IMG/VR virus record: IMGVR_UViG_3300027742_000001
Coordinates: 1 to 64,000 of that record
Length of the DNA: 64,000 nt
Source of the DNA: a virus
Direction: 5' to 3' (one strand)
Positions 1 to 64,000 of the stretch are shown here, piece by piece. Under the pieces are notes generated by a model. The model worked only from the letters and a program-made list of their open reading frames with translations. It was not told the origin of the DNA and ran no database searches. A program made the position numbers and the translations under genes. How positions within the stretch are numbered: position 1 is the stretch's first letter; each line of letters begins with the position of its first letter.

Positions 1-2
1 GT

Positions 3-428
3 ATTATAAGTAAGGATGCTACTGAAATTTATGAATCTAGGGATAGGGTATATATTCAAGGTTTAAACCCTATATACGATAATTCTACTGCTTCAGTAGA
101 AGACCCAAACAAAGACATTTATAATGAGGTTCTTGAAACATTTAAGGAGTTAGGTAAAGGAGAAACTTCTGAGCCTAAACTTGGGGATAGGGTTTTGGTT
201 AGGAATGAGTTGGTTCTGTCTTGGGAAGAGATGATTTATGTAACAACCTTGCCAAAAAAATGTAAACTTAAATATATAGTTGTAGCAGATTATACTGAGA
301 TAGAATTTAAGCAAGGATTAGAATATGAGATAGAATCCTATGCTTATATGAAACCTCTTAAACAAGAAAATAACTTCGAGGTACTAAGCGAGGATACTTT
401 CGAGGTGAGTTTTTGGGTGAAAGGTTAG
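3..428 (+). CDS. Hypothetical phage protein, 5'-truncated by the window edge
   Basis: The frame of track ORF 195..428 stays open back to position 3. Confidence 0.7.
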   Translation: MISKDATEIYESRDRVYIQGLNPIYDNSTASVEDPNKDIYNEVLETFKELGKGETSEPKLGDRVLVRNELVLSWEEMIYVTTLPKKCKLKYIVVADYTEIEFKQGLEYEIESYAYMKPLKQENNFEVLSEDTFEVSFWVKG

Positions 429-506
429 GTGGAGTTTTATAAAGAGTACCTAAAAAGGGTACTCAATGAACATTGTTTTCAAAATTGAACAAGAAAGGAG
501 ATTAGA

Positions 507-1769
507 TTGGAAAATAAACCAAAGATTAAAGTAGTTGATTCTATCATGGGTCAAGGAAAGACTACTTGGGCTATAAACTTTATGAAACAAAATGCTGATG
601 AAAGATTTATGTATATTACACCTTACTTAGATGAGGTTGAGAGAGTACAACAAGCTTTACCTTTAGCAAAGACACCTTATGTAAATCATAAAGAGAAAAA
701 AGCTAAGTTAGATACCTTAAGGGATTATACATTTAATGGTATTAATATAATTACTACTCATGCTTTACTAAGTAGGTTTGACTTAGAGATACAAGAGAAT
801 ATAAAAGTAGGGGAGTATACTCTTATACTTGATGAGGTTGCTAGTATTGCTGAGGAGTTTACTTTTAAAACAGAAACAGATAAAGAAGATTTCTTTAATT
901 ACTATGCTTACATTGATGAAGATGGTTATGTTCGTTGGGATGAAGTTAAACACCCTATTGATAAATACTCTAAAGGAAGTAAGTTCTATGAAGAAATGGT
1001 ATTATGTATTAACGGACATTTACTATCTGTTAATAATAAGTTAATGATGTGGGAATTACCAGTAAATATATTCAAACAATTTAAGGAAGTATATATATTA
1101 ACGTATCTCTTTAATGGGAGTATTCAAAAACCTTACTTTGACTTATATAATGTTGAATATGAGTATCTATCAGTTAAAAAAGGTGAGCTAGTAAATTATG
1201 AGCCAACTTCAGGTGAAGTTAAACAAGAGATAGCCGATTTAATAAGAATAGTTGAGTCAGATAAACTTAATAGTATTGGAGATGATTATTATGCTTTAAG
1301 TAGTACTTGGTTTAGAAAGAATGTAAAAGAAGGTTCTGTTTATACTAACTCCTTAAGAAAGAATGGTAACAACTTCTTCAAAACATTATGTAAAGGGACT
1401 GCTAATGAGAATATGGTTACAACTCTCAAAGAGAAGTATAATCTAATATCTGATAAAGGATGGGCTAGTCATAAAACTTCTTATGTATCTTTTAATGTAA
1501 GAGCTACTAACAACTATATTCATAAGAAGAACTTAGCATATATTCTCAATGTATTCCCTCATACAAGCCTTACTATGTATTTCTCCCATAGGAGTGATAA
1601 TATAAGTATTAATGAAGATGAATTTGCTTTAGGTACTTTAATACAATGGATATGGAGAAGTAGAATTAGAAACCAATCTGCTTCAAAAGAGGATAGGGAG
1701 ATAAACCTTTATATACCTTCTAAACGAATGAGAGATATTCTTAAGACATGGTTAGAAGTAAAAAAGTGA
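507..1769 (+). CDS. SF2 helicase-like putative replication origin-binding/initiator protein
   Basis: Walker A-like VVDSIMGQGKTT, Walker B LILDEV, C-terminal QWIWRSRIR...LYIPSKRMR; GGAG RBS before a TTG start; followed by a long non-coding region. Confidence 0.7.
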   Translation: MENKPKIKVVDSIMGQGKTTWAINFMKQNADERFMYITPYLDEVERVQQALPLAKTPYVNHKEKKAKLDTLRDYTFNGINIITTHALLSRFDLEIQENIKVGEYTLILDEVASIAEEFTFKTETDKEDFFNYYAYIDEDGYVRWDEVKHPIDKYSKGSKFYEEMVLCINGHLLSVNNKLMMWELPVNIFKQFKEVYILTYLFNGSIQKPYFDLYNVEYEYLSVKKGELVNYEPTSGEVKQEIADLIRIVESDKLNSIGDDYYALSSTWFRKNVKEGSVYTNSLRKNGNNFFKTLCKGTANENMVTTLKEKYNLISDKGWASHKTSYVSFNVRATNNYIHKKNLAYILNVFPHTSLTMYFSHRSDNISINEDEFALGTLIQWIWRSRIRNQSASKEDREINLYIPSKRMRDILKTWLEVKK

Positions 1770-2840
1770 AAACAGAACTGCTAACGTCAGGTTAAAATAA
1801 ACAAATCCTTTTTTGCACCTTTTCCTAATATCCTTTTAAGGGATAGCCTCTACAAGCCCCTATTGATGGGGCTAAATTTCAATTCTTGAACCTTTTGAAA
1901 ATCAATGAAAAGTAAAACCCCTTAAAATGGGACTTCCTAAAAACACCTTTTAGAGTATATTTCTCTAAACATTTCCCTTTTAATATTTCCATAAAAAATA
2001 TCCTTTTAAAATCTCTTTAAAAACAAAATCTCACAAAACAATCTCATTAGTAAGTTTCATTAAACAATTCTCTCTAAACATTTCTCTAAACCTTTACCTA
2101 AAAAATTACTCACAAAGTATTTTCATTAAATATTCTCATTAAAACAAACCCCTTTAATAATCTTCCTTAAACAAACCCTCTAAACCCTTTTACGGAACAA
2201 TTCTAAATAATATCCACAAAAAACAACATTTTTAAACCACTCCTAAAAAATATCCTCACAAAACATCTTCATTAAACCTTTCTTTAAAGACCTACCTTTA
2301 AAAACAAATATCTTATAATATAACACCTTGAGCGAAGCGAAAGGAAGGCTTACTAAACCTTTTTATCAATGTTCTTAAAAAACATATCTCTAAAAAACTT
2401 TTACTTAATAAGCAAGTCCTTTATGGGTGAACTTATGAAACAATTTAATAAACAAACTTTATCAAACAATCTTGTAAATAATTCTTTAGAACATACCTTT
2501 AGAATAATCTTTTTAAAACTCATTGATAAACAATTTTGTAACAATGTTTGTAAGACTTCCTTTTAATGTTTACTTGTTAAGGCTTTACTTAATAAGGTTT
2601 ATTTTACTTCGACTTTCAGTCTCGTAAAATTGTTATTTATTAAAATGTTTTTTCTTTTTATGATAATTTTTAAAATAGTTTATTTATTCCTCTGAATAGA
2701 TTTGTTTTATTAACGGTAGGGTTAGGCAAGGTTTCTTCTTGCGATAGCAAGGAGGAAGCTATGGACAATAAAGTTTTATTATTCAATCTCTTAAATAAGA
2801 CCTCTAAAAAGAAAACCTAAAAAGAATCTTATTTAGTCTT
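1770..2840. other. Long non-coding region, candidate replication origin
   Basis: About 1.1 kb with no credible ORF; plus strand C-rich/G-poor with degenerate AAACAWTYCTC repeats, then T-rich after about 2560; CG-rich mini-hairpins at 2332, 2611 and 2738. Confidence 0.55.
1855..1873 (+). terminator. Hairpin after the initiator gene
   Basis: AGCCCC-tattgat-GGGGCT. Confidence 0.4.
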
Positions 2841-2844
2841 TACT

Positions 2845-2877
2845 TTAATAAAACTTTAAGAAACAATCCTATATGAT
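2845..2877 (+). promoter_or_regulatory. Phage promoter, copy 1
   Basis: TTAAT-N6-TTAAG-N11-TATGAT, then leader and GAGGAG RBS. Confidence 0.7.
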
Positions 2878-2910
2878 ACTTTTATCAAAACAAAATTAAG
2901 AGGAGAAACT

Positions 2911-4013
2911 ATGGAAACATACAAAAAAGTAAGAAAAACTTTAATAGACTTAGATAGATTTATTTTAAGAAATAATAATTCAAAGAATTGGTTTATGGAT
3001 GCTAATGCTTTATATGAATTTTATGAAGAACCTAAACATAATGGTTATGGTTGGTATAGAAATATAGAATATAAAAATAAGAGAAGATAAAGGAGAAACA
3101 ATGGAAGAATATTATGAAGTAGAAGTTCCTTATAGTGGTTATGTAAGAGGAGATATTATTTATAAAGTTAAAGCTACATCTAAACTTGAAGCAGTAATCT
3201 TAGTAAAGGAACACAAAGGAGAAGAGGTTACAAGAAATATTATTAGAGATGATACTTCTGAGGAGCTAGACTATGCAGAATGTTATGGAAAGTTTTTAGA
3301 TAATAATACTAAACTAAAAGAAGTAATAGAATTTCTTAAGGACTTAAAAACTAAAGGGTATCTTGATATGGATATGTACTTAGAAGATTTGCCTAAAGCA
3401 ATTAAAATATTAGAAGAATTAAAGGAGAAATAATGAAATTAACTATTAAAGAACACGCATATAAAAATGCTAAAAAGAGATGTGGATTAAATAAAAAGTC
3501 TTTTGATAAATTAGTACAAAACGCTATTAAAGGAGATATTAAATTACATAAAACTAAAAATCATTTAAACAAATGGATATGCTCTCAAACATTAAATCAT
3601 AAAAATATTATGAGCGTTTTAGTTTATGATAAATATTTATTACTTTATACTAATGATGTAGTAATTTCTGTTTATCAAATACCTCAAAGGTTATTACCTA
3701 TATCAAAATTTATTATTAAGGAGAAACAATGGACAACATAGACTACACACCTACAAGAAGTAATAGTTATGGAAGAGTACCTCCATTAGAAATTACTCTA
3801 GATACTTATCCTGAAGGATATATCAACAACAAAGCTATTGAGTACTTAATCTCTGAGTTTACTTTTTTAACAAAAAATATACTAAGTTATGAAGAAGCTT
3901 GTTCTTATTGGATACATAATTGTAATAATCAAGGAATAAAGTGTACTAAACAAGAAGTACAAGAAGCATATGATATTTGTTATGGTTATGGATGTGAGTT
4001 TGAGTGGAACTAA
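2911..4013 (+). CDS. Cluster of small hypothetical ORFs: 2911..3090 (not in track), 3101..3433, 3433..3741, 3729..4013
   Basis: Each has an AGGAG RBS and abuts or overlaps its neighbour. Confidence 0.7.
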
Positions 4014-4018
4014 TCTAA

Positions 4019-4051
4019 TTAAGTAAACTCTAAGCAAACACATTATATAAT
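4019..4051 (+). promoter_or_regulatory. Phage promoter, copy 2
   Basis: TTAAG-N6-CTAAG-N11-TATAAT. Confidence 0.75.
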
Positions 4052-4082
4052 ACATTTATAAAACAACAAAAAGGAGAAAAAC

Positions 4083-5434
4083 ATGAAAACAAACAAAATT
4101 AAAATCAAAGAAGAATTTATCCAAAAGGTAAAAACTGAAAAAGTAGGTGTTATTTGTAATACCCTTGAAGAAATTGAAGTATGGTATAACTTTTTAGATA
4201 AACATATGGATAAAGATTTAGGTAGGTACGATACTATGGAAGGTAAGAAATATGCAAAGGAGCGTAGGTTAGGTAAAGTTATTGCTAATAGTACTGCTTA
4301 TAAGAACATTTGTGAATTTAGTGGAAAAGAATATTTCTCTAAAAAAGGCTACACAATATATAACTTCAAAGATATTATTGAAGAAGAAACACCTCAAGTA
4401 AACTCACAAGAAATTGAAGTAGGAGATATTGTAGAGTTTATTAATCCTGATAGTAAAAATGCAAGTTACTTCAAAGGACATTTTACTAATTTAAAGGTTA
4501 AGGGTATTACAAGTGATAGAGACTATATTCATGTTTATTCAGAGGAATTAAAAGAGGCTTGGTATATAGATTTTGATGAAGTTAAACTAACAAGTAAAAG
4601 AGTTCCAACAGTAATTCCTAATCCGTTAACTTATGCAACAGAGTGTCCTAAAAAGGATACAACAGAACAACAAAGTCAACAAGAAAAATACTTAGTATAT
4701 GTTAATGGAAAAGGACAACCTAAAGTAAGACATACTTATGAAAATGCTGTTAAAGAAGCTAAAAGGTTAAGTGCTAAAGAAGTTAATAAAGAGGTTTATG
4801 TTGTACAAATTATGAACACATTTAAATCAGAAATTATTGTAAATGAAATATAAAGGAGAACAAATGAAAATTGAAAACTTAGAAAGGGTAATCTCACTAA
4901 AAGATGAATATGAGGCAATATTAAAACAAATAGAAACTATAAAAAACAATATAGATAGAGATGATTTATCATTTAGTTTATATGAGTATGGAGATAGTAG
5001 TGGCTTTTATATTGGAGATATTTATTACAAAGGAAACGTACCGAGTAATCTTTACAAAGGTATTTTAAAAGATGTTTTAGTAAGATTTGAAGCTCATAAA
5101 GAGTTATTACTAAAAGAATTAGAAGAGTTATAAGAGTTATAAGAACTATAAGAACTATAAAGGAGAATAAATGAAGAAAAATATAGAACAACAAATTAAA
5201 CAACAACAATTACAGTTATTACTTTACCAAGGGAAAGTTTTAATGAATCATACTTACGGGTTTGTTTATTCAGATTCTAAAGGGAAACAAGTTAAGATAA
5301 ATTGTGGTAAGAATAGAAAAGGTAAAGACTTCTCTTTTAGCAACCCTCAATATTGGAGAGTACTAAGTACTTTTGAGGGAATTATTGTTAAGTTAGGTTT
5401 ATATAAACTTATTAGTATTAAGTTTAAAAAATAA
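4083..5434 (+). CDS. Hypothetical ORFs 4083..4853, 4843..5133, 5171..5434
   Basis: AAGGAG RBSs and phage-like codon use; no recognised function. Confidence 0.7.
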
Positions 5435-5724
5435 GGAGAATAAATGAATAATGAAATTGAAGACTTAAGAGAAAGATTTAAAAACCTTATTGTTAATACT
5501 TGTAATAAAATAGGTTGTAAAAATTGTCATTTAGAATGGAAAGGTGGTTGTCCTGCAACTGAGTTACAAGATAAAATAAATGATTTGGAAATGGAAGAGT
5601 TTAAAAATAAGAATAAAAACTAACTTTTAGTATTACGATATAAATAAAGCTTAAAAGGTTTAGCCTATACATTATACCTTTTTGAATAGTTCTTTAAAAT
5701 TTATATCGTAAAAAGGTATTCTAT

Positions 5725-5757
5725 TTAAGGATTATTTAATAAAGTAAGTGTTATAAT
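5725..5757 (+). promoter_or_regulatory. Phage promoter, copy 3
   Basis: TTAAG-N6-TTAAT-N11-TATAAT with TGn extension. Confidence 0.75.
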
Positions 5758-5802
5758 ACTAATGTTTAAAAAATAAGAGTAAATTAAAAGGAGAAAATTA
5801 AA

Positions 5803-6692
5803 ATGAGAAATTTAAAAGAAGAAATGCTTAGTTTAATTGATTATTATAATAAAAGTATCGAAGATATTGATTATTGTTATATTCATAGTGCTAGTTGGCT
5901 TGATGAAGATGTAAAAGTACATTGTAAAGGTAATTTTGATTTAGAATATTTAGACTTTGAGTATAATAATGGATTCGGTGGTAGAGAAGTGGGTGGCTTT
6001 ATTGTGTTTAAAGATAAAGCATGGTTAGAAAGAAATGAGTACGATGGCTCTGAATGGTGGGAATACCTAGAAACACCTACTTTAGAAAACATAAAAGGAG
6101 AAAATTAATGAATAAAGAAACAAATGAACAAAATGAGTTAAAAGAAACAAAAGACCTAAACAAAATAACTAAATTCAGAATCTTTAAAAGTAAAGAATCA
6201 GAGGAAGTTATTACAGGAGTTATTTTAAATGCTGATTCTGAAAGTATTAAACAAGAAGAATACACTAAGCAAAAGGATACTAAAGGAAGGGAATTAGTAA
6301 AAGGTACTAGAATAGTTGGTAACTTAGAAGTTCTTTTAGATAAAACTAACTATGATATATTAGAGAAAAGGTCTTGGGAGAATTTCAATCAAGATATTTC
6401 TGAGGGATTAAGTGCTACACATATGTTTAATTTAATAGAAACTAATGGTAAGAGTTATAAAGTTAAAATTTAAGTTAAGGAGGATATAATGTTAATAGGA
6501 TATAATGAAAAGTTTGAAGTAAGATGTATTATAGAGGAAGGTATAGCTAAGTGTAAAGATGAAAGGGTTAATAATGTATATTTTCCTACTTGTACTGGAG
6601 TTGATGATGGGGAATATATTATCAAAGGAAGCTATAATAGGACTATTGATAAAGTTCATATTTTACCAAGAGATATTATTAAAGTAAATTAA
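5803..6692 (+). CDS. Hypothetical ORFs 5803..6108, about 6108..6473, 6489..6692
   Basis: RBS-bearing and translationally coupled. Confidence 0.65.
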
Positions 6693-6693
6693 T

Positions 6694-7638
6694 ATGGAAG
6701 ATTATAAACAAAAACTTTTAGAATATCTTGAAACAAATGATTTAAAACATAAAGACTCAGGAAATAAGGTACAACACGTGTGTATTTCACCTAATCATTC
6801 AGAGGAAAATCCTTCAGCATTTACTTCTTTTGAAAATGAAGGGGAATACTATGTACATTGTTCTTCATGTGGATTTCATTTAAATATGACTCAATTAGTA
6901 GAATTTCTTGGAGGAAAGGTTGATAAAAAATTATTATTTAAAAACAAAATGGATAAAATGTTCAAAGAGTTCAAAGCTAAAAGAGAACTCCAAGAAAGTA
7001 AACCTAAAAATGATTGGAAAAATAGTATCTTTTTACCTCCTAAATATAAAGACTTCAAACAAAATTATAGAGGGATAAGTCCTAAAACATTTTCTAAAGT
7101 AAGTTGTTTTATAACAGATAGTAATCATTATTATAAAAAGAGATTAATTTTTCCGTTATATAATTATAAAAAAGAATTACAAGGATTTGATGCTGTCAGT
7201 ACAAGTAAAGATATTGTTCCTAAAGTTCTTCGTTCTAAGAATTGTAAAACAGATAATTTCTTTGGGTTTGAAGATTTGTTAAATCAAGAAGACTTCAAGG
7301 AAGCTAATACATTATTTATTAACGAAGGGTTATTCTCTGCTTTAGCTTTTATAGAATTAGGATATAAAGCAGTATATAACTTCGGAGTTGCTTCAATAGA
7401 AGACAAGCTTGAAGTTCTTTATAAAAGTAATATTAAACAAATAGTCCTTGTAGGGGATAAAGACTCAGCAGGATTTGAGTTTAATGGTAAGAGTTATCAT
7501 TTATTAAAGAAATCTTTTAAAGTAAAATTCTTTAAACACCCATGGAGTGCTTCTGAAAAGAGTGATTCAAACGACTATCTTAAAGAAGATAAACAAAAGT
7601 TACAAGAGTTAATAGATAAGACTCTTAAAATAATTTAA
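6694..7638 (+). CDS. DNA primase (Zn finger + TOPRIM)
   Basis: CISPNH...CSSC zinc-binding region, RLIFP, NEGLFSALA and GDKDSAG (DxD) TOPRIM motifs, DSND. Confidence 0.9.
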   Translation: MEDYKQKLLEYLETNDLKHKDSGNKVQHVCISPNHSEENPSAFTSFENEGEYYVHCSSCGFHLNMTQLVEFLGGKVDKKLLFKNKMDKMFKEFKAKRELQESKPKNDWKNSIFLPPKYKDFKQNYRGISPKTFSKVSCFITDSNHYYKKRLIFPLYNYKKELQGFDAVSTSKDIVPKVLRSKNCKTDNFFGFEDLLNQEDFKEANTLFINEGLFSALAFIELGYKAVYNFGVASIEDKLEVLYKSNIKQIVLVGDKDSAGFEFNGKSYHLLKKSFKVKFFKHPWSASEKSDSNDYLKEDKQKLQELIDKTLKII

Positions 7639-7755
7639 ATATATAACCCTATAACCTCTATAGTGCTTAAAATACTTTACATTTTTACGAATATCGTTAT
7701 TTTGTAAAGTATTTCTTACATAAATTCCCGAAAAATATTCCTAAACACCTATAAA

Positions 7756-7788
7756 TTAAGCTTACTTTAAACTTACTATTGATATAAT
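7756..7788 (+). promoter_or_regulatory. Phage promoter, copy 4
   Basis: TTAAG-N6-TTAAA-N11-TATAAT. Confidence 0.75.
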
Positions 7789-7821
7789 TCTTTATAAATA
7801 AAATTTAAAAGGAGAAATAAA

Positions 7822-8924
7822 ATGAAAGAGATAACAAAAAAGTATTATATGAATGCACCTTGTGAGGTAATAAGAAAAATATCTGATGATTTTTCAGAAG
7901 TAAAAGTATATCCACAATTCAGAGATGATTTAGAGGGTAGTCAATGGTGTACAGAATGTATGGTAGGAAATCAAGGAACACCACAAAGACATACTTGTGA
8001 TGAATACCAAGAGGTAATAGATGCTTTACAAGATGTTGAAAATTATATATTATGTATTGTTGAAAATAGACTTTTAGCTGATGAGCCTATTGAGTTTAAG
8101 AAAATAAAAGCTTTAGATAATGTTATAAAAGTAAAAGAGGATATTATCTCTAATAACTCTTCAACTATATCAGTATTAAATAATAAAATAGACATTCAAG
8201 AAAAGTATTTAGAGGAGTTAAAAGGGTTTATTGCGAAGTCAGAAGAAATAATTGAGAATAATAAACAAGAAATGGAAATATATTCAAATAAAATCTTAGA
8301 TTTGAAGAAACAATATACTATTACCACACCTAGAAACATAGATATAACAAAAGAAGAATATGAACACTTATTAAAAAGAGATTATATATTAAATAAACTT
8401 GAAATTGGAGGTGTTGATAATTGGGAATGGTATGGAGAGAGTTATCCTAGTGATGAAGAACTAGAAGATTTAATTTAAAAGGAGAAAAAATGAATCAATT
8501 TGAAAGATTTACATTTATCTATAAAAATGCACTTGGAGAGTGGGGTGATTGTACAAACCCTAAGTTTATTGCAGAACATAAATGTTGTTATGCAATTTTA
8601 AATGAAGATATTATTCATAATTTTATTGATAAAAGAGATATGTTACAAAAACTTAATGATATTGAACTATCAGATAAAACTAAAGAATTTATGAATACTT
8701 TTAGTATAAGATAAGGAGAAATAATGAGTCAACTAACATTTAAAGTTATTCCAACAAAGTTTATAGATATGGATTTTGTTAAAGTAGTTTTTGTAAATCT
8801 TAATGGAGATATTGTCGAACAAACTTCGGCAGATTTTATTCATCATAATTTAGATGAAGCTATTGATTACTTTGAAAGTGTTTTGAAAGATTTAAAACAA
8901 CAAAAATTTGAGGAAGAAGAATAA
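7822..8924 (+). CDS. Hypothetical ORFs 7822..8478 (coiled coil, C-terminal GVDNWEWY), 8490..8714, 8724..8924
   Basis: RBSs present; GVDNWxxY is a motif I recognise from phage hypothetical proteins. Confidence 0.65.
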
Positions 8925-9224
8925 TGGTAAAATATTACTTAAATACAAAAGAGAATGATGAAAGAATAACTAAAGAGTATAACCTCGTAGGTTTTAAATT
9001 TGATGGTAAATATATAAAAATATTTGGAGCTTGTTATAAATATGAAGATGTAAGTAATAACCACTTTGTTAGAAGAGTTTATAAGGAAGGAGAATAATGG
9101 ATAGTATAAGAACAATATTAGCATTTCCTTTTGGTTTATTTGCTGAGTTATTTGCAAGAATTGCTTTATTTATACAACCTGATTTAGATGTTGATTTCAA
9201 TTATCTAAGTACAGATAGAGATTA

Positions 9225-9593
9225 TTGGAAAAGAAAATGAATAAAGTTATTATTCAAGGAACAGTTTCAGATATAATTGATATTAAGCAATGTATCTATA
9301 AAGTTACAACAGAGAGTTTAACAGGAACAATGATTTATAAAGTTATCTCAACAAAACCTTTAAGGAAAGATGATAATGTAATTGTTGTTGGAGAACTTAT
9401 TCATAATATTAATTATTTAGGAATACATGAAGCAAATGGTTTAGTAAGAGATATAAGAGAGCTTGTTTTAGAAGCAGATATTGTTGAGATTAAGTCTTTT
9501 GGACAATATGATTACTCAGAATATTCTGATAAAGTTGATTTAGAAAATGCTTTTGATAATCATATTTCTTATAATAATAGTATAAAGTGGTAA
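9225..9593 (+). CDS. OB-fold single-stranded DNA-binding-like protein
   Basis: MNKVIIQGTV start, L(R)KDDNVIVVGEL strand and acidic tail match the SSB pattern. Confidence 0.5.
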   Translation: MEKKMNKVIIQGTVSDIIDIKQCIYKVTTESLTGTMIYKVISTKPLRKDDNVIVVGELIHNINYLGIHEANGLVRDIRELVLEADIVEIKSFGQYDYSEYSDKVDLENAFDNHISYNNSIKW

Positions 9594-9823
9594 AGGAGGA
9601 ACTATGTTAAATAAAGAACAAATAGAAAAGTATCAAAATGAAATTAATAATTTAAATAAAGTTTATGAAAAGCAACGAGAAAAACTTAATAATGTAATTT
9701 CTGTGTTAGATACTATTACAAAAGAGTTTCAAAGTAAATGTTCTCATAAAAATAGAATTGATAATGAATATTTTAGTACATTTACTTGTAAAGATTGTGG
9801 AAAAGTTTTATATTTTTAAGCTA

Positions 9824-9856
9824 TTAAGCTATATTTAATAAACATTGTGTAATAAT
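9824..9856 (+). promoter_or_regulatory. Phage promoter, copy 5
   Basis: TTAAG-N6-TTAAT-N11-AATAAT; leader nearly identical to copy 1. Confidence 0.6.
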
Positions 9857-10492
9857 ACTTTTATCAAAACAAATTAAAGGAGAAAATTATGAGAAAAGAG
9901 AATAGAGTAGTTATACATTGGTTAAAACAAGTGAAAGATGGCATTAATAAAATGACTAAAGAAATAGAAAATTGTAAGCCTAGAGAAATTGAAAATATTA
10001 TGGATAAACATTTAAAAAGTGCTGAGGATTCAGTAGATAGAATGCAAGAGTTTTTATTTAAGTTAAGAAAATAATACACTTACAAAACAAATTTAAAGGA
10101 GAAAATTAAAATGAAAGAATTATTAAAAATTAAACTAAACATAAATACAAAGAAGGATTTATTGAAATTAACTCTTGACCAAAAAGAGATTATTCAATAT
10201 AATGCCTATAAAGATACTGAATTAGGGAGTAAGGATAGGTCAGCCCTTGATAAAGTAGTTGCAAAATTAAAACTTGAAGATGAATAATATAGTTGATTTA
10301 GTGCAAAGTTATATTAATCAAGGTATTGATAGTGATGTTGTACATGATGTTGTAGAGGATTACATTAATGAATTTAATTTAGGGGAGTATTTATGATTAC
10401 ATTTTTACTAATACTTATTTTTATTTGTTTAGTTTTATTAATGTTTCTAGCATAGTCTAAATTAAAAAAAAATAATTTAAGGAGAAAAGATA

Positions 10493-10915
10493 ATGAGCAA
10501 AAATAATATAACAAACAATATTCAACAAGCTAAAGAAGATTTTAGAGAGAATTCTTTAGTATTAAAAGTTAAACCATATACCTTAAGAAGATTTGATACT
10601 TATAATTATGTTGTTAGTACAGAGAAAACAAATAAAAATACTAATGAAGATTATGAAGTAGTTCTTGGGTATTATAGTTCTTTACATAGTGTTTTAGTAA
10701 GTTTATTCAAAAGAATTTACAAAAAATATCCTAGAAAAGAAGCTTTTGTTAAATATTACTTTTATAAAGCTAAGTTTGGAGTAAAAGATTTGAACGCAGA
10801 AGTTAAAAAAGAGTTTAATAAAGAGGTTAAATTAAGTAAAACTAAAGGTTATGTGTTCTATAATACTTACATAACAAATACAGAAGCTATTGATTTAGGA
10901 GCTATTAAGCCTTAG
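10493..10915 (+). CDS. Hypothetical protein
   Basis: AAGGAG RBS; 140 aa ORF. Confidence 0.7.
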   Translation: MSKNNITNNIQQAKEDFRENSLVLKVKPYTLRRFDTYNYVVSTEKTNKNTNEDYEVVLGYYSSLHSVLVSLFKRIYKKYPRKEAFVKYYFYKAKFGVKDLNAEVKKEFNKEVKLSKTKGYVFYNTYITNTEAIDLGAIKP

Positions 10916-10936
10916 ATTAACTTTAGGGCTTCTTTT
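10907..10936 (+). terminator. Rho-independent terminator-like hairpin
   Basis: AAGCCTTAG-attaac-TTTAGGGCTT followed by CTTTT. Confidence 0.55.
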
Positions 10937-10948
10937 AAAGGAGAATTT

Positions 10949-11548
10949 ATGAGAAAATTTATCTTAACATTTTTAATAACACTATTTTGGGTGAATGTTT
11001 TATCAGCAAAGTCTATTGAATATTGGCATACAGAATTTAAGAAATTAAGTACACAAGAAAGAAGTGCTTTAGTAAAAACTTTTGTTAAAGCTATTCCGTA
11101 CGATTTGTCTTATACACTTACTGCTATACACTTTAAAGAAACATTTGGAGATAGATATTTTTATAATATTAACTCTGCAACAAGTGTTGATGTAGGTAGT
11201 TTCCAAATAAGTACAAGAGAGTATCTTAGAAGACAAAGTCTAAAACCTACCAAATGGAATACTGCAAGAGCAATGGAAGATTTAAGAGATTATGACCTAA
11301 ACTTTAGTGAAGCAATTATTACCTTAAATTCTTGTTTGAAGAAAGCTAAAGGTAATTGGAAAAAGGCTTGGGGATACTATAACCAATGGGGAAAAGGTGG
11401 TAATAAAGAATATTCTAAGGATATTTATAATATAATACAAGTTCTAAAGAAGTATTTTAGTCAAGAGCTTTATGAAATGAATAAAAGAAGATTAAATAAT
11501 AGTAAAAATAAAAGGAGATACCTTGTTAAATATATATATAGCAAATAA
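10949..11548 (+). CDS. Exported SLT/lysozyme-like lytic transglycosylase
   Basis: Signal peptide (..NVLSA), AIHFKET (catalytic Glu), GSFQI and YYN motifs. Confidence 0.7.
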   Translation: MRKFILTFLITLFWVNVLSAKSIEYWHTEFKKLSTQERSALVKTFVKAIPYDLSYTLTAIHFKETFGDRYFYNINSATSVDVGSFQISTREYLRRQSLKPTKWNTARAMEDLRDYDLNFSEAIITLNSCLKKAKGNWKKAWGYYNQWGKGGNKEYSKDIYNIIQVLKKYFSQELYEMNKRRLNNSKNKRRYLVKYIYSK

Positions 11549-12959
11549 AATATTTATTAAAATGAAAGACCTTCCAAGAGAAGTTAGACAAGATATTGTT
11601 TCAAACTATATGTTTACTTATAAAGAATTTGATGCACTTTCTAAGTCATATGTTGATAAAACAGTTAATCTTCTTGAAGTTGTTACTTGGAAAAATGATG
11701 AAAAGTGGATTTCATTACCAGCTAATTTAGATTATTTTTTACCAATTATTAAGAAACATAATATTCAATTTATGGTTTCTGATAGAAGAGCTAATCCAAG
11801 GATTGAACATTACCCTAATGTAAATATTACTCCAAGAGAAGAACAAATGGAATGGCTTAATCAGTTAGAAGAATACAAGTATAATGCTATTATGGCTTTA
11901 CCTACTGGAGCTGGAAAGACCTTGATATCAGTATTCTTAGGGTATTTATTAAAAGTTCCTATGATTTTTGTTGCTTCAAAAACAAGCTATATAAAATCTT
12001 TTAAACAAGAGGTTATGAAATATGTTGATAATTGGGAAGAACATTATACAGAGATTAATACAGAGTGGTTAAGGAATGGTGCTAAAATAACTCCTTATAT
12101 GACTGCTTCAGTACAAGCACTTCAAAATAATGATATATTGGAAGCTCTTAAAGACAAGTATAGTTTGTTGGTTGCAGATGAAGTTCACTTAGGAATGTTA
12201 TCTAAAGAGAGAAGAAACATTATTTATGGTATGAATCCTAAGTATAGAGTTTATTTGAGTGCCACTCCTGAGATAGTTACTGAGGGTTATATCAATGCTA
12301 TTGCTAGTCCTAACTTTATTACAAGTGAAGGCTCTATTGATTTTGATATTAAATATTTACCTATTAATATTGATATTGGAAGAAATGATATAGTAAAGTA
12401 TAAACAATTAGAACATTTTGCTCATAAAAAGAATTTTATATTTACTAAAGAAGATTTAGTAAGAGGTATTATAGAGTTCATTCAATGGCAAGTTCAACTT
12501 AATAGAGGTGTTTTATTATTTAATACTAACTCCTATTTCCAAGAGAGAGTTTCTGAAATACTAAATCAAAAAGGAATTAAGACAGTATGTTTTAATAAAA
12601 ATACTAAAAAAGATAAGTACGATGAATATTTCAAACAATATGATAACGGAGAGATTAAAGTTGTGATTGGAGGAACTTCGGTAGTAGAAGCTTTATCATT
12701 ATATCGGTTAAGTGTTTTTATTGATGTAGATTTAAGTGAAACACCTAATCAGATTATTCAAAAGATAGGTCGATTGAAGAGAAAAGATAATGAAATTAGT
12801 GATAAAGATAAAGTTTATATTAAAATTATTTATAAAGGTATTACCGAAAATAAATATAAATATACAACTCTTCCAACATTAAGAACAATGAAAGACTATG
12901 TAAAAGTTTTACCTACAAAAAATATTAAAGGGTTTAACATTATAGATTTATTTATTTAG
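11523..12959 (+). CDS. DEAD/DEAH-box SF2 helicase (T5 D10/UvsW-like)
   Basis: LPTGAGKT, DEVH, SATP, QKIGR. Confidence 0.9.
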   Translation: MLNIYIANKIFIKMKDLPREVRQDIVSNYMFTYKEFDALSKSYVDKTVNLLEVVTWKNDEKWISLPANLDYFLPIIKKHNIQFMVSDRRANPRIEHYPNVNITPREEQMEWLNQLEEYKYNAIMALPTGAGKTLISVFLGYLLKVPMIFVASKTSYIKSFKQEVMKYVDNWEEHYTEINTEWLRNGAKITPYMTASVQALQNNDILEALKDKYSLLVADEVHLGMLSKERRNIIYGMNPKYRVYLSATPEIVTEGYINAIASPNFITSEGSIDFDIKYLPINIDIGRNDIVKYKQLEHFAHKKNFIFTKEDLVRGIIEFIQWQVQLNRGVLLFNTNSYFQERVSEILNQKGIKTVCFNKNTKKDKYDEYFKQYDNGEIKVVIGGTSVVEALSLYRLSVFIDVDLSETPNQIIQKIGRLKRKDNEISDKDKVYIKIIYKGITENKYKYTTLPTLRTMKDYVKVLPTKNIKGFNIIDLFI

Positions 12960-12967
12960 TATAGTAG

Positions 12968-13000
12968 TTAAGTATTATTTAAGTAAATGTAGTATATAAT
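12968..13000 (+). promoter_or_regulatory. Phage promoter, copy 6
   Basis: TTAAG-N6-TTAAG-N11-TATAAT. Confidence 0.8.
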
Positions 13001-13031
13001 TATCTTATCAAAAATAAATAAAGGAGAATAA

Positions 13032-14887
13032 ATGAAATTAGAACAAGAAGACATATGCTATATCTTAGTAGAAAAAAATAGTGGAAAGATTATTGAATGT
13101 AAAACAAGATGTATAAATAATTTTAAAGCTGATAACTATGTAATAGTTGGGTTACAATATGATACCAATGAAGCAATAGAAAATGGGACACTCAGCTACT
13201 CGCTACTTAATACAAAAAATACCAATGGTATAGAAGTATTTGGAGTTGACTATTCAAAAGGGTTGGAGGATAGAAATAGAGAGGTTAGATTGAGAGCAAA
13301 AGATATGCTTTTTAGTTGGTAAAAGAAGGAGAATAAATGACATATATTAATAAAACATTAATTAAAGAAGTACAAGATTGTAAGGATATTTTATGGTATC
13401 TTAGAGGTCAAGTCGATTTAGCAGAAAAGGACACTATAAGTATTCCATTTAATGAAGAACACATTGAATCTTTATTAGAGTTAATTACTTATACACAAAA
13501 CACTTATGAAACTAAAAGAACAAAAGATATTTATGAAAATACAGAGGGAGAATAAATGAAAAGAAAGACTAAATTAAGATTTGAAAAGAAATTTGAAACA
13601 TCATATAATATTCACTCAAAAGAGATTAATAAAATCTTATGGGAGGATTTTATAGAAAAAGGTAAATTAGACAATTATACTCTTAATGAAATAAGAGAAA
13701 AGTTAAACTCAATTAAATTTCATCTTGAAGCTTTGCATAATGTTTATAGAAACGACTCTGAGGTAAACTATTATGGGTACTCTGATGGTAGAAGGGGTTT
13801 TGAAACTTATGGTTATGAAAGTTTAGAGCAAGTTAAAGATACATTAAAATATATATCAGATAGGTATAAGTGTACTTATAGACTAAGATGGGTTTTAGAT
13901 TTATTAGATATAGAACAGTTAAAAGAAGGAAAATAAATGAAAAATATTAATAACTTGAATAAAATAAAAGATTTATGCAAAAATCCTCATGTAGTACATT
14001 CCGATGGGATGAGTGAAGTAGAGATTAGTTTAGCACTAGGTATTGATTATAAGACTACTAAAAACACACTTTCAAAAGCTTGTGCTAAGTTAGAGAAGAT
14101 TTTTAAGGAAAGAGGTATGAGAGAAGATTTAGAAGAATTCTTTTGTGTTGATTATAAAGGAGAAGTATAATGGGAACAAAAAAGTTAGAATTTAATACAA
14201 CTGATGAAAAAATGGCTTTTTTATTTAAAGTATTACATAATGTAAAATTAGTAACAATAAAAGATAATTTTAAAGATATTCTTGTAAGTAAAAATCCTAA
14301 TGAATATACTGAAAAAGATGATGTATTTTTTAATAAGTACAAGGGGAAATATACACATGTTTATAAGTATTGTAATTGTGATACTGATGACTTAGATTGG
14401 TTTATTTTAGAAGATAATAATACTCCAATAACAGAAGATTGTTGGATTAAAGGAGAGTTATAATGAATGATTTAATTAAAGCATTACAAATTTTTAGTAA
14501 GTACACGGATACAGATTATCCAACACATTGTGAACATGATACTTTATATATCTGTGTTGTTAATGCAATTGATGTTTCTAAAGAGGACTTAGAAGAATTA
14601 AATACTCTTGGTTTCTTTTGGTCAGATGAAGATGATTGTTTTATATCATATAAATTTGGGAGTTGTTAATGAGTAACTTATGTAAAATAATTTTAATAGA
14701 AGATATTAGAGATAGAGTTATTGAAGAGATTAAATCTAAAACAAGTAATCAAAATAAGGTATCTCATTTAGAAAGAGTTACATATAATAACTCATTAGAT
14801 ATTGTTAATAAAATTCTTGATAAAGTTATGGTTGAAGAAACCTCTTATAAAGATTGTATTAATAAAGAGAGTAAGGAGGAAAGGTAA
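13032..14887 (+). CDS. Run of seven small coupled ORFs
   Basis: TAAATG/TAATG junctions with upstream RBSs. Confidence 0.7.
13937..14170 (+). CDS. Stand-alone sigma70 region-4-like HTH protein
   Basis: GMSEVEISLALGIDYKTTKNTLSKACAKL matches the sigma-r4 HTH pattern. Confidence 0.65.
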   Translation: MKNINNLNKIKDLCKNPHVVHSDGMSEVEISLALGIDYKTTKNTLSKACAKLEKIFKERGMREDLEEFFCVDYKGEV

Positions 14888-16312
14888 TTGAATAATATAA
14901 ATATTGAAATCATTAATAGTTTTTTTGAAGAAAAGAACATTTGGCTTAATAACTTAGATTATTTACAAGAAGATTATAAAATATTAGTTGATAAAATTGA
15001 AAAGTATATTAAAGTTAAAAATGAATTTCCTTCAAAAGCTATTATTAAAAAGAGTGTTCCTAAGTTTGTTCCTAATGATACTCCCGATAATATTAAGTTA
15101 AGAAAAAGACTTGATAGTATTATGTCAGTAATATGTTCTCAAGACAAATCTGATTTAACAACAACTGAATTAGAAGATTTACTTGAAGAAGAATATAAAA
15201 AAGATATTGCTATGACTAATACTGAAAAAGTTGTTTCAGCAATTAATGATGGGAACTTTGAGTTAGTAAAAGAATTAGCAAATAACCTTATTAGTGTTAG
15301 TGCTTCTAATGCTATTGATTTAAAAGGCTCTGATACAATAGAACTTATGGATAATATTATTTTAACAGATAATAAAGTAAGTTCAGGATTAGATTTTGGT
15401 TTAGGTACTGGTGCTGAGTATGTTCCTAAAGGTAGTTTAATTAATCTTATTGGAGGTACTGCAATGGGTAAAAGTGTCTTGGCTTTACAATCAATGTTAA
15501 ATAATTATCTAAAAGGTAGAAATGAACAAATGTATAATTATGAGCTAGATATGGGAGAACTTTCTTTAAGGATAAAATCTCATATATCAAAAGTACCAGC
15601 AACAGAAATTGAAAAAGGTATTTACTCTGTAAGTGATAGCCCTCTAAGAGTTGAAGCTGTTAGTTATGTTCTTAAAAGAGAGATTACTTTAGAACAAGCA
15701 GTTAGTATATTAAATAGAAAGGCTTTAGAAGAGTTTGAGAATTATCCTCTTAGAAAGAACTTCCTTAAAATAATAGCTTCAAACGGAGACCATACTTATA
15801 AAGCTGGTTATAAAGAAGATTTCTTAGAAGATGATTTACCAACAGATTTAGGTATTCTAAATTACTTAGATAAGTACGGAGATAAAATTGATGATTGTTA
15901 TATTGATTTAATTACTGAGTTAGAGTTTGAGAATCCAACACATTCAGAAGCTAATGATTATAAAGTATTTGCTAGAAAAGCTAAAGCCTTAGCAAAGAAA
16001 CATTCATTTAGAATATGGATTTTAAATCAAGTTGAAAATGAAAGTACTGCTAGTGGATTACTTAATAATAAATACTCTAAAGCACTTGCTCAAACAGCAG
16101 ATTTAGTTTTAGCAGTTGTTTCAAGTATTACTATGGCAGAAGATAACGAAGTAGCAATTTGTATTAAGAAATGTAGACATGGAGTTCCTAATAAGGTTAT
16201 TCCTTGCCAAAGAGCCTTTGAGGTTTATACTTTTGAGCCTTTAGGAGAATTATTGTGGATAAGTGATATTCACGAAAGACTTGAAAAACAGTTTAAAAGA
16301 AAGAAAGATTAA
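14888..16312 (+). CDS. DnaB-like (SF4) replicative helicase
   Basis: Walker A GGTAMGKS, YELDMGEL, AKALAK...LNQ, QTADLVL, KKCRHG arginine finger. Confidence 0.85.
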   Translation: MNNINIEIINSFFEEKNIWLNNLDYLQEDYKILVDKIEKYIKVKNEFPSKAIIKKSVPKFVPNDTPDNIKLRKRLDSIMSVICSQDKSDLTTTELEDLLEEEYKKDIAMTNTEKVVSAINDGNFELVKELANNLISVSASNAIDLKGSDTIELMDNIILTDNKVSSGLDFGLGTGAEYVPKGSLINLIGGTAMGKSVLALQSMLNNYLKGRNEQMYNYELDMGELSLRIKSHISKVPATEIEKGIYSVSDSPLRVEAVSYVLKREITLEQAVSILNRKALEEFENYPLRKNFLKIIASNGDHTYKAGYKEDFLEDDLPTDLGILNYLDKYGDKIDDCYIDLITELEFENPTHSEANDYKVFARKAKALAKKHSFRIWILNQVENESTASGLLNNKYSKALAQTADLVLAVVSSITMAEDNEVAICIKKCRHGVPNKVIPCQRAFEVYTFEPLGELLWISDIHERLEKQFKRKKD

Positions 16313-16493
16313 GCAACATTATTACTCCGAAATGAGTATAAACTAACTCATTACCACCTTTGTGTTGATAATTAGAGAGTATTTTTGGTAGAGGTACTCT
16401 CTAATTTACTTATAAAGGAAACTTACTTCCTATTTTCTATCAAAAAATCTAAACAAGAAATATACTACATAATACAATCTCATATATTTTCAC

Positions 16494-16526
16494 TTAAGCA
16501 TACTTTTATAATTACTTTGTTATAAT
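16494..16526 (+). promoter_or_regulatory. Phage promoter, copy 7
   Basis: TTAAG-N6-TTTAT-N11-TATAAT. Confidence 0.75.
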
Positions 16527-17044
16527 TCTTTATAAATAAATTTTTTGGAGGAAATAATGAATACAACAATGAAAAATGAATACAACAAAACTTATTACAT
16601 AGAAGATTCTTTATTAGAAGGTTCAGTAAAGTTAGAATTTAATACAACATTAGAACAAAAGTTTGCTATGATAACTTGTACAAGCTTTGCTGATTTAAGT
16701 TCTATGTTAGATATTTTATATATAGAGGGTCTTAAGAAAATATATAAAGTAGAAACTACTTATATGGGTAATGTTTTTGTAATAATTTTATATAATAAAT
16801 TAAAAGGAGATAATTAAATGAAAAATACTACAAATAAATTATTAAAAGAGTTATCTTATGATTGCTTTTATGGTAATATGGATAAGTATGAGGAAGTAAG
16901 AGGTTGTATGGATACTTTTATATTTTATATTGAATCAAGATTTATTGATGCTAATATTACAGAATTAATGCAAGAAAATGAATCCTTAAAAGAAGAAATA
17001 TTGGATTTAAAAATAAAAATAAGTGATATAAAGGAGATAATTAA

Positions 17045-17722
17045 ATGAAAAATACTAAAAAGGTAATGCTTTTAAATGGACTAGCAAGAGCTGGTAAAGA
17101 TACAACAGCAAAGATTATGCAAGAAGAATTATTAAAACAAGGAAAAACTGTTAAGGTTTTAGCTTTTGCAGATAAACTTAAAGATATGGTTTGTGAAATG
17201 TTTAATCTTACAAGAGAACAATTAGATGATTATAAGAATAATAGTGATAGATGGGGTGTACACTTAATGGATTATGAGGAAGATATAGATTATCAACCAA
17301 CTGAACACTTAACAGATTTCAGAACTTTCTTAGATACTTTTGGTAATAAAATTGCTAAGACTCTTGGTGGAGATTCTATTTGGGCTGATATTGTTTTAAA
17401 ACAAGTTCAAGAATCAGATTGTGAATATTTTATTATATCTGATTATAGATTTCCTATTGAGTTTTTAGTTTTTGAGGAATATAATTTTGAATGGTACGAG
17501 CAAAACTCAGATGTTTTAGGAAATTATTTTACAGATGAAGTTCCTTTTAATATTAACACAATACAAATTCAAAGAGATGGTATTAAAAAGCTTAATTTAG
17601 AAAGTGCTAAATCTTTAGACGGATATTCTTTTGATTATACTATTAATAATAATTCTGATTTAGAAAACCTTAAGGAACAAGTCAATATAATACTTAATAA
17701 GATTGTTAAGGGGGATAATTAA
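17045..17722 (+). CDS. Deoxynucleoside monophosphate kinase
   Basis: GLARAGKDT, AFADKLK, IISDYRFPIE, INNNSDL. Confidence 0.85.
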   Translation: MKNTKKVMLLNGLARAGKDTTAKIMQEELLKQGKTVKVLAFADKLKDMVCEMFNLTREQLDDYKNNSDRWGVHLMDYEEDIDYQPTEHLTDFRTFLDTFGNKIAKTLGGDSIWADIVLKQVQESDCEYFIISDYRFPIEFLVFEEYNFEWYEQNSDVLGNYFTDEVPFNINTIQIQRDGIKKLNLESAKSLDGYSFDYTINNNSDLENLKEQVNIILNKIVKGDN

Positions 17723-17961
17723 ATGGATATTTTTTGTGGATATAGTTCAATTAATAGTAGACTTTATTTAGATTTTTATAAAGATACTATTACTTTATAT
17801 GATTCTTATACAGATAATTATATAGAACTTGATGAAGAGGAAATAAACTTTATTATGTATTGGTGCTTCCATAAACATAGTCTAAGAAGAGGATATACTT
17901 ATGAAAATATTGATAATGATTTTATATATTATATAGATTTATGGGACAAAGGAGATAATTA

Positions 17962-20850
17962 ATGAAAGTATTTAACACAGATGTTTTAGAGAGATGTCAA
18001 CAAGAGGGGGTTTCTCCTAATATTATTATAATAAAGAATTTTATTGGGAATAATGACCGAGGAAAGTTAACCAAATATGGTTTAGAAATGTTTAAATTCG
18101 GTATTTCTCCCAAAGAAGTTCTCTACATTAGCCTTTTTGATAAAGAAACAAAAAAGTTCGGTGTAGGGGAATTACGGGAGAGTGTTAAAGAATTAGAAGA
18201 GTTTCTAAGGGTTGTTGGTTGTAATGTCTTGGTCGATGATACTATTGGGTTTGAGAATAAAAAATATCATTCTAATTATATCTTTAGAAAATTATTAGGT
18301 AGGGATACATCTAAGTGGGAATCTAAAGGGGTTCTTGTGGATTCGTTAATTTCAGATGATTTAAAAGTTAAGATGGTTTGTGGATTACGATGGGAAACTT
18401 TAGCAAGGGAGAAAGATAGTAATATAATTATAGATAGTGAGTTTAAGTTAAATATTGATGATTTTGATATTACATTAATAAAAGATATAGATTCAGCTAA
18501 AAAGGCTTTTAAGGATATTGCAAAAAGTGAAAGGTTATATGGAGATTTAGAAACTAATAGTTTAAGATTTGAGAGAAAAGATAGTAAGATATTAACTATT
18601 GCTTGGACACCTAGACATAAACCTTTAACCTCTTATGTTTTTGCATATGAACATCCAAGTATAGATGTTTCAGATGAATATAAAAGTTTTATTACTAAAA
18701 ATATGAAAGCTATTATGACTAAAAGAAATACAGTTTATCATAATGGTCTATTTGATTTAAAATTTATTTGTAGATTCTTTGATATACACCCATTTGATAC
18801 CAATATGGATGATACTTTTGTTATTGCTAGAATTTTAAAAAATAATACCTTATCTAGTGATGAAAGAAGGGAATCTGTATCATTAAAAACTTTAGCATTT
18901 CCTTTAGTTGGGGATTGGGAAGTTCCATTAGAGAAACAAAAAGAAAGAATAATAAAAGAAAAAGGAATAAGTAAAGATGAGTTCGATTATTCTATGTATA
19001 AAGTTGAAGATTTAGTTAAGTATGCTGGAATAGACACTATTGTAATGCCTTTTGTTGATGATATGTTAAAACAATTAAACGAAGAACATCCCGCTGATGA
19101 CCCTATAAAAAATTGTTGGGAAGCTGAATGGAAAGAGGTTACTAGAGGTATTATTAAATTAATGTTAGATGGGATACCTTTAAATAGGGATGCTTGTGTA
19201 GATATGATTAAATCTTATGAAGATATATTGGATACCCACTTTAAAGTTTTACATGAGAATGATTATATTAAAAGTGTAGAGAAAATACTTAGAGCTGAGG
19301 CTATGGAAAAAGCTATGACTAAGTATAATGAAAAGGTTGACATAGCTAGACTTAAAGGTAAAGAATTTAAAGGTGTACCTCCTAATCCTGAAGAGAAAGA
19401 GAAGTATGATAGTATTGTACTAAAACCTAAGTTTAAACCTTCTAGTTCTCAACATAAGTACGTTCTAATATATGATGTTTGTAAATGTGATAACCCTATT
19501 TTAGTAGGAGAAATACATAATTCTAAGTTTAAAAAGAAAAAAACTTTTAAGAAAATAGAAGATGCTTGTAAGGAATTAAATGTTCCTGAGATGAAGCTTA
19601 GAAAATATCTAAGAGGTTTTAATAAATGTGAGATTCATAAAGGAGTTTTTGTAAGATATGAAGAGTGTACGGATACTGGATTACCTAAAGCTGATGATGA
19701 CCAATTTATTAAATATTCTAAGATGTACCCCGATAATAGTATATTAAGTATTTTTAGTGATATTGCCACTAAGAATAAAGAATTAGGGACTTATCTTAAA
19801 CCTTGGTTAGAATATGCAGATAATAGTTATGATGGTAGAATTCATGCTAATTTCTCCCCTGATACTACAAGTTTTAGGTGGGCTAGTACTAATCCAAACT
19901 TACAGCAGATACCTAAAGAAAGTAAAATTAGGTCAGTATTAGGGTATAATAAATATTCAGATAGGGTTATGATGTCCCAAGACTTTTCACAATTAGAAGT
20001 TTTGGCTAATATCAATATATGTAAAGATGAATTTAGTATTAACTTATTTAATAAAGGTATTGATGATGAGCATAGTGTAAACTTAATCAACGCATCGGTA
20101 GTGGCTGATAAATTTTCAGCAGTAAGAGGTTTAGACCCTTTAAATTTAGAACATTTGGCTTTAGTAAAGAAAGAATACGGTAGCCTTAGAAAGAAGATTA
20201 AGTCAGCTGTTACATTTCCTATGACATATTTAGCCTCACCTTTAGCTGTTAAAATGGGATTAGAGTGTTCTACTGAGGAAGCTGAAGGTATTTGGAATTC
20301 GTGGTGGGATGCACGAAAAGGATATAGAGATTGGGTTAATTTTACCTTTCAAAAATTTAAAAATGAAGGGTATTCAATCGTATTGGGAGGTTTACCTATA
20401 TTAGCTGAATACAATTATGATTTAGATAAAATAGAAACATTAGCTGAGTTAATGTCAGCAGTAGAAACTGCTAGAAAAAACAAACAACAAGATAGAGTTG
20501 ATTACTTAAAGAAAGTTGTAAGCTCTTTTAGAACTTTTGTAAATGTTCATGGACAAAGTGCCTCATTATTAACAAATCAAGGTATGTGTAGATTAATAAG
20601 GTGGTCTAGAGAGAATAATATAGATGTAAAAATGGCTAATACAGTTCACGATGATTTAATTGTGGATGTGGCTATTAAGGATTTAGATTTAGTTTGGAGT
20701 AAACAGAAAGAATTTATGACTATGGAGTATTTAGAAGACCAAGAGCTACCTATGAAAACTGATGCTGAAATAGGTAAGAGTATTCAATATGAATTAGGGG
20801 AGTACGAAGGGGAGAATAGACAGAAATTAAAAAAGGAGTTAAATATTTAA
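17962..20850 (+). CDS. Family A DNA polymerase with 3'-5' exonuclease
   Basis: Exo motifs DLET, HNGLFDL, YAGID; RWASTNPNLQQIP; motif A DFSQLE; motif B RKKIKSAVTFPMTY; motif C VHDD. Confidence 0.92.
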   Translation: MKVFNTDVLERCQQEGVSPNIIIIKNFIGNNDRGKLTKYGLEMFKFGISPKEVLYISLFDKETKKFGVGELRESVKELEEFLRVVGCNVLVDDTIGFENKKYHSNYIFRKLLGRDTSKWESKGVLVDSLISDDLKVKMVCGLRWETLAREKDSNIIIDSEFKLNIDDFDITLIKDIDSAKKAFKDIAKSERLYGDLETNSLRFERKDSKILTIAWTPRHKPLTSYVFAYEHPSIDVSDEYKSFITKNMKAIMTKRNTVYHNGLFDLKFICRFFDIHPFDTNMDDTFVIARILKNNTLSSDERRESVSLKTLAFPLVGDWEVPLEKQKERIIKEKGISKDEFDYSMYKVEDLVKYAGIDTIVMPFVDDMLKQLNEEHPADDPIKNCWEAEWKEVTRGIIKLMLDGIPLNRDACVDMIKSYEDILDTHFKVLHENDYIKSVEKILRAEAMEKAMTKYNEKVDIARLKGKEFKGVPPNPEEKEKYDSIVLKPKFKPSSSQHKYVLIYDVCKCDNPILVGEIHNSKFKKKKTFKKIEDACKELNVPEMKLRKYLRGFNKCEIHKGVFVRYEECTDTGLPKADDDQFIKYSKMYPDNSILSIFSDIATKNKELGTYLKPWLEYADNSYDGRIHANFSPDTTSFRWASTNPNLQQIPKESKIRSVLGYNKYSDRVMMSQDFSQLEVLANINICKDEFSINLFNKGIDDEHSVNLINASVVADKFSAVRGLDPLNLEHLALVKKEYGSLRKKIKSAVTFPMTYLASPLAVKMGLECSTEEAEGIWNSWWDARKGYRDWVNFTFQKFKNEGYSIVLGGLPILAEYNYDLDKIETLAELMSAVETARKNKQQDRVDYLKKVVSSFRTFVNVHGQSASLLTNQGMCRLIRWSRENNIDVKMANTVHDDLIVDVAIKDLDLVWSKQKEFMTMEYLEDQELPMKTDAEIGKSIQYELGEYEGENRQKLKKELNI

Positions 20851-20851
20851 A

Positions 20852-22003
20852 ATGAGAGAGCAAAAAGTTATAGATGAAGTTATAGAGATGAATAGTTTCT
20901 ACGATTTATCTGAATATGATTTTACATTAGGTTATGATGAAAAGTCTAAAGTTATATGTCCTAAACATGGAATCCTAAGTAGAAGATTTAGAGATTTAAA
21001 GAGAGGTCTTACTTGCGTAGAATGTAATAAAGAAAGATATGTAAATGTTCAAAGAGAAAGTACCGAAGGTTTCATAAGTAAAATTAATAAAAAATTTATT
21101 AATCATACTATTGATTGGGAAGGATTTGAATATCCAAAAATGCAACATAATAAAATAACTTTAAAATGTAAAAAGCATGGTGCATTTGAAACTACCCCAA
21201 ACAGAGCTTTAAATGTTGCTCTTTCTCCTTGTGTTCAATGTTCATGTGAAATGAGAGGAGTTAGTAATGTTGGAGACAAGAAATCTTTTTTAAAGAAAGC
21301 TAAGGAAAAGTATGGAGATAAGTATTCCTATGATAGATTAGTTTTCAAAAGGTTAAAAGATGATGTAGAGATTTATTGTAATATACATAAAGAGTATTTT
21401 ATGATAATGGCTAATAACTTTATATATTCAGCTAAGATTGGTTGTCCTAAATGTATCCAAGACAAGATTAAGGAAACACAAAGAGTAACTCAAAAGGAGT
21501 TTATTAGGAGGTGTAAAGAGACTCATGGTAATAAATTTGATTTAGGTAATGCTATATATGATGGAGGAACTAGAAAAGTAGAAGTTAAGTGTAATATATG
21601 TAATAATATTTTTTATCCAATAGCTGATAATTTCTCTAAAGGGTCAGGATGCCCCTATTGTGCGAATATATCTAAATTTAATAAATGGAAAGATGAACCT
21701 ACAAGATTATACGTATTAAGATTATACAACGGATTATATAAAATTGGAGTTACTATAAATACAGTAATCAAAAGATACCATAAAGATTTAGAGAGAGATA
21801 AGTATGAAATAATTTATGAGGAATTTTTCAAAGAAGGGAGAGAGCCTTTCAGTATTGAACAAAAAATTAGACACTTGATGTGGGAATATCATTATGAAGG
21901 GGAGAGTCCTTTTAGAGTTACAGGTACTAATGAAGTTTTCACAGTAAACCCAATAAAATATATTGAATTAGCAAAACAACAGATTAAAGGAGGCAAAAAC
22001 TAA
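20852..22003 (+). mobile_element. Free-standing homing endonuclease-like gene (Zn-ribbon repeats + GIY-YIG-like C-terminus)
   Basis: Repeated CxxH/CxxC units (CPKHG, CKKHG, CNIH, GCPYC); LYVL...YKIGVT...R...E...GTNEVF. Confidence 0.75.
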
Positions 22004-23141
22004 ATGAAACAACAAAATAATATCCAAGAAAACTTAGCTAAAGCAAATAACTTAATTAACAAAGCCCTTAAAACAAACCCTCCAAGGATTTCCTCAATAG
22101 AATTTGCAGTAGGACATTTGTTAGAAGTTATTAAAGAACTAGAATCTAAAGAAAACTTTAAGGAACAAGAGAGTATAATAAATTCTGAAAACAAAAACAA
22201 AAAGGAGAATTAAATGAAGCAATTTAAAGATAATGATGTAATATATTGGGATTATTCAGAGGAATATAAAGCAGAGTTAGCTAGTAAGTATGGTAAGGAT
22301 AGTTATCCTTATAGAACTAGAATTACAGACCATTGTTTAGATAAGATTATTATTTTTAATAGTGAGGATAATAATCTTCAAAAGGATACTTATTGGGGAA
22401 CACAAGCTACAAGAATTAATATTGATTCTTATAAGTTTACATTTAAGGTACAAGGTAATTTAGATGATTGTATAGAATTAGATAAAGCTAAATATGACTT
22501 AGAAGTTAAAAAGTACTCTTATGATAGTTTTATTGTGTTAAATATTCATAATGGATACAGATGTAGATATTTTATTAAAAAAGATGCTAAAGAAGATTTA
22601 GATACGAAGATTGAAAATACTTTAGCAGATATAAATAGAGTCAAAGCTGAGATTATTTGGCAAGAATCTAGATTAAAAGAATTGGAAAATACTTTAAAAG
22701 CTTTAAGAAAGGAGAATTAAATGGAAATATTTGGTTGGATAGTATTATTGGGGTTTACCCTATACTTAAGTGTTAATTTAGTAGGTGTTATAATATTTGC
22801 TATTGGAATGAGTGGTATGAATCAATTATCTGATAAGATTGCTAGTTTATTTTATTTAGGTATTATATGCCTTCTTTGGTATTTAGCTTATATTAATATA
22901 CCATTTGAAGTAGTATTGAAATAAGAAAGGAGAATTAATGACAGAGACAGATAAAGAACTAATATTATATGAATTAGAAGAAACATTATATCTTCTTAAA
23001 TTAATACAAAGAGATTGGTTTAGAGAACATGATGTCTATAATGGATATAAACGGTATGATATTAGAAAACAAATATCTAATTTATATAACGTAATAGATT
23101 ATTTTGGAACTTTAGAAACAGTAAATGGTAAAGACAATTAG
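22004..23141 (+). CDS. Four small hypothetical ORFs; 22721..22924 is a 2-TM membrane protein
   Basis: Coupled ORFs with RBSs; two hydrophobic segments in 22721..22924. Confidence 0.65.
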
Positions 23142-23143
23142 AA

Positions 23144-23911
23144 ATGCCTAATTACTTTCAAACAACAAAAAATAAAATAGGGATGACTCTTGTAGAGTAT
23201 AATACCTTAAAAAGATATTTCTCAGGGATACCTTCAATAAAATGGGCTTATGAAGAATATCTTAAAGGGGTTAATTTACAAGAGCTTATTCGTACAAAAG
23301 ATTATCAAATAATTCACGATAAAATTATATTACCAAAAGGAGGAAATTTGTTATTAAGTAAAAGTTTACCAAGAGAGCCTATTAAAGAGAATATTAAGTT
23401 AAAACCTAATCCAATAATGTTTAAAGATAAAAAATATACAAGCAAACAATTTTGGGAAAGTTTATTAAATAATTCTGATAAGTTATTAAACAAAGGTTAT
23501 ATCTTTAATTTATATTCTCAAATAGGAGAACAAGGGTTATTAGCAGGAAGTGTTTTACTGAACACATTAGTCAAGGATAATAAAACAAATACTAAGTTAA
23601 ACTATAAGTTAACAACGGGAGCTAAACTTGATTATGATTTTAAAGATTTTAATGACTATGATAGTTCAGTAAGTAAGTTAGCTAAGGTTGATATTTTAAC
23701 AATATTTAGTTATAATACTCTTAGTTCAAGTGATTTTAATAAAGCTAAATTTGAAAGCTTATTAGATGAATGTAGTATCAAGAATAATCTTGTAATATTA
23801 ACTTCTAAAAAAGAGTTAAAGATAAAAGACAGAGAAATTATTAATATAGGATTTACTGATACAATTAAAAAAGAAACAGATTTATTAAATGATTTGTTTG
23901 GAGATAATTAA
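23144..23911 (+). CDS. Degenerate DnaC/IstB-like AAA+ protein (helicase-loader-like)
   Basis: KLAKVDILTIFS...SSSDFNKAKFESLLDE...LVILTSK follows the DnaC/IstB C-terminal pattern, but Walker A and B residues are missing. Confidence 0.45.
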   Translation: MPNYFQTTKNKIGMTLVEYNTLKRYFSGIPSIKWAYEEYLKGVNLQELIRTKDYQIIHDKIILPKGGNLLLSKSLPREPIKENIKLKPNPIMFKDKKYTSKQFWESLLNNSDKLLNKGYIFNLYSQIGEQGLLAGSVLLNTLVKDNKTNTKLNYKLTTGAKLDYDFKDFNDYDSSVSKLAKVDILTIFSYNTLSSSDFNKAKFESLLDECSIKNNLVILTSKKELKIKDREIINIGFTDTIKKETDLLNDLFGDN

Positions 23912-23920
23912 AGGAAACTT

Positions 23921-24796
23921 ATGAAAAAGAAAATTCCTAATTGGAGAAGTAGAAGAAAGTTTTCTTATATAAGACCTAAAAAGAAAAGACTTGAAGAATA
24001 TGAGTTACCAAACACAACTCAATTAAGTATCTCAAAGAAAAGAGCTTTTATGACTTTACTTACTAATCCAAATGTTAGTATAGAAACTATAAAAGCTTTT
24101 GACTTTGAGTATTACCAATGGTTATACTTTTGGTATAATCCTAAATCAAAACAAAAAGTATCAAGAACTTTTGAAGATATACCTTTTTATCATATAAAAC
24201 TTGAAAGGGATTTCTTTAATCTGTATTCTTGTATTATTAATAAACAAAAGTTTCTAAAAGAAGATTTCTTAGAGTTAAGTGTTCAATTTAGTTTTAAAGA
24301 AAAGACTTATGAAGAACTCTTTGATAACCTCAAACAAACAGAAGCTCTTGAAAAGATAAATGACTTAGGAGCTTTTTATTATAAACTCCCTAAGAAATAT
24401 ACTTATTTTGAAATGTTCTTTAAAGACAATAAAGGAACATATTTATGTAATACTAAACTAAATATAAGTGCTAAGAAACTTAACTCTTTAAGCAAACATT
24501 TAGTTTATTTTGGTATAATAGATATGTCAAGAGGTAAATGTGGTAAACCTTACTTTTTAAGTTATTACTCTAAAGAAGAGATTACTAAGAAAAGTAAGTT
24601 TAATAGTATTGAACGAATGAACTTTTTGAAACATACCCTAAAAGAAAAGGATATTTTAGGTTATACTTTGGAAGGAAACTTTATATGGGATATAGATGAT
24701 ATTCCAAAGAGTGATTTAAAATATAATGTTTTAGTGTTAGCTTCAAAAGGTAGTTTGTTCGGTGGTTATGAGAGCTTTGTTTTAAAAGCAGATTAA
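23921..24796 (+). CDS. Hypothetical protein (291 aa, basic N-terminus)
   Basis: Long ORF with AAGGA RBS. Confidence 0.75.
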   Translation: MKKKIPNWRSRRKFSYIRPKKKRLEEYELPNTTQLSISKKRAFMTLLTNPNVSIETIKAFDFEYYQWLYFWYNPKSKQKVSRTFEDIPFYHIKLERDFFNLYSCIINKQKFLKEDFLELSVQFSFKEKTYEELFDNLKQTEALEKINDLGAFYYKLPKKYTYFEMFFKDNKGTYLCNTKLNISAKKLNSLSKHLVYFGIIDMSRGKCGKPYFLSYYSKEEITKKSKFNSIERMNFLKHTLKEKDILGYTLEGNFIWDIDDIPKSDLKYNVLVLASKGSLFGGYESFVLKAD

Positions 24797-25386
24797 ATAA
24801 AATAAATGAAGGAGATAATGATGGAAATAATTAAACCAAAAGAAGAAGTAACACTAACTTTAAAATTGGATGAAGATGATTTAAAATATTTAAGAGGAAT
24901 TACACAAAACTATATTGGTGAAAATCCTAGTGATGAAAATCAAAATGATAAAAGAGTTAGATTAGCTTTATTTGTAGCTTCATCAAGAGCTTTAGGAGTT
25001 AATATGTTAGATGATGGAAGTATAACAAGAGAAATAAATTAAGGAGAAAATTAAATGAAAATAGAAGATATGAAAGGATGGGAATTAAAAGCTAGGGAGT
25101 ATGCTATTATTAATAATAAAATAGAAAAAATTGTAATAGCACAGTTTATTAGATTGTCTAAATATGAGAGTCTAAGTATGTCTGAATATATTATTGATAT
25201 CAAAGGTAGAATTATTTATGAATTATATACTTTTAATGAAGCTAAAGAAAACCTTATATCCTCTTTAGAATCAAACATTAATATTCAGAGTGGATACTTG
25301 GAACATTATAAAAATAAAATTAAAAAGATAAAGAAAGATATTAGTAAACTTAAAAAGAGTAAGAAATACTATCTAAAAGGAGAAAT

Positions 25387-26319
25387 ATGAAGAAAAAATT
25401 AATGTTAGTAGATAGCTCAGGTATCTTACATAGGGCTAGACATAGTTGGGTTAAATATGATACACCAATTTTAGAATATTTTTTACAAGATATTTTAGAA
25501 ATATGTCAAGATATTATGCCTAATAAAGTTGTTTTATTAAATGATATTACAAAGAGTAGATATAGAAAAGAATTATACCCTGATTATAAAGGTCATAGAA
25601 AAGATGCTCAAAAGAAAATGACTAAAAAGGAGATTAAAAGTTTAGAGTTATTAAATCAAGCCCGAAAAGATATTACTAAATTTAATCATATAATGATAAA
25701 TGGTCAAGTAAATGGTGTTGAGGCTGATGATATTTTAACAAGACTTTATAAACAATTTAGAGATGAATATGAGGTTATTGGAGTTAGTATTGATAAAGAT
25801 TTCTTTTCAGAAATTCCAGCTAGTAATATGTATAGTCATTCTTCTAAAAGGTTTAGAACACAAGAGGATAAGCATAATCTTAGTATTAAACAATTTAAAA
25901 TGTTTCAAGTATTAGCTTCTGATTCTGCTGATTTCCCTAACCTTAAAGTAAAAGGTATTGGAGATAAAACAGCATTAAAACTTGTAAATAAGTATAATTC
26001 ATTTAAAGAAATGAGAGCAGTTCCTATTGAAGAAATTGAGCAAGTATCAGATAGATATGTAAAAAAGGCTTTGAAGTCAATTAAAGAAGATTCTAATTGG
26101 GAAAAGATGAAGTTAATATATCAATTAGTTCAACTCTTTGTAGATGATTCTAAGTTTAATAAAGCTGAATTAATACAATATGCGGAACTTGTTGAAGAGA
26201 TTAAGGCTTTTAAGAAACCTAATAAACTCATTACAGATGAATTAGATGATATTTTCTTTGAGAATCAGGCATTTAAATGTTCAAGTTTATTAGAAGAAAT
26301 TTCAATGTATATAGATTAA
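25387..26319 (+). CDS. 5'-3' exonuclease / flap endonuclease (T5 D15-like)
   Basis: LVDSS, YRKELYPDYKGHR, EADD, SIDKD, DSAD...GIGDKTA. Confidence 0.92.
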   Translation: MKKKLMLVDSSGILHRARHSWVKYDTPILEYFLQDILEICQDIMPNKVVLLNDITKSRYRKELYPDYKGHRKDAQKKMTKKEIKSLELLNQARKDITKFNHIMINGQVNGVEADDILTRLYKQFRDEYEVIGVSIDKDFFSEIPASNMYSHSSKRFRTQEDKHNLSIKQFKMFQVLASDSADFPNLKVKGIGDKTALKLVNKYNSFKEMRAVPIEEIEQVSDRYVKKALKSIKEDSNWEKMKLIYQLVQLFVDDSKFNKAELIQYAELVEEIKAFKKPNKLITDELDDIFFENQAFKCSSLLEEISMYID

Positions 26320-26669
26320 AAAATTAAAAGGAGAAAATTATGGGAATAGATTATAGAGCAGTAGCAGGATATGGAGTTGAGGTTAAAAATAATTTAACTG
26401 AAAAAGGTACAGAAATATTTGAGAACGAGTATAATGGAGATGATTTAGAGGGTTTTATTGAAGATGAATTACCTGAATTCGATTATGATTATATCGGATG
26501 TAGTTATTCAGGAACTAATGAACCAGTTTTAATATGTTCAGACCCTTGTAATAATGGTAATATGGAGAAATATACTAAATTTTGTAATGATTTAGACAAG
26601 TATAAACATTTACTTATAGATGTAAAACCTGAATGGTTTTGTGAAGTTTATGTATATTAAAGGAGATAA

Positions 26670-27794
26670 ATGAGTAAGTTTAAAACACTATTATTTTCAG
26701 ATTTTCATGCTAAACCTTTTGATGAAAAAAGACCTCATTATAGTAAGTGGGAATTTGAAATGAAGAAATATTGTTTAGATATAATCTTGAAAACAATTAA
26801 AGAAGAAAGTATTACAAGAGTAATTGACTTAGGGGATTTTATTGATAGAGATTCCCCTAAGAGTTGGGAACTTGATTTACTTGATTACTTTTGGTCAAAT
26901 GTTCCTAATGAGGTTTCTAAAGAGATAATTTGGGGGAATCATTCTTTAAATAAACAATCTACAAAAAGACTTTATTATGAAGAAGTTATGAAAGATTATT
27001 ATTTAAACAAATGGAATGTAAAAGTACATGATTATGTTATTATTGGAGAAAGTCCCAATCAAGATATTTTTTGTAGTCATAAATATATAAACAAATTACA
27101 AAACCTTAATAAAAAGTATAGATATATATTTAGTCATTTAAGGTCAAGTAATGGTAATGCTTTCTTTTCAGATGAGATTAATTTAACAATTCCTAAGAAT
27201 GTTGCTTCTAAAATATATTTAGGAGATGTTCATAATCATAGTGAGTTTGATAATATTGTTTATTGTGGACAATCCTCTTGGGTAGAATTTCCTCAATTTA
27301 ATGAAGAAGAAAGTAAAGTAAGCTCTATCCCTAGCTTTATTCTTTTAGATGAAGATTCAGGAGAACATGAAAGAGTATTTATGTTCAATCAAGACTCTCC
27401 TTACCAAAAGAAACTTAAACATATTAAGCTAGAAGATTTAGATAATATACCTCTCATTATTGAAGAAATGAGACAAGATTATCTAAGTAATAAAGCTTTT
27501 TATAAAGTAAGAGTATATGGTAAGAAGTTTATGATTGATAAAGTTAAGAGAACATTTCGAGAACAAAAAGATATAGATAAATTTTGTATAACAGAATATA
27601 TTAATTTAAGTATGAATGAAAGTAATCATCAACAAATTAATTATAATAAACTTGTAAAACAATGTTTAGATAAGAATTCTGTAAGTAAAGATTTGTTAAA
27701 CTATATTTGTAAAACAAATGATGATAAAGGTTTAGAGGATTTAGTAACAAGTACATTTGCTACTTTAGAATCTATGGTTGAAAATAAACGATAA
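26670..27794 (+). CDS. Mre11/SbcD-like recombination nuclease
   Basis: SDFH, LGDFID, GNHS, SH, GDVH metallophosphoesterase motifs; lies just upstream of the Rad50-like gene. Confidence 0.85.
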   Translation: MSKFKTLLFSDFHAKPFDEKRPHYSKWEFEMKKYCLDIILKTIKEESITRVIDLGDFIDRDSPKSWELDLLDYFWSNVPNEVSKEIIWGNHSLNKQSTKRLYYEEVMKDYYLNKWNVKVHDYVIIGESPNQDIFCSHKYINKLQNLNKKYRYIFSHLRSSNGNAFFSDEINLTIPKNVASKIYLGDVHNHSEFDNIVYCGQSSWVEFPQFNEEESKVSSIPSFILLDEDSGEHERVFMFNQDSPYQKKLKHIKLEDLDNIPLIIEEMRQDYLSNKAFYKVRVYGKKFMIDKVKRTFREQKDIDKFCITEYINLSMNESNHQQINYNKLVKQCLDKNSVSKDLLNYICKTNDDKGLEDLVTSTFATLESMVENKR

Positions 27795-27809
27795 AGGAGA
27801 AATTAAAAA

Positions 27810-28100
27810 ATGAGTAATACAAATATATCAATTTATAAAGCTAAATTAAAAACTGATAAATATAATAAAAATTTATGGTATGTAGGATTTTATCATGGTT
27901 TTAATAATTTAGGGGAAGGATGTTACTTGAGTACTCAAGCATGGGGGAATGCTCACCACGAAGTTGATGAGGAATCTATGGTAGAGATTTGTAGATGTAC
28001 TCCTAGTCAAGCTAAATATAGACTAAGGGAATTAATGGATAAATATCATTTGAAAAAGGACACTTCTTGTGCATTATGTGGTAGGGATACACTTGAATGA
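27810..28100 (+). CDS. Small YopX-like hypothetical protein between the Mre11- and Rad50-like genes
   Basis: IYKAK...WYVGFY...EVDEESM pattern. Confidence 0.4.
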   Translation: MSNTNISIYKAKLKTDKYNKNLWYVGFYHGFNNLGEGCYLSTQAWGNAHHEVDEESMVEICRCTPSQAKYRLRELMDKYHLKKDTSCALCGRDTLE

Positions 28101-29794
28101 TAAAGATTAAGAAAATAGAAGTTCAAGGGTTTTGGCTCTTGAATGATACTGTAATAGATTTTGAAGGGAAAGATGGTTTGATAAATCTTGTAGGGATTAA
28201 CTCTGATGCTTTTAGTTCAAATGGTTCGGGTAAGAGTACATTGCCTAGCCTTATTTGTCAAGCACTTTACAACAAGAACTTATTAAACAAACCCCAAAAA
28301 GAAATATTGAATAAACATACTAATAAAAAGTTCTTCTGTAAAATGTATTTAGATATTACTAAAGATAACATTACAGAAGAAGTCCTTATTGAAAGAGATT
28401 ATTCAAGAAACTTTTTTGAGTACTACGTTAATGATATTCCTTCGGGATATAATAATAAAGTAGAAAAACAAAATCAGTTAGAAAAGTTATTAGGTTTAAG
28501 TTATAATACCTTTAACAAATTGTTCTTTTTAAGCCCTCAAAGGGTTAGTTTATTTAGTACTGCTGAGGATAATGCTCAAAGTAATTTTATTAAAGAGTTA
28601 TTGAGTTTAGAATTTATTACAGATATTAATAAAAGAGCTGATTTAGAGTTAAAGTCTTTGAAGTTAGAATTAGAAACAAAACTTAAAGAACAAGATATGT
28701 TAATTAAGCAATCTGATTTTATTAAAGAACAATTAAATTTAGTAAAGGTTTCTTCATTTGATACTGCTGAATTAGGTCTTAAAGTAGAAAAACTTGAGGA
28801 AATACAATATAATAAATCTAAAAAAGAAAAAGAGTTCAAAAGTCTTAATAAAGAAGTAAAAGATACTGAAAGTAAAATCAATAACTTAACTTCTTCAATA
28901 GACTTTTTGAAACAACAACAAACTCAAAACGATAAAGTATTAAATCTTAATAAATGTCCTACTTGTAAACAAGAGATTAAGAATATTGATGATTTAAGAA
29001 ATGAGTTCAAAGGTTTTCAAGAACAAATTACAGATTTAGCTACTCAAAGAAAAGAGATTAAAGATAATAACTTAGGAAGATATTCTGTCTTAAAAGGTTT
29101 GAAAACAGAGTTAGAAAAGATTACTAAAGACGAAATCCTTTTAGAGAATGATATTAAAAGACTCCAAGAGTTAAAAGCTCAAGGGGAAACTTCGGATAAA
29201 ACAACTCTAAGGAATAAACTAAGAAAAGATTTAGCTAAAGTTAATGAAGATATAGTTACTAATGAAATATCTTTAACAGAATTTAGGAATAAAGTTTATG
29301 TTTATGAACTTATTAAGGCTTGTACGGGTGCAAAAGGTTTTGTAAAAGAACGAATAAATCTTTTCATTGAATTATTTAATGGAACACTTGATAGGATTAG
29401 CTCTAAGGCACTAGGAAGAGAGATAAACATTTGGGTAGAGAAAACTACAAAAGATTCTTTCGAGCTTATTTATAAGGAACAGGGGCTTTTACAAAGGTAT
29501 CAAGATTTAAGTTCAGGAACGCAACGAAGAGTAGATATTCTTTTATGTTTAGCATTAAACTTATCTATTAAAACTTTAACGGGAGTAGAAGTTAATCTAC
29601 TATTCTTAGATGAAGTTTTATCTAATATTGATGATAGTGGAAAAGAGGAAATAGGAAAGTTACTTAGATATATTACTAAAGAGTTTCCTAATAAATCAAT
29701 TATAACAGTACACCATGGAGAAACTATCGAAAGTGATTATACTTTAAATGTTACAAGAGAAGATAATCAATCAATAATATCTTGGGAGGAATAA
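28097..29794 (+). CDS. Rad50/SbcC-like SMC ATPase
   Basis: NGSGKS, coiled coil with CPTC zinc hook, LSSG signature, LFLDE, H-loop. Confidence 0.92.
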   Translation: MIKIKKIEVQGFWLLNDTVIDFEGKDGLINLVGINSDAFSSNGSGKSTLPSLICQALYNKNLLNKPQKEILNKHTNKKFFCKMYLDITKDNITEEVLIERDYSRNFFEYYVNDIPSGYNNKVEKQNQLEKLLGLSYNTFNKLFFLSPQRVSLFSTAEDNAQSNFIKELLSLEFITDINKRADLELKSLKLELETKLKEQDMLIKQSDFIKEQLNLVKVSSFDTAELGLKVEKLEEIQYNKSKKEKEFKSLNKEVKDTESKINNLTSSIDFLKQQQTQNDKVLNLNKCPTCKQEIKNIDDLRNEFKGFQEQITDLATQRKEIKDNNLGRYSVLKGLKTELEKITKDEILLENDIKRLQELKAQGETSDKTTLRNKLRKDLAKVNEDIVTNEISLTEFRNKVYVYELIKACTGAKGFVKERINLFIELFNGTLDRISSKALGREINIWVEKTTKDSFELIYKEQGLLQRYQDLSSGTQRRVDILLCLALNLSIKTLTGVEVNLLFLDEVLSNIDDSGKEEIGKLLRYITKEFPNKSIITVHHGETIESDYTLNVTREDNQSIISWEE

Positions 29795-29876
29795 CCTTCT
29801 AAGATATTTACTACAAATACTACTTAAATTAACATAAAAACTACAATAATAACATTTACTTGTTAATAACACATTT

Positions 29877-29909
29877 TTAAGCAAACTTTAATAAATTCTT
29901 TGTTATACT
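29877..29909 (+). promoter_or_regulatory. Phage promoter, copy 8
   Basis: TTAAG-N6-TTAAT-N11-TATACT. Confidence 0.75.
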
Positions 29910-30355
29910 TCTTTGTAAATAAAATTTAAGGAGGAAAAATGCGTATAACAAAGTTAATGAAACTAAGAGATGAAGTATGCCCTATATGTGGAGAACCTAA
30001 AGATATTTGTCCTAGTGAAGAATCATGTCCATATAGGATTAGGGATATTAATACTAATGATACAATACATGAGCAAAATTTAAAAGAGCCAAAACAAGGA
30101 GATATTGTTAAGGCAACAAGAAACTTAGGTAATTATAATTGGCAAGGAACTTATTTTGGTAAATGTAATGATATTTATTTACTAGATTTTAATGGTACTC
30201 ATTGTATGGTTGCTAATAAGGTTGAAATTATACCTACTCTTACTAAAAAAGAAGCTAAACAAAAAATATCTGAAATGTTTGCTAACCCTAAAAATATATC
30301 AAGTCAAAAGGTTAGGGAAATAATTGATTTAATTGAGTTAGATAAGGAGAAATAA

Positions 30356-31879
30356 TTGGCAAAAGCTAAAGCAACAAAGAATAAAAGTAATCTAAGTATA
30401 TATAATATTAAAGATACTTTTATAAAGATTTTTTTAGAGTTCATTATTGAGTTAAATAAAATTCCTAATGCTGAACAAAAATTAAATTATCTTAGAAAGG
30501 TTTTATATAGGAATAATGATAATAGGGCTGAGTTTAATATTGTTCATGGTTATGTTATTAAAAGAATTTTAACTTCACCAACAATTAAAGAAAGGTTTTT
30601 ACCTTTAGAGAGTGATTTAGAAAAAGAAACTATAACAGGAAAACAAATAAACTTTCCTCAATTAGATTTTATGGTAGCATATGGTATTAATGAAAAAGAA
30701 CTTAGACCTTATTTTGAGGAATATATTTATTCAGAAAAAGGTTTCTTACAAAAGTTCTTAGTAGATTTTATTAATGGAGAGAATGTTTATAAAATCCCTA
30801 AAGATATGCTTAAAGAACTTTGGGATAATAAAAGACTTAGAGTTCAAGAGTACATGACTTTAGATGATGATTTATCTTTACATTATCATTTTATAGGTAT
30901 GCCCCCTTATTTATATAAGCAACAAGTTTATAAGTACCTTGATTTAAAATCTTTTAATAATACTAAGTTCAAAGGGCTTGTTATTCCAACTGATGTTGAG
31001 ATACATTCTTATTTTAAAGAACGAAATAGAAAAGCTAGAAGATTTTATGCTTGGCAAAGAACTCTTGAATGGGATAATAATGATACAAAATATAATATAA
31101 GATATCCTTGTGTACTTTATAAAGGTTCTTTAGTTAAGAAAAGAAAGTTATTATATTTTGTTAGATTAGGAAGTCTTTTAAGGACTAATATTGAGGGAAT
31201 GTTATTGAATTATTTTGAAACAGTATTTAAGAAAGGTTTTTCTAAAAGGTTACTCTTTGTGGGGTATCTTAATGAGGATAACTCTTTAGATATTATGGTA
31301 ATGACTGAGAATAAACAACTTACTAATTGTTTTGTTACGGAAAAAGCCTTTCAAATGAATTACAACTATTCTACTTTAACAAAGGATTATAAGAAAATAA
31401 GAAAAAACATGGAATTCTATGCAGATGAATTTAATATTAAAAAGTTAAAATTGCATAAGTCCGAGGGTTTTGTATTTCATTCTTTACATTATTTGTTAAA
31501 TTATATGTTGTTGAATATTGCTCAAGGAGATAAAAGACCTCTAACAATTATGTTTAGGAACTTTTTAATGATAACTAATGGGTTAAATATTAGAAAAGCT
31601 CTTATGACAAGATATGAGTCAAAGATACAAGTAGCACATTTTACATATTTAGATACAAAGGAGGAGTTTAATTTACATAGGTCAAGGTTATCTGAAACAG
31701 TAGAGATTATACCTAACTTTCTTAATCAAGAAGTTCATATATTTGAGTTTGAAAGAGGAGGTAGATTTGGGTTATTAGCACCAATGAAGTCTTTTAAGTT
31801 CAGCGAAGAGAGTTATTCCGAAAAGGTGAGCAAGTTAAGACAGTTTAGTCAAGTATTTGCTGAGAAAGATAAATTTTAA
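30356..31879 (+). CDS. Large hypothetical protein (507 aa)
   Basis: AAGGAG RBS and TTG start directly after the upstream stop. Confidence 0.75.
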   Translation: MAKAKATKNKSNLSIYNIKDTFIKIFLEFIIELNKIPNAEQKLNYLRKVLYRNNDNRAEFNIVHGYVIKRILTSPTIKERFLPLESDLEKETITGKQINFPQLDFMVAYGINEKELRPYFEEYIYSEKGFLQKFLVDFINGENVYKIPKDMLKELWDNKRLRVQEYMTLDDDLSLHYHFIGMPPYLYKQQVYKYLDLKSFNNTKFKGLVIPTDVEIHSYFKERNRKARRFYAWQRTLEWDNNDTKYNIRYPCVLYKGSLVKKRKLLYFVRLGSLLRTNIEGMLLNYFETVFKKGFSKRLLFVGYLNEDNSLDIMVMTENKQLTNCFVTEKAFQMNYNYSTLTKDYKKIRKNMEFYADEFNIKKLKLHKSEGFVFHSLHYLLNYMLLNIAQGDKRPLTIMFRNFLMITNGLNIRKALMTRYESKIQVAHFTYLDTKEEFNLHRSRLSETVEIIPNFLNQEVHIFEFERGGRFGLLAPMKSFKFSEESYSEKVSKLRQFSQVFAEKDKF

Positions 31880-32347
31880 AAAGGAGAATAAATGAAAAAG
31901 ATACAAGGATACGTTTCAACAGGATATGTTGGTTGTGATGGGGAGTTTGAATTTGAGGTTGAAGAAGATACTCCCGAAGATAAAATTCACGAAATTGCTT
32001 TAGATTGTCTATTTGAAACTATTGAGTGGAGTTGGTGGGAAGTTAAAGATGAGGAAAAAGAATGTTAAAAAAGGAACTCATTGAAAAGTTACAAAATGAG
32101 ATAAATAAGTTAAAGGAATTTCCCGATAAAGCAAAGTTCAATGAGATTGTTCTGATAAAGGAAAAGCCTAAATGCCCTCAATGTGGGGAATATGAAGGTA
32201 AGAACTTTTCTAGTGGAGGTTTTATTTATCATCAAGAATATTGTAAATCTTGTGGATATAGTTTTACTGAGGAATAGGTTACAAAAGTATTGCATATAAT
32301 AATGTGCAAAGATAGCTATTGAAGGTTATTTCATGCAATATATGTTA

Positions 32348-32380
32348 CTAAGGATAGTTTAAGCAAAGGTATTATATACT
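32348..32380 (+). promoter_or_regulatory. Phage promoter, copy 9
   Basis: CTAAG-N6-TTAAG-N11-TATACT. Confidence 0.75.
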
Positions 32381-32411
32381 TTTGTTTGTAAAATAAATTT
32401 AAAGGAGAAAA

Positions 32412-33713
32412 ATGAAAACAAAGTTAATAAATGAATTCAGACAAAGGTTTGATTTGAGTGAGGAAGATTGGGGAATGTTCTTAGCAGAGTATCAAGAAAA
32501 GGATAAACCTTTAAGAACTCTTTGTGAGGATTATGATATTGAGTATAATGCTTTTAGATATTGTTCTTATCAATTAGGTTTAGATAATGGTACTAAAGCA
32601 AGTCGTGTTGAGAGTATTCTTAAATTAAATAAAGACTTAATGAGAGAACAAGGTAAAGAGTATAGTGTAGAACATGAACTAGAAAGAGAATTAGAGAGTA
32701 TTGTTAAGAAAAATAGACAATTAGTTAGAGGTATTACCCATGCTCGTGATGAGAATAATCATTTAAGAAAGCTTATGAGGGAAGAGGATAGAGAATATAA
32801 CTTTTATGAGTCAATTTATAATGATATTCAACACTCACTAACTGTTTTTAAAGATACTAATTTTCCTAAAAATAATTTAAAACTTATTGATAGGAAAGAT
32901 TTAAGAAAAGATAATACTAAAGCATTTGTCTTATTATCAGATTTGCATTATAATGAATTAGTTAAAGGTCAATTTATAGAAAACCATAATGAATTTGATA
33001 CTCAGATTTGTTTGGATGGTATTGATACAACTTTATTTGAAGTTCAGAAATATGAAGCTGATATTTTAAAGATATACTTAGGTGGAGACTTACTTGCAGG
33101 TAAAATTCATGGATTAGACTTAAAAGGTCAAGTTCCAGTAACACAATCTGTTATAGAATTAGCAAAGTTTTTAGCAGATAGAATTAATACCCTAGCAACT
33201 CAGTATAAACATATTGATATTATAGCTGTTAATGGTAATCATAGTAGATTAGGTTTATTACCTGTTAGAGATTTAAAAGCTTTTGACTTTGAACACTTAA
33301 TGTATGAAATAATGTTAAGTCATATTAACCAAGATAATGTTAAATCACATTATAGCAATAGTGGTTATGCCATTGATAATATTGGTACAGAAGATAACCC
33401 TAAATATTTAGGACTTCATCATATGGATATGAAAAGATTTAATCCAACAAATGAATCAGATGTATTAAAGCAATTTGAAATGTTTGATGAATTATTTAAT
33501 ATTAGGGTTATGTCTATAATGGGAGGACACCAACATAAACCAGTCTTTACTGCTAATAGTAGAGGAGGTAGTTGTTTTATAAATGGTTGTGTTAGTGGTT
33601 CTAGTGAATATGGATTTAACTCAGACTTCTTACCTTTATATCCTTTTCAATGGGTTGGTGTATGGAATCCTAATGGTTACGCAGATGAACAAAAATGTGT
33701 AAGAATAAGATAA
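32412..33713 (+). CDS. Calcineurin-like metallophosphoesterase with N-terminal HTH/coiled coil
   Basis: LSDLH, GGDL, GNHSR, HH, GHQH. Confidence 0.85.
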   Translation: MKTKLINEFRQRFDLSEEDWGMFLAEYQEKDKPLRTLCEDYDIEYNAFRYCSYQLGLDNGTKASRVESILKLNKDLMREQGKEYSVEHELERELESIVKKNRQLVRGITHARDENNHLRKLMREEDREYNFYESIYNDIQHSLTVFKDTNFPKNNLKLIDRKDLRKDNTKAFVLLSDLHYNELVKGQFIENHNEFDTQICLDGIDTTLFEVQKYEADILKIYLGGDLLAGKIHGLDLKGQVPVTQSVIELAKFLADRINTLATQYKHIDIIAVNGNHSRLGLLPVRDLKAFDFEHLMYEIMLSHINQDNVKSHYSNSGYAIDNIGTEDNPKYLGLHHMDMKRFNPTNESDVLKQFEMFDELFNIRVMSIMGGHQHKPVFTANSRGGSCFINGCVSGSSEYGFNSDFLPLYPFQWVGVWNPNGYADEQKCVRIR

Positions 33714-33937
33714 CTATTAAATATTTATGTAAGGAGAAAAAATGAAAAAACAAGAAGCTCTAGAAAGGATAAAACTTCTAGAGCAAGTTATTAATGAAAA
33801 GTCAAGACAAGTAAACCCCAATATAAGTTACTCTTTAAATGATATAATATCAGGTAAATTATCTAAATGTCCTAATCAGAAACTTCTTAATGAAATATTT
33901 ACTTGTCAAGATGAAATAAAAAACTTACAAAAATCTT

Positions 33938-33957
33938 TGGAGGATTAATTTCCTCCA
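33938..33957 (+). terminator. Hairpin after 33742..33948
   Basis: TGGAGGA-ttaatt-TCCTCCA. Confidence 0.5.
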
Positions 33958-34019
33958 CCCTTACCTCATAATATCCTTTCAAAAAAACTTTTAAAAACAA
34001 CCCACAAAAACAAACCCAT

Positions 34020-34052
34020 TTAAGCAACTTTTAATAATACTTCTTATATACT
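34020..34052 (+). promoter_or_regulatory. Phage promoter, copy 10
   Basis: TTAAG-N6-TTAAT-N11-TATACT. Confidence 0.75.
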
Positions 34053-34101
34053 TATCTTATCGAAACAATTTAAACACATAAACACATAAAAAGGAGAAAC
34101 A

Positions 34102-36354
34102 ATGTTTTATTTAGAAGAATATGGACATGATGCAGACAATAATAGATGGATGGAAGTTATTAACTTTGATATTACAGAAGATGATAAAGAGGAAATTCTT
34201 GAAGCAATTTATCCATTATTTATGGATGATAATCTTGGAGAAGTAGTAGTTCCATTGTATTGTTTTATTACAGATGATTTTGTTGATGTAGTTATTAATA
34301 TTAATGATTACTTAGAAGATTTAATTGAAATGGGATTATCCGATGAAGAGTATAAAGAAGAACAAGATATTCAAGAATGGTTAAATGATTTAAAAGAAAA
34401 TCTTAAAGGGGAAAGTAATGAAAAAGCTTAAAGGTCTTAGAATAGTTAAGTCTAACAAAAATAGAAAGATTAATTTTAAAAAGTATTTTTATGTATTCCT
34501 TAACTCAAATAATAAATATGAAGTAACAACGGATAAGTTCTTTATTAATAAAAGAGTTGATATAGTTCCTATCAAGTTATCTCATATAAAGATTTGGGAT
34601 ATATTTAAGGTAGACCAATATAGAGATACTCCTTTATATGAATATTATGAAAGAGGTTCTTTTGAGGATTATATGGGATACTTTGTTAGAGTAAATAATT
34701 TTGTAAAAGATTATAATGAAGAATTTGAGTACAAAATTAAACTAAATGAAGTCAAAAAAGAAAACAAGGAGGAATTATGTTAGAAATGTTATTATTTGGG
34801 GTTATTTATTTCATATGTATTGGTTGGTTATGTAATATTGTTATAGGCTATATTCAAATGCTTTGGTTAATGTTTGTTACTCATAAAGATATTGAAGGGT
34901 GTTATGGAGAAGCTAGGTTAAAAGAATATTGTAAAGAGTCTACTTATAAATTAATTACTTTTGAGAGGTTTATTACTCCATATTTAGGTTCTTTTAAGGT
35001 TATTGAATATATAATTATGTATTATTATGTTAAAAGAAATTTATCCTCTTATAGAGTGTTTGACTCTTTTGATATTCTAATACAAGTTGATATTCAATTA
35101 AGTAAAAAGGAGAATTAATGAAAAAATTTACAAGAGAAATGGCTTATGAGTATATATATGATATGATTAAAGAAGGTGACTTAGACTCTTACGGAGAACA
35201 CTTTGTTGATAAGATTTATAATCAACATGAAAGAGAGTTAGAAGATATATTTCATGAAGGTGTTGAAAATGGTAATATATCTATGAAAGTTAAAATGGAA
35301 GAAGAGTTAAAAGAAAGAACTTGTGAGAATTGTAAATATTATACTTCTCCAAAATGTCCTATTGAGCTTTTTTCTGAAACTGCTTTACATTTTGAAAAAC
35401 ACCCTTTTTCATGTAATAGATGGGAGGATAAATAAAATGAAACAAACAGAAGAAAAGATTTTATTAAAAAATTCTATTATAACACCTGACGGAACAGAAT
35501 TAACTTCAAACCATGTTTATGATTATAAATCTTACAAAGATGCTAACGGAGAGGTTTATATGAATGATGGTGGTAGAGAATATATTAGAAGGTCTGTTAA
35601 TAAAGAGCCTTATATTGATAATTGTATTTATTCAACAGATTCCTTTGAGAGAATTCGTTCAGAACTTTCTTGGGGAACTTATGGTAAAAAAGGTACAGAA
35701 GAGTTACATTATATAAAGTTTAAAGATATGTCAAATGCTCATATAGAAGCTATTACAACAAATTTTGTTGAAGGTCTTTTTATAAATATTCTTAAAGAAG
35801 AGCTTAAATATAGAGAATTAAATAATATTTTTGTGGAGGATAATTAAATGTTTGGTGAGGGAGAGATAGGTAGAGTAAAAAATGTATTTACAAAGTTGCA
35901 CTTTAGTTTGATTCCTAATGAGGAGGAGGCATATAATAATAGTTATACTTATGTAACAAACTATGATAATTACAAAGGATATAGTATTGAAGTTTATGAA
36001 TCGGAAAACTTTGTAGCAGATACTTGTTATAATTTAGAGGTTGAAGATGACTTCTTTTGTGAGTACGATTTAACATATAGATACTTTAATATAAAAAGAT
36101 TAGTAAAGGAATATGAAATAAAACCTTTAGAAATATGTACTATTTTAGTTAATTATGATATGGTTTATACAAAAGGTTGGACTGATTGTGGATACGAGTA
36201 TGATATGGAATTAGATATTAAAGAAGTACAAGTAAATAGACATCAAAACTTAGAATTTAATACAATGTATAAAACAATACTCCCTAAATGGACTAAGTAC
36301 CCAATTAAAATGGAGTATAATAAAAATAGATTATGGGAAAAGTTAGTTGATTAA
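34102..36354 (+). CDS. Six hypothetical ORFs; the fifth probably starts at 35437 (TPDGT...DANG...DGG conserved phage protein)
   Basis: Coupled ORFs with RBSs. Confidence 0.65.
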
Positions 36355-36383
36355 GCTTATTTTAATAAAAGGTATTGTACAAT
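36351..36383 (+). promoter_or_regulatory. Phage promoter, copy 11
   Basis: TTAAG-N6-TTAAT-N11-TACAAT. Confidence 0.7.
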
Positions 36384-36415
36384 TATATTATCAAAACAAA
36401 CAAAAAGGAGAATAT

Positions 36416-36778
36416 ATGAAAGATTTAAATATACCAATTTATAGAGCAAAAAAGATTGATAGTGATGAATATGTAATAGGTTATTATTTAAAAATGGGTA
36501 GTACACATTATATTTATAGAAATAAAATGTTTGAGGGGGTTATATGTGTTGATAAATTAACCTTAGCAATACATTTTCCTAATATGTTAGATAGTGACTA
36601 TAATCCAATATTTGCTAGTTTATCAGAAGATGGGAAAGGTGGTGATATATGTAGTTTTAGTGACCATAAAGATTTAACAGCAATGTGGAATTCATATTCT
36701 TTAGATTTTGATTTTGGTAATGTAAGAGATATGAAAAACTATCACATGGACTGCAAAGTAGTAGGAATACAAGAATAA
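36416..36778 (+). CDS. YopX-like protein
   Basis: IYRAKKIDSDEYVIG...GDI...CKVVG; true start is the ATG at 36416 after AAGGAG. Confidence 0.55.
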   Translation: MKDLNIPIYRAKKIDSDEYVIGYYLKMGSTHYIYRNKMFEGVICVDKLTLAIHFPNMLDSDYNPIFASLSEDGKGGDICSFSDHKDLTAMWNSYSLDFDFGNVRDMKNYHMDCKVVGIQE

Positions 36779-36795
36779 AATAAAAAGGAGAAAAT

Positions 36796-37191
36796 ATGAA
36801 AACAAGTTTAACAAGTTTAAAAAGAGGCATCAAGATAAGTATTCTAAGTATATTATTTAGTTCAGCATTATTTACAGACACTTTTGCTGAGGGTATTAAT
36901 CCAAATACTCTTTCAAATAATTGTGACAAATATAGAGTTTACTTAATAGAGTTCAATAAGACTTTATCTCAAGTTATTTCTGAGTATCAAAAAGGTTTTA
37001 TAACTTCTGAGGATAGTTATAGTTTAGTATCTAAATTATCAGATGATATTAATAAAGTTAAAGTTAAGTTATTCTGTGATGTAAATAATACAACTGATTT
37101 AACTGTTATTGAAGCAAGTATTAATTCAAAAGCCCAAGCAAGAAAACTTAGGTTAATGTTTTTACAAGAGATGGGTTTAAGAGATTATTAA
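36796..37191 (+). CDS. Predicted exported protein
   Basis: Basic N-terminus, hydrophobic stretch, TFA cleavage-like site; two Cys. Confidence 0.55.
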   Translation: MKTSLTSLKRGIKISILSILFSSALFTDTFAEGINPNTLSNNCDKYRVYLIEFNKTLSQVISEYQKGFITSEDSYSLVSKLSDDINKVKVKLFCDVNNTTDLTVIEASINSKAQARKLRLMFLQEMGLRDY

Positions 37192-38381
37192 AGAAAAAAT
37201 TAAAAGGAGAAAATATGAAATTAAAAGTTAAAGTACAAACATTTAAAGATAGTGGAAAATTCTATGATGAATGGGAGCATGAAGTTATTACAGATAATCC
37301 TATTGCTTGGTATGAAGTTATTGAGGATATTAGGGAGCTGAAAGAAAAAGGTAAACTGCCTCAAAGTAATATGACTTATGTTGTATCAGAAAGTCTTTGT
37401 GGTAATTATGGTTTCCCTCAAATGATTAAATAAGGAGAAATATGAAATTACATGGTGTTATAAAAGATTACTTAAAAGAATTAAGAGAGAAAACTAAAGA
37501 TAAAGGTATTAAAGGGTACATTATTTTAGATAATACTTATGATTTATACCCTTTAATAAGTATCACTAAAAAGAATGTTTATTATTTAAAAGATAAAGAA
37601 CTCATAAAGTTAAGTTCACAGGGTAGAGTAAAAGGGATTTATGAAACAGAAGATGAAGCAATAGTGTTTTTGAAAGAAGCTAAATATAAACTAATTGAAT
37701 TACATAATAGTACAGATTATGCTATAAAAAATATAGAAAGGCAAATTAAATAATGTATAATTTATATAAATTAAAGGTTTCTCAAAAAATTTGGGATAAA
37801 ATTTAGAAATAAGAAAAGGAGTTTTAGATGACAGAAGAAGAGTTTGAAGATTTAATAGGAGAGAATTGGTATTTATATGCAAATTTAATGAGTGACTTAT
37901 CTTCATTATTAGATAATATAAGTTTAGAAGTAAAAGATGATGATAAATATGCAACGTTTATTAAAGAGTTAAGAGCAAGACTATTGGAAGAATTATGAAA
38001 AATAATGATAGTAGATACTTTGTAAGAAAAGTTATAGAAAGTAAATTCAAGAATAATTGTACTTATAATCTTGTTTTAGAAACATTTTTAAATACAAATT
38101 ATTTAACAGTTAATATTGAAAAAGGTGATGAAGTTATTAGAACGATAAATAGTTCAGAAGATAAAGATGATATGATAAAATTAGGAATAGTTTTATTTCA
38201 AAGTATTTAAGGAGGATTTATGACTAAAGAAGATACTATAATATCACAACGGAAAGATTATTACCTAGATTATACAAAGTGGTGTAGAGAGAATAATATT
38301 TTTCCAATGAGTTTTTGTAATAGTTGGTTATTACATTTGTATAGAGTAATAAGTAAAAGATAATTATTTAAACTAAACCAA

Positions 38382-38406
38382 AAGAGAGGTAGCTAAATCC
38401 TCTCTT
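38382..38406. terminator. Terminator at the junction of the two convergent genome arms
   Basis: AAGAGAGG-N9-CCTCTCTT with a U-tract on the minus strand. Confidence 0.75.
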
Positions 38407-38413
38407 AAAATTG

Positions 38414-39049
38414 TTACCCTTGAAATTTAATTACATTATATAATTTAATAACTCTATTTAACCAACCTTTTTGGAACTTAATATTAGAAGGTTTATATTC
38501 CACAGTTTCTAATATATCATCAACCCTTTCAATAAGTAAAGCATAAGCAATCTCTTGTTCAGAAACCTTTGAAAGAACTTTGTCTAAGGCTTTATATGAG
38601 TTAGTACCAACATAACCATCAACTTCAATATGTTCTTCTTTAGGTAAATTATTATTAATAATTTTTTGTAAGTTCTTACTTATTCTTTTGAAACCAAAAA
38701 GAACAGTTCCATCAGTTATTATTAAACCTAAATTAAAATCAAATCTTTCATAACCATATTTTTTATAATAGTTTGAGTAATAAAAGTCAGTAACTTTATC
38801 TTGAAATTCTACATTATTAGAGGTTTCTTTATTTATTTCTGCTGTAGAGTATCCTTTATCTAATAAAGAATCTATGTATTCCCAACCTTCCCATTTTGGG
38901 TGGAACTTTCTAGCAATACCTTGTATAGTCATTCCTCCACTATCTTCAGCTATATTAGAATATCCACCTTCAAATTTATTTATAAAAGAGTGTATCTTTT
39001 TAAACTTATCTAATTGATTTGTGTTTTCAGTATTTTTAGTGTTTTCCAT
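38414..39049 (-). CDS. Endolysin, glycoside hydrolase family 108 with peptidoglycan-binding C-terminus
   Basis: FEGGYSN..DSGGMT..GI, VDGYVG, KFQKGWLNR. Confidence 0.9.
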   Translation of the reverse strand: MENTKNTENTNQLDKFKKIHSFINKFEGGYSNIAEDSGGMTIQGIARKFHPKWEGWEYIDSLLDKGYSTAEINKETSNNVEFQDKVTDFYYSNYYKKYGYERFDFNLGLIITDGTVLFGFKRISKNLQKIINNNLPKEEHIEVDGYVGTNSYKALDKVLSKVSEQEIAYALLIERVDDILETVEYKPSNIKFQKGWLNRVIKLYNVIKFQG

Positions 39050-39068
39050 TTATTTCCCTTATTCATTT

Positions 39069-40487
39069 CTATCTGTATTTGAAGTTTAGCCCCACTACTC
39101 TTATATATTGAGTATCTGAATTAAAATCTACTGCTACATAACTTGTATTATCAATACCATTCATTAAATCTGTTATATCAAATTCATTTAAGTAACTATT
39201 ATTTACAAAAAGTTGTTTATTAGAAACTGTGTTTTCAGTATCATTATATTGTAATCCTATTCCCGATATACTTACTTCAATATCTGCTTGAATATATTCT
39301 GTATTATCAGGTAATACAACTATTGTACAAGAAACAATTTCATTAAAATCATTAGGTATTTTAATTATAAAATGAGTATCATTGTTAGAACCTAATCTTT
39401 CAACATTCCAATTACCTACTTCATAAGCATTTCCATTTTTAGGATACATAAAGAATTCTTTTATATCATTTCTTAAACATATACTTTGTACCTCAAAAGC
39501 ATTTCCATCAACAGCAATATAAGGAACATCTCCATCACCTAATAACTTAACAGTTCCACTTGAAACAAAGTCAATAGTATAATCTATTTGGAAAGGGTCT
39601 ATCATAAATAACATTGGGGAGTTTTCTATGTCAATAGTATTATCTCCAATAGTAAAGTCATAACCATTATCTCCATAAATACCATCTGAAATATTTCTCC
39701 AAGTAGCTTCATTTGGTAAATATTTTACAACAACATTTCCATTATTAACAGACTTTAATCTAACAGCTACATTATTAACTGCTTCAACAACTTTTAACTT
39801 AATTTTATTTATAATAATGTTTGAAGTTGAAGGTAACTCAAAACAACAATCATCTTCCATTTCCGTACTATAATCAGGTTGTAGCATTGTATCAGATACT
39901 TTTGCTTCTGTAACTAATGTAAAAGGTCTTTCTGAAGAGCCATTTTCTTTATCATAAAGGTGTAAAGGAATTAAATATCTATTACCACTTACATTAGAGT
40001 AAACACTTGGAATACTTCCTACCTCAGAAAGTTTAACAGAGTTTCCTACTTCGATACTTGCACTTTGTGACCTAAAGGTACTAGCACTCATAACAGTACC
40101 ATCATCTAAAACTTCCATACCCGAATCTTCAAAAGACTCTCCTAAAGCAGACTTAACTGGAATATGATTATTTCTAACACCTATTAACTCAGTTGTACTT
40201 CCATCTTGACCTTTAACAGCTATTACAGAAGATAATTTAGCCCATTCACTTTCTACTCTTGCTTGACTTTCTACAATATTTTCTGTACTTTCAGTATAAA
40301 CTAATTGAATACTTAATGAAGAATTATTATCATAACTTGCTAACCATGAAGCATTAGCTAAAGCATAATCATCTCTTTCTGTTTCAGCCTCTTCCTTTGT
40401 AGAGCCAACTCCACCAAATGAGTTAGGAGATTGTCCTAGGTTAAAAGTATTTAGTTGTATATTTTCTCTTGTTTTATATAAAGGCAT
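39069..40487 (-). CDS. Putative virion/fibre-associated beta-rich protein
   Basis: Acidic, S/T/N/V-rich composition like structural proteins; no firm family. Confidence 0.4.
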   Translation of the reverse strand: MPLYKTRENIQLNTFNLGQSPNSFGGVGSTKEEAETERDDYALANASWLASYDNNSSLSIQLVYTESTENIVESQARVESEWAKLSSVIAVKGQDGSTTELIGVRNNHIPVKSALGESFEDSGMEVLDDGTVMSASTFRSQSASIEVGNSVKLSEVGSIPSVYSNVSGNRYLIPLHLYDKENGSSERPFTLVTEAKVSDTMLQPDYSTEMEDDCCFELPSTSNIIINKIKLKVVEAVNNVAVRLKSVNNGNVVVKYLPNEATWRNISDGIYGDNGYDFTIGDNTIDIENSPMLFMIDPFQIDYTIDFVSSGTVKLLGDGDVPYIAVDGNAFEVQSICLRNDIKEFFMYPKNGNAYEVGNWNVERLGSNNDTHFIIKIPNDFNEIVSCTIVVLPDNTEYIQADIEVSISGIGLQYNDTENTVSNKQLFVNNSYLNEFDITDLMNGIDNTSYVAVDFNSDTQYIRVVGLNFKYR

Positions 40488-40488
40488 T

Positions 40489-40776
40489 TTAGTTTCCTTT
40501 CACAACTATTGTATCTGTTCCTTCAGAATATAACCAAAGACTTTCCCCTGAGTTATTTTCATAAATTCTATCTTCATAGTCTTCATTATCTAAAGCTGTA
40601 TCACTTAATATCCAAAATGGTTGATTTGAACTTGTATTAGGTATAGCAGTAGGAATATCTGTTCCTTCATAAGCCCAAATTCTAGTTCTACCTAGTGTTC
40701 TTACTTGATAATTTAAATCTGTTGTTGCTACTAATGTCCAAGTATCTTTTGGAATTTCTAAACTTGTATACGCCAT
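40489..40776 (-). CDS. Small hypothetical late protein
   Basis: AAGGA RBS; stop abuts the start of 39069..40487. Confidence 0.65.
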   Translation of the reverse strand: MAYTSLEIPKDTWTLVATTDLNYQVRTLGRTRIWAYEGTDIPTAIPNTSSNQPFWILSDTALDNEDYEDRIYENNSGESLWLYSEGTDTIVVKGN

Positions 40777-40802
40777 AATTAATCCTTTACTATCTTACTA
40801 TA

Positions 40803-41021
40803 CTATTTACCACATTCTTCTAATTGTAATGATAATTTATATTGTTTTATCATCCAATCATTTACCTCTGAATCTTTTAAATCAAGAATCTTATTTGTAA
40901 CTTCACTTGAAGGAATGGGATAAGTAGGGCATATACTATTTATTTTCACCCCACACCCTACTAACATCATCAATACTGATATTAGACTCAGATATTTTAT
41001 TATATTCTTTAAGCTTTTCAT
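40803..41021 (-). CDS. o-spanin (Rz1-like lipoprotein)
   Basis: Lipobox LVGC, Pro-rich CPTYPIP, overlaps the upstream Rz-like ORF in another frame. Confidence 0.75.
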   Translation of the reverse strand: MKSLKNIIKYLSLISVLMMLVGCGVKINSICPTYPIPSSEVTNKILDLKDSEVNDWMIKQYKLSLQLEECGK

Positions 41022-41139
41022 TATCTTCCCTTAATTGTTCGTTTTCGGTATCTTGTTTAGCACTTCTCCAAACAAACAAAAAGGGTAAAACCTCTTTAAG
41101 TATATCAAACATTGTACTTATTAATTTTACCCAATCCAT
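40936..41139 (-). CDS. i-spanin (Rz-like)
   Basis: N-terminal hydrophobic segment plus short coiled coil; overlaps the o-spanin. Confidence 0.6.
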   Translation of the reverse strand: MDWVKLISTMFDILKEVLPFLFVWRSAKQDTENEQLREDNEKLKEYNKISESNISIDDVSRVWGENK

Positions 41140-41355
41140 ATTTTTCCTTTATATAGCTAATATATTCTCCAGCTCTTTTACTTTTTCTAAATCTTTTTCA
41201 GAAAATTTATAATCATTTTCCTTACCTTTAGAGTATTCATTTAAAGCCCATTTAGCATATAACTTTTGGTCTTTGATACTAAAAAAATTTAAGTTCTTTC
41301 CATTAGCTAAATCATATATTATAGCAGTTAATCTATCCATAATTTTCCTTTATAT

Positions 41356-41814
41356 TTAATCACACCAAGTTTTAACTTTCTTACCACCGTAGTATTCTAT
41401 TGCTAAGTTATTCTTTATTAACTCTTTTGTTAAAGAAACTTTTCCACAATAAGGTTCGGCAACTATTCTAAAATACTTACCTCTTTGGACTTTCTTTAAA
41501 ATAATACTTTCTTTACATTGTTTTAAAAAGTTATATGTAAAGTGCATAGCTACTAAAGACATTTCTTTTTCATAAGAGCATTTAGCACCTCTCTTTTCGG
41601 GAGTATCTACACCAAACACTCTTATTGAAATATTATTACCAATTAAGTTAGGGAAAGAGTTTATATTAACTCTAAAAGTATCTCCGTCATATACAGATAA
41701 GATTTTATTTACTTTAATATCTTTATATATTTGTTTCCCTAAAGTGTTGCTTGGTAAGAATATCAATAGTAATATAATTAATATACTACTTAACAGCTTT
41801 CTCAGCACTTGCAC
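41356..41814 (-). CDS. Thermonuclease (SNase family), exported or membrane-anchored
   Basis: YDGDT, IRVFGVDTPE, KYFRIVA; hydrophobic N-terminus. Confidence 0.9.
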   Translation of the reverse strand: MQVLRKLLSSILIILLLIFLPSNTLGKQIYKDIKVNKILSVYDGDTFRVNINSFPNLIGNNISIRVFGVDTPEKRGAKCSYEKEMSLVAMHFTYNFLKQCKESIILKKVQRGKYFRIVAEPYCGKVSLTKELIKNNLAIEYYGGKKVKTWCD

Positions 41815-42118
41815 CTACATTCTCAATTTGACCAAGTTTACTTTGAATAAGAGTTTCGATTGAATCACCATATTTTTCAATAACTTTTGGGTCAATTTTA
41901 TCAATGTATTCTTTTGCTGTTGCCATTTTTCCTGAGTACTCTATATTCTCAATTTTATTTTTAGCATAAGCCTCTGCAATTTCCTCTGCATAAGATATAG
42001 CATTAACAATTAATTTCTCAATATCTTCATTTTCAATTTTATCTTTAGCTAATATAACTAAATATCCAAACCCTACACTAAATAGTATTCCAACTATTGT
42101 TAATAATAATACTTCCAT
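41786..42118 (-). CDS. Holin (LL-H-like)
   Basis: One N-terminal TM, IVNAISYAEE..., K..TAKEYI, IETLIQS pattern. Confidence 0.65.
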   Translation of the reverse strand: MEVLLLTIVGILFSVGFGYLVILAKDKIENEDIEKLIVNAISYAEEIAEAYAKNKIENIEYSGKMATAKEYIDKIDPKVIEKYGDSIETLIQSKLGQIENVGASAEKAVK

Positions 42119-42152
42119 TTTATTTCCTTTTATTTTATTTGTTTAATATTTT

Positions 42153-42878
42153 TTAATACTGTAACTTATTTTTGTCACTTTCCTCAAGAACCTTTTGAAA
42201 ATCTCTTATGAACTCGGTTTCATAATCACTTAATAAAACTTTTAAAGAATCCATTTTAATATTCTTTCTTAAATTAGAAAACAATATTGTACTTACATCT
42301 TCAATAAATTTATCTTCTAAATAACTTTTCCTAAAATAATTACTTAGAACACCAATCTTTGAGCTAAACTTACTTAGTTTACTATTGAAGTAAAGTACTC
42401 TTCTTTGTACATCTGATTTAATCTTCTTTTTACAGTTAGTTATGTTTTTATCTTTAATACATTCTTGGGGATACCTTGCTGTTAAGAGTTTTTCATAATA
42501 AGATAATTCAACAGAATGGTGTACCTTTAACATATCTGTCATAATAATTACTGCTTGTTCATTATCTAAAGTAACTTTACCTACACTATCTCTTATAAGT
42601 TCTATTCTATTATCAATGTACTCAAAACTTCTTTCATAATTCTCTTGTAAATTATTTAAAGACCACCAAAGCACAGCTACTATGACAGACATTTCAGCAG
42701 TTTTTCTAGCACCCCACCATATTTGAGACTGTTTTTTATCTTTTTCTTTTTTCTTTTCAACTTGCTCAATTATATTATTTAACATATCTTCTAATAATAT
42801 ATGGTGGTCTTCTTTTTTCTCTTGGGCTTTTGATAAGTTGAATTTTTCATATTCTGTTATGTTATCTATTTCAGTCAT
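42153..42878 (-). CDS. Single-TM membrane protein (241 aa), function unknown
   Basis: Charged N-terminal 60 aa, hydrophobic MSVIVAVLWWSL, about 165 aa C-terminal domain with two Cys. Confidence 0.55.
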   Translation of the reverse strand: MTEIDNITEYEKFNLSKAQEKKEDHHILLEDMLNNIIEQVEKKKEKDKKQSQIWWGARKTAEMSVIVAVLWWSLNNLQENYERSFEYIDNRIELIRDSVGKVTLDNEQAVIIMTDMLKVHHSVELSYYEKLLTARYPQECIKDKNITNCKKKIKSDVQRRVLYFNSKLSKFSSKIGVLSNYFRKSYLEDKFIEDVSTILFSNLRKNIKMDSLKVLLSDYETEFIRDFQKVLEESDKNKLQY

Positions 42879-42890
42879 ATTAAGCCTTAA

Positions 42891-43376
42891 TTATATTATT
42901 TTTAGTAAGATTTGTTGAATTGCCTCATATGCTTGTCTATGTATGACTGTTTCTTTTAAAGTTTTTGTTTCAATAAGTTCCCATTCTCTATTAGTAAATA
43001 TTGTAATTAAGTCTTGAATAATGTTTCTTATTTCAAGGGGTTTAATATGAATTCTTCTTATACAAGGAAACTTTTCTAATTCATCTTTAAGTTGTTCATA
43101 TGCACTACATACTATAAAAGCTGTTTGCATTTGTAACTTAGATATTTCTTTTATAAGCTCTATTCCATTGACATTAGGCATTTTCATGTCTGTTACAACA
43201 ACCTTTATAGGTTTATTACTATTAAGTCTTTCCTTAAAAATATCTAATGCAACTTTTCCATCCTCAGCAGTAACTACATTAAAACCTATTGTTCTAAGTT
43301 GCTCTGCTGTTTTCTCTCTTATTAATACTTCATCTTCAACTAAAAGGATTTCAGTACTTGTTGTTTCTATAATCAT
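42891..43376 (-). CDS. CheY-like response regulator receiver protein with no output domain
   Basis: ILLVEDE, AEDG..AL, VVTDMKMPNVNGIEL, SAY, KP: acidic pocket, phospho-Asp, Ser and Lys all present. Confidence 0.92.
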   Translation of the reverse strand: MIIETTSTEILLVEDEVLIREKTAEQLRTIGFNVVTAEDGKVALDIFKERLNSNKPIKVVVTDMKMPNVNGIELIKEISKLQMQTAFIVCSAYEQLKDELEKFPCIRRIHIKPLEIRNIIQDLITIFTNREWELIETKTLKETVIHRQAYEAIQQILLKII

Positions 43377-43400
43377 TAGGAATTCCTTATAAAGTAGCTC

Positions 43401-43613
43401 TTACTCAGAAGGTTCAACATAATCTAATCCTTTAACATCAATATCCCAATATATTAAGTCAAACTCTCCTGCTGGATTAGGTGTATCAGAAATACAAGTA
43501 CAAGCACTCCCATTAAATAAAACCACTTCAGGGGTATAGTATCTTTTACCTGAATCACATCTACCTTTTATTGTACAATCTTTTCTTGCTCTAACATGAT
43601 TTGCATAAGACAT
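43401..43613 (-). CDS. Small late protein with a CBM5/12-like motif
   Basis: YYTPEVVLFNGSACTCI...W. Confidence 0.4.
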   Translation of the reverse strand: MSYANHVRARKDCTIKGRCDSGKRYYTPEVVLFNGSACTCISDTPNPAGEFDLIYWDIDVKGLDYVEPSE

Positions 43614-43616
43614 TTA

Positions 43617-44165
43617 TTACTCCTCTAGTCCAAATATTTCTTCAAATTTTTCTTGCTTAAGTGTTTCTGCATATGTCAATATCTCTTGGAGTTTAATTTT
43701 TGTTAACTGAATCCAATTATCCCCCTCTTTCCAAGGAATATATTCATTTGTTTCATTCCAACCATTCATTTTTTGATTAAGTTTTAGAAGATTTTCTGTT
43801 GTAACTTCTATGTTTACTGTATCACTAAATGGATAGTCTTCTATATCTTCGTTACAATATTTATCATAAGTTATATACTTGTCAGATTTTCCTTTCTGAG
43901 TTTTTATAATTTTTTCTCTTTTTGTCTCATTAAAAATAATAGAATTTGTTTCATCATCCCATTCCCAAGATTCTCTATATTCTGTTGGTATTTCAGTATG
44001 TTCTACTATGTGATATTTTACATACTCAGGCTGTTTATAAGTCAAAGCTAAATCATCTAATGTTTCAAAGTAATCATTCCAATTACTATTTGGAGTTGAG
44101 ATTGAAACTGACTTATTTATTTCTCCATTAATTACTTCTTCGTTTACATATACTATTACTTGCAT
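43617..44165 (-). CDS. Tail fibre assembly-like protein
   Basis: Directly after the fibre gene; IPTEYRESWEW and W...DNWIQLT motifs. Confidence 0.55.
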   Translation of the reverse strand: MQVIVYVNEEVINGEINKSVSISTPNSNWNDYFETLDDLALTYKQPEYVKYHIVEHTEIPTEYRESWEWDDETNSIIFNETKREKIIKTQKGKSDKYITYDKYCNEDIEDYPFSDTVNIEVTTENLLKLNQKMNGWNETNEYIPWKEGDNWIQLTKIKLQEILTYAETLKQEKFEEIFGLEE

Positions 44166-44174
44166 TTTATCTCC

Positions 44175-45005
44175 TTAACACACAAACATTACGTTTATAT
44201 TATTAGCATCACCAGCTCCTGATGATTGACCTGTTACAATTCTACATTGTGTAGTTGTTTTTAAAGATGGAGCATTCCCTAGTCCTGTACTTTTTAGCCC
44301 AAACGATGAAGGAGAATCATCTTCATTACAACCCGATACAGCATAATCAGCAGTAGGTAAAGCTGTTGCCATATTTATTGTATAATCTCCTGTTCCATTA
44401 TCTGTAATACTTGCTACGTTTCCATTATTTCTGATAGCAACTACACCTATACCATTAAAGTTTACCCATGCTCTAATTGCATATATTGGTGCTGTTCCAC
44501 TTGCATTTAAGGCTGTTTTTGCTCTTTCATCATTTGTAGTCCATGTAGTCTCTTCGGGTTTATCTTCATATTCTAGTTTACCACTAGATGTCTTATATAC
44601 TAATATCCTATCATTTGCAATATTAGTATCATCTATCTCTTTATCTTTTACTCCCCCTAAAATAATAGAATAGTTTGGTACTGTTGCTATAATATTAGAA
44701 CCACTTGTTATACTTGAAGTTGAAAATTGAATACTAGCCCCATTTAAAGAATCATCTATTATCTTGAAGTTTGTGTCTATAAATTCTGAAGATGAGGATT
44801 CTGCTAATTCATCAATAGCACTTTTTATATTATTACTTGACAACCCACTTGTTGTATTATCATATTCAATATTACTTGCAACTGTGGTACTATCAGTACC
44901 TAAACTATCTTCAATATATTGTCTAAAATCCTCAATATATGTTTTAAATTGACCTTGGGTTACATCATCTCTCCCAAGGTTATCTGCTTCTATTAATGTA
45001 CTCAT
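44175..45005 (-). CDS. Tail fibre protein
   Basis: YDNTTSGL...IKSAIDEL repeat; RAWVNFNG...NVASITDNGTGDYTIN C-terminal domain. Confidence 0.75.
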   Translation of the reverse strand: MSTLIEADNLGRDDVTQGQFKTYIEDFRQYIEDSLGTDSTTVASNIEYDNTTSGLSSNNIKSAIDELAESSSSEFIDTNFKIIDDSLNGASIQFSTSSITSGSNIIATVPNYSIILGGVKDKEIDDTNIANDRILVYKTSSGKLEYEDKPEETTWTTNDERAKTALNASGTAPIYAIRAWVNFNGIGVVAIRNNGNVASITDNGTGDYTINMATALPTADYAVSGCNEDDSPSSFGLKSTGLGNAPSLKTTTQCRIVTGQSSGAGDANNINVMFVC

Positions 45006-45045
45006 ATATTTCCTTTCATTAATACTTTTTAATTACTTAATTAAA

Positions 45046-48000
45046 CTAATTATTAATATACCCTTTTAATCGTATATCTACTAAACCTTCTACTTCACTA
45101 CCTAAATCATCAAAACATTTTAAAGTAGCACTTGTATTGGTTTTACTTATTACTTCTACTCGTGTAGCTGTACTTCCTATAAAACTTTGTAGAGTTGCTA
45201 CTACATTTTTTAAATTAGTTATATACTTAGTGTTTATGGTAGTACCTCCTATTAAGATATTTATATCCTCTAAACTTTCATCAATATCTTCTACATCTAC
45301 AATAATTTTTAATGCAGTTATACTTGGTCTAACTGTTCCCTCAATATAACTAACTCTAACTTCATATTGTCTAGTATATTGAACAGGGAAACCTCCTGTA
45401 TATAAATTCCAACCACTTTCTTCATACATCATATCTGAATCTGAACCATAAAAATTAAATACATCATTAGTATACATTGATAAAGGATAATACTCTCGAT
45501 ACTCTATTTTTTGACTTGCTGTACCTGAATACTCTATTAAAGCTGTTCCACTTCCATCAGGTATAAAAGAACCAATATAATACATAGGCTCAAATAATCC
45601 TTGATAAAAGTTCTCTCCATTATTTTTATCATAAAAAATATCTGAATCTAAATTATAATAAAAATATGCTGTTGAAGCTTCTGCTAATAAATCATTATTT
45701 GGTTGAACAACCCCTCCATAGATTTCTCCAATAAAACCTTCAGCATGATAATCTTTTTCATAAATAAGATTATCAATAAGAGTTTCTCCTTGGTTAAACT
45801 TAATATATTTTACATTTAAACTTTCATTTCCATATACATCAACAGCTTTTATAAGTAAGTTATACTGACCTTGAACTTTTGTAATATCGGCTTTATAAGG
45901 TGAGGTTTTAAGTATTCCTTCATGTATTTTAGTAGCAGTATTCCAATTTAAAGAATCCCCTACTTGATATTTAATAATATAACCACTTAAGTCAGGTGGC
46001 TTATTAATAATATCAAATACTAAAGTTTTAACCTCATTAGGTCTTCCACTAATTGTAAATATATCTACATCAGGAGGTAAAATATCATTGCCACTAACTG
46101 TATAACTTTGTTCAATAAAGTTACTTGGATTACCTATTTCTTGAATAAATATTCTATACCTATTTTCAATAAGTCCTGTATTTTCTGATATATAAGAACT
46201 CCCTTTTACATTTTTTCCTAAGTAAATTCTATTATCAGGAATATTAGGTAAAGGAGTTTCATCTTCACTAACAAAATCAGGGATAGCATAGATATTATAG
46301 GTACTTGTAGTAATTGCTGTCCAAGTAAATGTTAAAGTAATATTTGGGATACCAGCACTTGAAATATTCACATCTTCTGATATATTAAAAGTAAGCAACT
46401 CATTTGCAACTTCTAAAGAAGGAGTTATTGAGGTAATTAAATCATTATTATAATTAAAGTCTAAAATACTTGGGTTATAATCTGTTCCAGTAAACTTTGT
46501 ACTTAATTCTTTTCCAGTTCTTTTTACTTCAGTTAATCTTACTAAAAGAGCTTCATTATTATTCTCTCCAAAGATATAACTATTATAAACTTCTATATCA
46601 GAAGTATTAGGTAAAGGTATTGTATAAGTATCTGTTAAATCAGTATCCTCAATATAATAATCTGTAAAAGTATTATCTTGACTTTGTATCTTTAAAACAT
46701 ATACCTTATCAGAAGTTAAAGTAACAGGTTCTTCTAAAGTAACTTCTGAAGTATCTACTTCTTGAATTCTACCACCATTACCCCATAAAGGAACATCATT
46801 TTGAATAGCAACTATATCACCTACTTCACAAGTAACTCCTTTAATATCACTTTCCCAAGTGACTGTTCTTCTTTGGTACTTTGTAGTAGCTAACATATAT
46901 CTACCAAATACAATAGCTTCTGCTTTAGTAGTAATACCAACAGCATCTACTGTTGAGGTTTTAGGTGTAACTTTAGTATCATTTAAATCTTTATCAAGAA
47001 TGGTTACAGCATTAAGTTCATTTCTAATATCTTCATCAGGATATTGTATTTCTAACTCAGTTGCTAAATCTGATAAAGGAGTATAGCTTATTTGGAAACT
47101 TTCTTTTTTAATATCTCCAACATTAAACATATTTGTAATAGTTTGTATTCCATCAAAAACACATGTATACTTATTACCCCTAAGTAGTATTTGACCTCTA
47201 CCTAACTTACCTACCTTTTGACAAGCATCCCAAGGATTTGTTAGAGTATCAAAAGTTCCATTAAAGTTTAATTGTAAAGGATGTCCTAACTCTGTTAAGG
47301 TAATAAAATCTATACTAGCAAAATCTAATAAGAAATATATGTTAGTAATATTTGTGTCATTAAAATCTGAATTATAATCTTCAAAGGTGAATAAATAAAA
47401 CTCTCCACCAACATCTACACTATCAGTAATATCAATCAACCCATTATAAGAATATAATTCTCCATCATCCTTAGTTAGAGTAATTTGTGATAAACCTCTA
47501 TTATATGTAGATACTTCAATAGAAGTAATTTCTTGAATTATCTCAGATTTATAAACTTTTAATATATTCTCACTAGAATTATAAGTAAGTCTATCTGTAC
47601 TAAAGGTCTCATCAGAACTGATAATAGTTTCTTCTCTTATATGTTCTAAATCACAGAAACTAGCCCATTCAACAAATCTATCATAATCAATTTGAGAAGG
47701 TTTTATTTTAGCCCCATAGAAAGGATTAGTTAAAATATCATAACATACCCATGCTGGGTTATTATTTCTCGCTGTTATACTTTCAGTATAAATATCATTA
47801 GTATATAATGTCAAATCTTTTCTAGTTACTTTTGTAGTAATAGTTGGTATAGAACCCTCAATATGCTCAGTTGCTTTTAATTTTAAACCTAACTGTGCGA
47901 TACCTCCATAATTAATATCTGTTGTATTTATCTCCTCAATAAAGGAAACTTGCATAGTGGATTTAATATATATTGAACTAGGTATAGAACTCAATCTAGT

Positions 48001-49428
48001 GACTTTTACTTCATATTGCCCTAATTGTAAGGTTTCGTTTGAAAATATAGAACTTACATTAGGCTCTATACTAAAACTTATTGCTGAAGTTGAATTTCCT
48101 GAGTAGCTTAAAACTTCAGAATCCCCTATAAATATAGTTCTATAACTAATTCTATTTTCACTTTGTAACTCACCTTCAGTATATATAGGTTGATACTCAC
48201 AGGTATCGTCTGTACCACACATATTTGGAGTAGGGTTACTTATAGGAAAGGTGGAAGAATTATACTCTTTCCAATCTGTCCAATAAGAAATATATCTTGA
48301 GTTCCAATATGTATCTGTTGCATCCCTCTCATATATAGGATAACTAACAAAAACACTATATTGTTTTTGATATTTAGGTTCTTTAATATAAGTCCACTCA
48401 GTTTCTCCAACTAATCTATATCCTATACTATAATTTACTGAGTAAGTATTATAATTACCATTTGTAGTACTATAACTATAGAGACCATTTGGAAAAGAAA
48501 AATGTAATTTAAAGCTATCAATATTATCTGATTCAGTAGTAAATATATAAGGTTCATTATAATCTAAATTTCTGATAATATTCCCATTATTAAAAGTTGT
48601 ATCATCAAATCCATTCATAACTTCTTGTTCAAAAGTACCCCTAACTTGTTTAAAATATCCATCGCTTGTATCACTAATAAAACTATTATAAGGTTGCCCA
48701 TTTACATAAATATCAGCAGAATTTATTTCCTCAATTTCTCCGTAACATAAAGCTATTTGTAAAGATAACCAATCATCACTATTCTCATAATATTGTGATT
48801 TATTAATTTCTGTCCCACCTAGAACATGAGTACCATATAATACTGGTGTAGGTGAATTTACATCTCTATTAGTAGATATTCCGTCCCAAGAATATGTTTT
48901 AGAATCTGTCATATTATTAGACATATTTGCATCAGCATTTGGGTCACTTGGTGCTAACATTCTACTTATTAGCATCATACCACCAACAACAACTGCAAAA
49001 GCTACTACATAAGCTAAAGCTATGGCAATAGCTGAGGTTGCGGCGAAATAAGATATAATAGCACTAGCAATATACCCTACTGCCTCCCACTCTTGGTAAG
49101 GAAAATAAACTATAATATCTTTTTCTTGAACAATAATACTTTCTTGTTCTTCTTTTTCTTTAATAAGTTTACCATTATAAATAATACAATAATTAGTTTC
49201 ATCATATTCACTTGTCTGAACATATTCTATTAAAGGTTTCCCATGTAAAGCTGTTCTTTTTTTATTTATACTTAGTTTAAATGGATTAGGAATTTCTGTT
49301 ATAAAAACTGTACCAAAAGAAACTTTGTTAATATTTAAGTTTTTAATACTTTCTTTATAAGTATCTCTTATTTCAACAAAAGCTATTGAAGAAGGTACTA
49401 CTTGTTTAGCTTCTTTGTCTTTACTCAT
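45046..49428 (-). CDS. Tail tip / central fibre protein (lambda J-like, with fused I-like N-terminus)
   Basis: PVLYG, LCYGEIE, GQYEVKVTR, NNPAWVCYDILTN, GDIVAI; 1460 aa. Confidence 0.9.
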   Translation of the reverse strand: MSKDKEAKQVVPSSIAFVEIRDTYKESIKNLNINKVSFGTVFITEIPNPFKLSINKKRTALHGKPLIEYVQTSEYDETNYCIIYNGKLIKEKEEQESIIVQEKDIIVYFPYQEWEAVGYIASAIISYFAATSAIAIALAYVVAFAVVVGGMMLISRMLAPSDPNADANMSNNMTDSKTYSWDGISTNRDVNSPTPVLYGTHVLGGTEINKSQYYENSDDWLSLQIALCYGEIEEINSADIYVNGQPYNSFISDTSDGYFKQVRGTFEQEVMNGFDDTTFNNGNIIRNLDYNEPYIFTTESDNIDSFKLHFSFPNGLYSYSTTNGNYNTYSVNYSIGYRLVGETEWTYIKEPKYQKQYSVFVSYPIYERDATDTYWNSRYISYWTDWKEYNSSTFPISNPTPNMCGTDDTCEYQPIYTEGELQSENRISYRTIFIGDSEVLSYSGNSTSAISFSIEPNVSSIFSNETLQLGQYEVKVTRLSSIPSSIYIKSTMQVSFIEEINTTDINYGGIAQLGLKLKATEHIEGSIPTITTKVTRKDLTLYTNDIYTESITARNNNPAWVCYDILTNPFYGAKIKPSQIDYDRFVEWASFCDLEHIREETIISSDETFSTDRLTYNSSENILKVYKSEIIQEITSIEVSTYNRGLSQITLTKDDGELYSYNGLIDITDSVDVGGEFYLFTFEDYNSDFNDTNITNIYFLLDFASIDFITLTELGHPLQLNFNGTFDTLTNPWDACQKVGKLGRGQILLRGNKYTCVFDGIQTITNMFNVGDIKKESFQISYTPLSDLATELEIQYPDEDIRNELNAVTILDKDLNDTKVTPKTSTVDAVGITTKAEAIVFGRYMLATTKYQRRTVTWESDIKGVTCEVGDIVAIQNDVPLWGNGGRIQEVDTSEVTLEEPVTLTSDKVYVLKIQSQDNTFTDYYIEDTDLTDTYTIPLPNTSDIEVYNSYIFGENNNEALLVRLTEVKRTGKELSTKFTGTDYNPSILDFNYNNDLITSITPSLEVANELLTFNISEDVNISSAGIPNITLTFTWTAITTSTYNIYAIPDFVSEDETPLPNIPDNRIYLGKNVKGSSYISENTGLIENRYRIFIQEIGNPSNFIEQSYTVSGNDILPPDVDIFTISGRPNEVKTLVFDIINKPPDLSGYIIKYQVGDSLNWNTATKIHEGILKTSPYKADITKVQGQYNLLIKAVDVYGNESLNVKYIKFNQGETLIDNLIYEKDYHAEGFIGEIYGGVVQPNNDLLAEASTAYFYYNLDSDIFYDKNNGENFYQGLFEPMYYIGSFIPDGSGTALIEYSGTASQKIEYREYYPLSMYTNDVFNFYGSDSDMMYEESGWNLYTGGFPVQYTRQYEVRVSYIEGTVRPSITALKIIVDVEDIDESLEDINILIGGTTINTKYITNLKNVVATLQSFIGSTATRVEVISKTNTSATLKCFDDLGSEVEGLVDIRLKGYINN

Positions 49429-49439
49429 ATAATTCCTTT

Positions 49440-49868
49440 CTATGTTTCTTTTGGTAAGTAAAACCCTACAATTTTATTTTTATAAACTCTATCAATAACT
49501 CTTGTTACCTGAACACCATAATCTTTAGTCATATGTATAAAGCTATTTTTATCAAGCATATACCCTACATGACCTATTACCCCAAAAGGGTTTTTCATTA
49601 AGACTAAAGTATCTTTATCTTTTTTAACTTCTTCAAATAAATCAAAGTGTTCCTTAACTTTAAATAAAGAGGAACTTTCTTCTAAAGTAATCCCAACATG
49701 ATTTATATTAGGTATTTTTATACCTCTTCTTTTTCCCATTTCTATTATAAAGGTCATACAATCAAAACCTTCTTCAATACTTGTCCCATTAAATTTAAAC
49801 TTACAACTAAGTAAATCTAAATAATCTAATTCTTGTTTTTTTTGCTTTTCTTGTTTTTTATTTAACAT
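49440..49868 (-). CDS. NlpC/P60 tail assembly protein (lambda K-like)
   Basis: GFDC...HVG...FIH triad; position in tail operon. Confidence 0.85.
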   Translation of the reverse strand: MLNKKQEKQKKQELDYLDLLSCKFKFNGTSIEEGFDCMTFIIEMGKRRGIKIPNINHVGITLEESSSLFKVKEHFDLFEEVKKDKDTLVLMKNPFGVIGHVGYMLDKNSFIHMTKDYGVQVTRVIDRVYKNKIVGFYLPKET

Positions 49869-49889
49869 ATATTCCCTTTTGTATTAAAT

Positions 49890-50585
49890 TTAAACCTTTA
49901 TAATAGCTCTTCTTGCAAGTCCTTGATAAGCTAGAAAGGGTAACCCTACTTTCTTACCTTCATCGTTTAATCTAGTTTCACTAAATCTTGCTTGACAATC
50001 TTCTAAAGTTTTATTACAGTAATCAAAATCTGTACCTTCTTTACCCTTTGTAGAATAAGGGCATCCCGTAAATTCATTATCAAATGTTCTTTGACAAGTT
50101 GCTGGATTATATTTCAAAGCAGGAAATTGTGTTCGCATTGGATTTTGACCGACACTTAAATTAAATGTTACAAAGTTATGAGTTGTAATAACATCCATAA
50201 CAATCATTTCTTCATAAAGAGTATCTTCAGGGTCTAATGTAGGAGAGGAACCTAAGTGATTTTCGTGTACAACTCTTATACCAATAACCCACTCACTCCC
50301 AAAGTTATCATCAGCTTCAACTAATTGACCAATTATTCTATCAACATTTTGTACTTTAAGAGGTACTTTAGGTAATGTTCCAGTAGTTGCTTGTGGAATT
50401 TCTCCTATCTCAACATTTGTCATAGAGTAAACTTCTCCATTAAATGTTACATCTTCTGTATTAACACATAAGTTTGATATTAGATTTCCACTTGGGTCTT
50501 TTATTGTAAGTAATGTTATCCAAGCTTTATCTTGAAAGAATTTATTAATCTCTTCTTGTGTTTCATCTGTTAAATCTATTGCCAT
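49890..50585 (-). CDS. Minor tail protein (lambda L-like, Fe-S Cys motif)
   Basis: C-terminal C...GCPY...CNKTLEDC; position in tail operon. Confidence 0.8.
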   Translation of the reverse strand: MAIDLTDETQEEINKFFQDKAWITLLTIKDPSGNLISNLCVNTEDVTFNGEVYSMTNVEIGEIPQATTGTLPKVPLKVQNVDRIIGQLVEADDNFGSEWVIGIRVVHENHLGSSPTLDPEDTLYEEMIVMDVITTHNFVTFNLSVGQNPMRTQFPALKYNPATCQRTFDNEFTGCPYSTKGKEGTDFDYCNKTLEDCQARFSETRLNDEGKKVGLPFLAYQGLARRAIIKV

Positions 50586-50969
50586 TTATATCTCCTCTAA
50601 TACCATTGAGATATTCTTTATGAAAGGTTTACTTCCGTCTTGTTCTACTGTAATTGGCTCTTTAAATCTTACTGCATATTGCAGAAAATCTCCAAGAAGG
50701 TCTTTATCAGTAGGGTGTGTCCAAGTAAAAGGTGTATACATTTGAACATCATTATAAAAATCCTCTAAAACACTTGCTTCTGTAAAAGTCCTTAAAGGAA
50801 AATCTAAATTAAAAGTTTTTCTTGTTTTTGTACTCCAAGGTCTAACTTTAACTGTACCATTTTGCATATCTGTTCGTATGCTATTATCTTCCCTTTCAAC
50901 ATCTAGGGAAGAGGGATAATTACAATCTTCATATGAAGGAAACTCTAAAACTGGTAATGCCATATACAC
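50586..50969 (-). CDS. Distal tail protein (lambda M-like)
   Basis: LEDFY...PFTWTHP...VRF; follows the tape measure gene. Confidence 0.75.
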   Translation of the reverse strand: MYMALPVLEFPSYEDCNYPSSLDVEREDNSIRTDMQNGTVKVRPWSTKTRKTFNLDFPLRTFTEASVLEDFYNDVQMYTPFTWTHPTDKDLLGDFLQYAVRFKEPITVEQDGSKPFIKNISMVLEEI

Positions 50970-50983
50970 CCTCCTTTCTTATT

Positions 50984-53900
50984 TTAATATAAACTTCTTA
51001 TTCTTGAATCTTCGTTTTTAGCTCTTAACATAATATTAATTACTTTTTCGTATTCATCATTTTCATTATTCTTAGTAAGCTCTTCAATCATATCTGCTTC
51101 AATAGGTGTTCCCGTACTATTTTCAATATTAATTGTTGTAGGGGTATTTACAATAGTTGCTCCTGTAACACCCATTTGAGGAACTGTTCCATTTTTATTA
51201 ATATAATCAAGCATTGGTCTTGTATCAGAATTAACGGAGTCTTTTTTAGTGAAATATTCTCCTCCCATTGCAAATACATGGGAGCCACTAGCAGAGCCTA
51301 AATATAAATCATCCCTAACACCTGAACCTCCACTAAGTATTCCTCCATTAGCAAATTTCTTAGTAGATAAAAATCCTCCATTTGCTTTAGCAGTTATTGG
51401 TAATTCTCCCCCCTCACTAAATCCAAATAAACTTCCTATTCCTGAAACAGCTTGTTTAACAATTAATGTTCTAATAAGTTCTTGGTAAATAGATTTAATA
51501 ACACCTTTTGCTAGGGTTTCTAAATCCCCGAACCCCTCAGAAGTAACATCAAAGAAATCCATCATACCATTCTCTAATGATTGAAGTCCTACATTACCTA
51601 CTTGTTCAAGGGCTTCATTTAAGGTAGGAACTTCTTTAGCATAATCTGTAAAGGCTTTATTTAATCCTTGATATGCTTTCTCTTGTGCTATAATATTTTC
51701 TAAAGCTTTTGTTTGATTTTGTTGTTCTTCTTCTGATAACTTTTGAAAGTCTTTTGAAGCTCTTAAATCTCTTAAAGCTTTCTCTGAAGCTAGTTCTTCT
51801 TTCTTCTTACCAATTAATTCATCTACTCTTATTTGTTGAGTCTTTATTTTATTCTCAACTCTACCATAAGCTAAATCAATAGCATTTGCTTCTTTAGTTT
51901 GTGCTTTTTGGTATTCATTTCCTAATTTTAATAATTTAGTTATTGCTAATTGTTTTGCTTCTTCTGAAACTAACTTAGCATAGTTTTCCCCTCTAACATT
52001 TAATTCTAATAAAAGTAAATCTGAGGTTTCTCTATTAAGAGAGTTTATCTTAGCTTGTTCAACAAGTTGTGTTATCATTTTATTTGTTTTAGAATCTTGT
52101 TGTTTAAGTTGTTTTTCTGTTTCTGAGGTTTGAGCTTTTTGTTTGGTTTCTATCTTCTCTTGTGATTTTAAGATAGAATTTTGAGCTTCATTTATTCTAG
52201 TTAATTGTTCAAAGGCTTTTGTATATGCGTTAACTTGTAAATCAATATTTAAAACCTCTTGTTTTGATTTACCTTCTTTACTTTGTTGTAACTTATAAAT
52301 TTCTTCTTGAATTCTAATAGCCTCAGAAGATACATCCCCAAAGGTAGTAACTCCTGATAAATCTAATTTAATACCACTTGCTTCTAAGTCACTTTGAATT
52401 TTAGTTACAAATGTAGGTATCTCTTTTTGTATTCTATTAAGTCTATCTAAGTTTAAACCTTTTAGAATATCTAAGTCTTTACCTTTTGCTATATCAACAC
52501 TTTTGTTTATTTTAGTTATAGAAGCATTTACATTGTCTAAATCTGCTGAACTAAAAAACTTTAAAGTATTTTTAAAAGGGATAGTTTCCAAATCCCCTAA
52601 ACTACCTTTTAAAGATTTAATATTGTTTTCATAAGTTATTATTAGATTATTAATACTTTCCCATTGTTTAGAACCCTCTTTAATAGAATCACTATTTAGT
52701 AACTCTTTGTTCTTTTCAATAAGGGCTGTATAACTTTTTATCTGAGAATCAACTTGATTTTTGTTTAATGAACTTAGAATATTTGATTTATTCTTTGTTA
52801 TATCTTGATTTAAAGTATTAGTTTTTTTAAGTAATTCATTAATTTTTGAAATACTAGCATAATCATTGTCATCTTTAGCTTGAGTCTTTAATGTATATAA
52901 AGTAGTTCTTATTAAGTCTAATCTATTAGTAACTTCTTCAAATTCCTTTGTATCACCTAATCCCTTTTTGAACTTATTAAAAGAAGTTGAGGTTGTATCA
53001 ATAGCATTTGTAAGAGTACTTAATTGAACATCTTTACTAACAGCTACTCCAAAGAATTTAAACTCATCAACAGTATTATTCATAGCTCTTGCTAATTCTG
53101 TTGCTTTATCAATGAAAGGGTCAAAAACACTTTGAGCAATACCTTTAGCATTTTCTCCAAATTTAGCCCATGTCTTTCTATAATCTTCTGTAATATTTTT
53201 AGCTTTATCTAGTTCCTCAGAAGTAACATTTAAACTTTCTCTTAAGTTTACTTGTATCTCACCAGCATTATTTTGAATAGCTTGTAAAACATTCTTTGTA
53301 AGAACTTCTACTCCACTTAATGCTTCATTATAACTTTCTCTATTAAAACTTTTTATTTTCTCTAAGAATTCTAATAAGGCTTTATTACTTTCTTCTCCAC
53401 CTTGAGATATTCTTTTAGCTAAATTTGCTTGATTAACTCCAATAGTTTCAAAATACTTTTGAACAGCCCCACTATTACTACTTAAGGCTATTGTAAGTTT
53501 TCTAATTTGTGTACCTATTGTTGATGCATTAAAGGATGCATTTGATAATGCACTTGCTAAACCATTTACAGCATCAATAGTTAATCCAGTAGCTTTTGCA
53601 GAGGCTAAGGCAAAGTTGGCAAAGGTATTAATATCTTGTGTACCTAATCTAGATTTATTTGCTAAGTATGCTAATTTAGCACCTAATTCATCAACACTTG
53701 ATATAACTTGTCCAAATTGGTCTTTTCCAAATACTTGTACGAAAGAGATAATAGAACTAGCTGATTGCTCAATAGAATCCCCTGTCAATAATGCTAATTT
53801 AATAACTACCTCAGAAGCTTCTGCTACTTGTTCTAATGCTAAACCAGCTCTTGATAGTTCTAATGCAACTTTATTAATATCTCCGAGTTGTTCACCATAA

Positions 53901-54745
53901 GTTTTTCCTAGTTCAGCTAAATTACCTTCTAGTCTTTCGGCACTAGCTGAAGATATATCTAGAATAGTTTCTAATCTTTTTATTCCCGATTCATATTCTA
54001 AGGTATACTCTATACCAGCCCTCATTGATTGAGTAACTCCAGCAATAGTAGCAAATAAAGCAGTATATCCTAAACTTCTTCCTACAATTCCTTTTGCTAA
54101 TCCACTTAAAGGAATATCACTTAATTCAGCTTTTGTATCGGCTACTTGATTTTTTAATTGTTGATACTTGGCTTTTGCTGAGTCTATTGTTTTTAAATCA
54201 GATGATGTTAAGTTAACTATACCTTTTGAGCTTAGTGTTCCAATAATTTCTTGTTGTTTTCTAATCTCAGACATTTGAGAAGAAAGCTTACTTAATCCAC
54301 TACTTGAACCAATAGTTTTGTAATGACCTTGTAATGTTTGAGCTTCTCTATTTAGAGCATTAAATTTATCTTGTATTTTGCTAAGTTCAGTTGATTGTGA
54401 TTGTAATCCCGTAGTAGTTTTTAAATTAAGACTATTTACATCTTTTACATATTGTTTTATTTGAGTATATTGTTTTACACTATTTGCTAGTTGTTCGTTA
54501 TTCTTTATTGTTCCTGTTATATCACCACTTTTATACTTCGATATATCTGAACTAATTTGTTTTAGAATATTACTCTTTCTAATTAAATCTTCATAAACTC
54601 CACTTTCTTTACTTAATGAAGCTAATGTTTTCTCTGTTTCAGTAGTTAGTGAGGTTATGTTCTTTTCTAATTTAGTTAACCCACTTTGAATGTCATTAAC
54701 ATTAAGTTTTATTATGGTTTCTATTACTTGTTCTTCACTTGGCAT
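50984..54745 (-). CDS. Tape measure protein
   Basis: 1253 aa helical protein with TP901-type core (ELSRAG, IGTQIR) and C-terminal FANGG/GEY. Confidence 0.92.
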   Translation of the reverse strand: MPSEEQVIETIIKLNVNDIQSGLTKLEKNITSLTTETEKTLASLSKESGVYEDLIRKSNILKQISSDISKYKSGDITGTIKNNEQLANSVKQYTQIKQYVKDVNSLNLKTTTGLQSQSTELSKIQDKFNALNREAQTLQGHYKTIGSSSGLSKLSSQMSEIRKQQEIIGTLSSKGIVNLTSSDLKTIDSAKAKYQQLKNQVADTKAELSDIPLSGLAKGIVGRSLGYTALFATIAGVTQSMRAGIEYTLEYESGIKRLETILDISSASAERLEGNLAELGKTYGEQLGDINKVALELSRAGLALEQVAEASEVVIKLALLTGDSIEQSASSIISFVQVFGKDQFGQVISSVDELGAKLAYLANKSRLGTQDINTFANFALASAKATGLTIDAVNGLASALSNASFNASTIGTQIRKLTIALSSNSGAVQKYFETIGVNQANLAKRISQGGEESNKALLEFLEKIKSFNRESYNEALSGVEVLTKNVLQAIQNNAGEIQVNLRESLNVTSEELDKAKNITEDYRKTWAKFGENAKGIAQSVFDPFIDKATELARAMNNTVDEFKFFGVAVSKDVQLSTLTNAIDTTSTSFNKFKKGLGDTKEFEEVTNRLDLIRTTLYTLKTQAKDDNDYASISKINELLKKTNTLNQDITKNKSNILSSLNKNQVDSQIKSYTALIEKNKELLNSDSIKEGSKQWESINNLIITYENNIKSLKGSLGDLETIPFKNTLKFFSSADLDNVNASITKINKSVDIAKGKDLDILKGLNLDRLNRIQKEIPTFVTKIQSDLEASGIKLDLSGVTTFGDVSSEAIRIQEEIYKLQQSKEGKSKQEVLNIDLQVNAYTKAFEQLTRINEAQNSILKSQEKIETKQKAQTSETEKQLKQQDSKTNKMITQLVEQAKINSLNRETSDLLLLELNVRGENYAKLVSEEAKQLAITKLLKLGNEYQKAQTKEANAIDLAYGRVENKIKTQQIRVDELIGKKKEELASEKALRDLRASKDFQKLSEEEQQNQTKALENIIAQEKAYQGLNKAFTDYAKEVPTLNEALEQVGNVGLQSLENGMMDFFDVTSEGFGDLETLAKGVIKSIYQELIRTLIVKQAVSGIGSLFGFSEGGELPITAKANGGFLSTKKFANGGILSGGSGVRDDLYLGSASGSHVFAMGGEYFTKKDSVNSDTRPMLDYINKNGTVPQMGVTGATIVNTPTTINIENSTGTPIEADMIEELTKNNENDEYEKVINIMLRAKNEDSRIRSLY

Positions 54746-54943
54746 TAAATACTCCTAAAATATCTTTTGTATTCATATTATTAATAAAACTAAATTCTGT
54801 ATTTAACTTAATTAATAATATTACCTTAACTTGTTCCAAGAGGATTATACCTCTTGAACACCTTTTATAATAGTTTTCATATTACCACTCCATTCCACTT
54901 ATAACACCATACATAGTAATACCTCCTTTTAGTTTGAAGTAAT

Positions 54944-54976
54944 ATTATATCAAAATAAACCTTAATAATAAGTTAA
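54944..54976 (-). promoter_or_regulatory. Phage promoter, copy 12 (upstream of tape measure gene)
   Basis: TTAAC-N6-TTAAG-N11-TATAAT on the minus strand. Confidence 0.7.
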
Positions 54977-54981
54977 ATAAA

Positions 54982-55329
54982 TTATTTATCCATTCTTTCT
55001 CTCTCAGATTTCTTTATTGCACTTTTTACTAATTTAGAAGCCACAATGAAAAAGTTAGATTGGTCTAATATTGTACCTTTATTCGGTAAATAACCCTCTG
55101 AATAATACTCATAAGATTCATAAGCTTCGTTGAGGTATTCCCAATTAATATTACTTAAAGGGCAACCCTCAAATTCATATTCATCAATAGTAAACTTCTG
55201 AGAAGGTAAATGTTTACTTCTTTTTATTGTACAATCTTTCTTTCTACAATCCCTTGCAATTTTATCCCTATCAGTACAACTTGAGCAGTCGAACTCTTTA
55301 AATTTATCATCAAATTGTACTGCTAAGGC
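54982..55329 (-). CDS. Tail assembly chaperone, -1 frameshift extension (gpGT-like); not in track
   Basis: 115-codon open -1 frame (ALAVQFDDKFKEFDCSSC...GCPL...GYLPNKGTILDQ...MDK*) with no start codon of its own, entered at A AAA AAG (55335..55329). Confidence 0.85.
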   Translation of the reverse strand, partial: ALAVQFDDKFKEFDCSSCTDRDKIARDCRKKDCTIKRSKHLPSQKFTIDEYEFEGCPLSNINWEYLNEAYESYEYYSEGYLPNKGTILDQSNFFIVASKLVKSAIKKSERERMDK

Positions 55330-55712
55330 TTTTTTAAACTTTCTATATCTTTACCTTTTAACATTGAAGTTACTCTGATAGAACTTGCTAAATCAGAAAT
55401 CCAATCTAAAGGTAATATATCCATAAATTTATCATCAATATCTTCTTCTTTAATTGTTTTAATTGAGTTATCTATTTCAATGTTTTCTACTCTAACAAGT
55501 TTTGCTTTAGACATATCATAATCAACTATTCCTTGTTCAGAAATTAATTTACCTTCTTCATTTTTAAATAACTGTGAATTATACTTTTCAAATTCCCTAT
55601 TAGATAGTGCTTTATAATAAAACTTAGTAGGTTTTTCTTCATCAATTTCCTCAGTAGGAATCCACTCGAACTCTTTCTCTAAGTCTAGTGTCACTAATTT
55701 TCTCTTTGCCAT
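55323..55712 (-). CDS. Tail assembly chaperone (gpG-like)
   Basis: Between tail tube and tape measure genes; ends in a slippery heptamer. Confidence 0.85.
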   Translation of the reverse strand: MAKRKLVTLDLEKEFEWIPTEEIDEEKPTKFYYKALSNREFEKYNSQLFKNEEGKLISEQGIVDYDMSKAKLVRVENIEIDNSIKTIKEEDIDDKFMDILPLDWISDLASSIRVTSMLKGKDIESLKKP

Positions 55713-55729
55713 ATTTTTCCCTTTCTTTT

Positions 55730-56674
55730 TTAATTTAATTTATCTATGTTAAAAACATCTTTGTTAAATACTTCTGTATTGCCATTTGGTAAAAAACATT
55801 CTTTTCTTTTTACCTTATATTCTTTATAAAGATTTAAGTACCTTAGTTCTTCTTTGTAAGCATCTTCCCCTTTTAAGTATTTAGTAGATAGTAGTAAAAG
55901 AGGCTCATGCTCTCTAAACTCCTTAGCTCTAAATCTTTCTTTAATAGTGTTATCTTTAGTCGTTATTCCTATCTTGTAATAGTATTTCCCTTTATTTGTA
56001 AATCTGATATAATATAACCAAGTTGGTTTATCATAATAAGCTATAAATGTATTATCTGAGCTTCCCCTTTTCTCTTGTTTACATTCCTTACAAGATATAT
56101 GTCCTTTATATAAATGACTGATATGGCAGTCAAATATTGTATTATGCTCTAAACATTTTACACTATGTCTTCTTAATATTCTATCATGTTTTAATACTTC
56201 AAATTTATTAGGAAAAATAGAATCTACTTTATTTTGATAATATTCAAGGTCTTTTATTTGTTTATCTGAAGCATTTTTAGAGGCACACTCTTTACAAGTA
56301 TGCTTACCTTGTAATACTTCATAAGCGATTTGTTCAAACCATTTATTATGAATATTACATTTTAAGGTTACTTTATCATCTATTGTTTTATAGACTACTT
56401 TAGATAAATCTAATTTGTCACCCCATACCTCTTTAACTTTTTCTAAAAATCCTTTAGTAGTATGTTTATGTATCCTACCTTCACATTGAGGACACTTATT
56501 ACTTCTTTTATAGTTACCAAGTGTTCTATAAAACACATGATTACAATTTTTACAAGTAAATTTTATATTACTTTTAGCATTTTTATAATCTTTTTCATCA
56601 AAATAGAACTTACCATTTACAAGTTGAATCAATAACTTCTTAGTTTGTTCTACAGTTCTTTTCTTTTTTATCAT
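55730..56674 (-). mobile_element. Free-standing homing endonuclease-like gene (Zn-ribbon repeats + GIY-YIG-like)
   Basis: CxxC/CxxH repeats; LYYI...YKIGIT...RF...E...GNTEVF; same architecture as 20852..22003. Confidence 0.75.
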
Positions 56675-56677
56675 CCA

Positions 56678-56787
56678 TTAGCCTTTCTTACTAAGTGTCA
56701 GCTTAGTTTATTAATTTAAAGTAAGACCTCCTCTGACACAAAGTAGGCTATACTTTAGGAGGTCTTACTTTAAATTAATCTATTATA
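56678..56787 (-). ncRNA. Structured 5' leader (23-bp stem with two loop-downstream pairings)
   Basis: TATAAT at 56787..56782; perfect inverted repeat 56710-56732 / 56757-56779; GTGTCAG/CTGACAC and TAGCCT/AGGCTA complementarities. Confidence 0.65.
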
Positions 56788-56804
56788 TCTAAAGAGAAAG
56801 AACC

Positions 56805-56822
56805 TAGAAGAATTAACTTCTA
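56805..56822 (-). terminator. Terminator after tail tube gene
   Basis: TAGAAG-ttaatt-CTTCTA then GGTTCTTTCTCTTT. Confidence 0.55.
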
Positions 56823-58016
56823 AGCCTTTTTACTTGCTAAATACATAGCATTTCCACTTGAATCATTATTTGCCATAAATGTTAAATTTTGAGCAACTAC
56901 ACCCTCTGAGTCTGCTCTTTCAACAGAGGTTCTTGAAATATCTGCAAAGTACATAACAGCAGTATCACCATTACCATTTATCATTTCAATAAATAAAGTA
57001 GCACTTGCATTTTGTTTGAATTTAATTAGCTCTTGTAAATTTTCTAAATCTTTAGAGAAAGAGATTTCAACAGACTTAGATGTAACTAATTTTTGATAAA
57101 TACCAGTTGTATTAATACTTTCTCTATCTGCTACTGTGTTATTAATTGCAATAGAAACATCTCTTACTTGTGTAACTGTACTATCAAGACTAAATAAGAT
57201 ATTCTTTACAATAAATACATTATTAGCATCTCCACAAGTTAAGTTAGGTGGAGTAGGTTGCGATTGAGTATTAATAAATGTTTGTGTTCCATTTGCACTT
57301 GAAGAAGTAGTTAATAATTCACCTTGTGATAGGTTAAAAGTTAATGAATCAAAAACAATACCTCCAAAGTCAAGTACGGAGTCTGTATCCCCACCTTCAT
57401 ACTGTCTTACAGCTAAAGGAGCAACATCTTCTCCTAACTTTTGTAATCTATATAAATCATAAGAACCTGTTCCAGTAGTTACTTCAGTAACACTTGTTCC
57501 AGCAGTTACATTAGCCCCTTTTTCGATATAAGTTCCCATAGCATTTTTTATAACTAAATGAGGGTTTAATTTCCCAGCTTCTGTACCAGTTATAGGCAAT
57601 ACTGCAAGTTCAGCATCAATAGTACCACTATTTCCCTCTTGCCCCGATAAATTTTTACAAGCAACAAGGGATGGACTGAGATTATTTCTCTCTAATGACT
57701 CAATAGACATATTTAAACCTGAAGTTGTTTGAATAAGAACTGCATCAGCATCAACCCAAGCAGAACCAATATCAGCCCATCTATTTGTATCACTAAAATC
57801 TTCTGCTGTTAGGTCAACTCCTGTTTCATCTGCTGTACCTAAGAATCTATAAAGACTCCCACCATCACTAACAATAGTAGCAAGTGTACCTTCAGTTCTA
57901 GCTAATAAATCTGCTGAAATCTCTGTTGAAGCATAATCAGCTGTGCTAGCTTTTGCTTGACCAACAGTAGTTTCTTCACCTATTAGAACAACCGTCTGTT
58001 TAATTAATTTTGCCAT
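56820..58016 (-). CDS. Major tail tube protein
   Basis: Position between tail terminator and chaperone genes; VLIGEETTVG N-terminus, SIAINN. Confidence 0.8.
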   Translation of the reverse strand: MAKLIKQTVVLIGEETTVGQAKASTADYASTEISADLLARTEGTLATIVSDGGSLYRFLGTADETGVDLTAEDFSDTNRWADIGSAWVDADAVLIQTTSGLNMSIESLERNNLSPSLVACKNLSGQEGNSGTIDAELAVLPITGTEAGKLNPHLVIKNAMGTYIEKGANVTAGTSVTEVTTGTGSYDLYRLQKLGEDVAPLAVRQYEGGDTDSVLDFGGIVFDSLTFNLSQGELLTTSSSANGTQTFINTQSQPTPPNLTCGDANNVFIVKNILFSLDSTVTQVRDVSIAINNTVADRESINTTGIYQKLVTSKSVEISFSKDLENLQELIKFKQNASATLFIEMINGNGDTAVMYFADISRTSVERADSEGVVAQNLTFMANNDSSGNAMYLASKKA

Positions 58017-58057
58017 TAATTTTTCCTTTTAATTTAATTTTAACCCTATTTTTTGTT

Positions 58058-58483
58058 TTAAACATTACTTCTCCACTTCATTAGAAAAGCAAGTTCTCCC
58101 TCTTTTTTTGGATAACTTGTATCACTATCCCATTCACTTCCGATAAAATCTCTATCTAAAATAATCTTCCAAAGAGGATTATCACTTAAAATAGCTTTTT
58201 CAACTTTATCTTGATAATCTAAAAATTCTAACTCATCTTTCATATCAAGAAATATTAAAACTCTTATAACCATAACCCTATCATATTCACAACCAACATC
58301 AGTTCCCATATTACCATTTAATTCAGCACTTGTACCTTCAATCTTTAAATAACAACTTGGAAAAGTATCTTCTTGTGTAAGTGATTTCTTATTACCTATA
58401 TCTACTTTTTTAAATATTTTAGAATACTCTAATATAGATTTTATCTCATTAGCAATATCCCTTGTAGGTATTGTTCTACTCAT
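58058..58483 (-). CDS. Tail terminator protein
   Basis: Size, FPSCYL motif and synteny. Confidence 0.65.
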   Translation of the reverse strand: MSRTIPTRDIANEIKSILEYSKIFKKVDIGNKKSLTQEDTFPSCYLKIEGTSAELNGNMGTDVGCEYDRVMVIRVLIFLDMKDELEFLDYQDKVEKAILSDNPLWKIILDRDFIGSEWDSDTSYPKKEGELAFLMKWRSNV

Positions 58484-58496
58484 ATTTTCCCTTTAA

Positions 58497-58982
58497 TTAA
58501 TATCTTCTAAGTATTTGGTTAACACTAATGTAATATTGGTGTTTAAATATACTTTGTAGTCTTTCAAAATATCCGTTCCACTTACTTAACTTATTACTAT
58601 TTTGAAGTATCTCTGCATAGTTATATCTTTTACCTTTATATACTTTATAAACAGTATTTCCATTCTTACCACCATCTAACATATTTGTAGAAGTATGAGT
58701 GTAAGTAACTGTATTACCTTTTGTTATAAATTTAGCTTCACTAAATGATTCCATTTTAAGGTCTATTAAATTATTTAATAAGTTACCAGTTCTTTTATGT
58801 GGATAAGTAGTAATGCCATCATTTATATTAGTATTACTTAATCTTCTCTTTTGTTCATTAATAAGTTTACTTTTAAGATTATTAATTGAGTTAACTATAT
58901 TTTTAACTTTTACTTTAAAAACTTTTACCGAAGTATCTTGAATACGTTTTTTTAATTGAGTAAATCCCGTAACCTTTGCCAT
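58497..58982 (-). CDS. Neck/tail completion protein
   Basis: Basic protein with RTGNL and YAEIL motifs; synteny. Confidence 0.65.
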   Translation of the reverse strand: MAKVTGFTQLKKRIQDTSVKVFKVKVKNIVNSINNLKSKLINEQKRRLSNTNINDGITTYPHKRTGNLLNNLIDLKMESFSEAKFITKGNTVTYTHTSTNMLDGGKNGNTVYKVYKGKRYNYAEILQNSNKLSKWNGYFERLQSIFKHQYYISVNQILRRY

Positions 58983-58990
58983 GTTAAATC

Positions 58991-59755
58991 CTAATAAGTA
59001 GTAGCTAAACTAATACCTGCATAAGCATAAAATACTGTTAAAAGGTGTTTAGGTATTTCTGAATCTCGGTAAGTTGTTTCTGAACCTTCTTTATCTTGTA
59101 CTCTTGAAATTAAATCTGCTTTAGCTTTTCTTCTATCATATCTTAATTTAATAAGTTCATAAAAAGCCATCTTTAAATCATTCGGTAAAGTATCATATCC
59201 TACGTTTAAGTTTATAAGAAAAGGTTTCCTTAAATTACTTGGTGTAGTTTCTAGTTCAAATTTGTTGTTATAAATATAATAATCAGTATCTTCTGTAAGT
59301 GTTTCTCCTAAATATGTTACTGAATTAACAGTATAAGGATTAATACCAATTCTATAATCTAGTTTATCTTTTCGGGGGAATATTTCAAGGGTAAGTGTAT
59401 CAGACTCATTAATAAAAACATAGTACTTGTAGTTTATTGTAAGTGTTGTATTGTTAGGTATTGAGCCTGAGCTTAAACTTGTAATAGTTCCATCTTCATA
59501 ATTAACTGTATAATCAGTATCTTCAACATAAGTATCAATAGTTAATGATTGTATGTTCTTATGAATGAGTTGAGTTTCGGTATCGTGTACTAATAGTAAT
59601 GATTCAGAAGTTGATTCGGTATCTCTTAACAAAGCTATTCCAAAAGTTGTATATAATTCTCGTAAAACACCTAACATTATACTAGCATACTCAGTATCAT
59701 TTTTAGATTCATCAATACTAAAGCTTAATTTAAAATCTGTAAAAGAAGTTTGCAT
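58991..59755 (-). CDS. Head-tail connector/adaptor
   Basis: VGYDTLPNDLKMA; two EDTDY repeats; synteny. Confidence 0.7.
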   Translation of the reverse strand: MQTSFTDFKLSFSIDESKNDTEYASIMLGVLRELYTTFGIALLRDTESTSESLLLVHDTETQLIHKNIQSLTIDTYVEDTDYTVNYEDGTITSLSSGSIPNNTTLTINYKYYVFINESDTLTLEIFPRKDKLDYRIGINPYTVNSVTYLGETLTEDTDYYIYNNKFELETTPSNLRKPFLINLNVGYDTLPNDLKMAFYELIKLRYDRRKAKADLISRVQDKEGSETTYRDSEIPKHLLTVFYAYAGISLATTY

Positions 59756-59765
59756 TTAATCTCCT

Positions 59766-60035
59766 TTATTTAGCCTCTGTTTTAGCTTTAGTTCTTGGTG
59801 TTCTTTTTCTAGTAGTTTTTGGTTTAGGAGTTTCTTTTTTAGGTTCTTCAATTTTTGTTTCTTGTTTTTCTATCTGTTTTGTTTCTTTGACTTTATCTTC
59901 TTTAATTTCTATAAAAAGATTTGGTTGTTTTAAAAGTTCTTTACCAAGTTCCTCTGAAACTTCTACTTCACAAAATTTCTCGAAGTGAAGTCCATCAGTA
60001 ATTGTAAGACCTTTATGTCTATACTTTATCTTCAT
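59766..60035 (-). CDS. Small head-associated protein
   Basis: EVEVSEELGKELL plus Lys-rich tail; typical post-capsid ORF. Confidence 0.55.
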   Translation of the reverse strand: MKIKYRHKGLTITDGLHFEKFCEVEVSEELGKELLKQPNLFIEIKEDKVKETKQIEKQETKIEEPKKETPKPKTTRKRTPRTKAKTEAK

Positions 60036-60065
60036 TGCAATCCTTTCGACTGTACTCTATATGTT

Positions 60066-61550
60066 CTATTTTATGTGTTTAATATATACTTTGTTACCAC
60101 AATCCCAATATCTTAAGTAATCATTATTCAACATATTTTCATATTCAGTTAGATTAGAATCATATACTTCTAGTTTATCTTTTAACTTATGCTTCATAAA
60201 CTTTTGTCTATTAAGTACCTCTAAAGAGCCTTCTTTAAAATAATAATAATTAGGTTTACTTTCATGTGTAAAATAAAAACCTAATGATTCATATAAAGAA
60301 CCATCAAATATGCTCTTATCACAATAACTAACTAAAGTTCCTTTAAAGTTTCTTTCAAAGTATTTTAATAACTTACTCGCTCCTCCAATAACTGAAGTGC
60401 CTAATTTGTTACAAAATCTTATAAGTTCATAATCATGTTTATTACTAAATCTAGATTTTCCAAAAGTCATTATTGATACTAAATCATTATTATAAATTAA
60501 CCCATACTTTAATGTGCTTGAAGAATATCCTTGTAAATGATTATCATTAATAAAATCTTTTGCTTCCTTTGTGCTTAACTCAACTAAAGTACATTTTCTA
60601 GCATATATTTTATTAGTAACAATTCCTAATCTCTTTTTGATTAAATCTTTTATTATGTCTTGTTTATTAATCCATTGGTGTTCAAAGATATGTAATAATT
60701 GAATCCCTTTTTGATTTGCTACGTTTGTCTTGTTTAAGTGATAATCTTTTGTTTTACCTCTTATACCTTCTGAGTGCCAATACAATCCATTATATTCAAA
60801 CCCTATTGCTAAATCTTCAATATAAACATCTATTTCTTTTAAATCTAAAATTCTACTATTTTGAGTTATCTCTTTATCTGTTAAAGATTGAATAAATTCA
60901 TATAGTACTATTTCACCTTTAGATTTAACATTTTGACATCCACAAGAAGTTTTAGAGCCATTTCTTATATAAGTATTTTGCCATTCAAAAACTTCATCAC
61001 AAAAAGGACATTTAAACTTAGAGATATATCTATCAAAATCTTTGTGCTTTTTTATATTAGGTTCAACTACCTCAATATTATTTAAAGTTTGACCTTTTTT
61101 TGGTTTTTGTTTTCTTAATGTACACCCACATGATTTTCTACCTTTTTTACTAACCTCTTTAATAGTAGTAATAAAAGAATCTCCACAGTCTACACATTTA
61201 AACTTAGCTTTTCTATCTTTATGACTTGATTCAGTTTTTTCAATAGGAAATAATTCAAGTATCTCTACATTATATTTACCAATCTTTTGTCCTACTTTAT
61301 ACTTATTGTAAGGTAATTGACACCCACAAGATATTTTAGCATTAGTTCTCCCTCGTATAACGTGGTCTAAACTAGCTTCAAAAGGTTCTTTACAAAAAGG
61401 ACATTCAAAAATAGCTCTCTTTTGACTTCTATTTTTACCTTCAGGAATCCAATAATCAGTAAGCATTTTAACTTTCTGAGTTCCTACGTAATCACCTTTA
61501 TTATATTTTCTATTTCTTAGTTTATTTTGCTTATTTTTTTCTGTATCCAA
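60066..61550 (-). mobile_element. Hef/Vsr-like PD-(D/E)XK endonuclease with Zn-ribbon repeats and a C-terminal Mom-like GNAT domain
   Basis: Three CxxC...SCGC repeats; SKGE...EIDVYI...FEYNGLYWHS; ELIRFC...GGASKLL...VSYCD...GSLYESLGF; RYWDCG. Confidence 0.75.
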
Positions 61551-61636
61551 CTATTAACTCCTTTTTGTTTTACTATAACATAAGGTAGCTTAATAATTAC
61601 TTAATACAAATACTAAGATATTGGGATTGTGGTAAC
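60093..61636. repeat. Perfect 23-bp inverted repeat pair (60093-60115 and 61614-61636)
   Basis: GTTACCACAATCCCAATATCTTA versus TAAGATATTGGGATTGTGGTAAC. Confidence 0.95.
61572..61604 (-). promoter_or_regulatory. Phage promoter, copy 13 (endonuclease gene)
   Basis: TTAAG-N6-TTAAG-N11-TATAGT on the minus strand, followed by AAGGAG and TTG. Confidence 0.7.
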
Positions 61637-61639
61637 TAA

Positions 61640-61663
61640 ACTAGAAGAAATTAATCTTCTAGT
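61640..61663 (-). terminator. Hairpin after major capsid gene (weak U-tract)
   Basis: ACTAGAAGA-ttaatt-TCTTCTAGT. Confidence 0.65.
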
Positions 61664-61669
61664 CTTTTA

Positions 61670-62911
61670 CTAAGCTATATTATATCCTAATACAACATAT
61701 TTTCTATCTGTATCAACTGGGAAGTTAGTTTCAGTACTATCATATAAACCACCAAACCCAACTCTACTTCTCATAGCCCAAGCTTGAGTATCATTTTTGA
61801 TATTTTCATCAGTTTTAACAGTTGTAGAACCAGCTTTCATATATGCTTTTAAGAAATCAACATTAGCCATGATTAATGAACCAAATGTATTTGAAGAAGT
61901 TTCAATGATTCCAGTAGCACCAACTTGAGGCATAAAGTCTAGTTGATATAGAGGCATACCATTAAATCTAGTTACAATATCACCATTACTAATGATTTGT
62001 CTTTCAAATACATCAGTAAATCTTGACATTCTTTGATAAGTTTTAAGGTCAGCAAATAAAGCAACTTTTCCTAAAGAAATTTGAGTATTAGTCATATATT
62101 TCCCACCTGAAGTTTGCATTTCAAATACTTTATCAAGGAATTGTGTATCAGATAGAGTTGAACCCCCAAAGTTTACTTTAGCTTTTTCAAAACCTAATCT
62201 TCTGATTCCTTTGAATTGAGTGATAGGGTTAGAAGCAGTTACAGCATTTCCATCAATATCAGTTTTATCCCAATCAGTACCATCAAATTCAGCTACAACA
62301 TTGTGTCCATTAGTAATTGCGTTTTCAAATGCTTCAGCGAAACCTTGTTGCATATCTCTAATAACACCAACAGCTAAATCAATCATAGAATCTTCTAAAG
62401 ACTCAGTTGAGATAACAGCATAAGACATTACTTTATCAACAACATATCTGAAGTGAGTGAAAGTTTGGTCAGAAGCAGTTGCGTCATCACCTTCTCCAAC
62501 TCTAAATACATTTAATCTAGTGTCTTGTAATGCTCTAGTAATAGATACATCCATAACTTCTTCCATTGGAATTAATGAAGAAAGTTTAATTGAATTCCAA
62601 GCATCTAAAATTAGTTGCCCTGAAGGTCCTGAAGGAATTAAATCACTAATATCAGAAGTTAAAAGTGATTTAGTAACACCTTTTGTTTCAGCATATGCTA
62701 AAATATCTTCTACATCTTCTTGTCCAAAAGACAACCCATTTTTTTCTTTAATAGACTTAACAGCCCAAGCAACATCTAATACTCTCATATCTTCTTTAGT
62801 TGCTCTTTTAACATTATAAGATGTATAATCTTTTGGAGCATTTGCTTTTGGCATTTTAGTTTCAGCTTTTTGTGAAACTTTCTTTTCAATCATTTTGTCA
62901 AATTTAGACAT
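61670..62911 (-). CDS. Major capsid protein (HK97 fold)
   Basis: LIP, RVGEG, ISTESLEDSMIDL, FENAITNG, FKGIR, RFNGMP, RVGFG. Confidence 0.9.
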   Translation of the reverse strand: MSKFDKMIEKKVSQKAETKMPKANAPKDYTSYNVKRATKEDMRVLDVAWAVKSIKEKNGLSFGQEDVEDILAYAETKGVTKSLLTSDISDLIPSGPSGQLILDAWNSIKLSSLIPMEEVMDVSITRALQDTRLNVFRVGEGDDATASDQTFTHFRYVVDKVMSYAVISTESLEDSMIDLAVGVIRDMQQGFAEAFENAITNGHNVVAEFDGTDWDKTDIDGNAVTASNPITQFKGIRRLGFEKAKVNFGGSTLSDTQFLDKVFEMQTSGGKYMTNTQISLGKVALFADLKTYQRMSRFTDVFERQIISNGDIVTRFNGMPLYQLDFMPQVGATGIIETSSNTFGSLIMANVDFLKAYMKAGSTTVKTDENIKNDTQAWAMRSRVGFGGLYDSTETNFPVDTDRKYVVLGYNIA

Positions 62912-62937
62912 TTATCTTTCCTTGTTTTAATTTTGTT

Positions 62938-63999
62938 TTAATCTTCTTTTGATAACTCAGCTTCAACATAAGCTTCAATTTCTTCTAACTTAGTTGCTAA
63001 TTTATCATATGCTTCTTTTATTTCTTCTGCTGAAGCTTCTTCTAACTTAATATCTAAGATACTAGGTTTTTGAGGAGCAGATTCAACTTTTTGTTCAACA
63101 TCTTCCTTTGGAGTTTCCTCTTTTGGAGTGTTATCAGTTGGTTGTTCTGATTGGTTTGTGGAAGTTGGTTCTTCTGAAGTTTTAGCTAAATCTTCTTTTG
63201 GTTCTTTCTCTGATTGGTTCTCTTTTGAGCTAACTTCTTCTTTCGATTCAGTTGTAGAGGTATTTGTTTCAGATACTTCATTTTCAGATTTAGTTTCTTC
63301 ATTAGGTTTAGTAGTTTCACTATTTTCAGTAGGTTTTGTTTCTTCTGTATTTTCCTTTGTTTCAACTTCTTTAGTTTTTGTTTCTTTTCCCATTTCTTTT
63401 GTATTCCCTTTTGTTTCTATTGCTTTTTCTTTAACTTCTGTTATTCTTGCAGATTCTACTTCAACAGTTTGTCTAAATGTTTCCATAGCAGAATTAATAT
63501 TAGCTAACATTTCTTCTTTATCAAAACTTTCAGACCATTTAAATTCATAAATATTATCTTGAATAGTTTCTATAAAGTAATTAAACATTTGCCATAAGTT
63601 ATCATCTATATGCCAAAACTCATTTTGAGTATCTTCAATAGTAAGACCTTTTATAATCTTTTCTTGAATCTCTTTTAGTTGTTCTTCTTTATTCATTTCT
63701 TTCCCTTTTGTTTCTTTTTCACAAGAACACTCTGAACTTGGATTAGCTTGTTTTAATTGTTCTATTTCACAACTAAATCCTATGCATTTCCCTTTATCAT
63801 CTATAATTGATTTGAGTTCTGTTTCTTCTTTTAGTTTTGGAGTATCTACTTGTTCTAACCATTTAGCTACTTCAAGAGCTTCTTTATTAGTTTTAAGACT
63901 TTTACTAGTATTTATTTTAGCTAAAGGATTGGCTCCGATAACATTACAAATAGATGTTTCATAAATAAAACCTTTTGTAAAAGAAAATATTTCATTTCC
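62938..63999 (-). CDS. Prohead protease-scaffold fusion, 5'-truncated; internal start at 63696
   Basis: Frame is open from 63999 into the 63696 ATG; IYETSICNVIGANPLA resembles the HK97 protease C-terminal motif; acidic low-complexity C-terminus. Confidence 0.75.
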   Translation of the reverse strand, partial: GNEIFSFTKGFIYETSICNVIGANPLAKINTSKSLKTNKEALEVAKWLEQVDTPKLKEETELKSIIDDKGKCIGFSCEIEQLKQANPSSECSCEKETKGKEMNKEEQLKEIQEKIIKGLTIEDTQNEFWHIDDNLWQMFNYFIETIQDNIYEFKWSESFDKEEMLANINSAMETFRQTVEVESARITEVKEKAIETKGNTKEMGKETKTKEVETKENTEETKPTENSETTKPNEETKSENEVSETNTSTTESKEEVSSKENQSEKEPKEDLAKTSEEPTSTNQSEQPTDNTPKEETPKEDVEQKVESAPQKPSILDIKLEEASAEEIKEAYDKLATKLEEIEAYVEAELSKED

Positions 64000-64000
64000 A

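What the first reader, a model, noticed from the sequence alone, without database searches (positions are those of the whole stretch)
19498..19662. NUMOD1-like HTH inserted into the PolA thumb tip
Seen: between the thumb motifs FKPSSSQH..LIYD and TDTGLPKAD, normally close together, lie about 55 extra residues: KTFKKIEDACKELNVPEMKLRKYLRG...HKGVFVRY. This follows the F.SI.EA...L.V.......L.G.....G...Y pattern of NUMOD1 DNA-binding modules of homing endonucleases. Known: T7 polymerase carries its thioredoxin-binding processivity insert in the thumb. Inference: a domesticated endonuclease module acting as a built-in processivity element. The frame is intact and I see no intron or intein signature.
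Basis: partly seen in the sequence, partly recalled or inferred. Interest (0 to 1): 0.7.

Follow-up and report, generated by a model that had tools for sequence, protein, structure and literature searches.

The report
Endonuclease DNA-binding module in polymerase thumb
A small clade of uncultured phages has a 55-residue DNA-binding helix-turn-helix domain, of the kind used by homing endonucleases such as I-HmuI, spliced in frame into the thumb tip of its replicative DNA polymerase. It probably acts as a built-in extra grip on the newly made duplex.

Summary
The family-A polymerase gene (window 17962-20850, 962 aa) carries 55 extra residues (511-565, window 19492-19656) between thumb helices H1 and H2. 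All 9 members of its clade have the segment. All 12 nearest outgroup polymerases lack exactly this segment, and a tree built with the insert removed supports one gain.

The insert folds as a beta-hairpin, helix-turn-helix, beta-hairpin module (pLDDT 83 alone, about 96 in context). Its best solved-structure matches are the three known members of one fold: the C-terminal HTH domains of I-HmuI and I-TevI, and a Paulinella protein of the same fold. A profile-profile comparison with 15 I-HmuI-type endonuclease modules gives 93% probability (P = 3.5e-7; the best of 200 shuffles scored 16.1 against 36.5). Pfam's own models do not reach threshold: PF22083 scores 13 bits against a 27-bit cut-off, and NUMOD1 PF07453 gives no hit.

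So the "homing-endonuclease HTH" reading is supported. The T7 analogy is only approximate, because the T7 thioredoxin-binding domain sits before H1 and this insert sits after it, the site used by phiKMV-like polymerases.

The function is inferred, not shown. The net charge is +7 to +9 in every homologue, the recognition-helix arginines are invariant, and the genome has no clamp gene. Together these favour a DNA grip that raises processivity.

This is a new variant of a known kind, of moderate interest.

The parts
17962..20850 (+). Family-A DNA polymerase gene (962 aa): N-terminal domain of unknown function (residues 1-170), 3'-5' exonuclease (about 172-362), polymerase domain
   Evidence: The context model has pLDDT 95.7 and its Foldseek top hit is Bst Pol I, E=1.9e-20.
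19261..19353 (+). Thumb helix H (residues 434-464)
   Evidence: DSSP of the context model, helix 92-122 plus offset 342.
19354..19446 (+). Family-wide extended loop at the site equivalent to the T7 thioredoxin-binding domain, between H and H1 (residues 465-495). It is also present in the relatives that lack the insert.
   Evidence: The segment spanning reference residues 455-494 is 39-40 residues in 14 family members and 8-31 in most others. The T7 domain ends at the FNPS motif.
19447..19479 (+). Thumb helix H1 (residues 496-506), following the FKPSSS motif
   Evidence: It aligns with E. coli Pol I residues of about 582-593.
19492..19656 (+). The 55-residue insert (residues 511-565): a complete homing-endonuclease-type HTH module
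   Evidence: Absent from 12 outgroups and present in 9 clade members. Fold and homology evidence.
19498..19548 (+). N-terminal beta-hairpin of the module (residues 513-519 and 522-529), including the Lys-rich turn KFKKKK
   Evidence: DSSP of both models.
19555..19578 (+). HTH helix 1 (residues 532-539, IEDACKEL). A535 and L539 are invariant.
   Evidence: It aligns with I-HmuI CACEEL.
19588..19617 (+). HTH helix 2, the presumed recognition helix, plus its cap (residues 543-552, EMKLRKYLRG). L546, R547, L550, R551 and G552 are invariant.
   Evidence: It aligns with I-HmuI RGKVTDVLKG, the helix that lies in the major groove (PMC10319021).
19630..19659 (+). C-terminal beta-hairpin (residues 557-559 and 562-566, IHKGVFVRY). 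V564 and Y566 are invariant.
   Evidence: It aligns with I-HmuI HHKGYTFRY.
19696..19821 (+). Thumb helices H2 (residues 579-588) and I (residues 593-620)
   Evidence: DSSP of the context model.

Best explanation
A complete beta-beta-alpha-alpha-beta-beta helix-turn-helix DNA-binding module was inserted once, in frame, into the H1-H2 loop at the thumb tip of the replicative family-A polymerase of one phage lineage. The module is homologous to the C-terminal domain of I-HmuI/I-TevI-type homing endonucleases. No nuclease part came with it. The ends of the module lie side by side in a beta stalk, so it plugs into the loop without disturbing the thumb. Its strongly basic surface and arginine-rich second helix sit where the thumb tip normally touches the primer-template duplex just behind the active site. 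The most likely role is an added, largely sequence-tolerant grip on the nascent duplex. That grip would raise DNA affinity and processivity in a phage that encodes no sliding clamp. Shown: the insertion, its site, its fold, its homology, the single gain, and the conserved length and charge. Inferred: DNA binding by the insert in this context, and the effect on processivity. I put identity and origin at about 0.9 and the DNA-grip or processivity role at about 0.5.
For: Insertion and site.
Single gain: with the insert removed, the 8 full-length carriers form one clade at 100/100 support, and the sister P0012 lacks the insert.
Sequence: BLASTP against I-HmuI gives E=0.002 with 38% identity over 32 aa. 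hhalign against 15 endonuclease modules gives probability 93% and P=3.5e-7, with real score 36.5 against a shuffle mean of 9.4 and maximum of 16.1.
Function: net charge is +7 to +9 in all 9 inserts, while the whole protein is -6. Length is 54-55 aa in all. R547, R551, N554 and Y566 are invariant.
Context: no clamp family was found in the complete 91.9-kb genome.
Published background: deleting the equivalent E. coli Pol I tip (residues 590-613, sequence checked) lowers DNA binding and processivity (Minnick et al. 1996, from my own knowledge). The phiKMV insertion at the same site is described as well placed to touch nascent dsDNA (PMC10201439).
Against: No biochemical data exist. Pfam PF22083 scores only 12.7-13.3 bits against its 27-bit cut-off, and NUMOD1 PF07453 gives no hit. 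The insert is more variable than the protein average: mean pairwise identity is 0.56 against 0.68, and only 21 of 182 windows of 55 aa score lower. The nearest relatives manage without the insert. dN/dS could not be computed because no DNA of the homologues could be fetched.
Confidence: 0.55

Rival explanations
1. Partner-docking platform. The basic insert binds an acidic tail or surface of another replisome protein (helicase, primase or SSB), as the basic loops of the T7 thioredoxin-binding domain do, and does not bind DNA.
For: The net charge of +7 to +9 is conserved. The phage encodes its own primase and two helicases next to polA. The thumb-tip region is used for partner contacts in T7 (my own knowledge; PMC10201439).
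Against: Every characterised member of this fold binds DNA through helix 2. The DnaB-like helicase ends in a basic tail, KQFKRKKD, not an acidic one. No partner has been identified.
Confidence: 0.15
2. Sequence-specific targeting. The HTH keeps some endonuclease-like specificity and loads or pauses the polymerase at particular sites such as an origin, nicks or genome ends.
For: In I-HmuI this domain makes base-specific contacts (PMC10319021). The helix-2 residues R547, R551 and N554 are invariant across phages that differ by up to 46% in the whole protein.
Against: A replicase must slide. The I-TevI HTH mainly contacts phosphates. Positions aligned to the I-HmuI base-contacting residues R149 and K151 vary here (E543; K545 is K, L or D). 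No candidate target site is known.
Confidence: 0.1
3. Tolerated relic. The insert is a leftover of a mobile-element insertion in a permissive surface loop. It persists because precise deletion is rare, possibly also because it destroyed an endonuclease target site, and it has no role in replication.
For: It is more variable than the rest of the polymerase. Relatives work without it. Homing endonucleases commonly lie in or beside phage polA genes, and an endonuclease-like gene abuts this polA.
Against: Length is held at 54-55 aa with one single-residue indel across branches of 0.1-0.4 substitutions per site. Core, turn and basic residues are invariant and net charge is conserved. The fold is confidently predicted.
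Confidence: 0.1
4. Not endonuclease-derived. The insert is a generic small winged-HTH-like module that resembles I-HmuI by convergence.
For: The Pfam models stay below threshold. Individual Foldseek E-values are weak, 0.008-0.3. No donor was found in this genome or among 5.8 billion proteins.
Against: Independent lines converge on the same small family. Other HTH classes such as ArsR/SmtB score far worse, with TM about 0.35 and rmsd about 9 A.
Confidence: 0.07

Closest known systems
C-terminal HTH DNA-binding domain of HNH homing endonuclease I-HmuI (phage SPO1; PDB 1U3E; Pfam PF22083), and the equivalent domain of I-TevI
   Different: Here the module stands without any nuclease domain and is inserted inside another enzyme's loop instead of sitting at a C-terminus. 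Helix 2 is more basic (K545, R547, K548, R551). The score is below Pfam's threshold.
Thioredoxin-binding domain of T7 DNA polymerase (gp5 residues 262-337)
   Same: A lineage-specific, basic insertion in the thumb of a phage family-A replicase, tied to processivity.
   Different: It lies before helix H1, not after it (PMC10201439). It is an extended loop that needs host thioredoxin, not an autonomous HTH fold. No sequence or fold relation was found.
Thumb-tip insertion of about 100 aa in phiKMV-like polymerases (cluster 13 of Czernecki et al. 2023, PMC10201439)
   Same: Same insertion site, after helix H1. It is proposed there to contact nascent dsDNA and aid processivity.
   Different: It is about twice as long and described as several beta-strands reaching 60-70 A from the core. 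No endonuclease or HTH relation is reported. It occurs in a different polymerase subfamily. I did not compare the two structures here.
Paulinella chromatophore DNA-binding protein sCTP-23166 (PDB 8B6E)
   Same: Another case of the endonuclease-type HTH fold living without a nuclease and binding DNA (PMC10319021).
   Different: It is a stand-alone protein in a eukaryote, not an insertion in an enzyme.
Engineered polymerase fusions to non-specific dsDNA-binding domains (Sso7d or helix-hairpin-helix fusions; my own knowledge)
   Same: The same proposed logic: a small dsDNA-binding domain added to a polymerase to raise processivity.
   Different: Those are man-made terminal fusions. This one is natural and internal, at the thumb tip.

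Membership tests
Family-A DNA polymerase (host protein) | Pfam PF00476 over threshold, catalytic motifs A, B and C, and Klenow-like fold | tested here: met
   PF00476 scores 84 bits against a 34.3-bit cut-off. D674 (DFSQLE), R743, K747 and H896-D897 are invariant. The Foldseek top hit is Bst Pol I, E=1.9e-20.
I-HmuI_NUMOD-like domain (Pfam PF22083) | HMM score at or above the 27-bit gathering cut-off | tested here: not met
   13.3 bits with E=0.064. 12.7 bits in the genome-wide search, where it is the only match in the genome. SPO1 I-HmuI itself scores 77 bits.
I-HmuI_NUMOD-like domain (Pfam PF22083) | Profile-level homology to I-HmuI-type endonuclease C-terminal modules over the whole domain | tested here: met
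   hhalign gives probability 93%, P=3.5e-7 and 49 aligned columns. 200 column shuffles give a maximum score of 16.1 against 36.5. An HMM built from 15 endonuclease modules scores positive on all 9 inserts, 4.5-17.6 bits.
I-HmuI/I-TevI-type HTH fold | beta1-beta2-alpha1-alpha2-beta3 topology that superposes on the solved domains | tested here: met
NUMOD1 (Pfam PF07453) | Match to the NUMOD1 HMM | tested here: not met
   No match at E<=10 in the insert or anywhere in the genome. Predicted structures of proteins named NUMOD1 do resemble the insert, TM 0.60-0.68.
Homing endonuclease (as a functional element) | A nuclease domain (HNH, GIY-YIG, LAGLIDADG and so on) attached to the DNA-binding module | tested here: not met
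   The insert is 55 aa and consists only of the HTH module. The flanks are thumb helices H1 and H2.
T7-type thioredoxin-binding domain | Insertion between helices H and H1, directly before the FNPSS motif | tested here: not met
   T7 residues 262-337 end at FNPS. This insert begins 20 residues after the FKPSS motif, beyond H1. PMC10201439 states that the T7 domain precedes H1.
Intein or group I intron | Hint-domain splicing blocks and size above about 130 aa, or a structured intron RNA | tested here: not met
   55 aa with an HTH fold. There is no Rfam intron match in 17900-22100. The reading frame is continuous.
Processivity-conferring thumb insertion (functional class) | Measured gain in processivity or DNA affinity that depends on the insert | not testable with these tools
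   This needs biochemistry. Only indirect support exists: position, charge and conservation.

The most novel reading that the evidence does not exclude
The endonuclease-derived HTH keeps real sequence preference and makes this replicase a site-directed polymerase, loaded or paused at specific phage sequences such as an origin, nicks or terminal repeats. That would be a replicative family-A polymerase with a built-in sequence reader.
Probability: 0.1. Interest if true: 0.8.

Novelty: new variant of a known kind. Interest (0 to 1): 0.5.

Why it matters
Lineage-specific thumb insertions are a known way for family-A polymerases to gain processivity. Examples are the T7 thioredoxin-binding domain, the phiKMV insertion and Pol theta insert 1.

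This one has an identifiable origin: a DNA-binding module of selfish homing endonucleases, reused by the very class of gene that such endonucleases usually parasitise. I found no description of such a case. Three targeted full-text searches returned nothing relevant, and the 2023 family-A reclassification paper contains neither "HTH" nor "homing".

If the DNA-grip role holds, it is a natural counterpart of engineered polymerase fusions such as Sso7d. It would also offer a compact 55-residue cassette, with a defined graft site, for raising the processivity or salt tolerance of Bst- or Klenow-type enzymes.

Tried and rejected
No DNA or gene neighbourhoods of the homologues could be fetched, so there is no dN/dS.
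- Scans of IMG/VR, JGI metagenomes and GTDB genomes found only distant polymerases and no member of the clade.
- The insert alone gave no tblastn hit in 50,697 phage records.
- It gave nothing meaningful against PDB sequences.
- It gave no useful ESM Atlas lead.
- Among 5.8 billion proteins it matched only its own polymerase clade.
- There is no paralogue or possible donor in the 91.9-kb genome. The endonuclease-module HMM hits only the polymerase there.
- A search for I-HmuI C-terminal relatives in the big protein set gave only 2 proteins, so I built the comparison set from phage records instead.
- Sub-range syntax for protein ids is not accepted. Pfam scans of the homologues' inserts were therefore left out, because I did not type the sequences.
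- I tested whether the insert marks the SPO1 I-HmuI intron site. It does not: the SPO1 intron splits the conserved P-N-x-Q motif about 80 residues downstream of the thumb tip.
- Intron and intein readings are rejected (fold and size).
- GC content of the insert (about 25%) is close to that of the flanks, so there is no sign of recent foreign DNA.

Full report
**What is there**

The finding lies in one long ORF, window 17962-20850 (+), 962 aa. It is a family-A DNA polymerase with a 3'-5' exonuclease domain. PF00476 scores 84 bits, PF01612 scores 35 bits and phrog_17 gives E=2e-59.

The polymerase is far from any cultured phage enzyme, at about 22% identity. The window belongs to a complete 91.9-kb virus record with direct terminal repeats and 27% GC. 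The gene sits in a replication module with a primase, two helicases, a dNMP kinase, exonucleases and SbcCD-like genes.

**Is it an insertion?**

A search of 5.8 billion proteins found eight close relatives (52-80% identity over residues 400-700; 60-83% over the whole protein). All of them carry the segment. It also found P0012 (about 44% overall), which lacks exactly this segment.

A profile search of 1.84 billion representatives added the next relatives, P0019-P0025, P0030, P0032, P0033 and P0038. All of them also lack it. They read ...LGL(K/P) followed directly by ...T-D-x-G.

In a 76-sequence alignment the tip segment is 15 residues long in 50 polymerases and 9-23 residues in 67. It is 69-70 residues only in this clade.

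A maximum-likelihood tree built after removing the insert places the eight full-length carriers in one clade at 100/100 support. P0012 is its sister, nested among insert-less polymerases. One gain is the simplest history.

**Where in the polymerase?**

An AlphaFold2 model of residues 343-962 (76-row alignment, mean pLDDT 95.7) gives the following elements:
- helix H: residues 434-464
- a long loop: residues 465-495
- helix H1: residues 496-506
- the insert: residues 511-565
- helix H2: residues 579-588
- helix I: residues 593-620

Against E. coli Pol I the insert falls between K597 and K600, in the middle of residues 590-613 (LFEKQGIKPLKKTPGGAPSTSEEV). From my own knowledge (Minnick et al. 1996), deleting this tip lowers DNA binding, processivity and frameshift fidelity.

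The T7 thioredoxin-binding domain (residues 262-337) ends at the FNPS motif, so it lies before H1. Czernecki et al. 2023 say the same. They add that the roughly 100-aa phiKMV insertion follows H1 and is well placed to touch nascent dsDNA (PMC10201439). This insert therefore shares the phiKMV site, not the T7 site.

**What is the insert?**

- *Fold.* Modelled alone with the clade alignment it has pLDDT 83. Its topology is beta-hairpin, helix, turn, helix, beta-hairpin.
- *Foldseek against the PDB.* I-HmuI (1u3e) ranks first, with probability 0.92, TM 0.61 and 27% identity. Other HTH classes have TM of about 0.35.
- *Predicted viral structures (BFVD).* The top 50 are mostly HNH, GIY-YIG or 'homing' endonucleases and NUMOD1-named proteins. 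None is named a polymerase.

At the sequence level the evidence is as follows:
- BLASTP of the insert against SPO1 I-HmuI gives E=0.002 with 38% identity over 32 residues.
- I collected 15 I-HmuI-type C-terminal modules from phage records without reference to the insert.
- An HMM built from these modules scores positive on all nine inserts.
- hhalign of the two profiles gives 93% probability and P=3.5e-7 over 49 columns.
- 200 column shuffles average a score of 9.4 with a maximum of 16.1, against 36.5 for the real alignment.
- Shared motifs are PI.V, AC.EL, L.G and HKG...RY.

Pfam's own models are not satisfied. PF22083 scores 12.7-13.3 bits against a 27-bit cut-off, although it is the only match in the genome. 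NUMOD1 PF07453 gives nothing. I therefore call the insert a divergent homologue of the I-HmuI-type HTH. It is "NUMOD1-like" in fold, not a Pfam NUMOD1 member.

**Origin**

No donor could be found:
- There is no paralogue in the genome.
- There is no similar sequence outside the polymerase clade.
- Composition matches the flanks.
- The site is not the SPO1 intron site, which splits the P-N-x-Q motif further downstream.
- There is no intron RNA, and the segment is too small and has the wrong fold for an intein.

**Likely function (inferred)**

- *Length.* It is held at 54-55 aa in all nine proteins.
- *Invariant residues.* N511, K527, A535, L539, L546, R547, L550, R551, G552, N554, V564 and Y566 are invariant. 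These are core, turn and helix-2 basic positions.
- *Charge.* Net charge is +7 to +9 in every insert, while the whole protein is -6.
- *Helix 2.* It aligns with the I-HmuI helix that lies in the major groove.
- *Clamp.* No clamp family was detected in the genome.

These points favour an added grip on the duplex behind the primer end.

Three things count against a firm conclusion. The insert is somewhat more variable than the protein average (0.56 against 0.68 mean pairwise identity; 21 of 182 windows score lower). The nearest relatives lack it. I had no model coordinates to check which way helix 2 faces.

Partner docking, site-specific targeting and a tolerated relic remain open.

**Verdict**

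The endonuclease-HTH reading is supported, with a corrected family label and a corrected comparison to T7. The function is plausible but untested. I found no published description of this arrangement. It is a new variant of a known kind.

Noticed in passing
window 20852-22003 (+): The gene that starts 2 nt after the polA stop encodes a 383-aa endonuclease-like protein (phrog_681 E=1e-43, DUF723, repeated Cys-pair zinc-ribbon-like units, weak MUG113/T5orf172-like C-terminus). It is probably a free-standing homing endonuclease. It has no I-HmuI-type HTH.
   Followed up: partly
window 19354-19446 (residues 465-495): The whole polymerase family, including the relatives without the insert, has an extended basic loop of about 30 extra residues between helices H and H1. 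This is the position of the T7 thioredoxin-binding domain. The thumb here therefore carries two separate elaborations.
   Followed up: partly
window 19480-19488 and 19666-19668 (C507, C509, C569): Cysteines flanking the base of the insert (CKC before it, C in EEC-TDT after it) appear together with the insert in 8 of 9 carriers and are absent from all outgroups. P0011 keeps only C569. They could form a disulfide or metal site at the stalk base.
   Followed up: no
window 17962-18471 (residues 1-170): The N-terminal domain of the polymerase, about 170 residues, has no Pfam match. It is conserved across the family and is its most variable part (mean pairwise identity 0.53).
   Followed up: no
protein P0095, thumb tip: A distant family-A polymerase carries an unrelated, Lys-rich insertion of about 34 extra residues at the same H1-H2 site. 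This suggests the tip is a recurrent insertion hotspot.
   Followed up: no
window 1-38000, + strand: Many genes end in ...KGDN, ...KEN or similar because the Shine-Dalgarno sequence of the next gene lies inside the last codons. Of 68 ORFs of 60 aa or more, 21 have an SD-like motif in the last 15 coding bases and an ATG at or overlapping the stop.
   Followed up: partly
L075 (Bacillus phage Goe26), L083 (Goe19), L089 (SPO1): I-HmuI-type endonuclease genes lie directly in or before polA in several SPO1-like phages. The SPO1 intron interrupts the conserved P-N-x-Q motif of the polymerase, not the thumb.
   Followed up: partly

Follow-up and report, generated by a model that had tools for sequence, protein, structure and literature searches.

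The window, by which we mean the whole stretch of 64,000 nucleotides that was analyzed (positions 1 to 64,000 of IMG/VR record IMGVR_UViG_3300027742_000001), belongs to the complete genome (91,913 bp; 91.9 kb) of an uncultured, virulent-type phage in which no tRNAs were found. On the minus strand, a gene for a stand-alone response-regulator receiver is followed by genes for a 241-aa protein and a 110-aa protein, and then by a nuclease gene, two overlapping small ORFs, and an endolysin gene (Table 1). The ORF list agrees with the gene order given in the original prediction, which had been made from the letters of the window. The lysis cassette is interrupted by genes for proteins of 95 and 472 aa, found between those for the lipoprotein and the endolysin. 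Upstream of the receiver, in the same tightly packed minus-strand run and separated from it by 24 nt, are late genes for a J-like central tail fibre (1460 aa), a tail-fibre protein (276 aa), and two unknowns of 182 and 70 aa. A terminator scan of this gene run found no minus-strand terminator-like site. The receiver stop lies 12 nt from the start of the 241-aa gene, and the next gap, to the 110-aa gene, is 34 nt.

Table 1. Features of the receiver locus, with positions in the window and the analyses that support each assignment.
Feature	Position	Strand	Basis
Stand-alone response-regulator receiver, 161 aa	42891..43376	-	Pfam PF00072, family alignment, AF2, Foldseek, PDB profile alignment
241-aa protein, no assigned family	42153..42878	-	Alignments, AF2 model, hydropathy
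110-aa protein, best holin candidate, distant Holin_LLH (PF09682) relative	41786..42118	-	Hydropathy, sub-threshold PF09682, ESM Atlas
Staphylococcal-nuclease-like protein, 152 aa	41356..41814	-	PF00565, phrog_452, hydropathy
Overlapping 67-aa ORF and 72-aa lipoprotein	40803..41139 (40936-41139; 40803-41021)	-	ORFs, hydropathy
Endolysin, GH108 and PG_binding_3	38414..39049	-	Pfam, phrog_315, hydropathy
Upstream late genes	43401..49428	-	PHROGs, ORFs, terminator scan, sequence

The 161-aa ORF is a receiver, as had been predicted. It passes PF00072 (E 4.6e-17; 62.6 bits against a cut-off of 30.2 in Pfam, and 62.9 bits in the genome search), and its AF2 model (pLDDT 79) has the (beta-alpha)5 fold, in which five strands alternate with five helices, plus one extra C-terminal helix. 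The core occupies residues 9-129; the extra helix, at about residues 140-160, is amphipathic, and the hydrophobic moment of the C-terminal tail is 0.44-0.70. Foldseek matched the model to the 3jte, CpxR, and RssB receivers at an rmsd of ~2 Å, with a target-normalised TM of 0.85 and an rmsd of 2.2 Å for 3jte. The catalytic residues were said to be kept, and they are: E14, D15, D63, S91, and K112 are invariant in all six family sequences and align with the DD/D/T/K of 3jte in the PDB profile alignment. By this alignment the pocket is intact and D63 is the phospho-acceptor, phosphorylation itself being predicted. NCBIfam and PDB profile matches place the receiver in a generic NtrC/RssB-like type.

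All family members are 158-166 aa long, in a search that covered proteins up to 282 aa, and the receiver has no output domain, with one helix after alpha5 and no second Pfam domain. The protein is a single-domain response regulator, an orphan whose phosphorylation pocket is intact; given this receiver-only architecture, its output must go through protein-protein contact. An ANTAR-like reading of the tail was dropped, there being no Pfam match and just one helix, and distant matches that seemed to span the tail proved to be REC-PP2C and NtrC-type multidomain regulators. No histidine kinase had been noticed in the window; this extends to the whole 91,913-bp genome, where HATPase_c, HisKA, and Hpt gave zero matches (Hpt and HisKA at E <= 1).

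Single-domain response regulators that act by protein contact include CheY, which binds the N-terminal peptide of FliM, as well as DivK, CpdR, and Spo0F. The phage receiver resembles these in being receiver-only with an intact phosphorylation quintet. Unlike them, it is phage-encoded without a cognate kinase, has an extra conserved amphipathic C-terminal helix, and has as its fixed neighbours an unknown helical protein and a holin candidate. The best matches in both sequence and structure are REC-PP2C receivers (Clostridium thermocellum 3JTE; Pseudomonas RssB 3EQ2/3F7A), with profile E values of 2.5e-14 and 6.8e-13, Foldseek ranks 1 and 3, and an alignment that reaches the post-alpha5 helix. 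However, identity to these is ~27-28%, and the phage family has no PP2C output domain and stops after one helix.

Recent capture of the receiver from a host was one of the outcomes that could have undone the original prediction. At the sequence level, the receiver is under purifying selection and is not a recent capture: the nearest cellular receivers, GTDB genome scans included, are 25-45% identical to it, and its dN/dS is 0.09-0.34. Linkage to its neighbours was the other check, and it gave a similarly favourable result. The order receiver, 241-aa protein, 110-aa protein is repeated in diverged metagenomic relatives (48-75% identity). In one relative (L005) all three homologues follow each other in that order, and in another (L004) the receiver is followed by the 241-aa homologue; the genes upstream in both have no homologue in this phage. 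The three families were also co-assigned to five further contigs of 27,320, 36,228, 3,533, 2,675, and 45,071 bp, which were paired by equal size in bp. Wherever the sequence of a relative extends far enough, the 110-aa holin candidate accompanies the pair. Judged by gene order and shared contigs in the ~7 diverged lineages known, all uncultured, the receiver, 241-aa, and 110-aa genes are a fixed set. IMG/VR scans with the three proteins, their alignments, and distant relatives returned no family member, INPHARED tblastn gave generic receiver matches alone for the receiver and none for the 241-aa protein or its short relative P0032, and the GTDB genome scans contained no member of the 110-aa family.

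The 241-aa protein begins with a disordered, charged tail of ~55 aa that contains a conserved F-N-x2-K-x2-E-K-x-E-D motif. A short, weakly hydrophobic helix (~53-73) lies in the middle, and the C-terminal part is a helical bundle in the AF2 model (~100-240) with a conserved Cys pair, C140 and C149. The protein has no Pfam, PHROG, or NCBIfam match (at Pfam E <= 0.1, just a chance ZapA match), and its 24 relatives have no PHROG match beyond one marginal phrog_4898. Fold searches returned generic helical bundles (Foldseek PDB E >= 0.15; uncharacterised proteins in BFVD; VIA Z <= 9.6), and ESM Atlas returned unnamed clusters. Distant relatives are 190-210 aa long and have neither the tail nor the Cys pair, both of which, by alignment, are specific to the receiver-linked subfamily. 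H120 is invariant in this subfamily; in the distant relatives His is the consensus at this position but is not invariant, and several carry Y, A, or Q.

This protein had been described as a single-TM protein comparable to T4 holin T, a description that our hydropathy measurements do not support. Its best 19-mer has a KD value of 0.85 and sums to +8.5 on the Hessa scale, a level like that of soluble-protein segments (+9 to +11 for the receiver and endolysin, compared to -1.9 for the TM of the 110-aa protein), and the hydrophobic core is ~12-13 residues long. The helix is preceded by a Lys-rich stretch (net +5) and flanked by WW pairs. While the Lys-rich stretch and the Cys pair would fit an N-in/C-out topology, the helix is too weak for a TM call. 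Because the 241-aa protein has no Pfam or PHROG match, it has none to any holin family model, which further weakens the analogy. What is shared with T4 T and its antiholins RI/RIII is the concept that a partner reads a signal and modulates holin timing; neither sequence nor fold is similar, and control would take place in the cytoplasm and depend on phosphorylation, not in the periplasm as for T4 T.

The phage's best holin candidate is the 110-aa protein. Near its N-terminus, residues 3-24 form a strong TM (Hessa sum -1.9), the only one in the protein; a Lys cluster comes next, the C-terminal domain is helical and charged, and the predicted topology is N-out/C-in. No other small protein encoded in the late operon is strongly hydrophobic, and the genome-wide hydropathy scan placed other small TM ORFs in plus-strand early regions only. 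The earlier label of LL-H-like holin holds in part. Among the 30 nearest ESM Atlas matches, 23 are PF09682 clusters (0.91-0.92), and three of five members of the 110-aa family, which are 71-75% identical, match PF09682 below threshold (E 0.03-0.06; 14.2 bits vs 24.9 for the L005 copy). Its length of ~110 aa, single N-terminal TM, charged helical C-terminal domain, and position in the lysis region are also those of Holin_LLH (holin superfamily 6). Unlike the members of that family, however, its relatives do not reach the Pfam gathering threshold, and for the window protein no PF09682 match was returned. We treat it as a candidate, a distant sub-threshold relative of Holin_LLH for which hole formation is predicted.

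The genes beyond it fit their earlier descriptions to differing degrees. The nuclease matches PF00565 and phrog_452 and has a hydrophobic, signal-like N-terminal segment, and is probably exported, as had been proposed. Of the supposed spanins, the 72-aa ORF looks the part of a lipoprotein, with a signal sequence and the lipobox LVGC, whereas the overlapping 67-aa 'i-spanin' has no convincing TM (Hessa +7.7); a spanin pair is possible. The endolysin does carry GH108 and PG_binding_3 domains. Its hydropathy profile reveals neither a signal nor a SAR sequence, and release would thus depend on a holin that forms holes.

A receiver next to a holin is also found in a cultured phage, Alteromonas phage vB_AmeP_R8W (gp46-gp49; MW043865). 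There, three genes come directly after an annotated class II holin, and they encode, in order, a helical protein of 98 aa with an N-terminal TM, a receiver of 153 aa with a tail at its C-terminus, and a membrane protein of 130 aa. R8W differs in being a podovirus with another gene order; the two receivers share a 62-residue local match at 35% identity, and no homology was detected between the R8W partner proteins and the 241-aa or 110-aa protein. G48 of R8W was published as a 'PhoB' AMG (PMC8228385).

Taken together, we favor, at a probability of roughly 40%, a late module of receiver, 241-aa protein, and 110-aa protein in which receiver phosphorylation shifts holin triggering. The receiver, the 241-aa helical protein, and the LL-H-like membrane protein would be expressed late as one conserved unit. 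A host histidine kinase or acetyl phosphate would donate the phosphate, and the receiver would then act by binding other proteins on the cytoplasmic side of the inner membrane, where its alpha4-beta5-alpha5 face and extra amphipathic C-terminal helix are the likely contact surfaces. It would probably target two sites: in the 241-aa protein the conserved N-terminal tail of acidic and basic residues, which may be compared with the FliM peptide bound by CheY, and in the 110-aa holin candidate the C-terminal domain on the cytoplasmic side. Depending on its phosphorylation state, the receiver may advance or delay holin triggering, which would couple lysis time to the energetic or envelope-signalling state of the host.

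Several observations lead us to this lysis-module reading: the receiver is intact and under purifying selection in a genome with no kinase-domain match; the gaps between the genes are short (12 and 34 nt) and the gene run lacks any minus-strand terminator-like site; the order of the triad is kept while upstream genes in relatives differ; the 110-aa protein has Holin_LLH features and the endolysin lacks an export signal; the tail and Cys pair are specific to the receiver-linked 241-aa subfamily; and R8W has a receiver beside a holin. It is synteny and gene position that suggest a contribution of host phospho-signalling to when the cell bursts. The original interpretation of signal-controlled lysis is thereby supported in part, through linkage and the lack of recent capture, and its analogy with T4 T is weak. 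It is more doubtful that the receiver, set by host kinase or acetyl-phosphate, directly controls the holin with the 241-aa protein as adaptor, a design that may have arisen convergently in other phages whose lysis genes include a receiver beside a membrane-tethered helical protein. Against the lysis module, the cassette is spread out, with the nuclease, the small ORFs, and the genes for 95 and 472 aa between the 110-aa gene and the endolysin; the holin assignment falls under the Pfam threshold, and the known lineages are few (~7). In siphoviruses, moreover, the spot just downstream of the tail-fibre genes is a known location of accessory ('moron') genes, which also counts against it.

This position is one reason to consider that the receiver and the 241-aa protein have an accessory role as a pair and nothing to do with lysis, and that they lie beside the holin because the late-operon spot is permissive. 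They could work late in infection as a phosphate sink or decoy, damping two-component signalling of the host (envelope stress, motility, or defence induction), or in superinfection exclusion. The tail-fibre genes immediately precede the pair, other genes are mixed in with those for lysis, and the receiver is of a generic type; moreover, phage receivers have so far been annotated as auxiliary 'PhoB' or 'CheY-like' genes, with their position disregarded (PMC8228385). Yet the 110-aa candidate travels with the pair in every sufficiently long relative despite different upstream genes, host takeover is a poor fit with late co-expression, and R8W independently puts a receiver beside a holin. We regard the accessory pair as somewhat unlikely, while taking it seriously. 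We find it distinctly improbable, by comparison, that the 241-aa protein acts in the manner of T4 T, as a holin or antiholin that is N-in with a single TM and a large periplasmic domain and whose cytoplasmic N-terminal tail is bound by the receiver. The Lys-rich stretch, the WW pairs, and the conserved N-terminal motif would suit such a protein, and the two invariant Cys of the C-terminal domain could form a periplasmic disulfide. This contrasts with the short core, the soluble-level insertion score, the missing match to any holin family, and a C-terminal domain that is a generic helical bundle; in addition, the distant relatives appear to be N-out/C-in.

The 241-aa bundle could instead be the enzymatic partner of the receiver, a non-canonical phosphotransfer protein or phosphatase that makes the two a self-contained signalling unit. 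Although the bundle bears the invariant H120 and the 12-nt gap is compatible with translational coupling, Hpt and HisKA are unmatched in the genome and in 24 family members, the surroundings of H120 contain no H-box or HxxKG-like motif, and several relatives replace the His; we find this quite improbable. Lowest in our estimation, and very improbable, is an RssB/CpdR-like adaptor that, depending on its phosphorylation, hands a protein of host or phage over to an AAA+ protease of the host. RssB and CpdR are among the best NCBIfam/PDB profile matches, and the RssB alignment enters the linker helix, but many other receiver families score just as well, an adaptor domain, PP2C-like or otherwise, is lacking, and there is no sign of a substrate.

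Holin timing decides burst size and phage fitness, and its known regulators are the dual-start antiholins and those antiholins that sense superinfection (T4 RI/RIII). Direct control of the holin by the receiver, with the 241-aa protein as adaptor, would if true add a new class of holin regulation, cytoplasmic and phospho-dependent. With a receiver wired to the holin, the phage would read the signalling or energy state of its host, through kinase activity or the acetyl-phosphate pool, to choose the moment of lysis. The three genes make a small testable system of receiver, partner with a receiver-specific N-terminal tail, and holin candidate. The phrase 'phage-encoded response regulator' was not found in the literature searched. 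The 'Receiver domain' in a paper on the phage N4 pinholin is an ad hoc name that is unrelated to two-component receivers.

The genes for the receiver, the 241-aa protein and the 110-aa protein stay together as a module of three, are under purifying selection and occupy a late-operon position. The IMG/VR virus record is 91,913 bp long with direct terminal repeats; the window, its first 64 kb, has a G+C content of about 27% and switches strand polarity near 38 kb. From 38.4 kb to the window end, minus-strand ORFs predominate, the identified structural genes among them. The receiver, 241-aa and 110-aa genes begin 24, 12 and 34 nt, respectively, after the end of the preceding gene, and a Shine-Dalgarno-like AAGG(A) precedes each of them; a terminator scan found no minus-strand terminator-like site. 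They therefore look like part of the late transcription unit.

Table. Features in the window (late-run genes in minus-strand order), in metagenomic relatives and in Alteromonas phage R8W
Feature	Position	Strand	Remarks
Candidate major head protein		-	late region; weak PHROG match
Tape measure protein, minor tail proteins		-	late region
J-like central tail fibre, 1460 aa; tail-fibre protein, 276 aa		-	late region
Unknowns, 182 aa and 70 aa		-	downstream of structural genes
Receiver	42891-43376	-	PF00072
241-aa protein	42153-42878	-
110-aa protein	41786-42118	-
SNase-family nuclease	41356-41814	-	signal-peptide-like N-terminus MQVLRKLLSSILIILLLIFLPSNTLG
63-aa and 67-aa ORFs	40936-41340	-	same frame, one stop codon and three codons apart
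72-aa ORF		-	lipoprotein
95-aa and 472-aa genes	39069-40776	-	between lipoprotein and endolysin
Endolysin, GH108/PG_binding_3	38414-39049	-	end of listed run
Antisense ORF	43168-43392	+	overlies receiver gene
Antisense ORF, L005	871-1134	-	overlies receiver gene
Antisense ORF, L004	452-679	-	overlies receiver gene
Small ORF, 67 aa	22721-22924	+	two strongly hydrophobic segments
Small ORF, 113 aa	34777-35118	+	one strongly hydrophobic segment, N-terminal
Upstream gene, L005	75-911
Upstream gene, L006	114-779
Upstream gene, L004	223-483
R8W gp47, 98 aa			N-terminal TM and charged helix
R8W gp48, 153 aa			receiver with C-terminal tail; PF00072, E 1.5e-21
R8W gp49, 130 aa			membrane protein

The original prediction of a signal-controlled lysis module looked to conserved linkage in related phages, and this linkage was found. 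In L005, a 2.6-kb JGI metagenomic contig, a 278-aa DUF7338-like membrane protein is followed by the receiver and the 241-aa and 110-aa homologues; L004 carries an 86-aa ORF, then the receiver and the first part of a 241-aa homologue, and L006 a 221-aa ORF and then a receiver that reaches the contig end. For the proteins upstream of the receiver in these three contigs, no homologue occurs in any part of this phage; the left flanks therefore vary while the triad holds together. For further contigs, cluster look-ups gave the same length of longest contig in all three families (27,320, 36,228, 3,533, 2,675 and 45,071 bp), and the receiver and the 241-aa homologue agree likewise at 3,345 bp. These agreements are indirect evidence of linkage, though they are unlikely to be due to chance. 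The upstream gene in the relatives encodes a membrane protein, and the DUF7338 match of the L005 copy is sub-threshold.

The receiver matches PF00072 at 62.6 bits (Pfam cut-off 30.2), and its AlphaFold model (pLDDT 79) has the five strands and five helices of a canonical receiver plus an additional helix at residues 140-160, modeled with lower confidence. Foldseek matches are receiver domains at an rmsd of about 2 Å, led by 3JTE, CpxR and RssB, and a PDB profile search returned the same leading matches. Aligned to 3JTE in that search, E14/D15 correspond to the DD pair, D63 to the phospho-Asp, S91 to the conserved Thr and K112-P113 to the Lys-Pro. Each of these residues is retained in all five homologues from metagenomes (158-166 aa, 58-66% identical), as are R130, E131, W132, Y150, A152, I153, Q154 and I156 in the C-terminal tail, which is amphipathic and basic (18-residue hydrophobic moment 0.44-0.70). 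Searches of the whole phage genome at E <= 1 gave no match to HATPase_c, HisKA or Hpt, which makes the receiver an orphan that has to draw on host phosphodonors. In the window and in two relatives, a hydrophobic antisense ORF of 74-87 aa overlies the 5' half of the receiver gene; it is most likely not a gene but a by-product of the conservation of the sense strand in AT-rich DNA.

Could the receiver be a recent, near-identical host capture? Its best matches outside the family, in JGI metagenomes and 185,579 GTDB species genomes, are only 25-45% identical, and those that were read are REC-PP2C or NtrC-type multidomain regulators. Pairwise dN/dS is 0.09 for the closest receiver pair and 0.28-0.37 for pairs with saturation, 0.16-0.26 for the 241-aa gene and 0.33 for the 110-aa gene. 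The distance of the cellular matches together with these values argues against recent capture. Seven diverged receiver lineages are known in total, and none was found in IMG/VR, INPHARED or GTDB genomes.

The 241-aa protein belongs to no Pfam, PHROG or NCBIfam family. An exhaustive profile search recovered one close cluster and 18 distant relatives (145-212 aa; E-values 7e-11 to 6e-4), whose alignment with it spans the hydrophobic helix and everything C-terminal to it; they start 10-15 residues ahead of a moderately hydrophobic N-terminal anchor. The receiver-linked subfamily differs from them in having a charged N-terminal tail of about 55 residues, predicted disordered and with an invariant motif (F13, N14, K17, E20, K21, E23, D24), and a Cys pair (C140, C149). 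The protein had been described as single-TM, which we do not regard as established: the putative TM is weak, with only about 12-13 apolar residues between charged positions (KD19 0.85), and its Hessa sum of +8.5 is indistinguishable from the best segments of two soluble proteins (receiver +11.5, endolysin +9.4). A peripheral or a soluble protein is possible, as is a helix that needs assistance to insert. In the structure model the C-terminal domain is a helical bundle (pLDDT 76-92), for which fold searches gave no informative structural neighbor.

The 110-aa protein is the most conserved of the triad (71-75% identity). A single segment near its N-terminus is strongly hydrophobic (Hessa-scale sum -1.9 over 19 residues), and the acidic dipeptide ME at its N-terminus and a Lys cluster past the TM, followed by a charged helical domain, predict an N-out/C-in topology. 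The proposed LL-H-like holin identity is borne out in part: the ESM Atlas places the protein among PF09682 clusters (0.91-0.92, 191-195 shared features, 23 of the 30 nearest clusters), but Pfam matches to PF09682 (Holin_LLH), seen in three of five family members, are all below threshold. In a genome-wide hydropathy scan, the SNase signal and the lipoprotein were the only other strongly hydrophobic stretches among small late-strand ORFs in the neighborhood of the lysis genes, and the endolysin lacks an export signal. Taken together, these results make the 110-aa protein the best, though not proven, holin candidate, as a distant LL-H-type member. The two small plus-strand ORFs may encode membrane proteins of the early or middle region; they are also alternative holin-like candidates, lying a long way from the endolysin gene.

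The module combines an intact orphan receiver with a partner-specific N-terminal tail on the 241-aa protein, and from gene position we infer that it may modulate lysis timing. The receiver would be phosphorylated by host kinases or acetyl phosphate and would bind one or both of its neighbors, contacting the 241-aa protein at its tail and the 110-aa holin candidate at its cytoplasmic domain. Such binding would modulate the timing of holin triggering. Because the C-terminal domain of the 110-aa protein is predicted to be cytoplasmic, the cytoplasmic face is where all three proteins could come together. The T4 RI-T model, by contrast, is periplasmic; the analogy drawn originally was with T4 holin T.

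Other readings of the same genes are less favored. That the receiver and the 241-aa protein are an accessory pair unrelated to lysis, or a phosphate sink, is somewhat unlikely, yet the most credible of these. It seems improbable that the 241-aa protein, with its weak helix, acts as a T-like holin, and we doubt still more that this protein is a phosphotransfer or phosphatase partner of the receiver. We give very little credence to the receiver being an RssB/CpdR-like adaptor.

The receiver is thus a single-domain response regulator in a lysis-linked phage module that is not known to have been described; the features behind this reading are genuine, and the linkage recurs in relatives. A search of a full-text paper library found the phrase 'phage-encoded response regulator' in no paper, and G48 of Alteromonas phage R8W (MW043865) was published as a 'PhoB' auxiliary gene (PMC8228385). 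In R8W the order is tail fibre gp45, annotated class II holin gp46, gp47, gp48, gp49 and terminase genes, with gp46-gp49 at 7920-9286. Since gp48 shares only a 62-residue local match with the window receiver (35% identity) and its partner proteins have no detectable homology to the 241-aa and 110-aa proteins, R8W represents an analogous design, probably of independent origin. The published label of gp48 as a 'DNA-binding response regulator' looks wrong, because Pfam detects only the receiver domain.

Downstream of the triad, the SNase gene sits between the holin candidate and lipoprotein genes, and from its GTG start it overlaps the 110-aa gene by 29 nt. A nuclease that is probably exported is an unusual member of a lysis region; DNA in the periplasm or outside the cell might be its substrate. 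The spanin assignment needs correcting: neither the 63-aa nor the 67-aa ORF contains a convincing TM, which casts doubt on the i-spanin call. There is an 86-nt overlap between the 67-aa ORF and the gene of the 72-aa lipoprotein (lipobox LVGC). The lysis genes are split by the 95-aa and 472-aa genes. The PHROG match of the 472-aa protein is limited to residues 11-97 (phrog_20050, function unknown); a role as another fibre or in receptor binding is possible.

Follow-up and report, generated by a model that had tools for sequence, protein, structure and literature searches.

Homing endonucleases are frequent passengers of phage genomes, where they mark the borders of genetic exchange. What prevents such nucleases from doing harm within strongly expressed operons is understood mainly for T4, in which a simple hairpin hides the ribosome-binding site (RBS). 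The locus described here raises the question of what is done by a long, perfectly paired RNA leader that lies between a phage tail tube gene and a free-standing endonuclease gene. The source record is a complete 91.9-kb IMG/VR phage genome with direct terminal repeats and a G+C content of 27%, and the window, meaning the whole stretch of DNA that was analysed, is its first 64 kb. All genes around the leader are encoded on the minus strand in the order tube, endonuclease, 129-aa gene, tape measure, with a gap of 145 nt between the tail tube and endonuclease genes:

56820-58016, minus strand: tail tube gene, 398 aa (Pfam PF18906, Phage_tube_2, E 4.6e-9), the host-phage gene upstream of the cassette
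56791-56826, minus strand: terminator-like hairpin with a U-rich tail, 3' of the tail tube gene (terminator scan)
55730-56674, minus strand: free-standing endonuclease gene, 314 aa (phrog_681 endonuclease, E 6e-31)
55323-55712, minus strand: backbone gene, 129 aa, in the tail-assembly-chaperone position, the right border of the cassette
50984-54745, minus strand: tape measure gene, following the gene in the chaperone position

The endonuclease combines N-terminal treble-clef zinc fingers (DUF4379/DUF723) with a weakly matched C-terminal T5orf172 (GIY-YIG-like) domain. DUF4379 was found in all five members of the nuclease family (best E 2.7e-9) and DUF723 in three of the five (best E 3e-9), PF05265 is listed among the precomputed assignments of the window endonuclease, and T5orf172 (PF10544) matched residues 220-310 at E 0.014 and 16.4 bits, under the 20-bit cut-off. 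The motifs YYKIGIT, RF and GNTEVF are invariant across the nuclease alignment, the protein collection contains two further homologues (P0016, on a 1.2-kb ENA contig, and P0018, on a 45-kb Logan contig that carries the tube homologue P0007 as well), and no solved structural relative of the endonuclease was found. The zinc-finger endonuclease with a GIY-YIG link that had been proposed for this gene is thus borne out by the DUF4379 and DUF723 matches and, weakly, by that to T5orf172, a GIY-YIG subfamily; given the weakness of the latter match, the product is best described as a putative zinc-finger/T5orf172-type homing endonuclease.

Relatives of the locus were recovered by an alignment-based scan with the tube protein, which yielded five loci (L003-L007), and tail tube relatives at 87-51% identity are present in a large protein collection. 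A nuclease homologue occupies the same place in L006 (56% identity) and L007 (43%), so that the nucleases of the three lineages that bear a leader are only 43-56% identical. Near and distant searches for close DNA relatives among GenBank phages returned nothing useful; tblastn gave no match for the tube protein and, for the nuclease, only relatives of at most 30% identity in unrelated phages. Single-protein scans of IMG/VR gave no match, and an alignment-based scan found the nuclease neither in IMG/VR nor in 185,579 genomes. Scans for the conserved stem-core pattern gave 75 matches in viral contigs and 23 in genome contigs, all of which were rejected: they proved to be terminators of the usual kind, coding sequence or palindromes that had arisen by chance, and the nuclease accompanied none of them.

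Between the tube terminator and the endonuclease start codon, the following elements make up the window leader and its surroundings:

56782-56787, minus strand: TATAAT, read from the sequence, a -10-like hexamer and candidate promoter of the cassette, 2 nt upstream of the stem
56757-56779, minus strand: 5' arm of the long stem S1, 23 nt, 100% complementary to the 3' arm
56740-56756, minus strand: apical hairpin AAAGTA-TAGCC-TACTTT (sequence and RNA fold)
56750-56745, minus strand: anti-RBS segment L, the loop plus the next U, UAGCCU (sequence and RNA fold)
56733-56739, minus strand: bulge B, 7 nt, GUGUCAG, on the 3' side of the stem (sequence and RNA fold)
56710-56732, minus strand: 3' arm of S1 (inverted-repeat search)
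56690-56707, minus strand: small hairpin 2, ACUAAG / CUUAGU (predicted in the folds of all three leaders)
56701-56695, minus strand: box B', CUGACAC, the exact complement of the bulge, in the loop of hairpin 2 (sequence)
56687-56682, minus strand: Shine-Dalgarno (SD) sequence GAAAGG, overlapping box L'
56684-56679, minus strand: box L', AGGCUA, complement of the apical loop, over the SD and spacer, inside GAAAGGCTAATGGATG
56674, minus strand: endonuclease ATG, preceded by the SD and spacer GAAAGGCTAATGG

The perfect 23-bp stem, the inner hairpin with its loop and bulge, and the two downstream complements reported in the preliminary description were all recovered at these positions; hairpin 2, which is small and conserved and carries the downstream box in its loop, was absent from that description. 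S1 is the sole perfect arm pair among the 21 short-range inverted repeats of the window. It is capped by a 24-nt branched top and followed on its 3' side by AAACUAAG. The leader RNA folds at -41.7 kcal/mol (z = -5.4), and none of 200 shuffles was as stable. Within the nested fold the apical loop is unpaired with P 0.78, and all four partner segments are, in most cases, predicted to be mostly unpaired, box B' having an intermediate unpaired probability of 0.60 in L006 and, as the exception, ∼0.22 in L007. The SD region is ∼89% unpaired in the nested folds of all three leaders. Predicted duplex energies range from -8.2 to -10.4 kcal/mol for B-B' and from -7.3 to -8.2 kcal/mol for L-L'. A perfect AGGAGG at 56727-56732 (minus strand) lies in the 3' arm, fully paired with CCUCCU of the 5' arm; it is followed by no start codon, is not conserved in L006 or L007, and is probably incidental. 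An open reading frame within the leader was rejected, the out-of-frame AUG at 56678 not being conserved, as was a continuous alternative helix from the top of the hairpin to the RBS region, the middle part of which, judged by eye, is not conserved in L007.

Could two such complementarities arise by chance? The preliminary description had considered two separate exact pairings unlikely, and this holds for only one of them when each is taken singly. In 20,000 dinucleotide shuffles for the three leaders, an exact 7-nt complement of the bulge appeared within the 38-43 nt downstream in 0.15%, 0.18% and 0% of cases, and box B' is the only bulge complement of at least 6 nt within ∼1.5 kb. The match between loop and RBS, however, is not significant alone: 9-14% of shuffles show one, and 18 of 125 genes of this 27% GC genome have an upstream match of at least 6 nt between a loop and the RBS. 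Once the CCU/AGG anchor is given, three more bases match in the window and four more in L007; by rough estimate each of these extensions has a chance of ∼0.02, and the joint chance for the two is ∼3e-4 (likewise rough, from base composition). Because the match is insignificant in a single sequence, support for the loop-RBS pairing comes from covariation between lineages.

The covariation set comprised three leaders (window, L006 and L007), two of which, L006 and L007, are closely related. These two share a fold in which a 21-bp stem bears a 5-bp apical hairpin with a loop of 7 nt and, on its 3' side, a bulge of 7 nt, and is followed by a small second hairpin and then the RBS. The paired segments of the three are as follows:

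Window: upper stem GACCUCCU / AGGAGGUC; bulge and box GUGUCAG / CUGACAC; loop and RBS UAGCCU / AGGCUA
L007: upper stem GGUUACU / AGUAACC; bulge and box GUGUCAG / CUGACAC; loop and RBS UAUUCCU / AGGAAUA
L006: upper stem GGCUAUU / AGUAGCC (one U.G); bulge and box AUGCCAA / UUGGCAU; loop and RBS UAUUCCU / AGGGAUA (one G.U)

A covariance model built from L006 and L007 only retrieved the window element at 78.9 bits (E 1e-14), as a single copy in the 92-kb genome. In the model-guided alignment, in which both long-range helices were entered as pseudoknots, 40 pairs gave 120 cells, of which 96.7% were paired, and 18 of the 40 pairs had changed on both sides. The values for pairing and for double changes were reached by none of 500 shuffles, and sliding the partner by 1-3 columns as a control left 33-49% paired. 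All 21 aligned pairs of S1 are paired in the three sequences (100%), 11 of them with changes on both sides. The bulge helix is paired at seven of seven positions in each of the three leaders, with three of the seven pairs changed on both sides. The loop helix is 81% paired in the alignment, a figure lowered solely by L006, which is shifted there by one column; aligned by hand, L006 pairs at seven of seven positions with one G.U. L006 and L007 are 91% identical, and nearly every difference between them in the hairpin or box B' is compensated. Spacing is also kept, at 38-42 nt from bulge to box and ∼67-70 nt from loop to RBS, and the sequence of the lower stem (UAAAGUAAG/CUUACUUUA), with its U-rich core (CUUACUUUA) on the 3' side, is conserved in all three leaders. 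Both long-range pairings claimed in the preliminary description are therefore maintained by compensatory changes in L006 and L007. The two G.U pairs of L006, one in the stem and one in the loop-RBS helix, would become A/C mismatches on the other strand or in a cruciform; the conserved structure is thus an RNA of the coding strand and no DNA palindrome, and a DNA cruciform or operator was rejected on this ground.

Comparison of the loci also revealed what the leader travels with. The nuclease gene is polymorphic for presence and absence at one tube-to-chaperone junction, being present in L006 and L007 and absent from L005 and L003. In the latter two, the tube terminator is followed by a short unstructured spacer and then the chaperone gene; the whole leader element is absent from both, and RNA and nuclease are likewise missing from the record of the related phage to which L003 belongs. 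L005, with 75% tube identity, has flanks near-identical to those of L006, in which ∼65 nt of L005 are replaced by a block consisting of TATAATA, the hairpin, the leader and the nuclease gene. Since the nuclease-free relatives also lack the leader, it belongs to a mobile cassette and not to the phage backbone. A link between the RNA and the nuclease, which had been suspected from the window, is accordingly substantiated, the two being present or absent together as one cassette.

Further traces of exchange were noted at these loci. L007 is a mosaic: its tube protein is ∼50% identical to that of the window (L005 and L006, ∼75%), and over the second (3') half of the nuclease gene and the chaperone region that follows (∼2900-3352) it is identical to L006 and L005, a pattern consistent with nuclease genes lying at recombination boundaries. 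In L006, a 19-nt segment preceding the nuclease ATG (AAAAGAAAGGGATATTATG) recurs almost exactly before the chaperone ATG (AAAACAAAGGGATATTATG), so that a direct RBS repeat (1053-1073 and ∼2004-2024) flanks the nuclease ORF; it may be a record of ORF insertion or a means of precise loss, and it accounts for the G.U pair in the loop-RBS helix of L006. The terminator-like hairpin overlapping the tube gene stop (GCYUAGAAG...CUUCUWGG plus a U-rich tail; window 56826-56791) is conserved in L003-L007, across tube lineages ∼50% identical to that of the window. Because it is present in relatives with and without the endonuclease gene, at all five loci, it is part of the phage backbone and not of the cassette, and its probable role is to set the amount of tube protein relative to the tail proteins encoded downstream.

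We propose that the RNA of 56779-56672 (minus strand) serves as the structured 5' leader of a mobile homing-endonuclease cassette and that it probably covers the RBS and represses translation in cis. The cassette sits between the terminator of the tail tube gene and the next tail gene. Its RNA is predicted to fold into a hairpin of 21-23 bp that would expose the apical loop and the 7-nt bulge as single strands. The bulge could then pair with the box in the loop of the small second hairpin, ∼40 nt downstream, and the apical loop with the 3' half of the SD and the spacer before the AUG, its target being the GG of the SD plus a gene-specific spacer. Together the two pairings would add 13-14 base pairs and cover the ribosome-binding site. 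Transcripts carrying the leader, including read-through from the heavily transcribed tail tube gene, would consequently yield little nuclease. Such a lock would matter at this site, since the gene immediately upstream of the cassette is structural and heavily expressed and the tail genes beyond the cassette presumably rely on read-through.

The sequences themselves show the fold, the strand on which it forms, two long-range complementarities that covary, and a leader linked to the nuclease gene; from them we infer pairing in vivo, repression of translation and action in cis. Judged from these sequence features, the leader most likely keeps synthesis of the nuclease low. The simplest reading would be that it locks translation initiation, serving by analogy the same purpose as the RBS hairpins of T-even endonuclease genes (PMC2988022). 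The two-state "switch" of the preliminary description found no backing, as nothing indicates a switch rather than a constitutive lock.

Several points weigh against a lock of this kind. A perfect stem of at least 21 bp is not needed merely to display a loop, the covariation comes from three sequences of which two are close, and the loop-RBS match is insignificant singly. By geometric estimate, a static double pseudoknot in cis would be strained in the window, where only 8 nt separate the base of the stem from box B', a short distance for a 23-bp stem; opening a few terminal A-U pairs or melting hairpin 2 would relieve the strain. The same estimate suggests that the structure would be comfortable in L006 and L007, with 13-14 nt. 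Finally, the genome encodes a distant paralogue of the nuclease (383 aa; 20852-22003, plus strand; profile E 6.7e-17) that lacks a leader altogether. Its gene starts 1 nt past the stop of a 962-aa ORF, with the SD inside the upstream gene. Because this distant paralogue is leaderless, the RNA lock would be confined to the cassette at the tail locus.

A second, unrelated endonuclease gene follows the capsid gene (∼60066-61550, minus strand). It is bracketed by a 26-nt inverted repeat, 96% complementary, whose arms lie 1.5 kb apart (60090-60115 and 61614-61639), one in the 5' leader and the other in the 3' coding end. This repeat may represent another way of folding a nuclease mRNA shut.

The length of the stem is the starting point for a different reading, in which the hairpin would be freed as a small RNA, by RNase III cutting or partial termination, and act in trans on nuclease mRNAs by way of the same loop and bulge boxes, much as the C4 RNA does in P1/P7; we regard this as possible, if unlikely. 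Long perfect RNA stems are classic RNase III substrates, and although its letters have changed, the stem remains perfect over at least two helical turns in each of the three leaders, which also share the U-rich core CUUACUUUA in the 3' arm. Action in trans would also remove the problem of the short linker in the window. L006 and L007 differ at three of seven bulge positions, with matching changes in the box, as compared to 2 of 26 stem pairs, which resembles the change of RNA "address" for which P1/P7 heteroimmunity is the precedent. This contrast is suggestive at most, however, and the stem is not called by the terminator scan, strong termination would be expected to starve the downstream tail genes, the Rfam C4 model has no match at E <= 10, and no boxes resembling a1/b1 lie upstream. 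As an intrinsic terminator, for which a short G+C-rich stem with a loop of 3-8 nt and a following U run would be expected, the long stem was in fact rejected, the scan having called only the hairpin at 56826-56801. A narrower version, in which the RNA would be a cassette-specific antisense RNA with the bulge and loop as its address, acting in trans during mixed infection as a private, evolvable repressor, is unlikely. If true, it would amount to an immunity-like layer among competing selfish elements, like that of P1/P7 C4 but acting on a homing endonuclease.

Transcription start sites could instead decide between locked and translated messages, as for T4 I-TevI, with read-through transcripts locked and a promoter in or after the hairpin producing transcripts free of the lock. 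This mechanism is established for T-even endonuclease genes (PMC2988022), TATAAT lies within the 3' arm of L006 and L007 (CUUUAUAAUUU), and the TATAAT upstream of the window stem would start transcription ∼4-6 nt inside the 5' arm. The latter start, however, would leave 17-19 bp together with the loop and bulge, and in the window the corresponding place in the 3' arm reads TAAATT instead of TATAAT. The promoter of the preliminary description fares no better: the hexamer itself is present at 56787-56782, and TATAATA also precedes the stem in L006 and L007, yet it has no -35 element, was not called by the promoter scan, and is one of 335 occurrences in the 92-kb genome, such hexamers being very frequent at 27% GC. 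We therefore consider promoter choice quite improbable. That the hairpin chiefly serves as an mRNA stabiliser or insulator, a binding site for a protein such as the nuclease, or a DNA palindrome, with the extra complementarities incidental, is more improbable still: the lower stem UAAAGUAAG/CUUACUUUA is indeed kept at the sequence level in all three leaders and I-TevI represses its own promoter via an operator resembling its homing site (PMC2988022), but the bulge-box helix covaries at three of seven pairs, far beyond chance, the G.U pairs speak against a DNA palindrome, and the target of the loop is exactly the SD and spacer in all three leaders.

How does the proposed cis lock compare with known systems? 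The literature searched contained no comparable leader; it yielded the T4 hairpin paradigm and work on T5orf172 enzymes. T5orf172 homing endonucleases with arrays of CapR/DUF723/DUF4379 zinc fingers have been described in ICP1-like phages (bioRxiv 10.1101/2023.03.23.533998), in a text from which the words "promoter" and "hairpin" are absent. The window endonuclease resembles these enzymes in its zinc-finger repeats and, by a weak match (E 0.014), in its putative C-terminal T5orf172 domain, and nucleases of its type likewise lie at a boundary of genetic exchange, L007 switching lineage within the cassette.

Regulatory pseudoknots at the RBS, as in the E. coli alpha operon (S4), rpsO (S15) and T4 gene 32, are operators for a repressor protein. 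They share with the leader a long-range pairing of the RBS region that makes a pseudoknot at the initiation site, but nothing about the leader points to a protein partner, the nuclease included, and it resembles them in neither sequence nor fold.

The C4 antisense RNA of P1/P7 (RF01695) is cut from a transcript that carries its own targets, the a2/b2 boxes, and both C4 and the P4 CI RNA are folded RNAs that lie upstream of their targets on the same strand. The likeness to the leader is considerable: a couple of short segments left exposed by the fold base-pair with two boxes farther downstream, one of which lies over the RBS, and specificity is set by letters that covary; the same arrangement on one strand is found in all three covarying leaders. 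Unlike C4, however, the window leader has no tRNA-like end for RNase P, and the downstream gene is a homing endonuclease rather than an immunity or antirepressor operon. Upstream boxes of the a1/b1 type were sought and none was found. The preliminary description had left room for membership in a known RNA family, and Rfam offers none for the window, L006 or L007: a cmscan with 4227 families gave no C4, c4-a1b1, isrK or int-alpA match at E <= 10 for 55500-58000 or at E <= 5 for L006 and L007, only generic long-hairpin matches far under their gathering scores were returned, and Rfam families including C4, ribozymes and riboswitches were rejected.

The closest functional parallel would be the T-even homing endonuclease genes, which are held down by RNA structures that sequester the RBS, as in I-TevI, I-TevII, I-TevIII, segB and Aeh1 mobE (PMC2988022). 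As in these cases, an RNA structure would lie over the RBS of a selfish nuclease gene in a long polycistronic phage transcript, with low nuclease synthesis as its likely purpose. In the T-even cases the RBS is inside one simple local hairpin, which a late promoter bypasses (PMC2988022), whereas here the SD and AUG lie outside any stable local hairpin in all three leaders, the RBS would be reached by the apical loop of a distant hairpin of 21-23 bp, a second contact joins the bulge to a loop, and no bypass promoter is evident. The layout is nearest to that of seg43(25) in Aeromonas phage 25, where a very stable hairpin stands just upstream of an unsequestered RBS (PMC2988022), although no tertiary pairing has been reported there. 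The leader would therefore work like the T-even locks and is laid out like C4, and it belongs to neither group, because its RBS is not in a local hairpin and the C4 model does not match it. If confirmed, it would be a compact RNA lock on translation, absent from Rfam, that can be re-addressed by a few letter changes. It would reach the same end as the T4 hairpins by a different design, in which a long hairpin carries two coded segments that would grip the initiation region twice and the whole device moves with the nuclease gene.

What the first reader, a model, noticed from the sequence alone, without database searches (positions are those of the whole stretch)
60066..61663. Endonuclease gene bracketed by a perfect 23-bp inverted repeat 1.5 kb apart
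Seen: 61614-61636 is the exact reverse complement of 60093-60115, which codes the C-terminal LRYWDCGN; the match extends a few bases each side with single gaps. The upstream arm lies between the capsid hairpin (61640-61663) and the gene's own promoter (61604-61572). Inference: read-through late mRNA carries both arms and could form a 23-bp duplex looping out the whole nuclease ORF (an RNase III-type substrate), while transcripts from the gene's own promoter lack the first arm. This would silence or excise the nuclease message only in the abundant capsid transcript. Alternatives are terminal repeats of a mobile or invertible element, or a scar of an inverted second copy (the plus strand reads LRYWDCGN-stop).
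Basis: partly seen in the sequence, partly recalled or inferred. Interest (0 to 1): 0.85.

Follow-up and report, generated by a model that had tools for sequence, protein, structure and literature searches.

The report
Homing endonuclease gene closed by conserved stem
A selfish nuclease gene sits just after a phage's capsid gene, and a 23-base copy of its own end lies inverted in front of it; a diverged relative keeps the same pairing, so it probably forms a long RNA stem that silences the gene in late capsid transcripts, but no RNA data test this.

Summary
Window 61614-61636 is the exact reverse complement of 60093-60115. It is unique in the 91.9-kb genome and longer than any perfect inverted repeat in shuffled sequence.

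The enclosed gene (60066-61550, minus strand) is a single-copy Hef-like homing endonuclease gene (HEG) after the major capsid gene. The arm inside the gene encodes a motif conserved across the family (LRYWDCGN).

It is probably more than a scar:
- Three metagenome contigs from a diverged relative (capsid 85%, HEG 68% amino-acid identity) keep the same layout: capsid, terminator hairpin, arm, promoter, HEG.
- Their upstream arm is 21/23 identical to the window's, while the flanking non-coding DNA is 36-58% identical and the terminators are unrelated.
- Both changes in their arm give U·G pairs on the mRNA strand.
- The arm lies upstream of the gene's own replication-arm-class promoter, so only capsid read-through RNA carries both arms.
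- Folding pairs the arms with probability about 0.98.

80 other Hef loci lack such a repeat, so it is lineage-specific. RNase III cleavage is inferred, not shown. Earlier notes of this scan describe stem-closed nuclease cassettes on other DNA; I did not check them.

The parts
61670..62911 (-). Major capsid protein gene (413 aa, HK97-type). It is the upstream late gene whose transcripts can read into the cassette.
   Evidence: Pfam PF05065 E=1e-8; PHROG major head protein; homologues at 82-85% identity.
61640..61663 (-). Hairpin after the capsid stop (9-bp stem, U-rich tail); a likely weak intrinsic terminator.
   Evidence: Terminator scan. The relative L005-7 has an unrelated hairpin sequence at the same place.
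61614..61636 (-). 5' (upstream) arm of the long-range repeat. With bulges it extends to 61611-61643. Read on the opposite strand it is a fossil of a Hef 3' end ending in ...LRYWDCGN-stop.
   Evidence: It is 21/23 identical in L005-7, while the flanking non-coding DNA is 36-58% identical.
61572..61604 (-). The HEG's own promoter, of the phage's TTAAG-N6-TTAAK-N11-(-10) class. It lies downstream of the 5' arm, so its transcripts lack that arm.
   Evidence: 6 exact matches against 0.13 expected, and 19 against 2.9 at up to 2 mismatches. 16 of the 19 are on the plus-strand replication arm. L005-7 have the same motif and spacing.
61558..61563 (-). Ribosome-binding site (AAGGAG), 7 nt before the TTG start. 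It is not part of the 23-bp helix.
   Evidence: Read from the sequence. The AAAGGAG block is conserved in L005-7.
60066..61550 (-). Hef-like homing endonuclease gene (494 aa): N-terminal zinc-ribbon repeats plus the conserved Hef core and C-terminal domain. Single copy in the genome.
   Evidence: phrog_3339 E=2e-108 and phrog_559 E=5e-106; more than 5000 homologues, including annotated Campylobacter-phage Hef-like HEGs; single copy.
60093..60115 (-). 3' (in-gene) arm, coding residues 479-486 (LRYWDCGN), a motif conserved across the family. With bulges it extends to 60087-60119.
   Evidence: It is 24/24 identical between the window and L005-7, the longest identical run in the gene.
59766..60035 (-). 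Next late gene (89 aa, unknown function). It starts 30 nt after the HEG stop, with no terminator between, and its RBS would survive a cut at the stem.
   Evidence: A syntenic 79-aa gene follows the HEG in L005-7.

Best explanation
Shown: a free-standing Hef-like homing endonuclease cassette lies in the late structural operon of an uncultured AT-rich phage, directly after the major capsid gene. About 30 nt of the gene's own 3' end, the part coding LRYWDCGN, is present as an inverted copy at the 5' edge of the cassette. That copy sits between the capsid terminator and the HEG's own promoter, which belongs to the class used in the replication arm. A diverged relative keeps this copy complementary to the coding-constrained 3' arm. 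Inferred: the two arms work as a long-range RNA helix of 23 perfect pairs, about 30 with flanks, with a duplex energy near -42 kcal/mol. Only late transcripts that read through the capsid terminator carry both arms, so the HEG's own transcripts cannot form it. In read-through RNA the helix loops out the whole HEG message. It would most likely be a substrate for the host's double-strand-specific RNase III, or otherwise a block to ribosomes at the end of the ORF. Cleavage would separate capsid mRNA from the cassette. It would remove the last codons and the stop codon of the HEG message, which silences it. It would leave the downstream late genes on an RNA of their own. The selfish gene would then be expressed from its own promoter without being over-expressed from, or interfering with, the abundant capsid transcript.
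For: - The repeat is real and far beyond chance.
- The in-gene arm is native coding sequence. D483, C484 and G485 are invariant and the RYWDCGN block is conserved across 17 diverse Hef proteins. The upstream arm is therefore the derived copy.
- Relatives L005-L007 have the same order of parts and a 24-nt arm pair at 22/24.
- Neutral divergence between the lineages is high. Fourfold-site identity is 48-58%. Non-coding identity is 12/33 before the arm and 33/57 after it. The arm itself is 21/23, and the binomial P for 22/24 is about 3e-4 at p=0.58.
- The adjacent local terminator hairpins are entirely different sequences in the two lineages. This fits a local hairpin that is free to co-vary beside a long-range arm that must track a protein-constrained partner.
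- Both arm differences in L005-7 are U·G pairs on the sense strand and would be A·C on the antisense strand (duplex energies).
- The helix is in the minimum-free-energy fold of the 1.6-kb read-through RNA in both lineages, with mean pair probability 0.98.
- The promoter lies downstream of the 5' arm and belongs to a motif class otherwise used mostly on the replication arm.
- The only other perfect 23-bp inverted repeat in the window lies in the leader of the second HEG of the late arm, right after the tail tube gene.
- Phage HEGs are known to be restrained by terminators, RNA processing and hairpins that act on read-through transcripts (PMC2988022).
Against: - There are no RNA data of any kind, and the host and its RNase III are unknown. 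The phage encodes no RNase III itself.
- Only two lineages could be compared. L005-7 are near-identical to each other, so there is no true compensatory double change in the core.
- The U·G pattern is weak evidence. About 70% of possible transitions in this arm would be wobble-compatible, and AT pressure favours C-to-T.
- The 3' arm lies inside a translated ORF, where ribosomes would unwind it. Thermodynamic folding of a 1.6-kb RNA ignores translation and kinetics.
- The in-gene arm's 24/24 identity between lineages is only marginally the longest run (next are 23, 20, 20). Protein constraint plus codon bias explains it.
- 80 other Hef-like loci lack any such repeat, so the family does not need it.
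- Conservation of the upstream arm could also reflect a DNA-level role or gene conversion from the in-gene arm.
Confidence: 0.45

Rival explanations
1. Neutral scar. The upstream arm is only the leftover 3' end of an older or duplicated Hef gene that lay in the opposite orientation. Most of that gene was later deleted. The arm's identity to the in-gene arm reflects the strongly conserved motif, AT-biased codons, occasional gene conversion and chance. It has no function.
For: Read on the opposite strand the region is a recognisable Hef C-terminal fossil in both lineages. Hef genes do occur in adjacent and convergent pairs (L008, L013, L027, L031, L040, L081). The TGGGATTGTGG core is nearly universal in AT-rich Hef genes. 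The fossil's flanks have decayed with indels. Other Hef loci manage without such a repeat.
Against: A neutral 24-nt stretch should have diverged like its surroundings, which are 36-58% identical, yet the arm is 21/23 identical between lineages and 23/23 and 22/24 complementary within genomes. Its position between terminator and promoter is kept in both. Gene conversion across 23-24 bp is at the limit of recombination substrates and would also produce inversions, which are not seen in the 4 sequences.
Confidence: 0.27
2. DNA-level protein site. The arm is conserved because a protein binds it as double-stranded DNA. The protein could be the endonuclease itself, using the arm as an uncleavable mimic or half of its homing site to regulate its promoter as I-TevI does, or a phage regulator acting at about -50 to -70 of the HEG promoter.
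For: The arm lies about 49-71 nt upstream of the predicted transcription start. It is more conserved than the promoter itself. I-TevI autorepression through an operator resembling its homing site is established (reviewed in PMC2988022).
Against: The 18 other promoter-motif matches in the window have no copy of the arm, even with 3 mismatches allowed. This model gives no reason for the site to be the reverse complement of the gene's own 3' end. No HEG-less allele was available to check for the sequence as a target.
Confidence: 0.12
3. Terminal inverted repeats of a transposon-like or invertible DNA segment. The 1.54-kb unit would move or flip by recombination at the arms.
For: A gene bracketed by a perfect 23-bp inverted repeat resembles an insertion sequence or an invertible switch. 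In the window the fossil is followed by a stop codon, so an inverted allele would still give a closed ORF.
Against: There is no transposase or invertase. The sequences outside the arms continue the inverted repeat and show no direct duplication, so there is no target-site duplication. One arm is native coding sequence of a non-transposase gene. The unit occurs once in the genome. All four sequences have the same orientation. In L005-7 an inverted allele would not close the ORF.
Confidence: 0.04

Closest known systems
RNA-structure control of phage homing endonuclease genes (T4 I-TevI, I-TevII, I-TevIII, segB; Aeh1 mobE), reviewed in PMC2988022
   Same: A HEG embedded in a polycistronic phage operon. 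The RNA structure forms in transcripts that start upstream, and the gene's own promoter lies inside or after the 5' arm. Terminators and RNA processing limit HEG expression.
   Different: The known cases are local hairpins of tens of nucleotides that sequester the ribosome-binding site. Here the arms are 1.5 kb apart, the RBS is not in the helix, the 3' arm is inside the ORF's last codons, and the own promoter is of the replication-arm class rather than late. Nothing has been tested experimentally.
RNase III processing stems that flank 16S/23S rRNA, and intervening sequences (IVS) of 23S rRNA, some carrying ORFs or HEGs (PMC6582327, PMC4990558, PMC11270868)
   Same: Complementary segments far apart pair into a helix of more than 20 bp, which loops out the intervening RNA and is cut by RNase III. 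Selfish inserts are removed at the RNA level without a ribozyme.
   Different: Those elements lie in stable RNA genes with both arms outside any ORF. Here the host is a protein-coding operon, no re-joining would be needed, and a cut would truncate the insert's own ORF.
Phage lambda sib retroregulation of int
   Same: An RNase III substrate that is complete only in transcripts from one promoter, so the same gene is expressed from one promoter and destroyed in RNA from the other.
   Different: sib is a local hairpin 3' of int, completed by read-through of a terminator at the 3' end. Here the discriminating arm is at the 5' end and the helix spans the whole gene.
Hef of phage U5 and the Hef-like homing endonucleases of Campylobacter phages (PMC2988022; GenBank annotations seen)
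   Same: The protein family is the same: 51-55% identity over the C-terminal 270 residues, with the same conserved motifs including WDCG. They are free-standing genes in phage genomes.
   Different: None of the 80 other Hef-like loci examined has a leader-to-3'-end inverted repeat. The insertion site next to the capsid gene is new.

Membership tests
Hef-like homing endonuclease family | Significant full-length sequence match to family profiles and annotated members | tested here: met
   phrog_3339 E=2e-108 and phrog_559 E=5e-106. 51-55% identity to annotated Campylobacter-phage Hef-like HEGs over the C-terminal 55% of the protein.
Hef-like homing endonuclease family | Conserved core residues kept (family-invariant acidic and histidine columns, C-terminal WDCG motif) | tested here: met
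   34 invariant columns in a 17-sequence alignment, including E252, H259, H271, K274, H287, D483, C484 and G485, are all present in the window protein.
Hef-like homing endonuclease family | Site-specific DNA cleavage and homing into HEG-less alleles | not testable with these tools
RNase III substrate | Uninterrupted double-stranded RNA of about two helical turns (20 bp or more) formed by one transcript | tested here: met
   Prediction only: 23 perfect pairs plus flanking pairs, duplex energy -42.3 kcal/mol, present in the MFE fold with mean pair probability 0.98. L005 gives -40.5 kcal/mol and 24 pairs including 2 U·G.
RNase III substrate | Actual cleavage by RNase III, with staggered cuts in both strands | not testable with these tools
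   There are no RNA data, the host is unknown, and the phage encodes no RNase III.
T4-type HEG translational-control hairpin | The helix sequesters the ribosome-binding site or start codon | tested here: not met
   The RBS at 61558-61563 and the start at 61548-61550 lie outside the 23-bp helix at 61614-61636.
T4-type HEG translational-control hairpin | The gene's own promoter lies within or after the 5' arm, so its transcripts escape the structure | tested here: met
   The promoter motif at 61572-61604 is 10 nt downstream of the 5' arm in the window and is likewise placed in L005-7.
rRNA-type intervening sequence (stem-closed insert) | The insert interrupts a stable RNA gene and both arms lie outside any ORF | tested here: not met
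   The host is a protein-coding operon and the 3' arm covers codons 479-486 of the HEG.
Insertion sequence / transposon with terminal inverted repeats | A transposase gene and a target-site duplication outside the repeats | tested here: not met
   The only ORF is a Hef-like HEG. The outer flanks continue the inverted repeat and show no direct duplication. The unit is single-copy.

The most novel reading that the evidence does not exclude
A homing endonuclease cassette has built its own excision stem by copying its 3' end, inverted, to its 5' border. Host RNase III then cuts the selfish gene out of the abundant late capsid message without a ribozyme and without re-ligation, while the gene stays expressible from its private promoter. 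This would be an mRNA counterpart of rRNA intervening sequences. With the 23-bp stem in front of the second HEG after the tail tube gene, it would point to a general strategy: double-stranded RNA insulators that let HEGs settle next to a phage's most highly expressed genes.
Probability: 0.33. Interest if true: 0.75.

Novelty: new variant of a known kind. Interest (0 to 1): 0.55.

Why it matters
Homing endonuclease genes must avoid harming the operons they invade. The known solutions in phages are self-splicing introns, inteins, local RBS-sequestering hairpins, internal terminators and RNase E sites.

A conserved helix spanning a whole 1.5-kb gene, made from the gene's own coding end and present only in read-through RNA, would add a new solution. 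It would also show how such a device can arise in one step, by a short inverted duplication.

The idea is directly testable with RNase III in vitro and with compensatory mutations. It also suggests a search criterion for other selfish genes in viral operons: complementarity between the 5' leader and the 3' coding end. If it proves to be only a scar, it still documents that this locus has been turned over by Hef genes in both orientations.

Tried and rejected
**Searches that gave nothing useful**
- Relatives of the capsid protein or the HEG in IMG/VR: none close. The capsid found none and the HEG found only a 34% hit, L004.
- The exact 23-mer and a degenerate arm pattern in IMG/VR: 0 hits.
- The degenerate arm pattern in GTDB genomes: three single hits in unrelated MAGs (L088-L090), none with an inverted partner (at least 8 mismatches). 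My frame for their translation was off by one, so I did not establish what they encode.
- GenBank phages: only distant Hef hits by DNA and none for the capsid protein.
- The genome search 'relatives' is not available for virus records.
The Logan, ENA and other JGI contigs that encode the closest HEGs and capsids (P0002, P0004, P0005, P0007, P0122-P0130) could not be read. The single metagenome scan returned only L005-L007.
- Pfam and PDB sequence searches gave no informative domain for the HEG.
- Literature searches found no description of a HEG bracketed by such a repeat.

**Ideas rejected**
- The HEG inserted into the centre of a pre-existing palindrome. Rejected because the in-gene arm encodes a family-wide motif.
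- The repeat is a family-wide feature of Hef genes. Rejected because 80 loci show background values only.
- The fossil extends a further 30 nt (I2). That similarity coincides with the TTAAG promoter boxes, so I do not count it.

**Weak or failed tests**
- A duplex-energy z-score test over long segments was too noisy to use.
- One candidate compensatory change next to the core (first base of codon 487) is not kept in L007 and is too weak to cite as covariation.

Full report
**Observation.** Window 60093-60115 and 61614-61636 are exact reverse complements, 23/23. With one mismatch the repeat is 26 nt. With single-base gaps it spans 60087-60119 / 61611-61643. Allowing 3 mismatches, the 23-mer occurs only at these two places in the window and in the whole genome. 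That genome is a 91,913-bp virus record with direct terminal repeats. None of 100 shuffles gave any match. The longest perfect inverted repeats in 20 block shuffles were 16-19 nt.

**What lies there.** All the genes below are on the minus strand.
- 61670-62911 encodes an HK97-type major capsid protein.
- A 9-bp hairpin with a U-rich tail follows at 61640-61663.
- 60066-61550 encodes a 494-aa protein that matches homing-endonuclease PHROGs at E about 1e-108. Over its C-terminal half it is 51-55% identical to the annotated Hef-like homing endonucleases of Campylobacter phages. It is the only copy in the genome.
- It has a strong RBS and a TTG start.
- The next late gene starts 30 nt after its stop.

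**Origin of the arms.** In an alignment of 17 diverse family members, D483, C484 and G485 are invariant and the surrounding RYWDCGN block is conserved. The in-gene arm is therefore ordinary Hef coding sequence, and the upstream arm must be a copy of a Hef 3' end in inverted orientation. Read on the opposite strand, the upstream region gives ...LRYWDCGN-stop in the window and ...LKYWDYGNEV in the relatives. I considered that the gene had inserted into a pre-existing palindrome and rejected it for the same reason. A weaker extension of the similarity (I2) coincides with the TTAAG boxes of the promoter, so I do not count it.

**The promoter.** I checked it.
- TTAAG-N6-TTAAK-N11-TANNNT occurs 6 times, against 0.13 expected.
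- With TATAAT and up to 2 mismatches it occurs 19 times, against 2.9 expected. 16 of the 19 are on the plus strand between 2.8 and 36.4 kb.
- That arm carries the replication genes: family-A polymerase, DnaB-like helicase, Toprim primase and an SNF2-type helicase.
- The copy at 61572-61604 (minus strand) lies 10 nt downstream of the upstream arm.
- The HEG therefore has a private promoter of the replication-arm class inside the late structural arm, and transcripts from it lack the 5' arm. Only RNA that reads through the capsid hairpin carries both arms.

**Relatives.** IMG/VR, GenBank phages and GTDB genomes gave no close relative. The single metagenome scan returned three contigs from three samples, L005-L007. 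They are syntenic: capsid 85% and HEG 68% amino-acid identical, followed by the same downstream genes.
- All three carry the inverted repeat. A 24-nt upstream arm pairs with the same coding stretch at 22/24, extended to 30 nt at 87% in L005 and L006.
- The order capsid stop, hairpin, arm, TTAAG-class promoter, AAAGGAG, start is the same. The hairpins, however, are unrelated sequences.
- Divergence between the lineages is high. Fourfold-degenerate sites are 48-58% identical. Non-coding DNA is 12/33 identical between the capsid stop and the arm, and 33/57 between the arm and the start codon, even though that stretch holds the promoter and RBS.
- The arm is 21/23 identical. The binomial P for 22/24 is about 3e-4 at p=0.58 and 7e-3 at p=0.68.
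- This pattern fits a functional long-range pairing. A local hairpin can change both arms together, while an arm whose partner is fixed by protein coding has to stay put.
- The two differences in the relatives' arm both give U·G pairs on the sense strand and A·C on the antisense strand.
- The U·G evidence is weak, because most possible transitions in this arm would be wobble-compatible and AT pressure favours C-to-T.
- The in-gene arm is the longest identical run between the two HEGs, 24 nt. The margin is small (23, 20, 20), so it shows no clear extra constraint.

**Folding.**
- Duplex energies are -42.3 kcal/mol (window), -40.5 (L005) and -37.2 (L007).
- In full folds of the 1.6-kb read-through RNAs of the window and of L005, every arm position pairs with its distant partner in the minimum-energy structure. 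The mean pair probability is 0.98.
- These calculations ignore translation and kinetics, and the 3' arm lies inside a translated ORF.

**Generality.** In 80 other Hef-like loci from IMG/VR, the longest exact complement between the WDCG-coding region and the leader is 6-11 nt. The best wobble-tolerant helix scores 8-16, against 22.5-23.75 for the window and L005-7. The repeat is therefore specific to this capsid-adjacent lineage. Several of those loci hold adjacent or convergent Hef pairs. This shows how an inverted Hef end could come to lie next to a Hef gene.

**A parallel in the same genome.**
- The only other perfect 23-bp inverted repeat of the window is a local hairpin at 56710-56779.
- It lies in the leader of a second endonuclease gene (55730-56674), directly after the tail tube gene.
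- In L007 this second gene is absent. The tube gene is followed directly by the homologue of the window's next gene.
- So both HEGs of the late arm sit behind a highly expressed structural gene and its terminator, and each is associated with a 23-bp perfect duplex.
- That hairpin was flagged in another note (e1-5979757), and I did not analyse it further.

**Mechanism.** The best-supported reading is a long-range RNA helix that exists only in read-through late transcripts. The most likely consequence is cleavage by the host's RNase III. That would detach the capsid message, remove the HEG's last codons and stop codon, and leave the downstream late genes on their own RNA. Blocking of ribosomes is an alternative consequence.
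- Shown: the repeat, its origin, its conservation, its position relative to hairpin and promoter, and its predicted stability.
- Inferred: formation in vivo, cleavage, and any effect on expression.
- The phage encodes no RNase III and the host is unknown.
- Rivals: a neutral scar kept by chance or gene conversion (0.27), a DNA-level protein-binding site such as an autoregulatory operator (0.12), and terminal repeats of a mobile or invertible unit (0.04). The last is opposed by the absence of a target-site duplication, a transposase, further copies or inverted alleles.

**Comparison with known systems.**
- T4-type HEGs are restrained by local RBS-sequestering hairpins with a promoter inside the hairpin, by internal terminators and by RNase E sites (PMC2988022). 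The logic is the same here, but the helix spans the whole gene and does not cover the RBS.
- The geometry resembles the RNase III stems flanking rRNAs (PMC6582327) and ORF-bearing intervening sequences (PMC4990558, PMC11270868). Here, though, the host is a protein-coding operon and one arm is inside the ORF.
- Lambda sib retroregulation is a mirror-image analogue (textbook knowledge).
- Literature searches found no description of such a bracketed HEG.
- Earlier notes of this scan report stem-closed nuclease cassettes in tmRNA, tRNA, rRNA and one operon of other genomes. They suggested the IVS comparison. They are unchecked by me and are not evidence.

**Verdict.** This is a new variant of known HEG control, of moderate to good interest, pending RNA data and more lineages.

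Noticed in passing
window 55730-56835 (minus strand); L007:4925-5152: A second homing-endonuclease-like gene (314 aa, zinc-ribbon repeats) sits directly after the tail tube gene. Its leader holds the window's only other perfect 23-bp inverted repeat, a local hairpin at 56710-56732 / 56757-56779. Relative L007 lacks this gene: its tube gene is followed directly by the homologue of window gene 55323-55712. That gives an empty-site allele, with the insertion lying between the shared terminator and the shared RBS region.
   Followed up: partly
window 2845-36383 (+), 54944-54976 (-), 61572-61604 (-): A phage-specific promoter motif, TTAAG-N6-TTAAK-N11-TATAAT, has 19 matches at up to 2 mismatches against 2.9 expected. 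16 of them are on the plus-strand replication arm. The same motif and spacing stand before the HEG in relatives L005-L007.
   Followed up: partly
window 7417-7459 and 10727-10769: A 43-nt inverted repeat, 79% complementary with an 18-nt perfect core, lies 3.3 kb apart in the early/replication arm. It was not examined.
   Followed up: no
L006:143-200 compared with L005:2088-2135: L006 carries an 11-nt tandem duplication (GGTATTTAAAG) in the capsid terminator region relative to L005 and L007. This is micro-variation next to an unchanged arm.
   Followed up: no
L081:2023-3460 (+) and about 3570-5114 (-); also L008, L013, L027, L031, L040: Hef-like genes often occur as adjacent pairs: tandem in Campylobacter-phage records and convergent tail-to-tail in L081. 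Pairs in opposite orientation, such as the convergent pair in L081, naturally create inverted copies of the WDCG-coding end.
   Followed up: no
proteins P0007 and P0147 (no DNA held): A 49%-identical Hef-like HEG (P0007) and a 57%-identical capsid cluster member (P0147) are both recorded on a Logan contig of 20,347 nt. A more distant relative may therefore carry a HEG at the same locus. The DNA could not be fetched.
   Followed up: no
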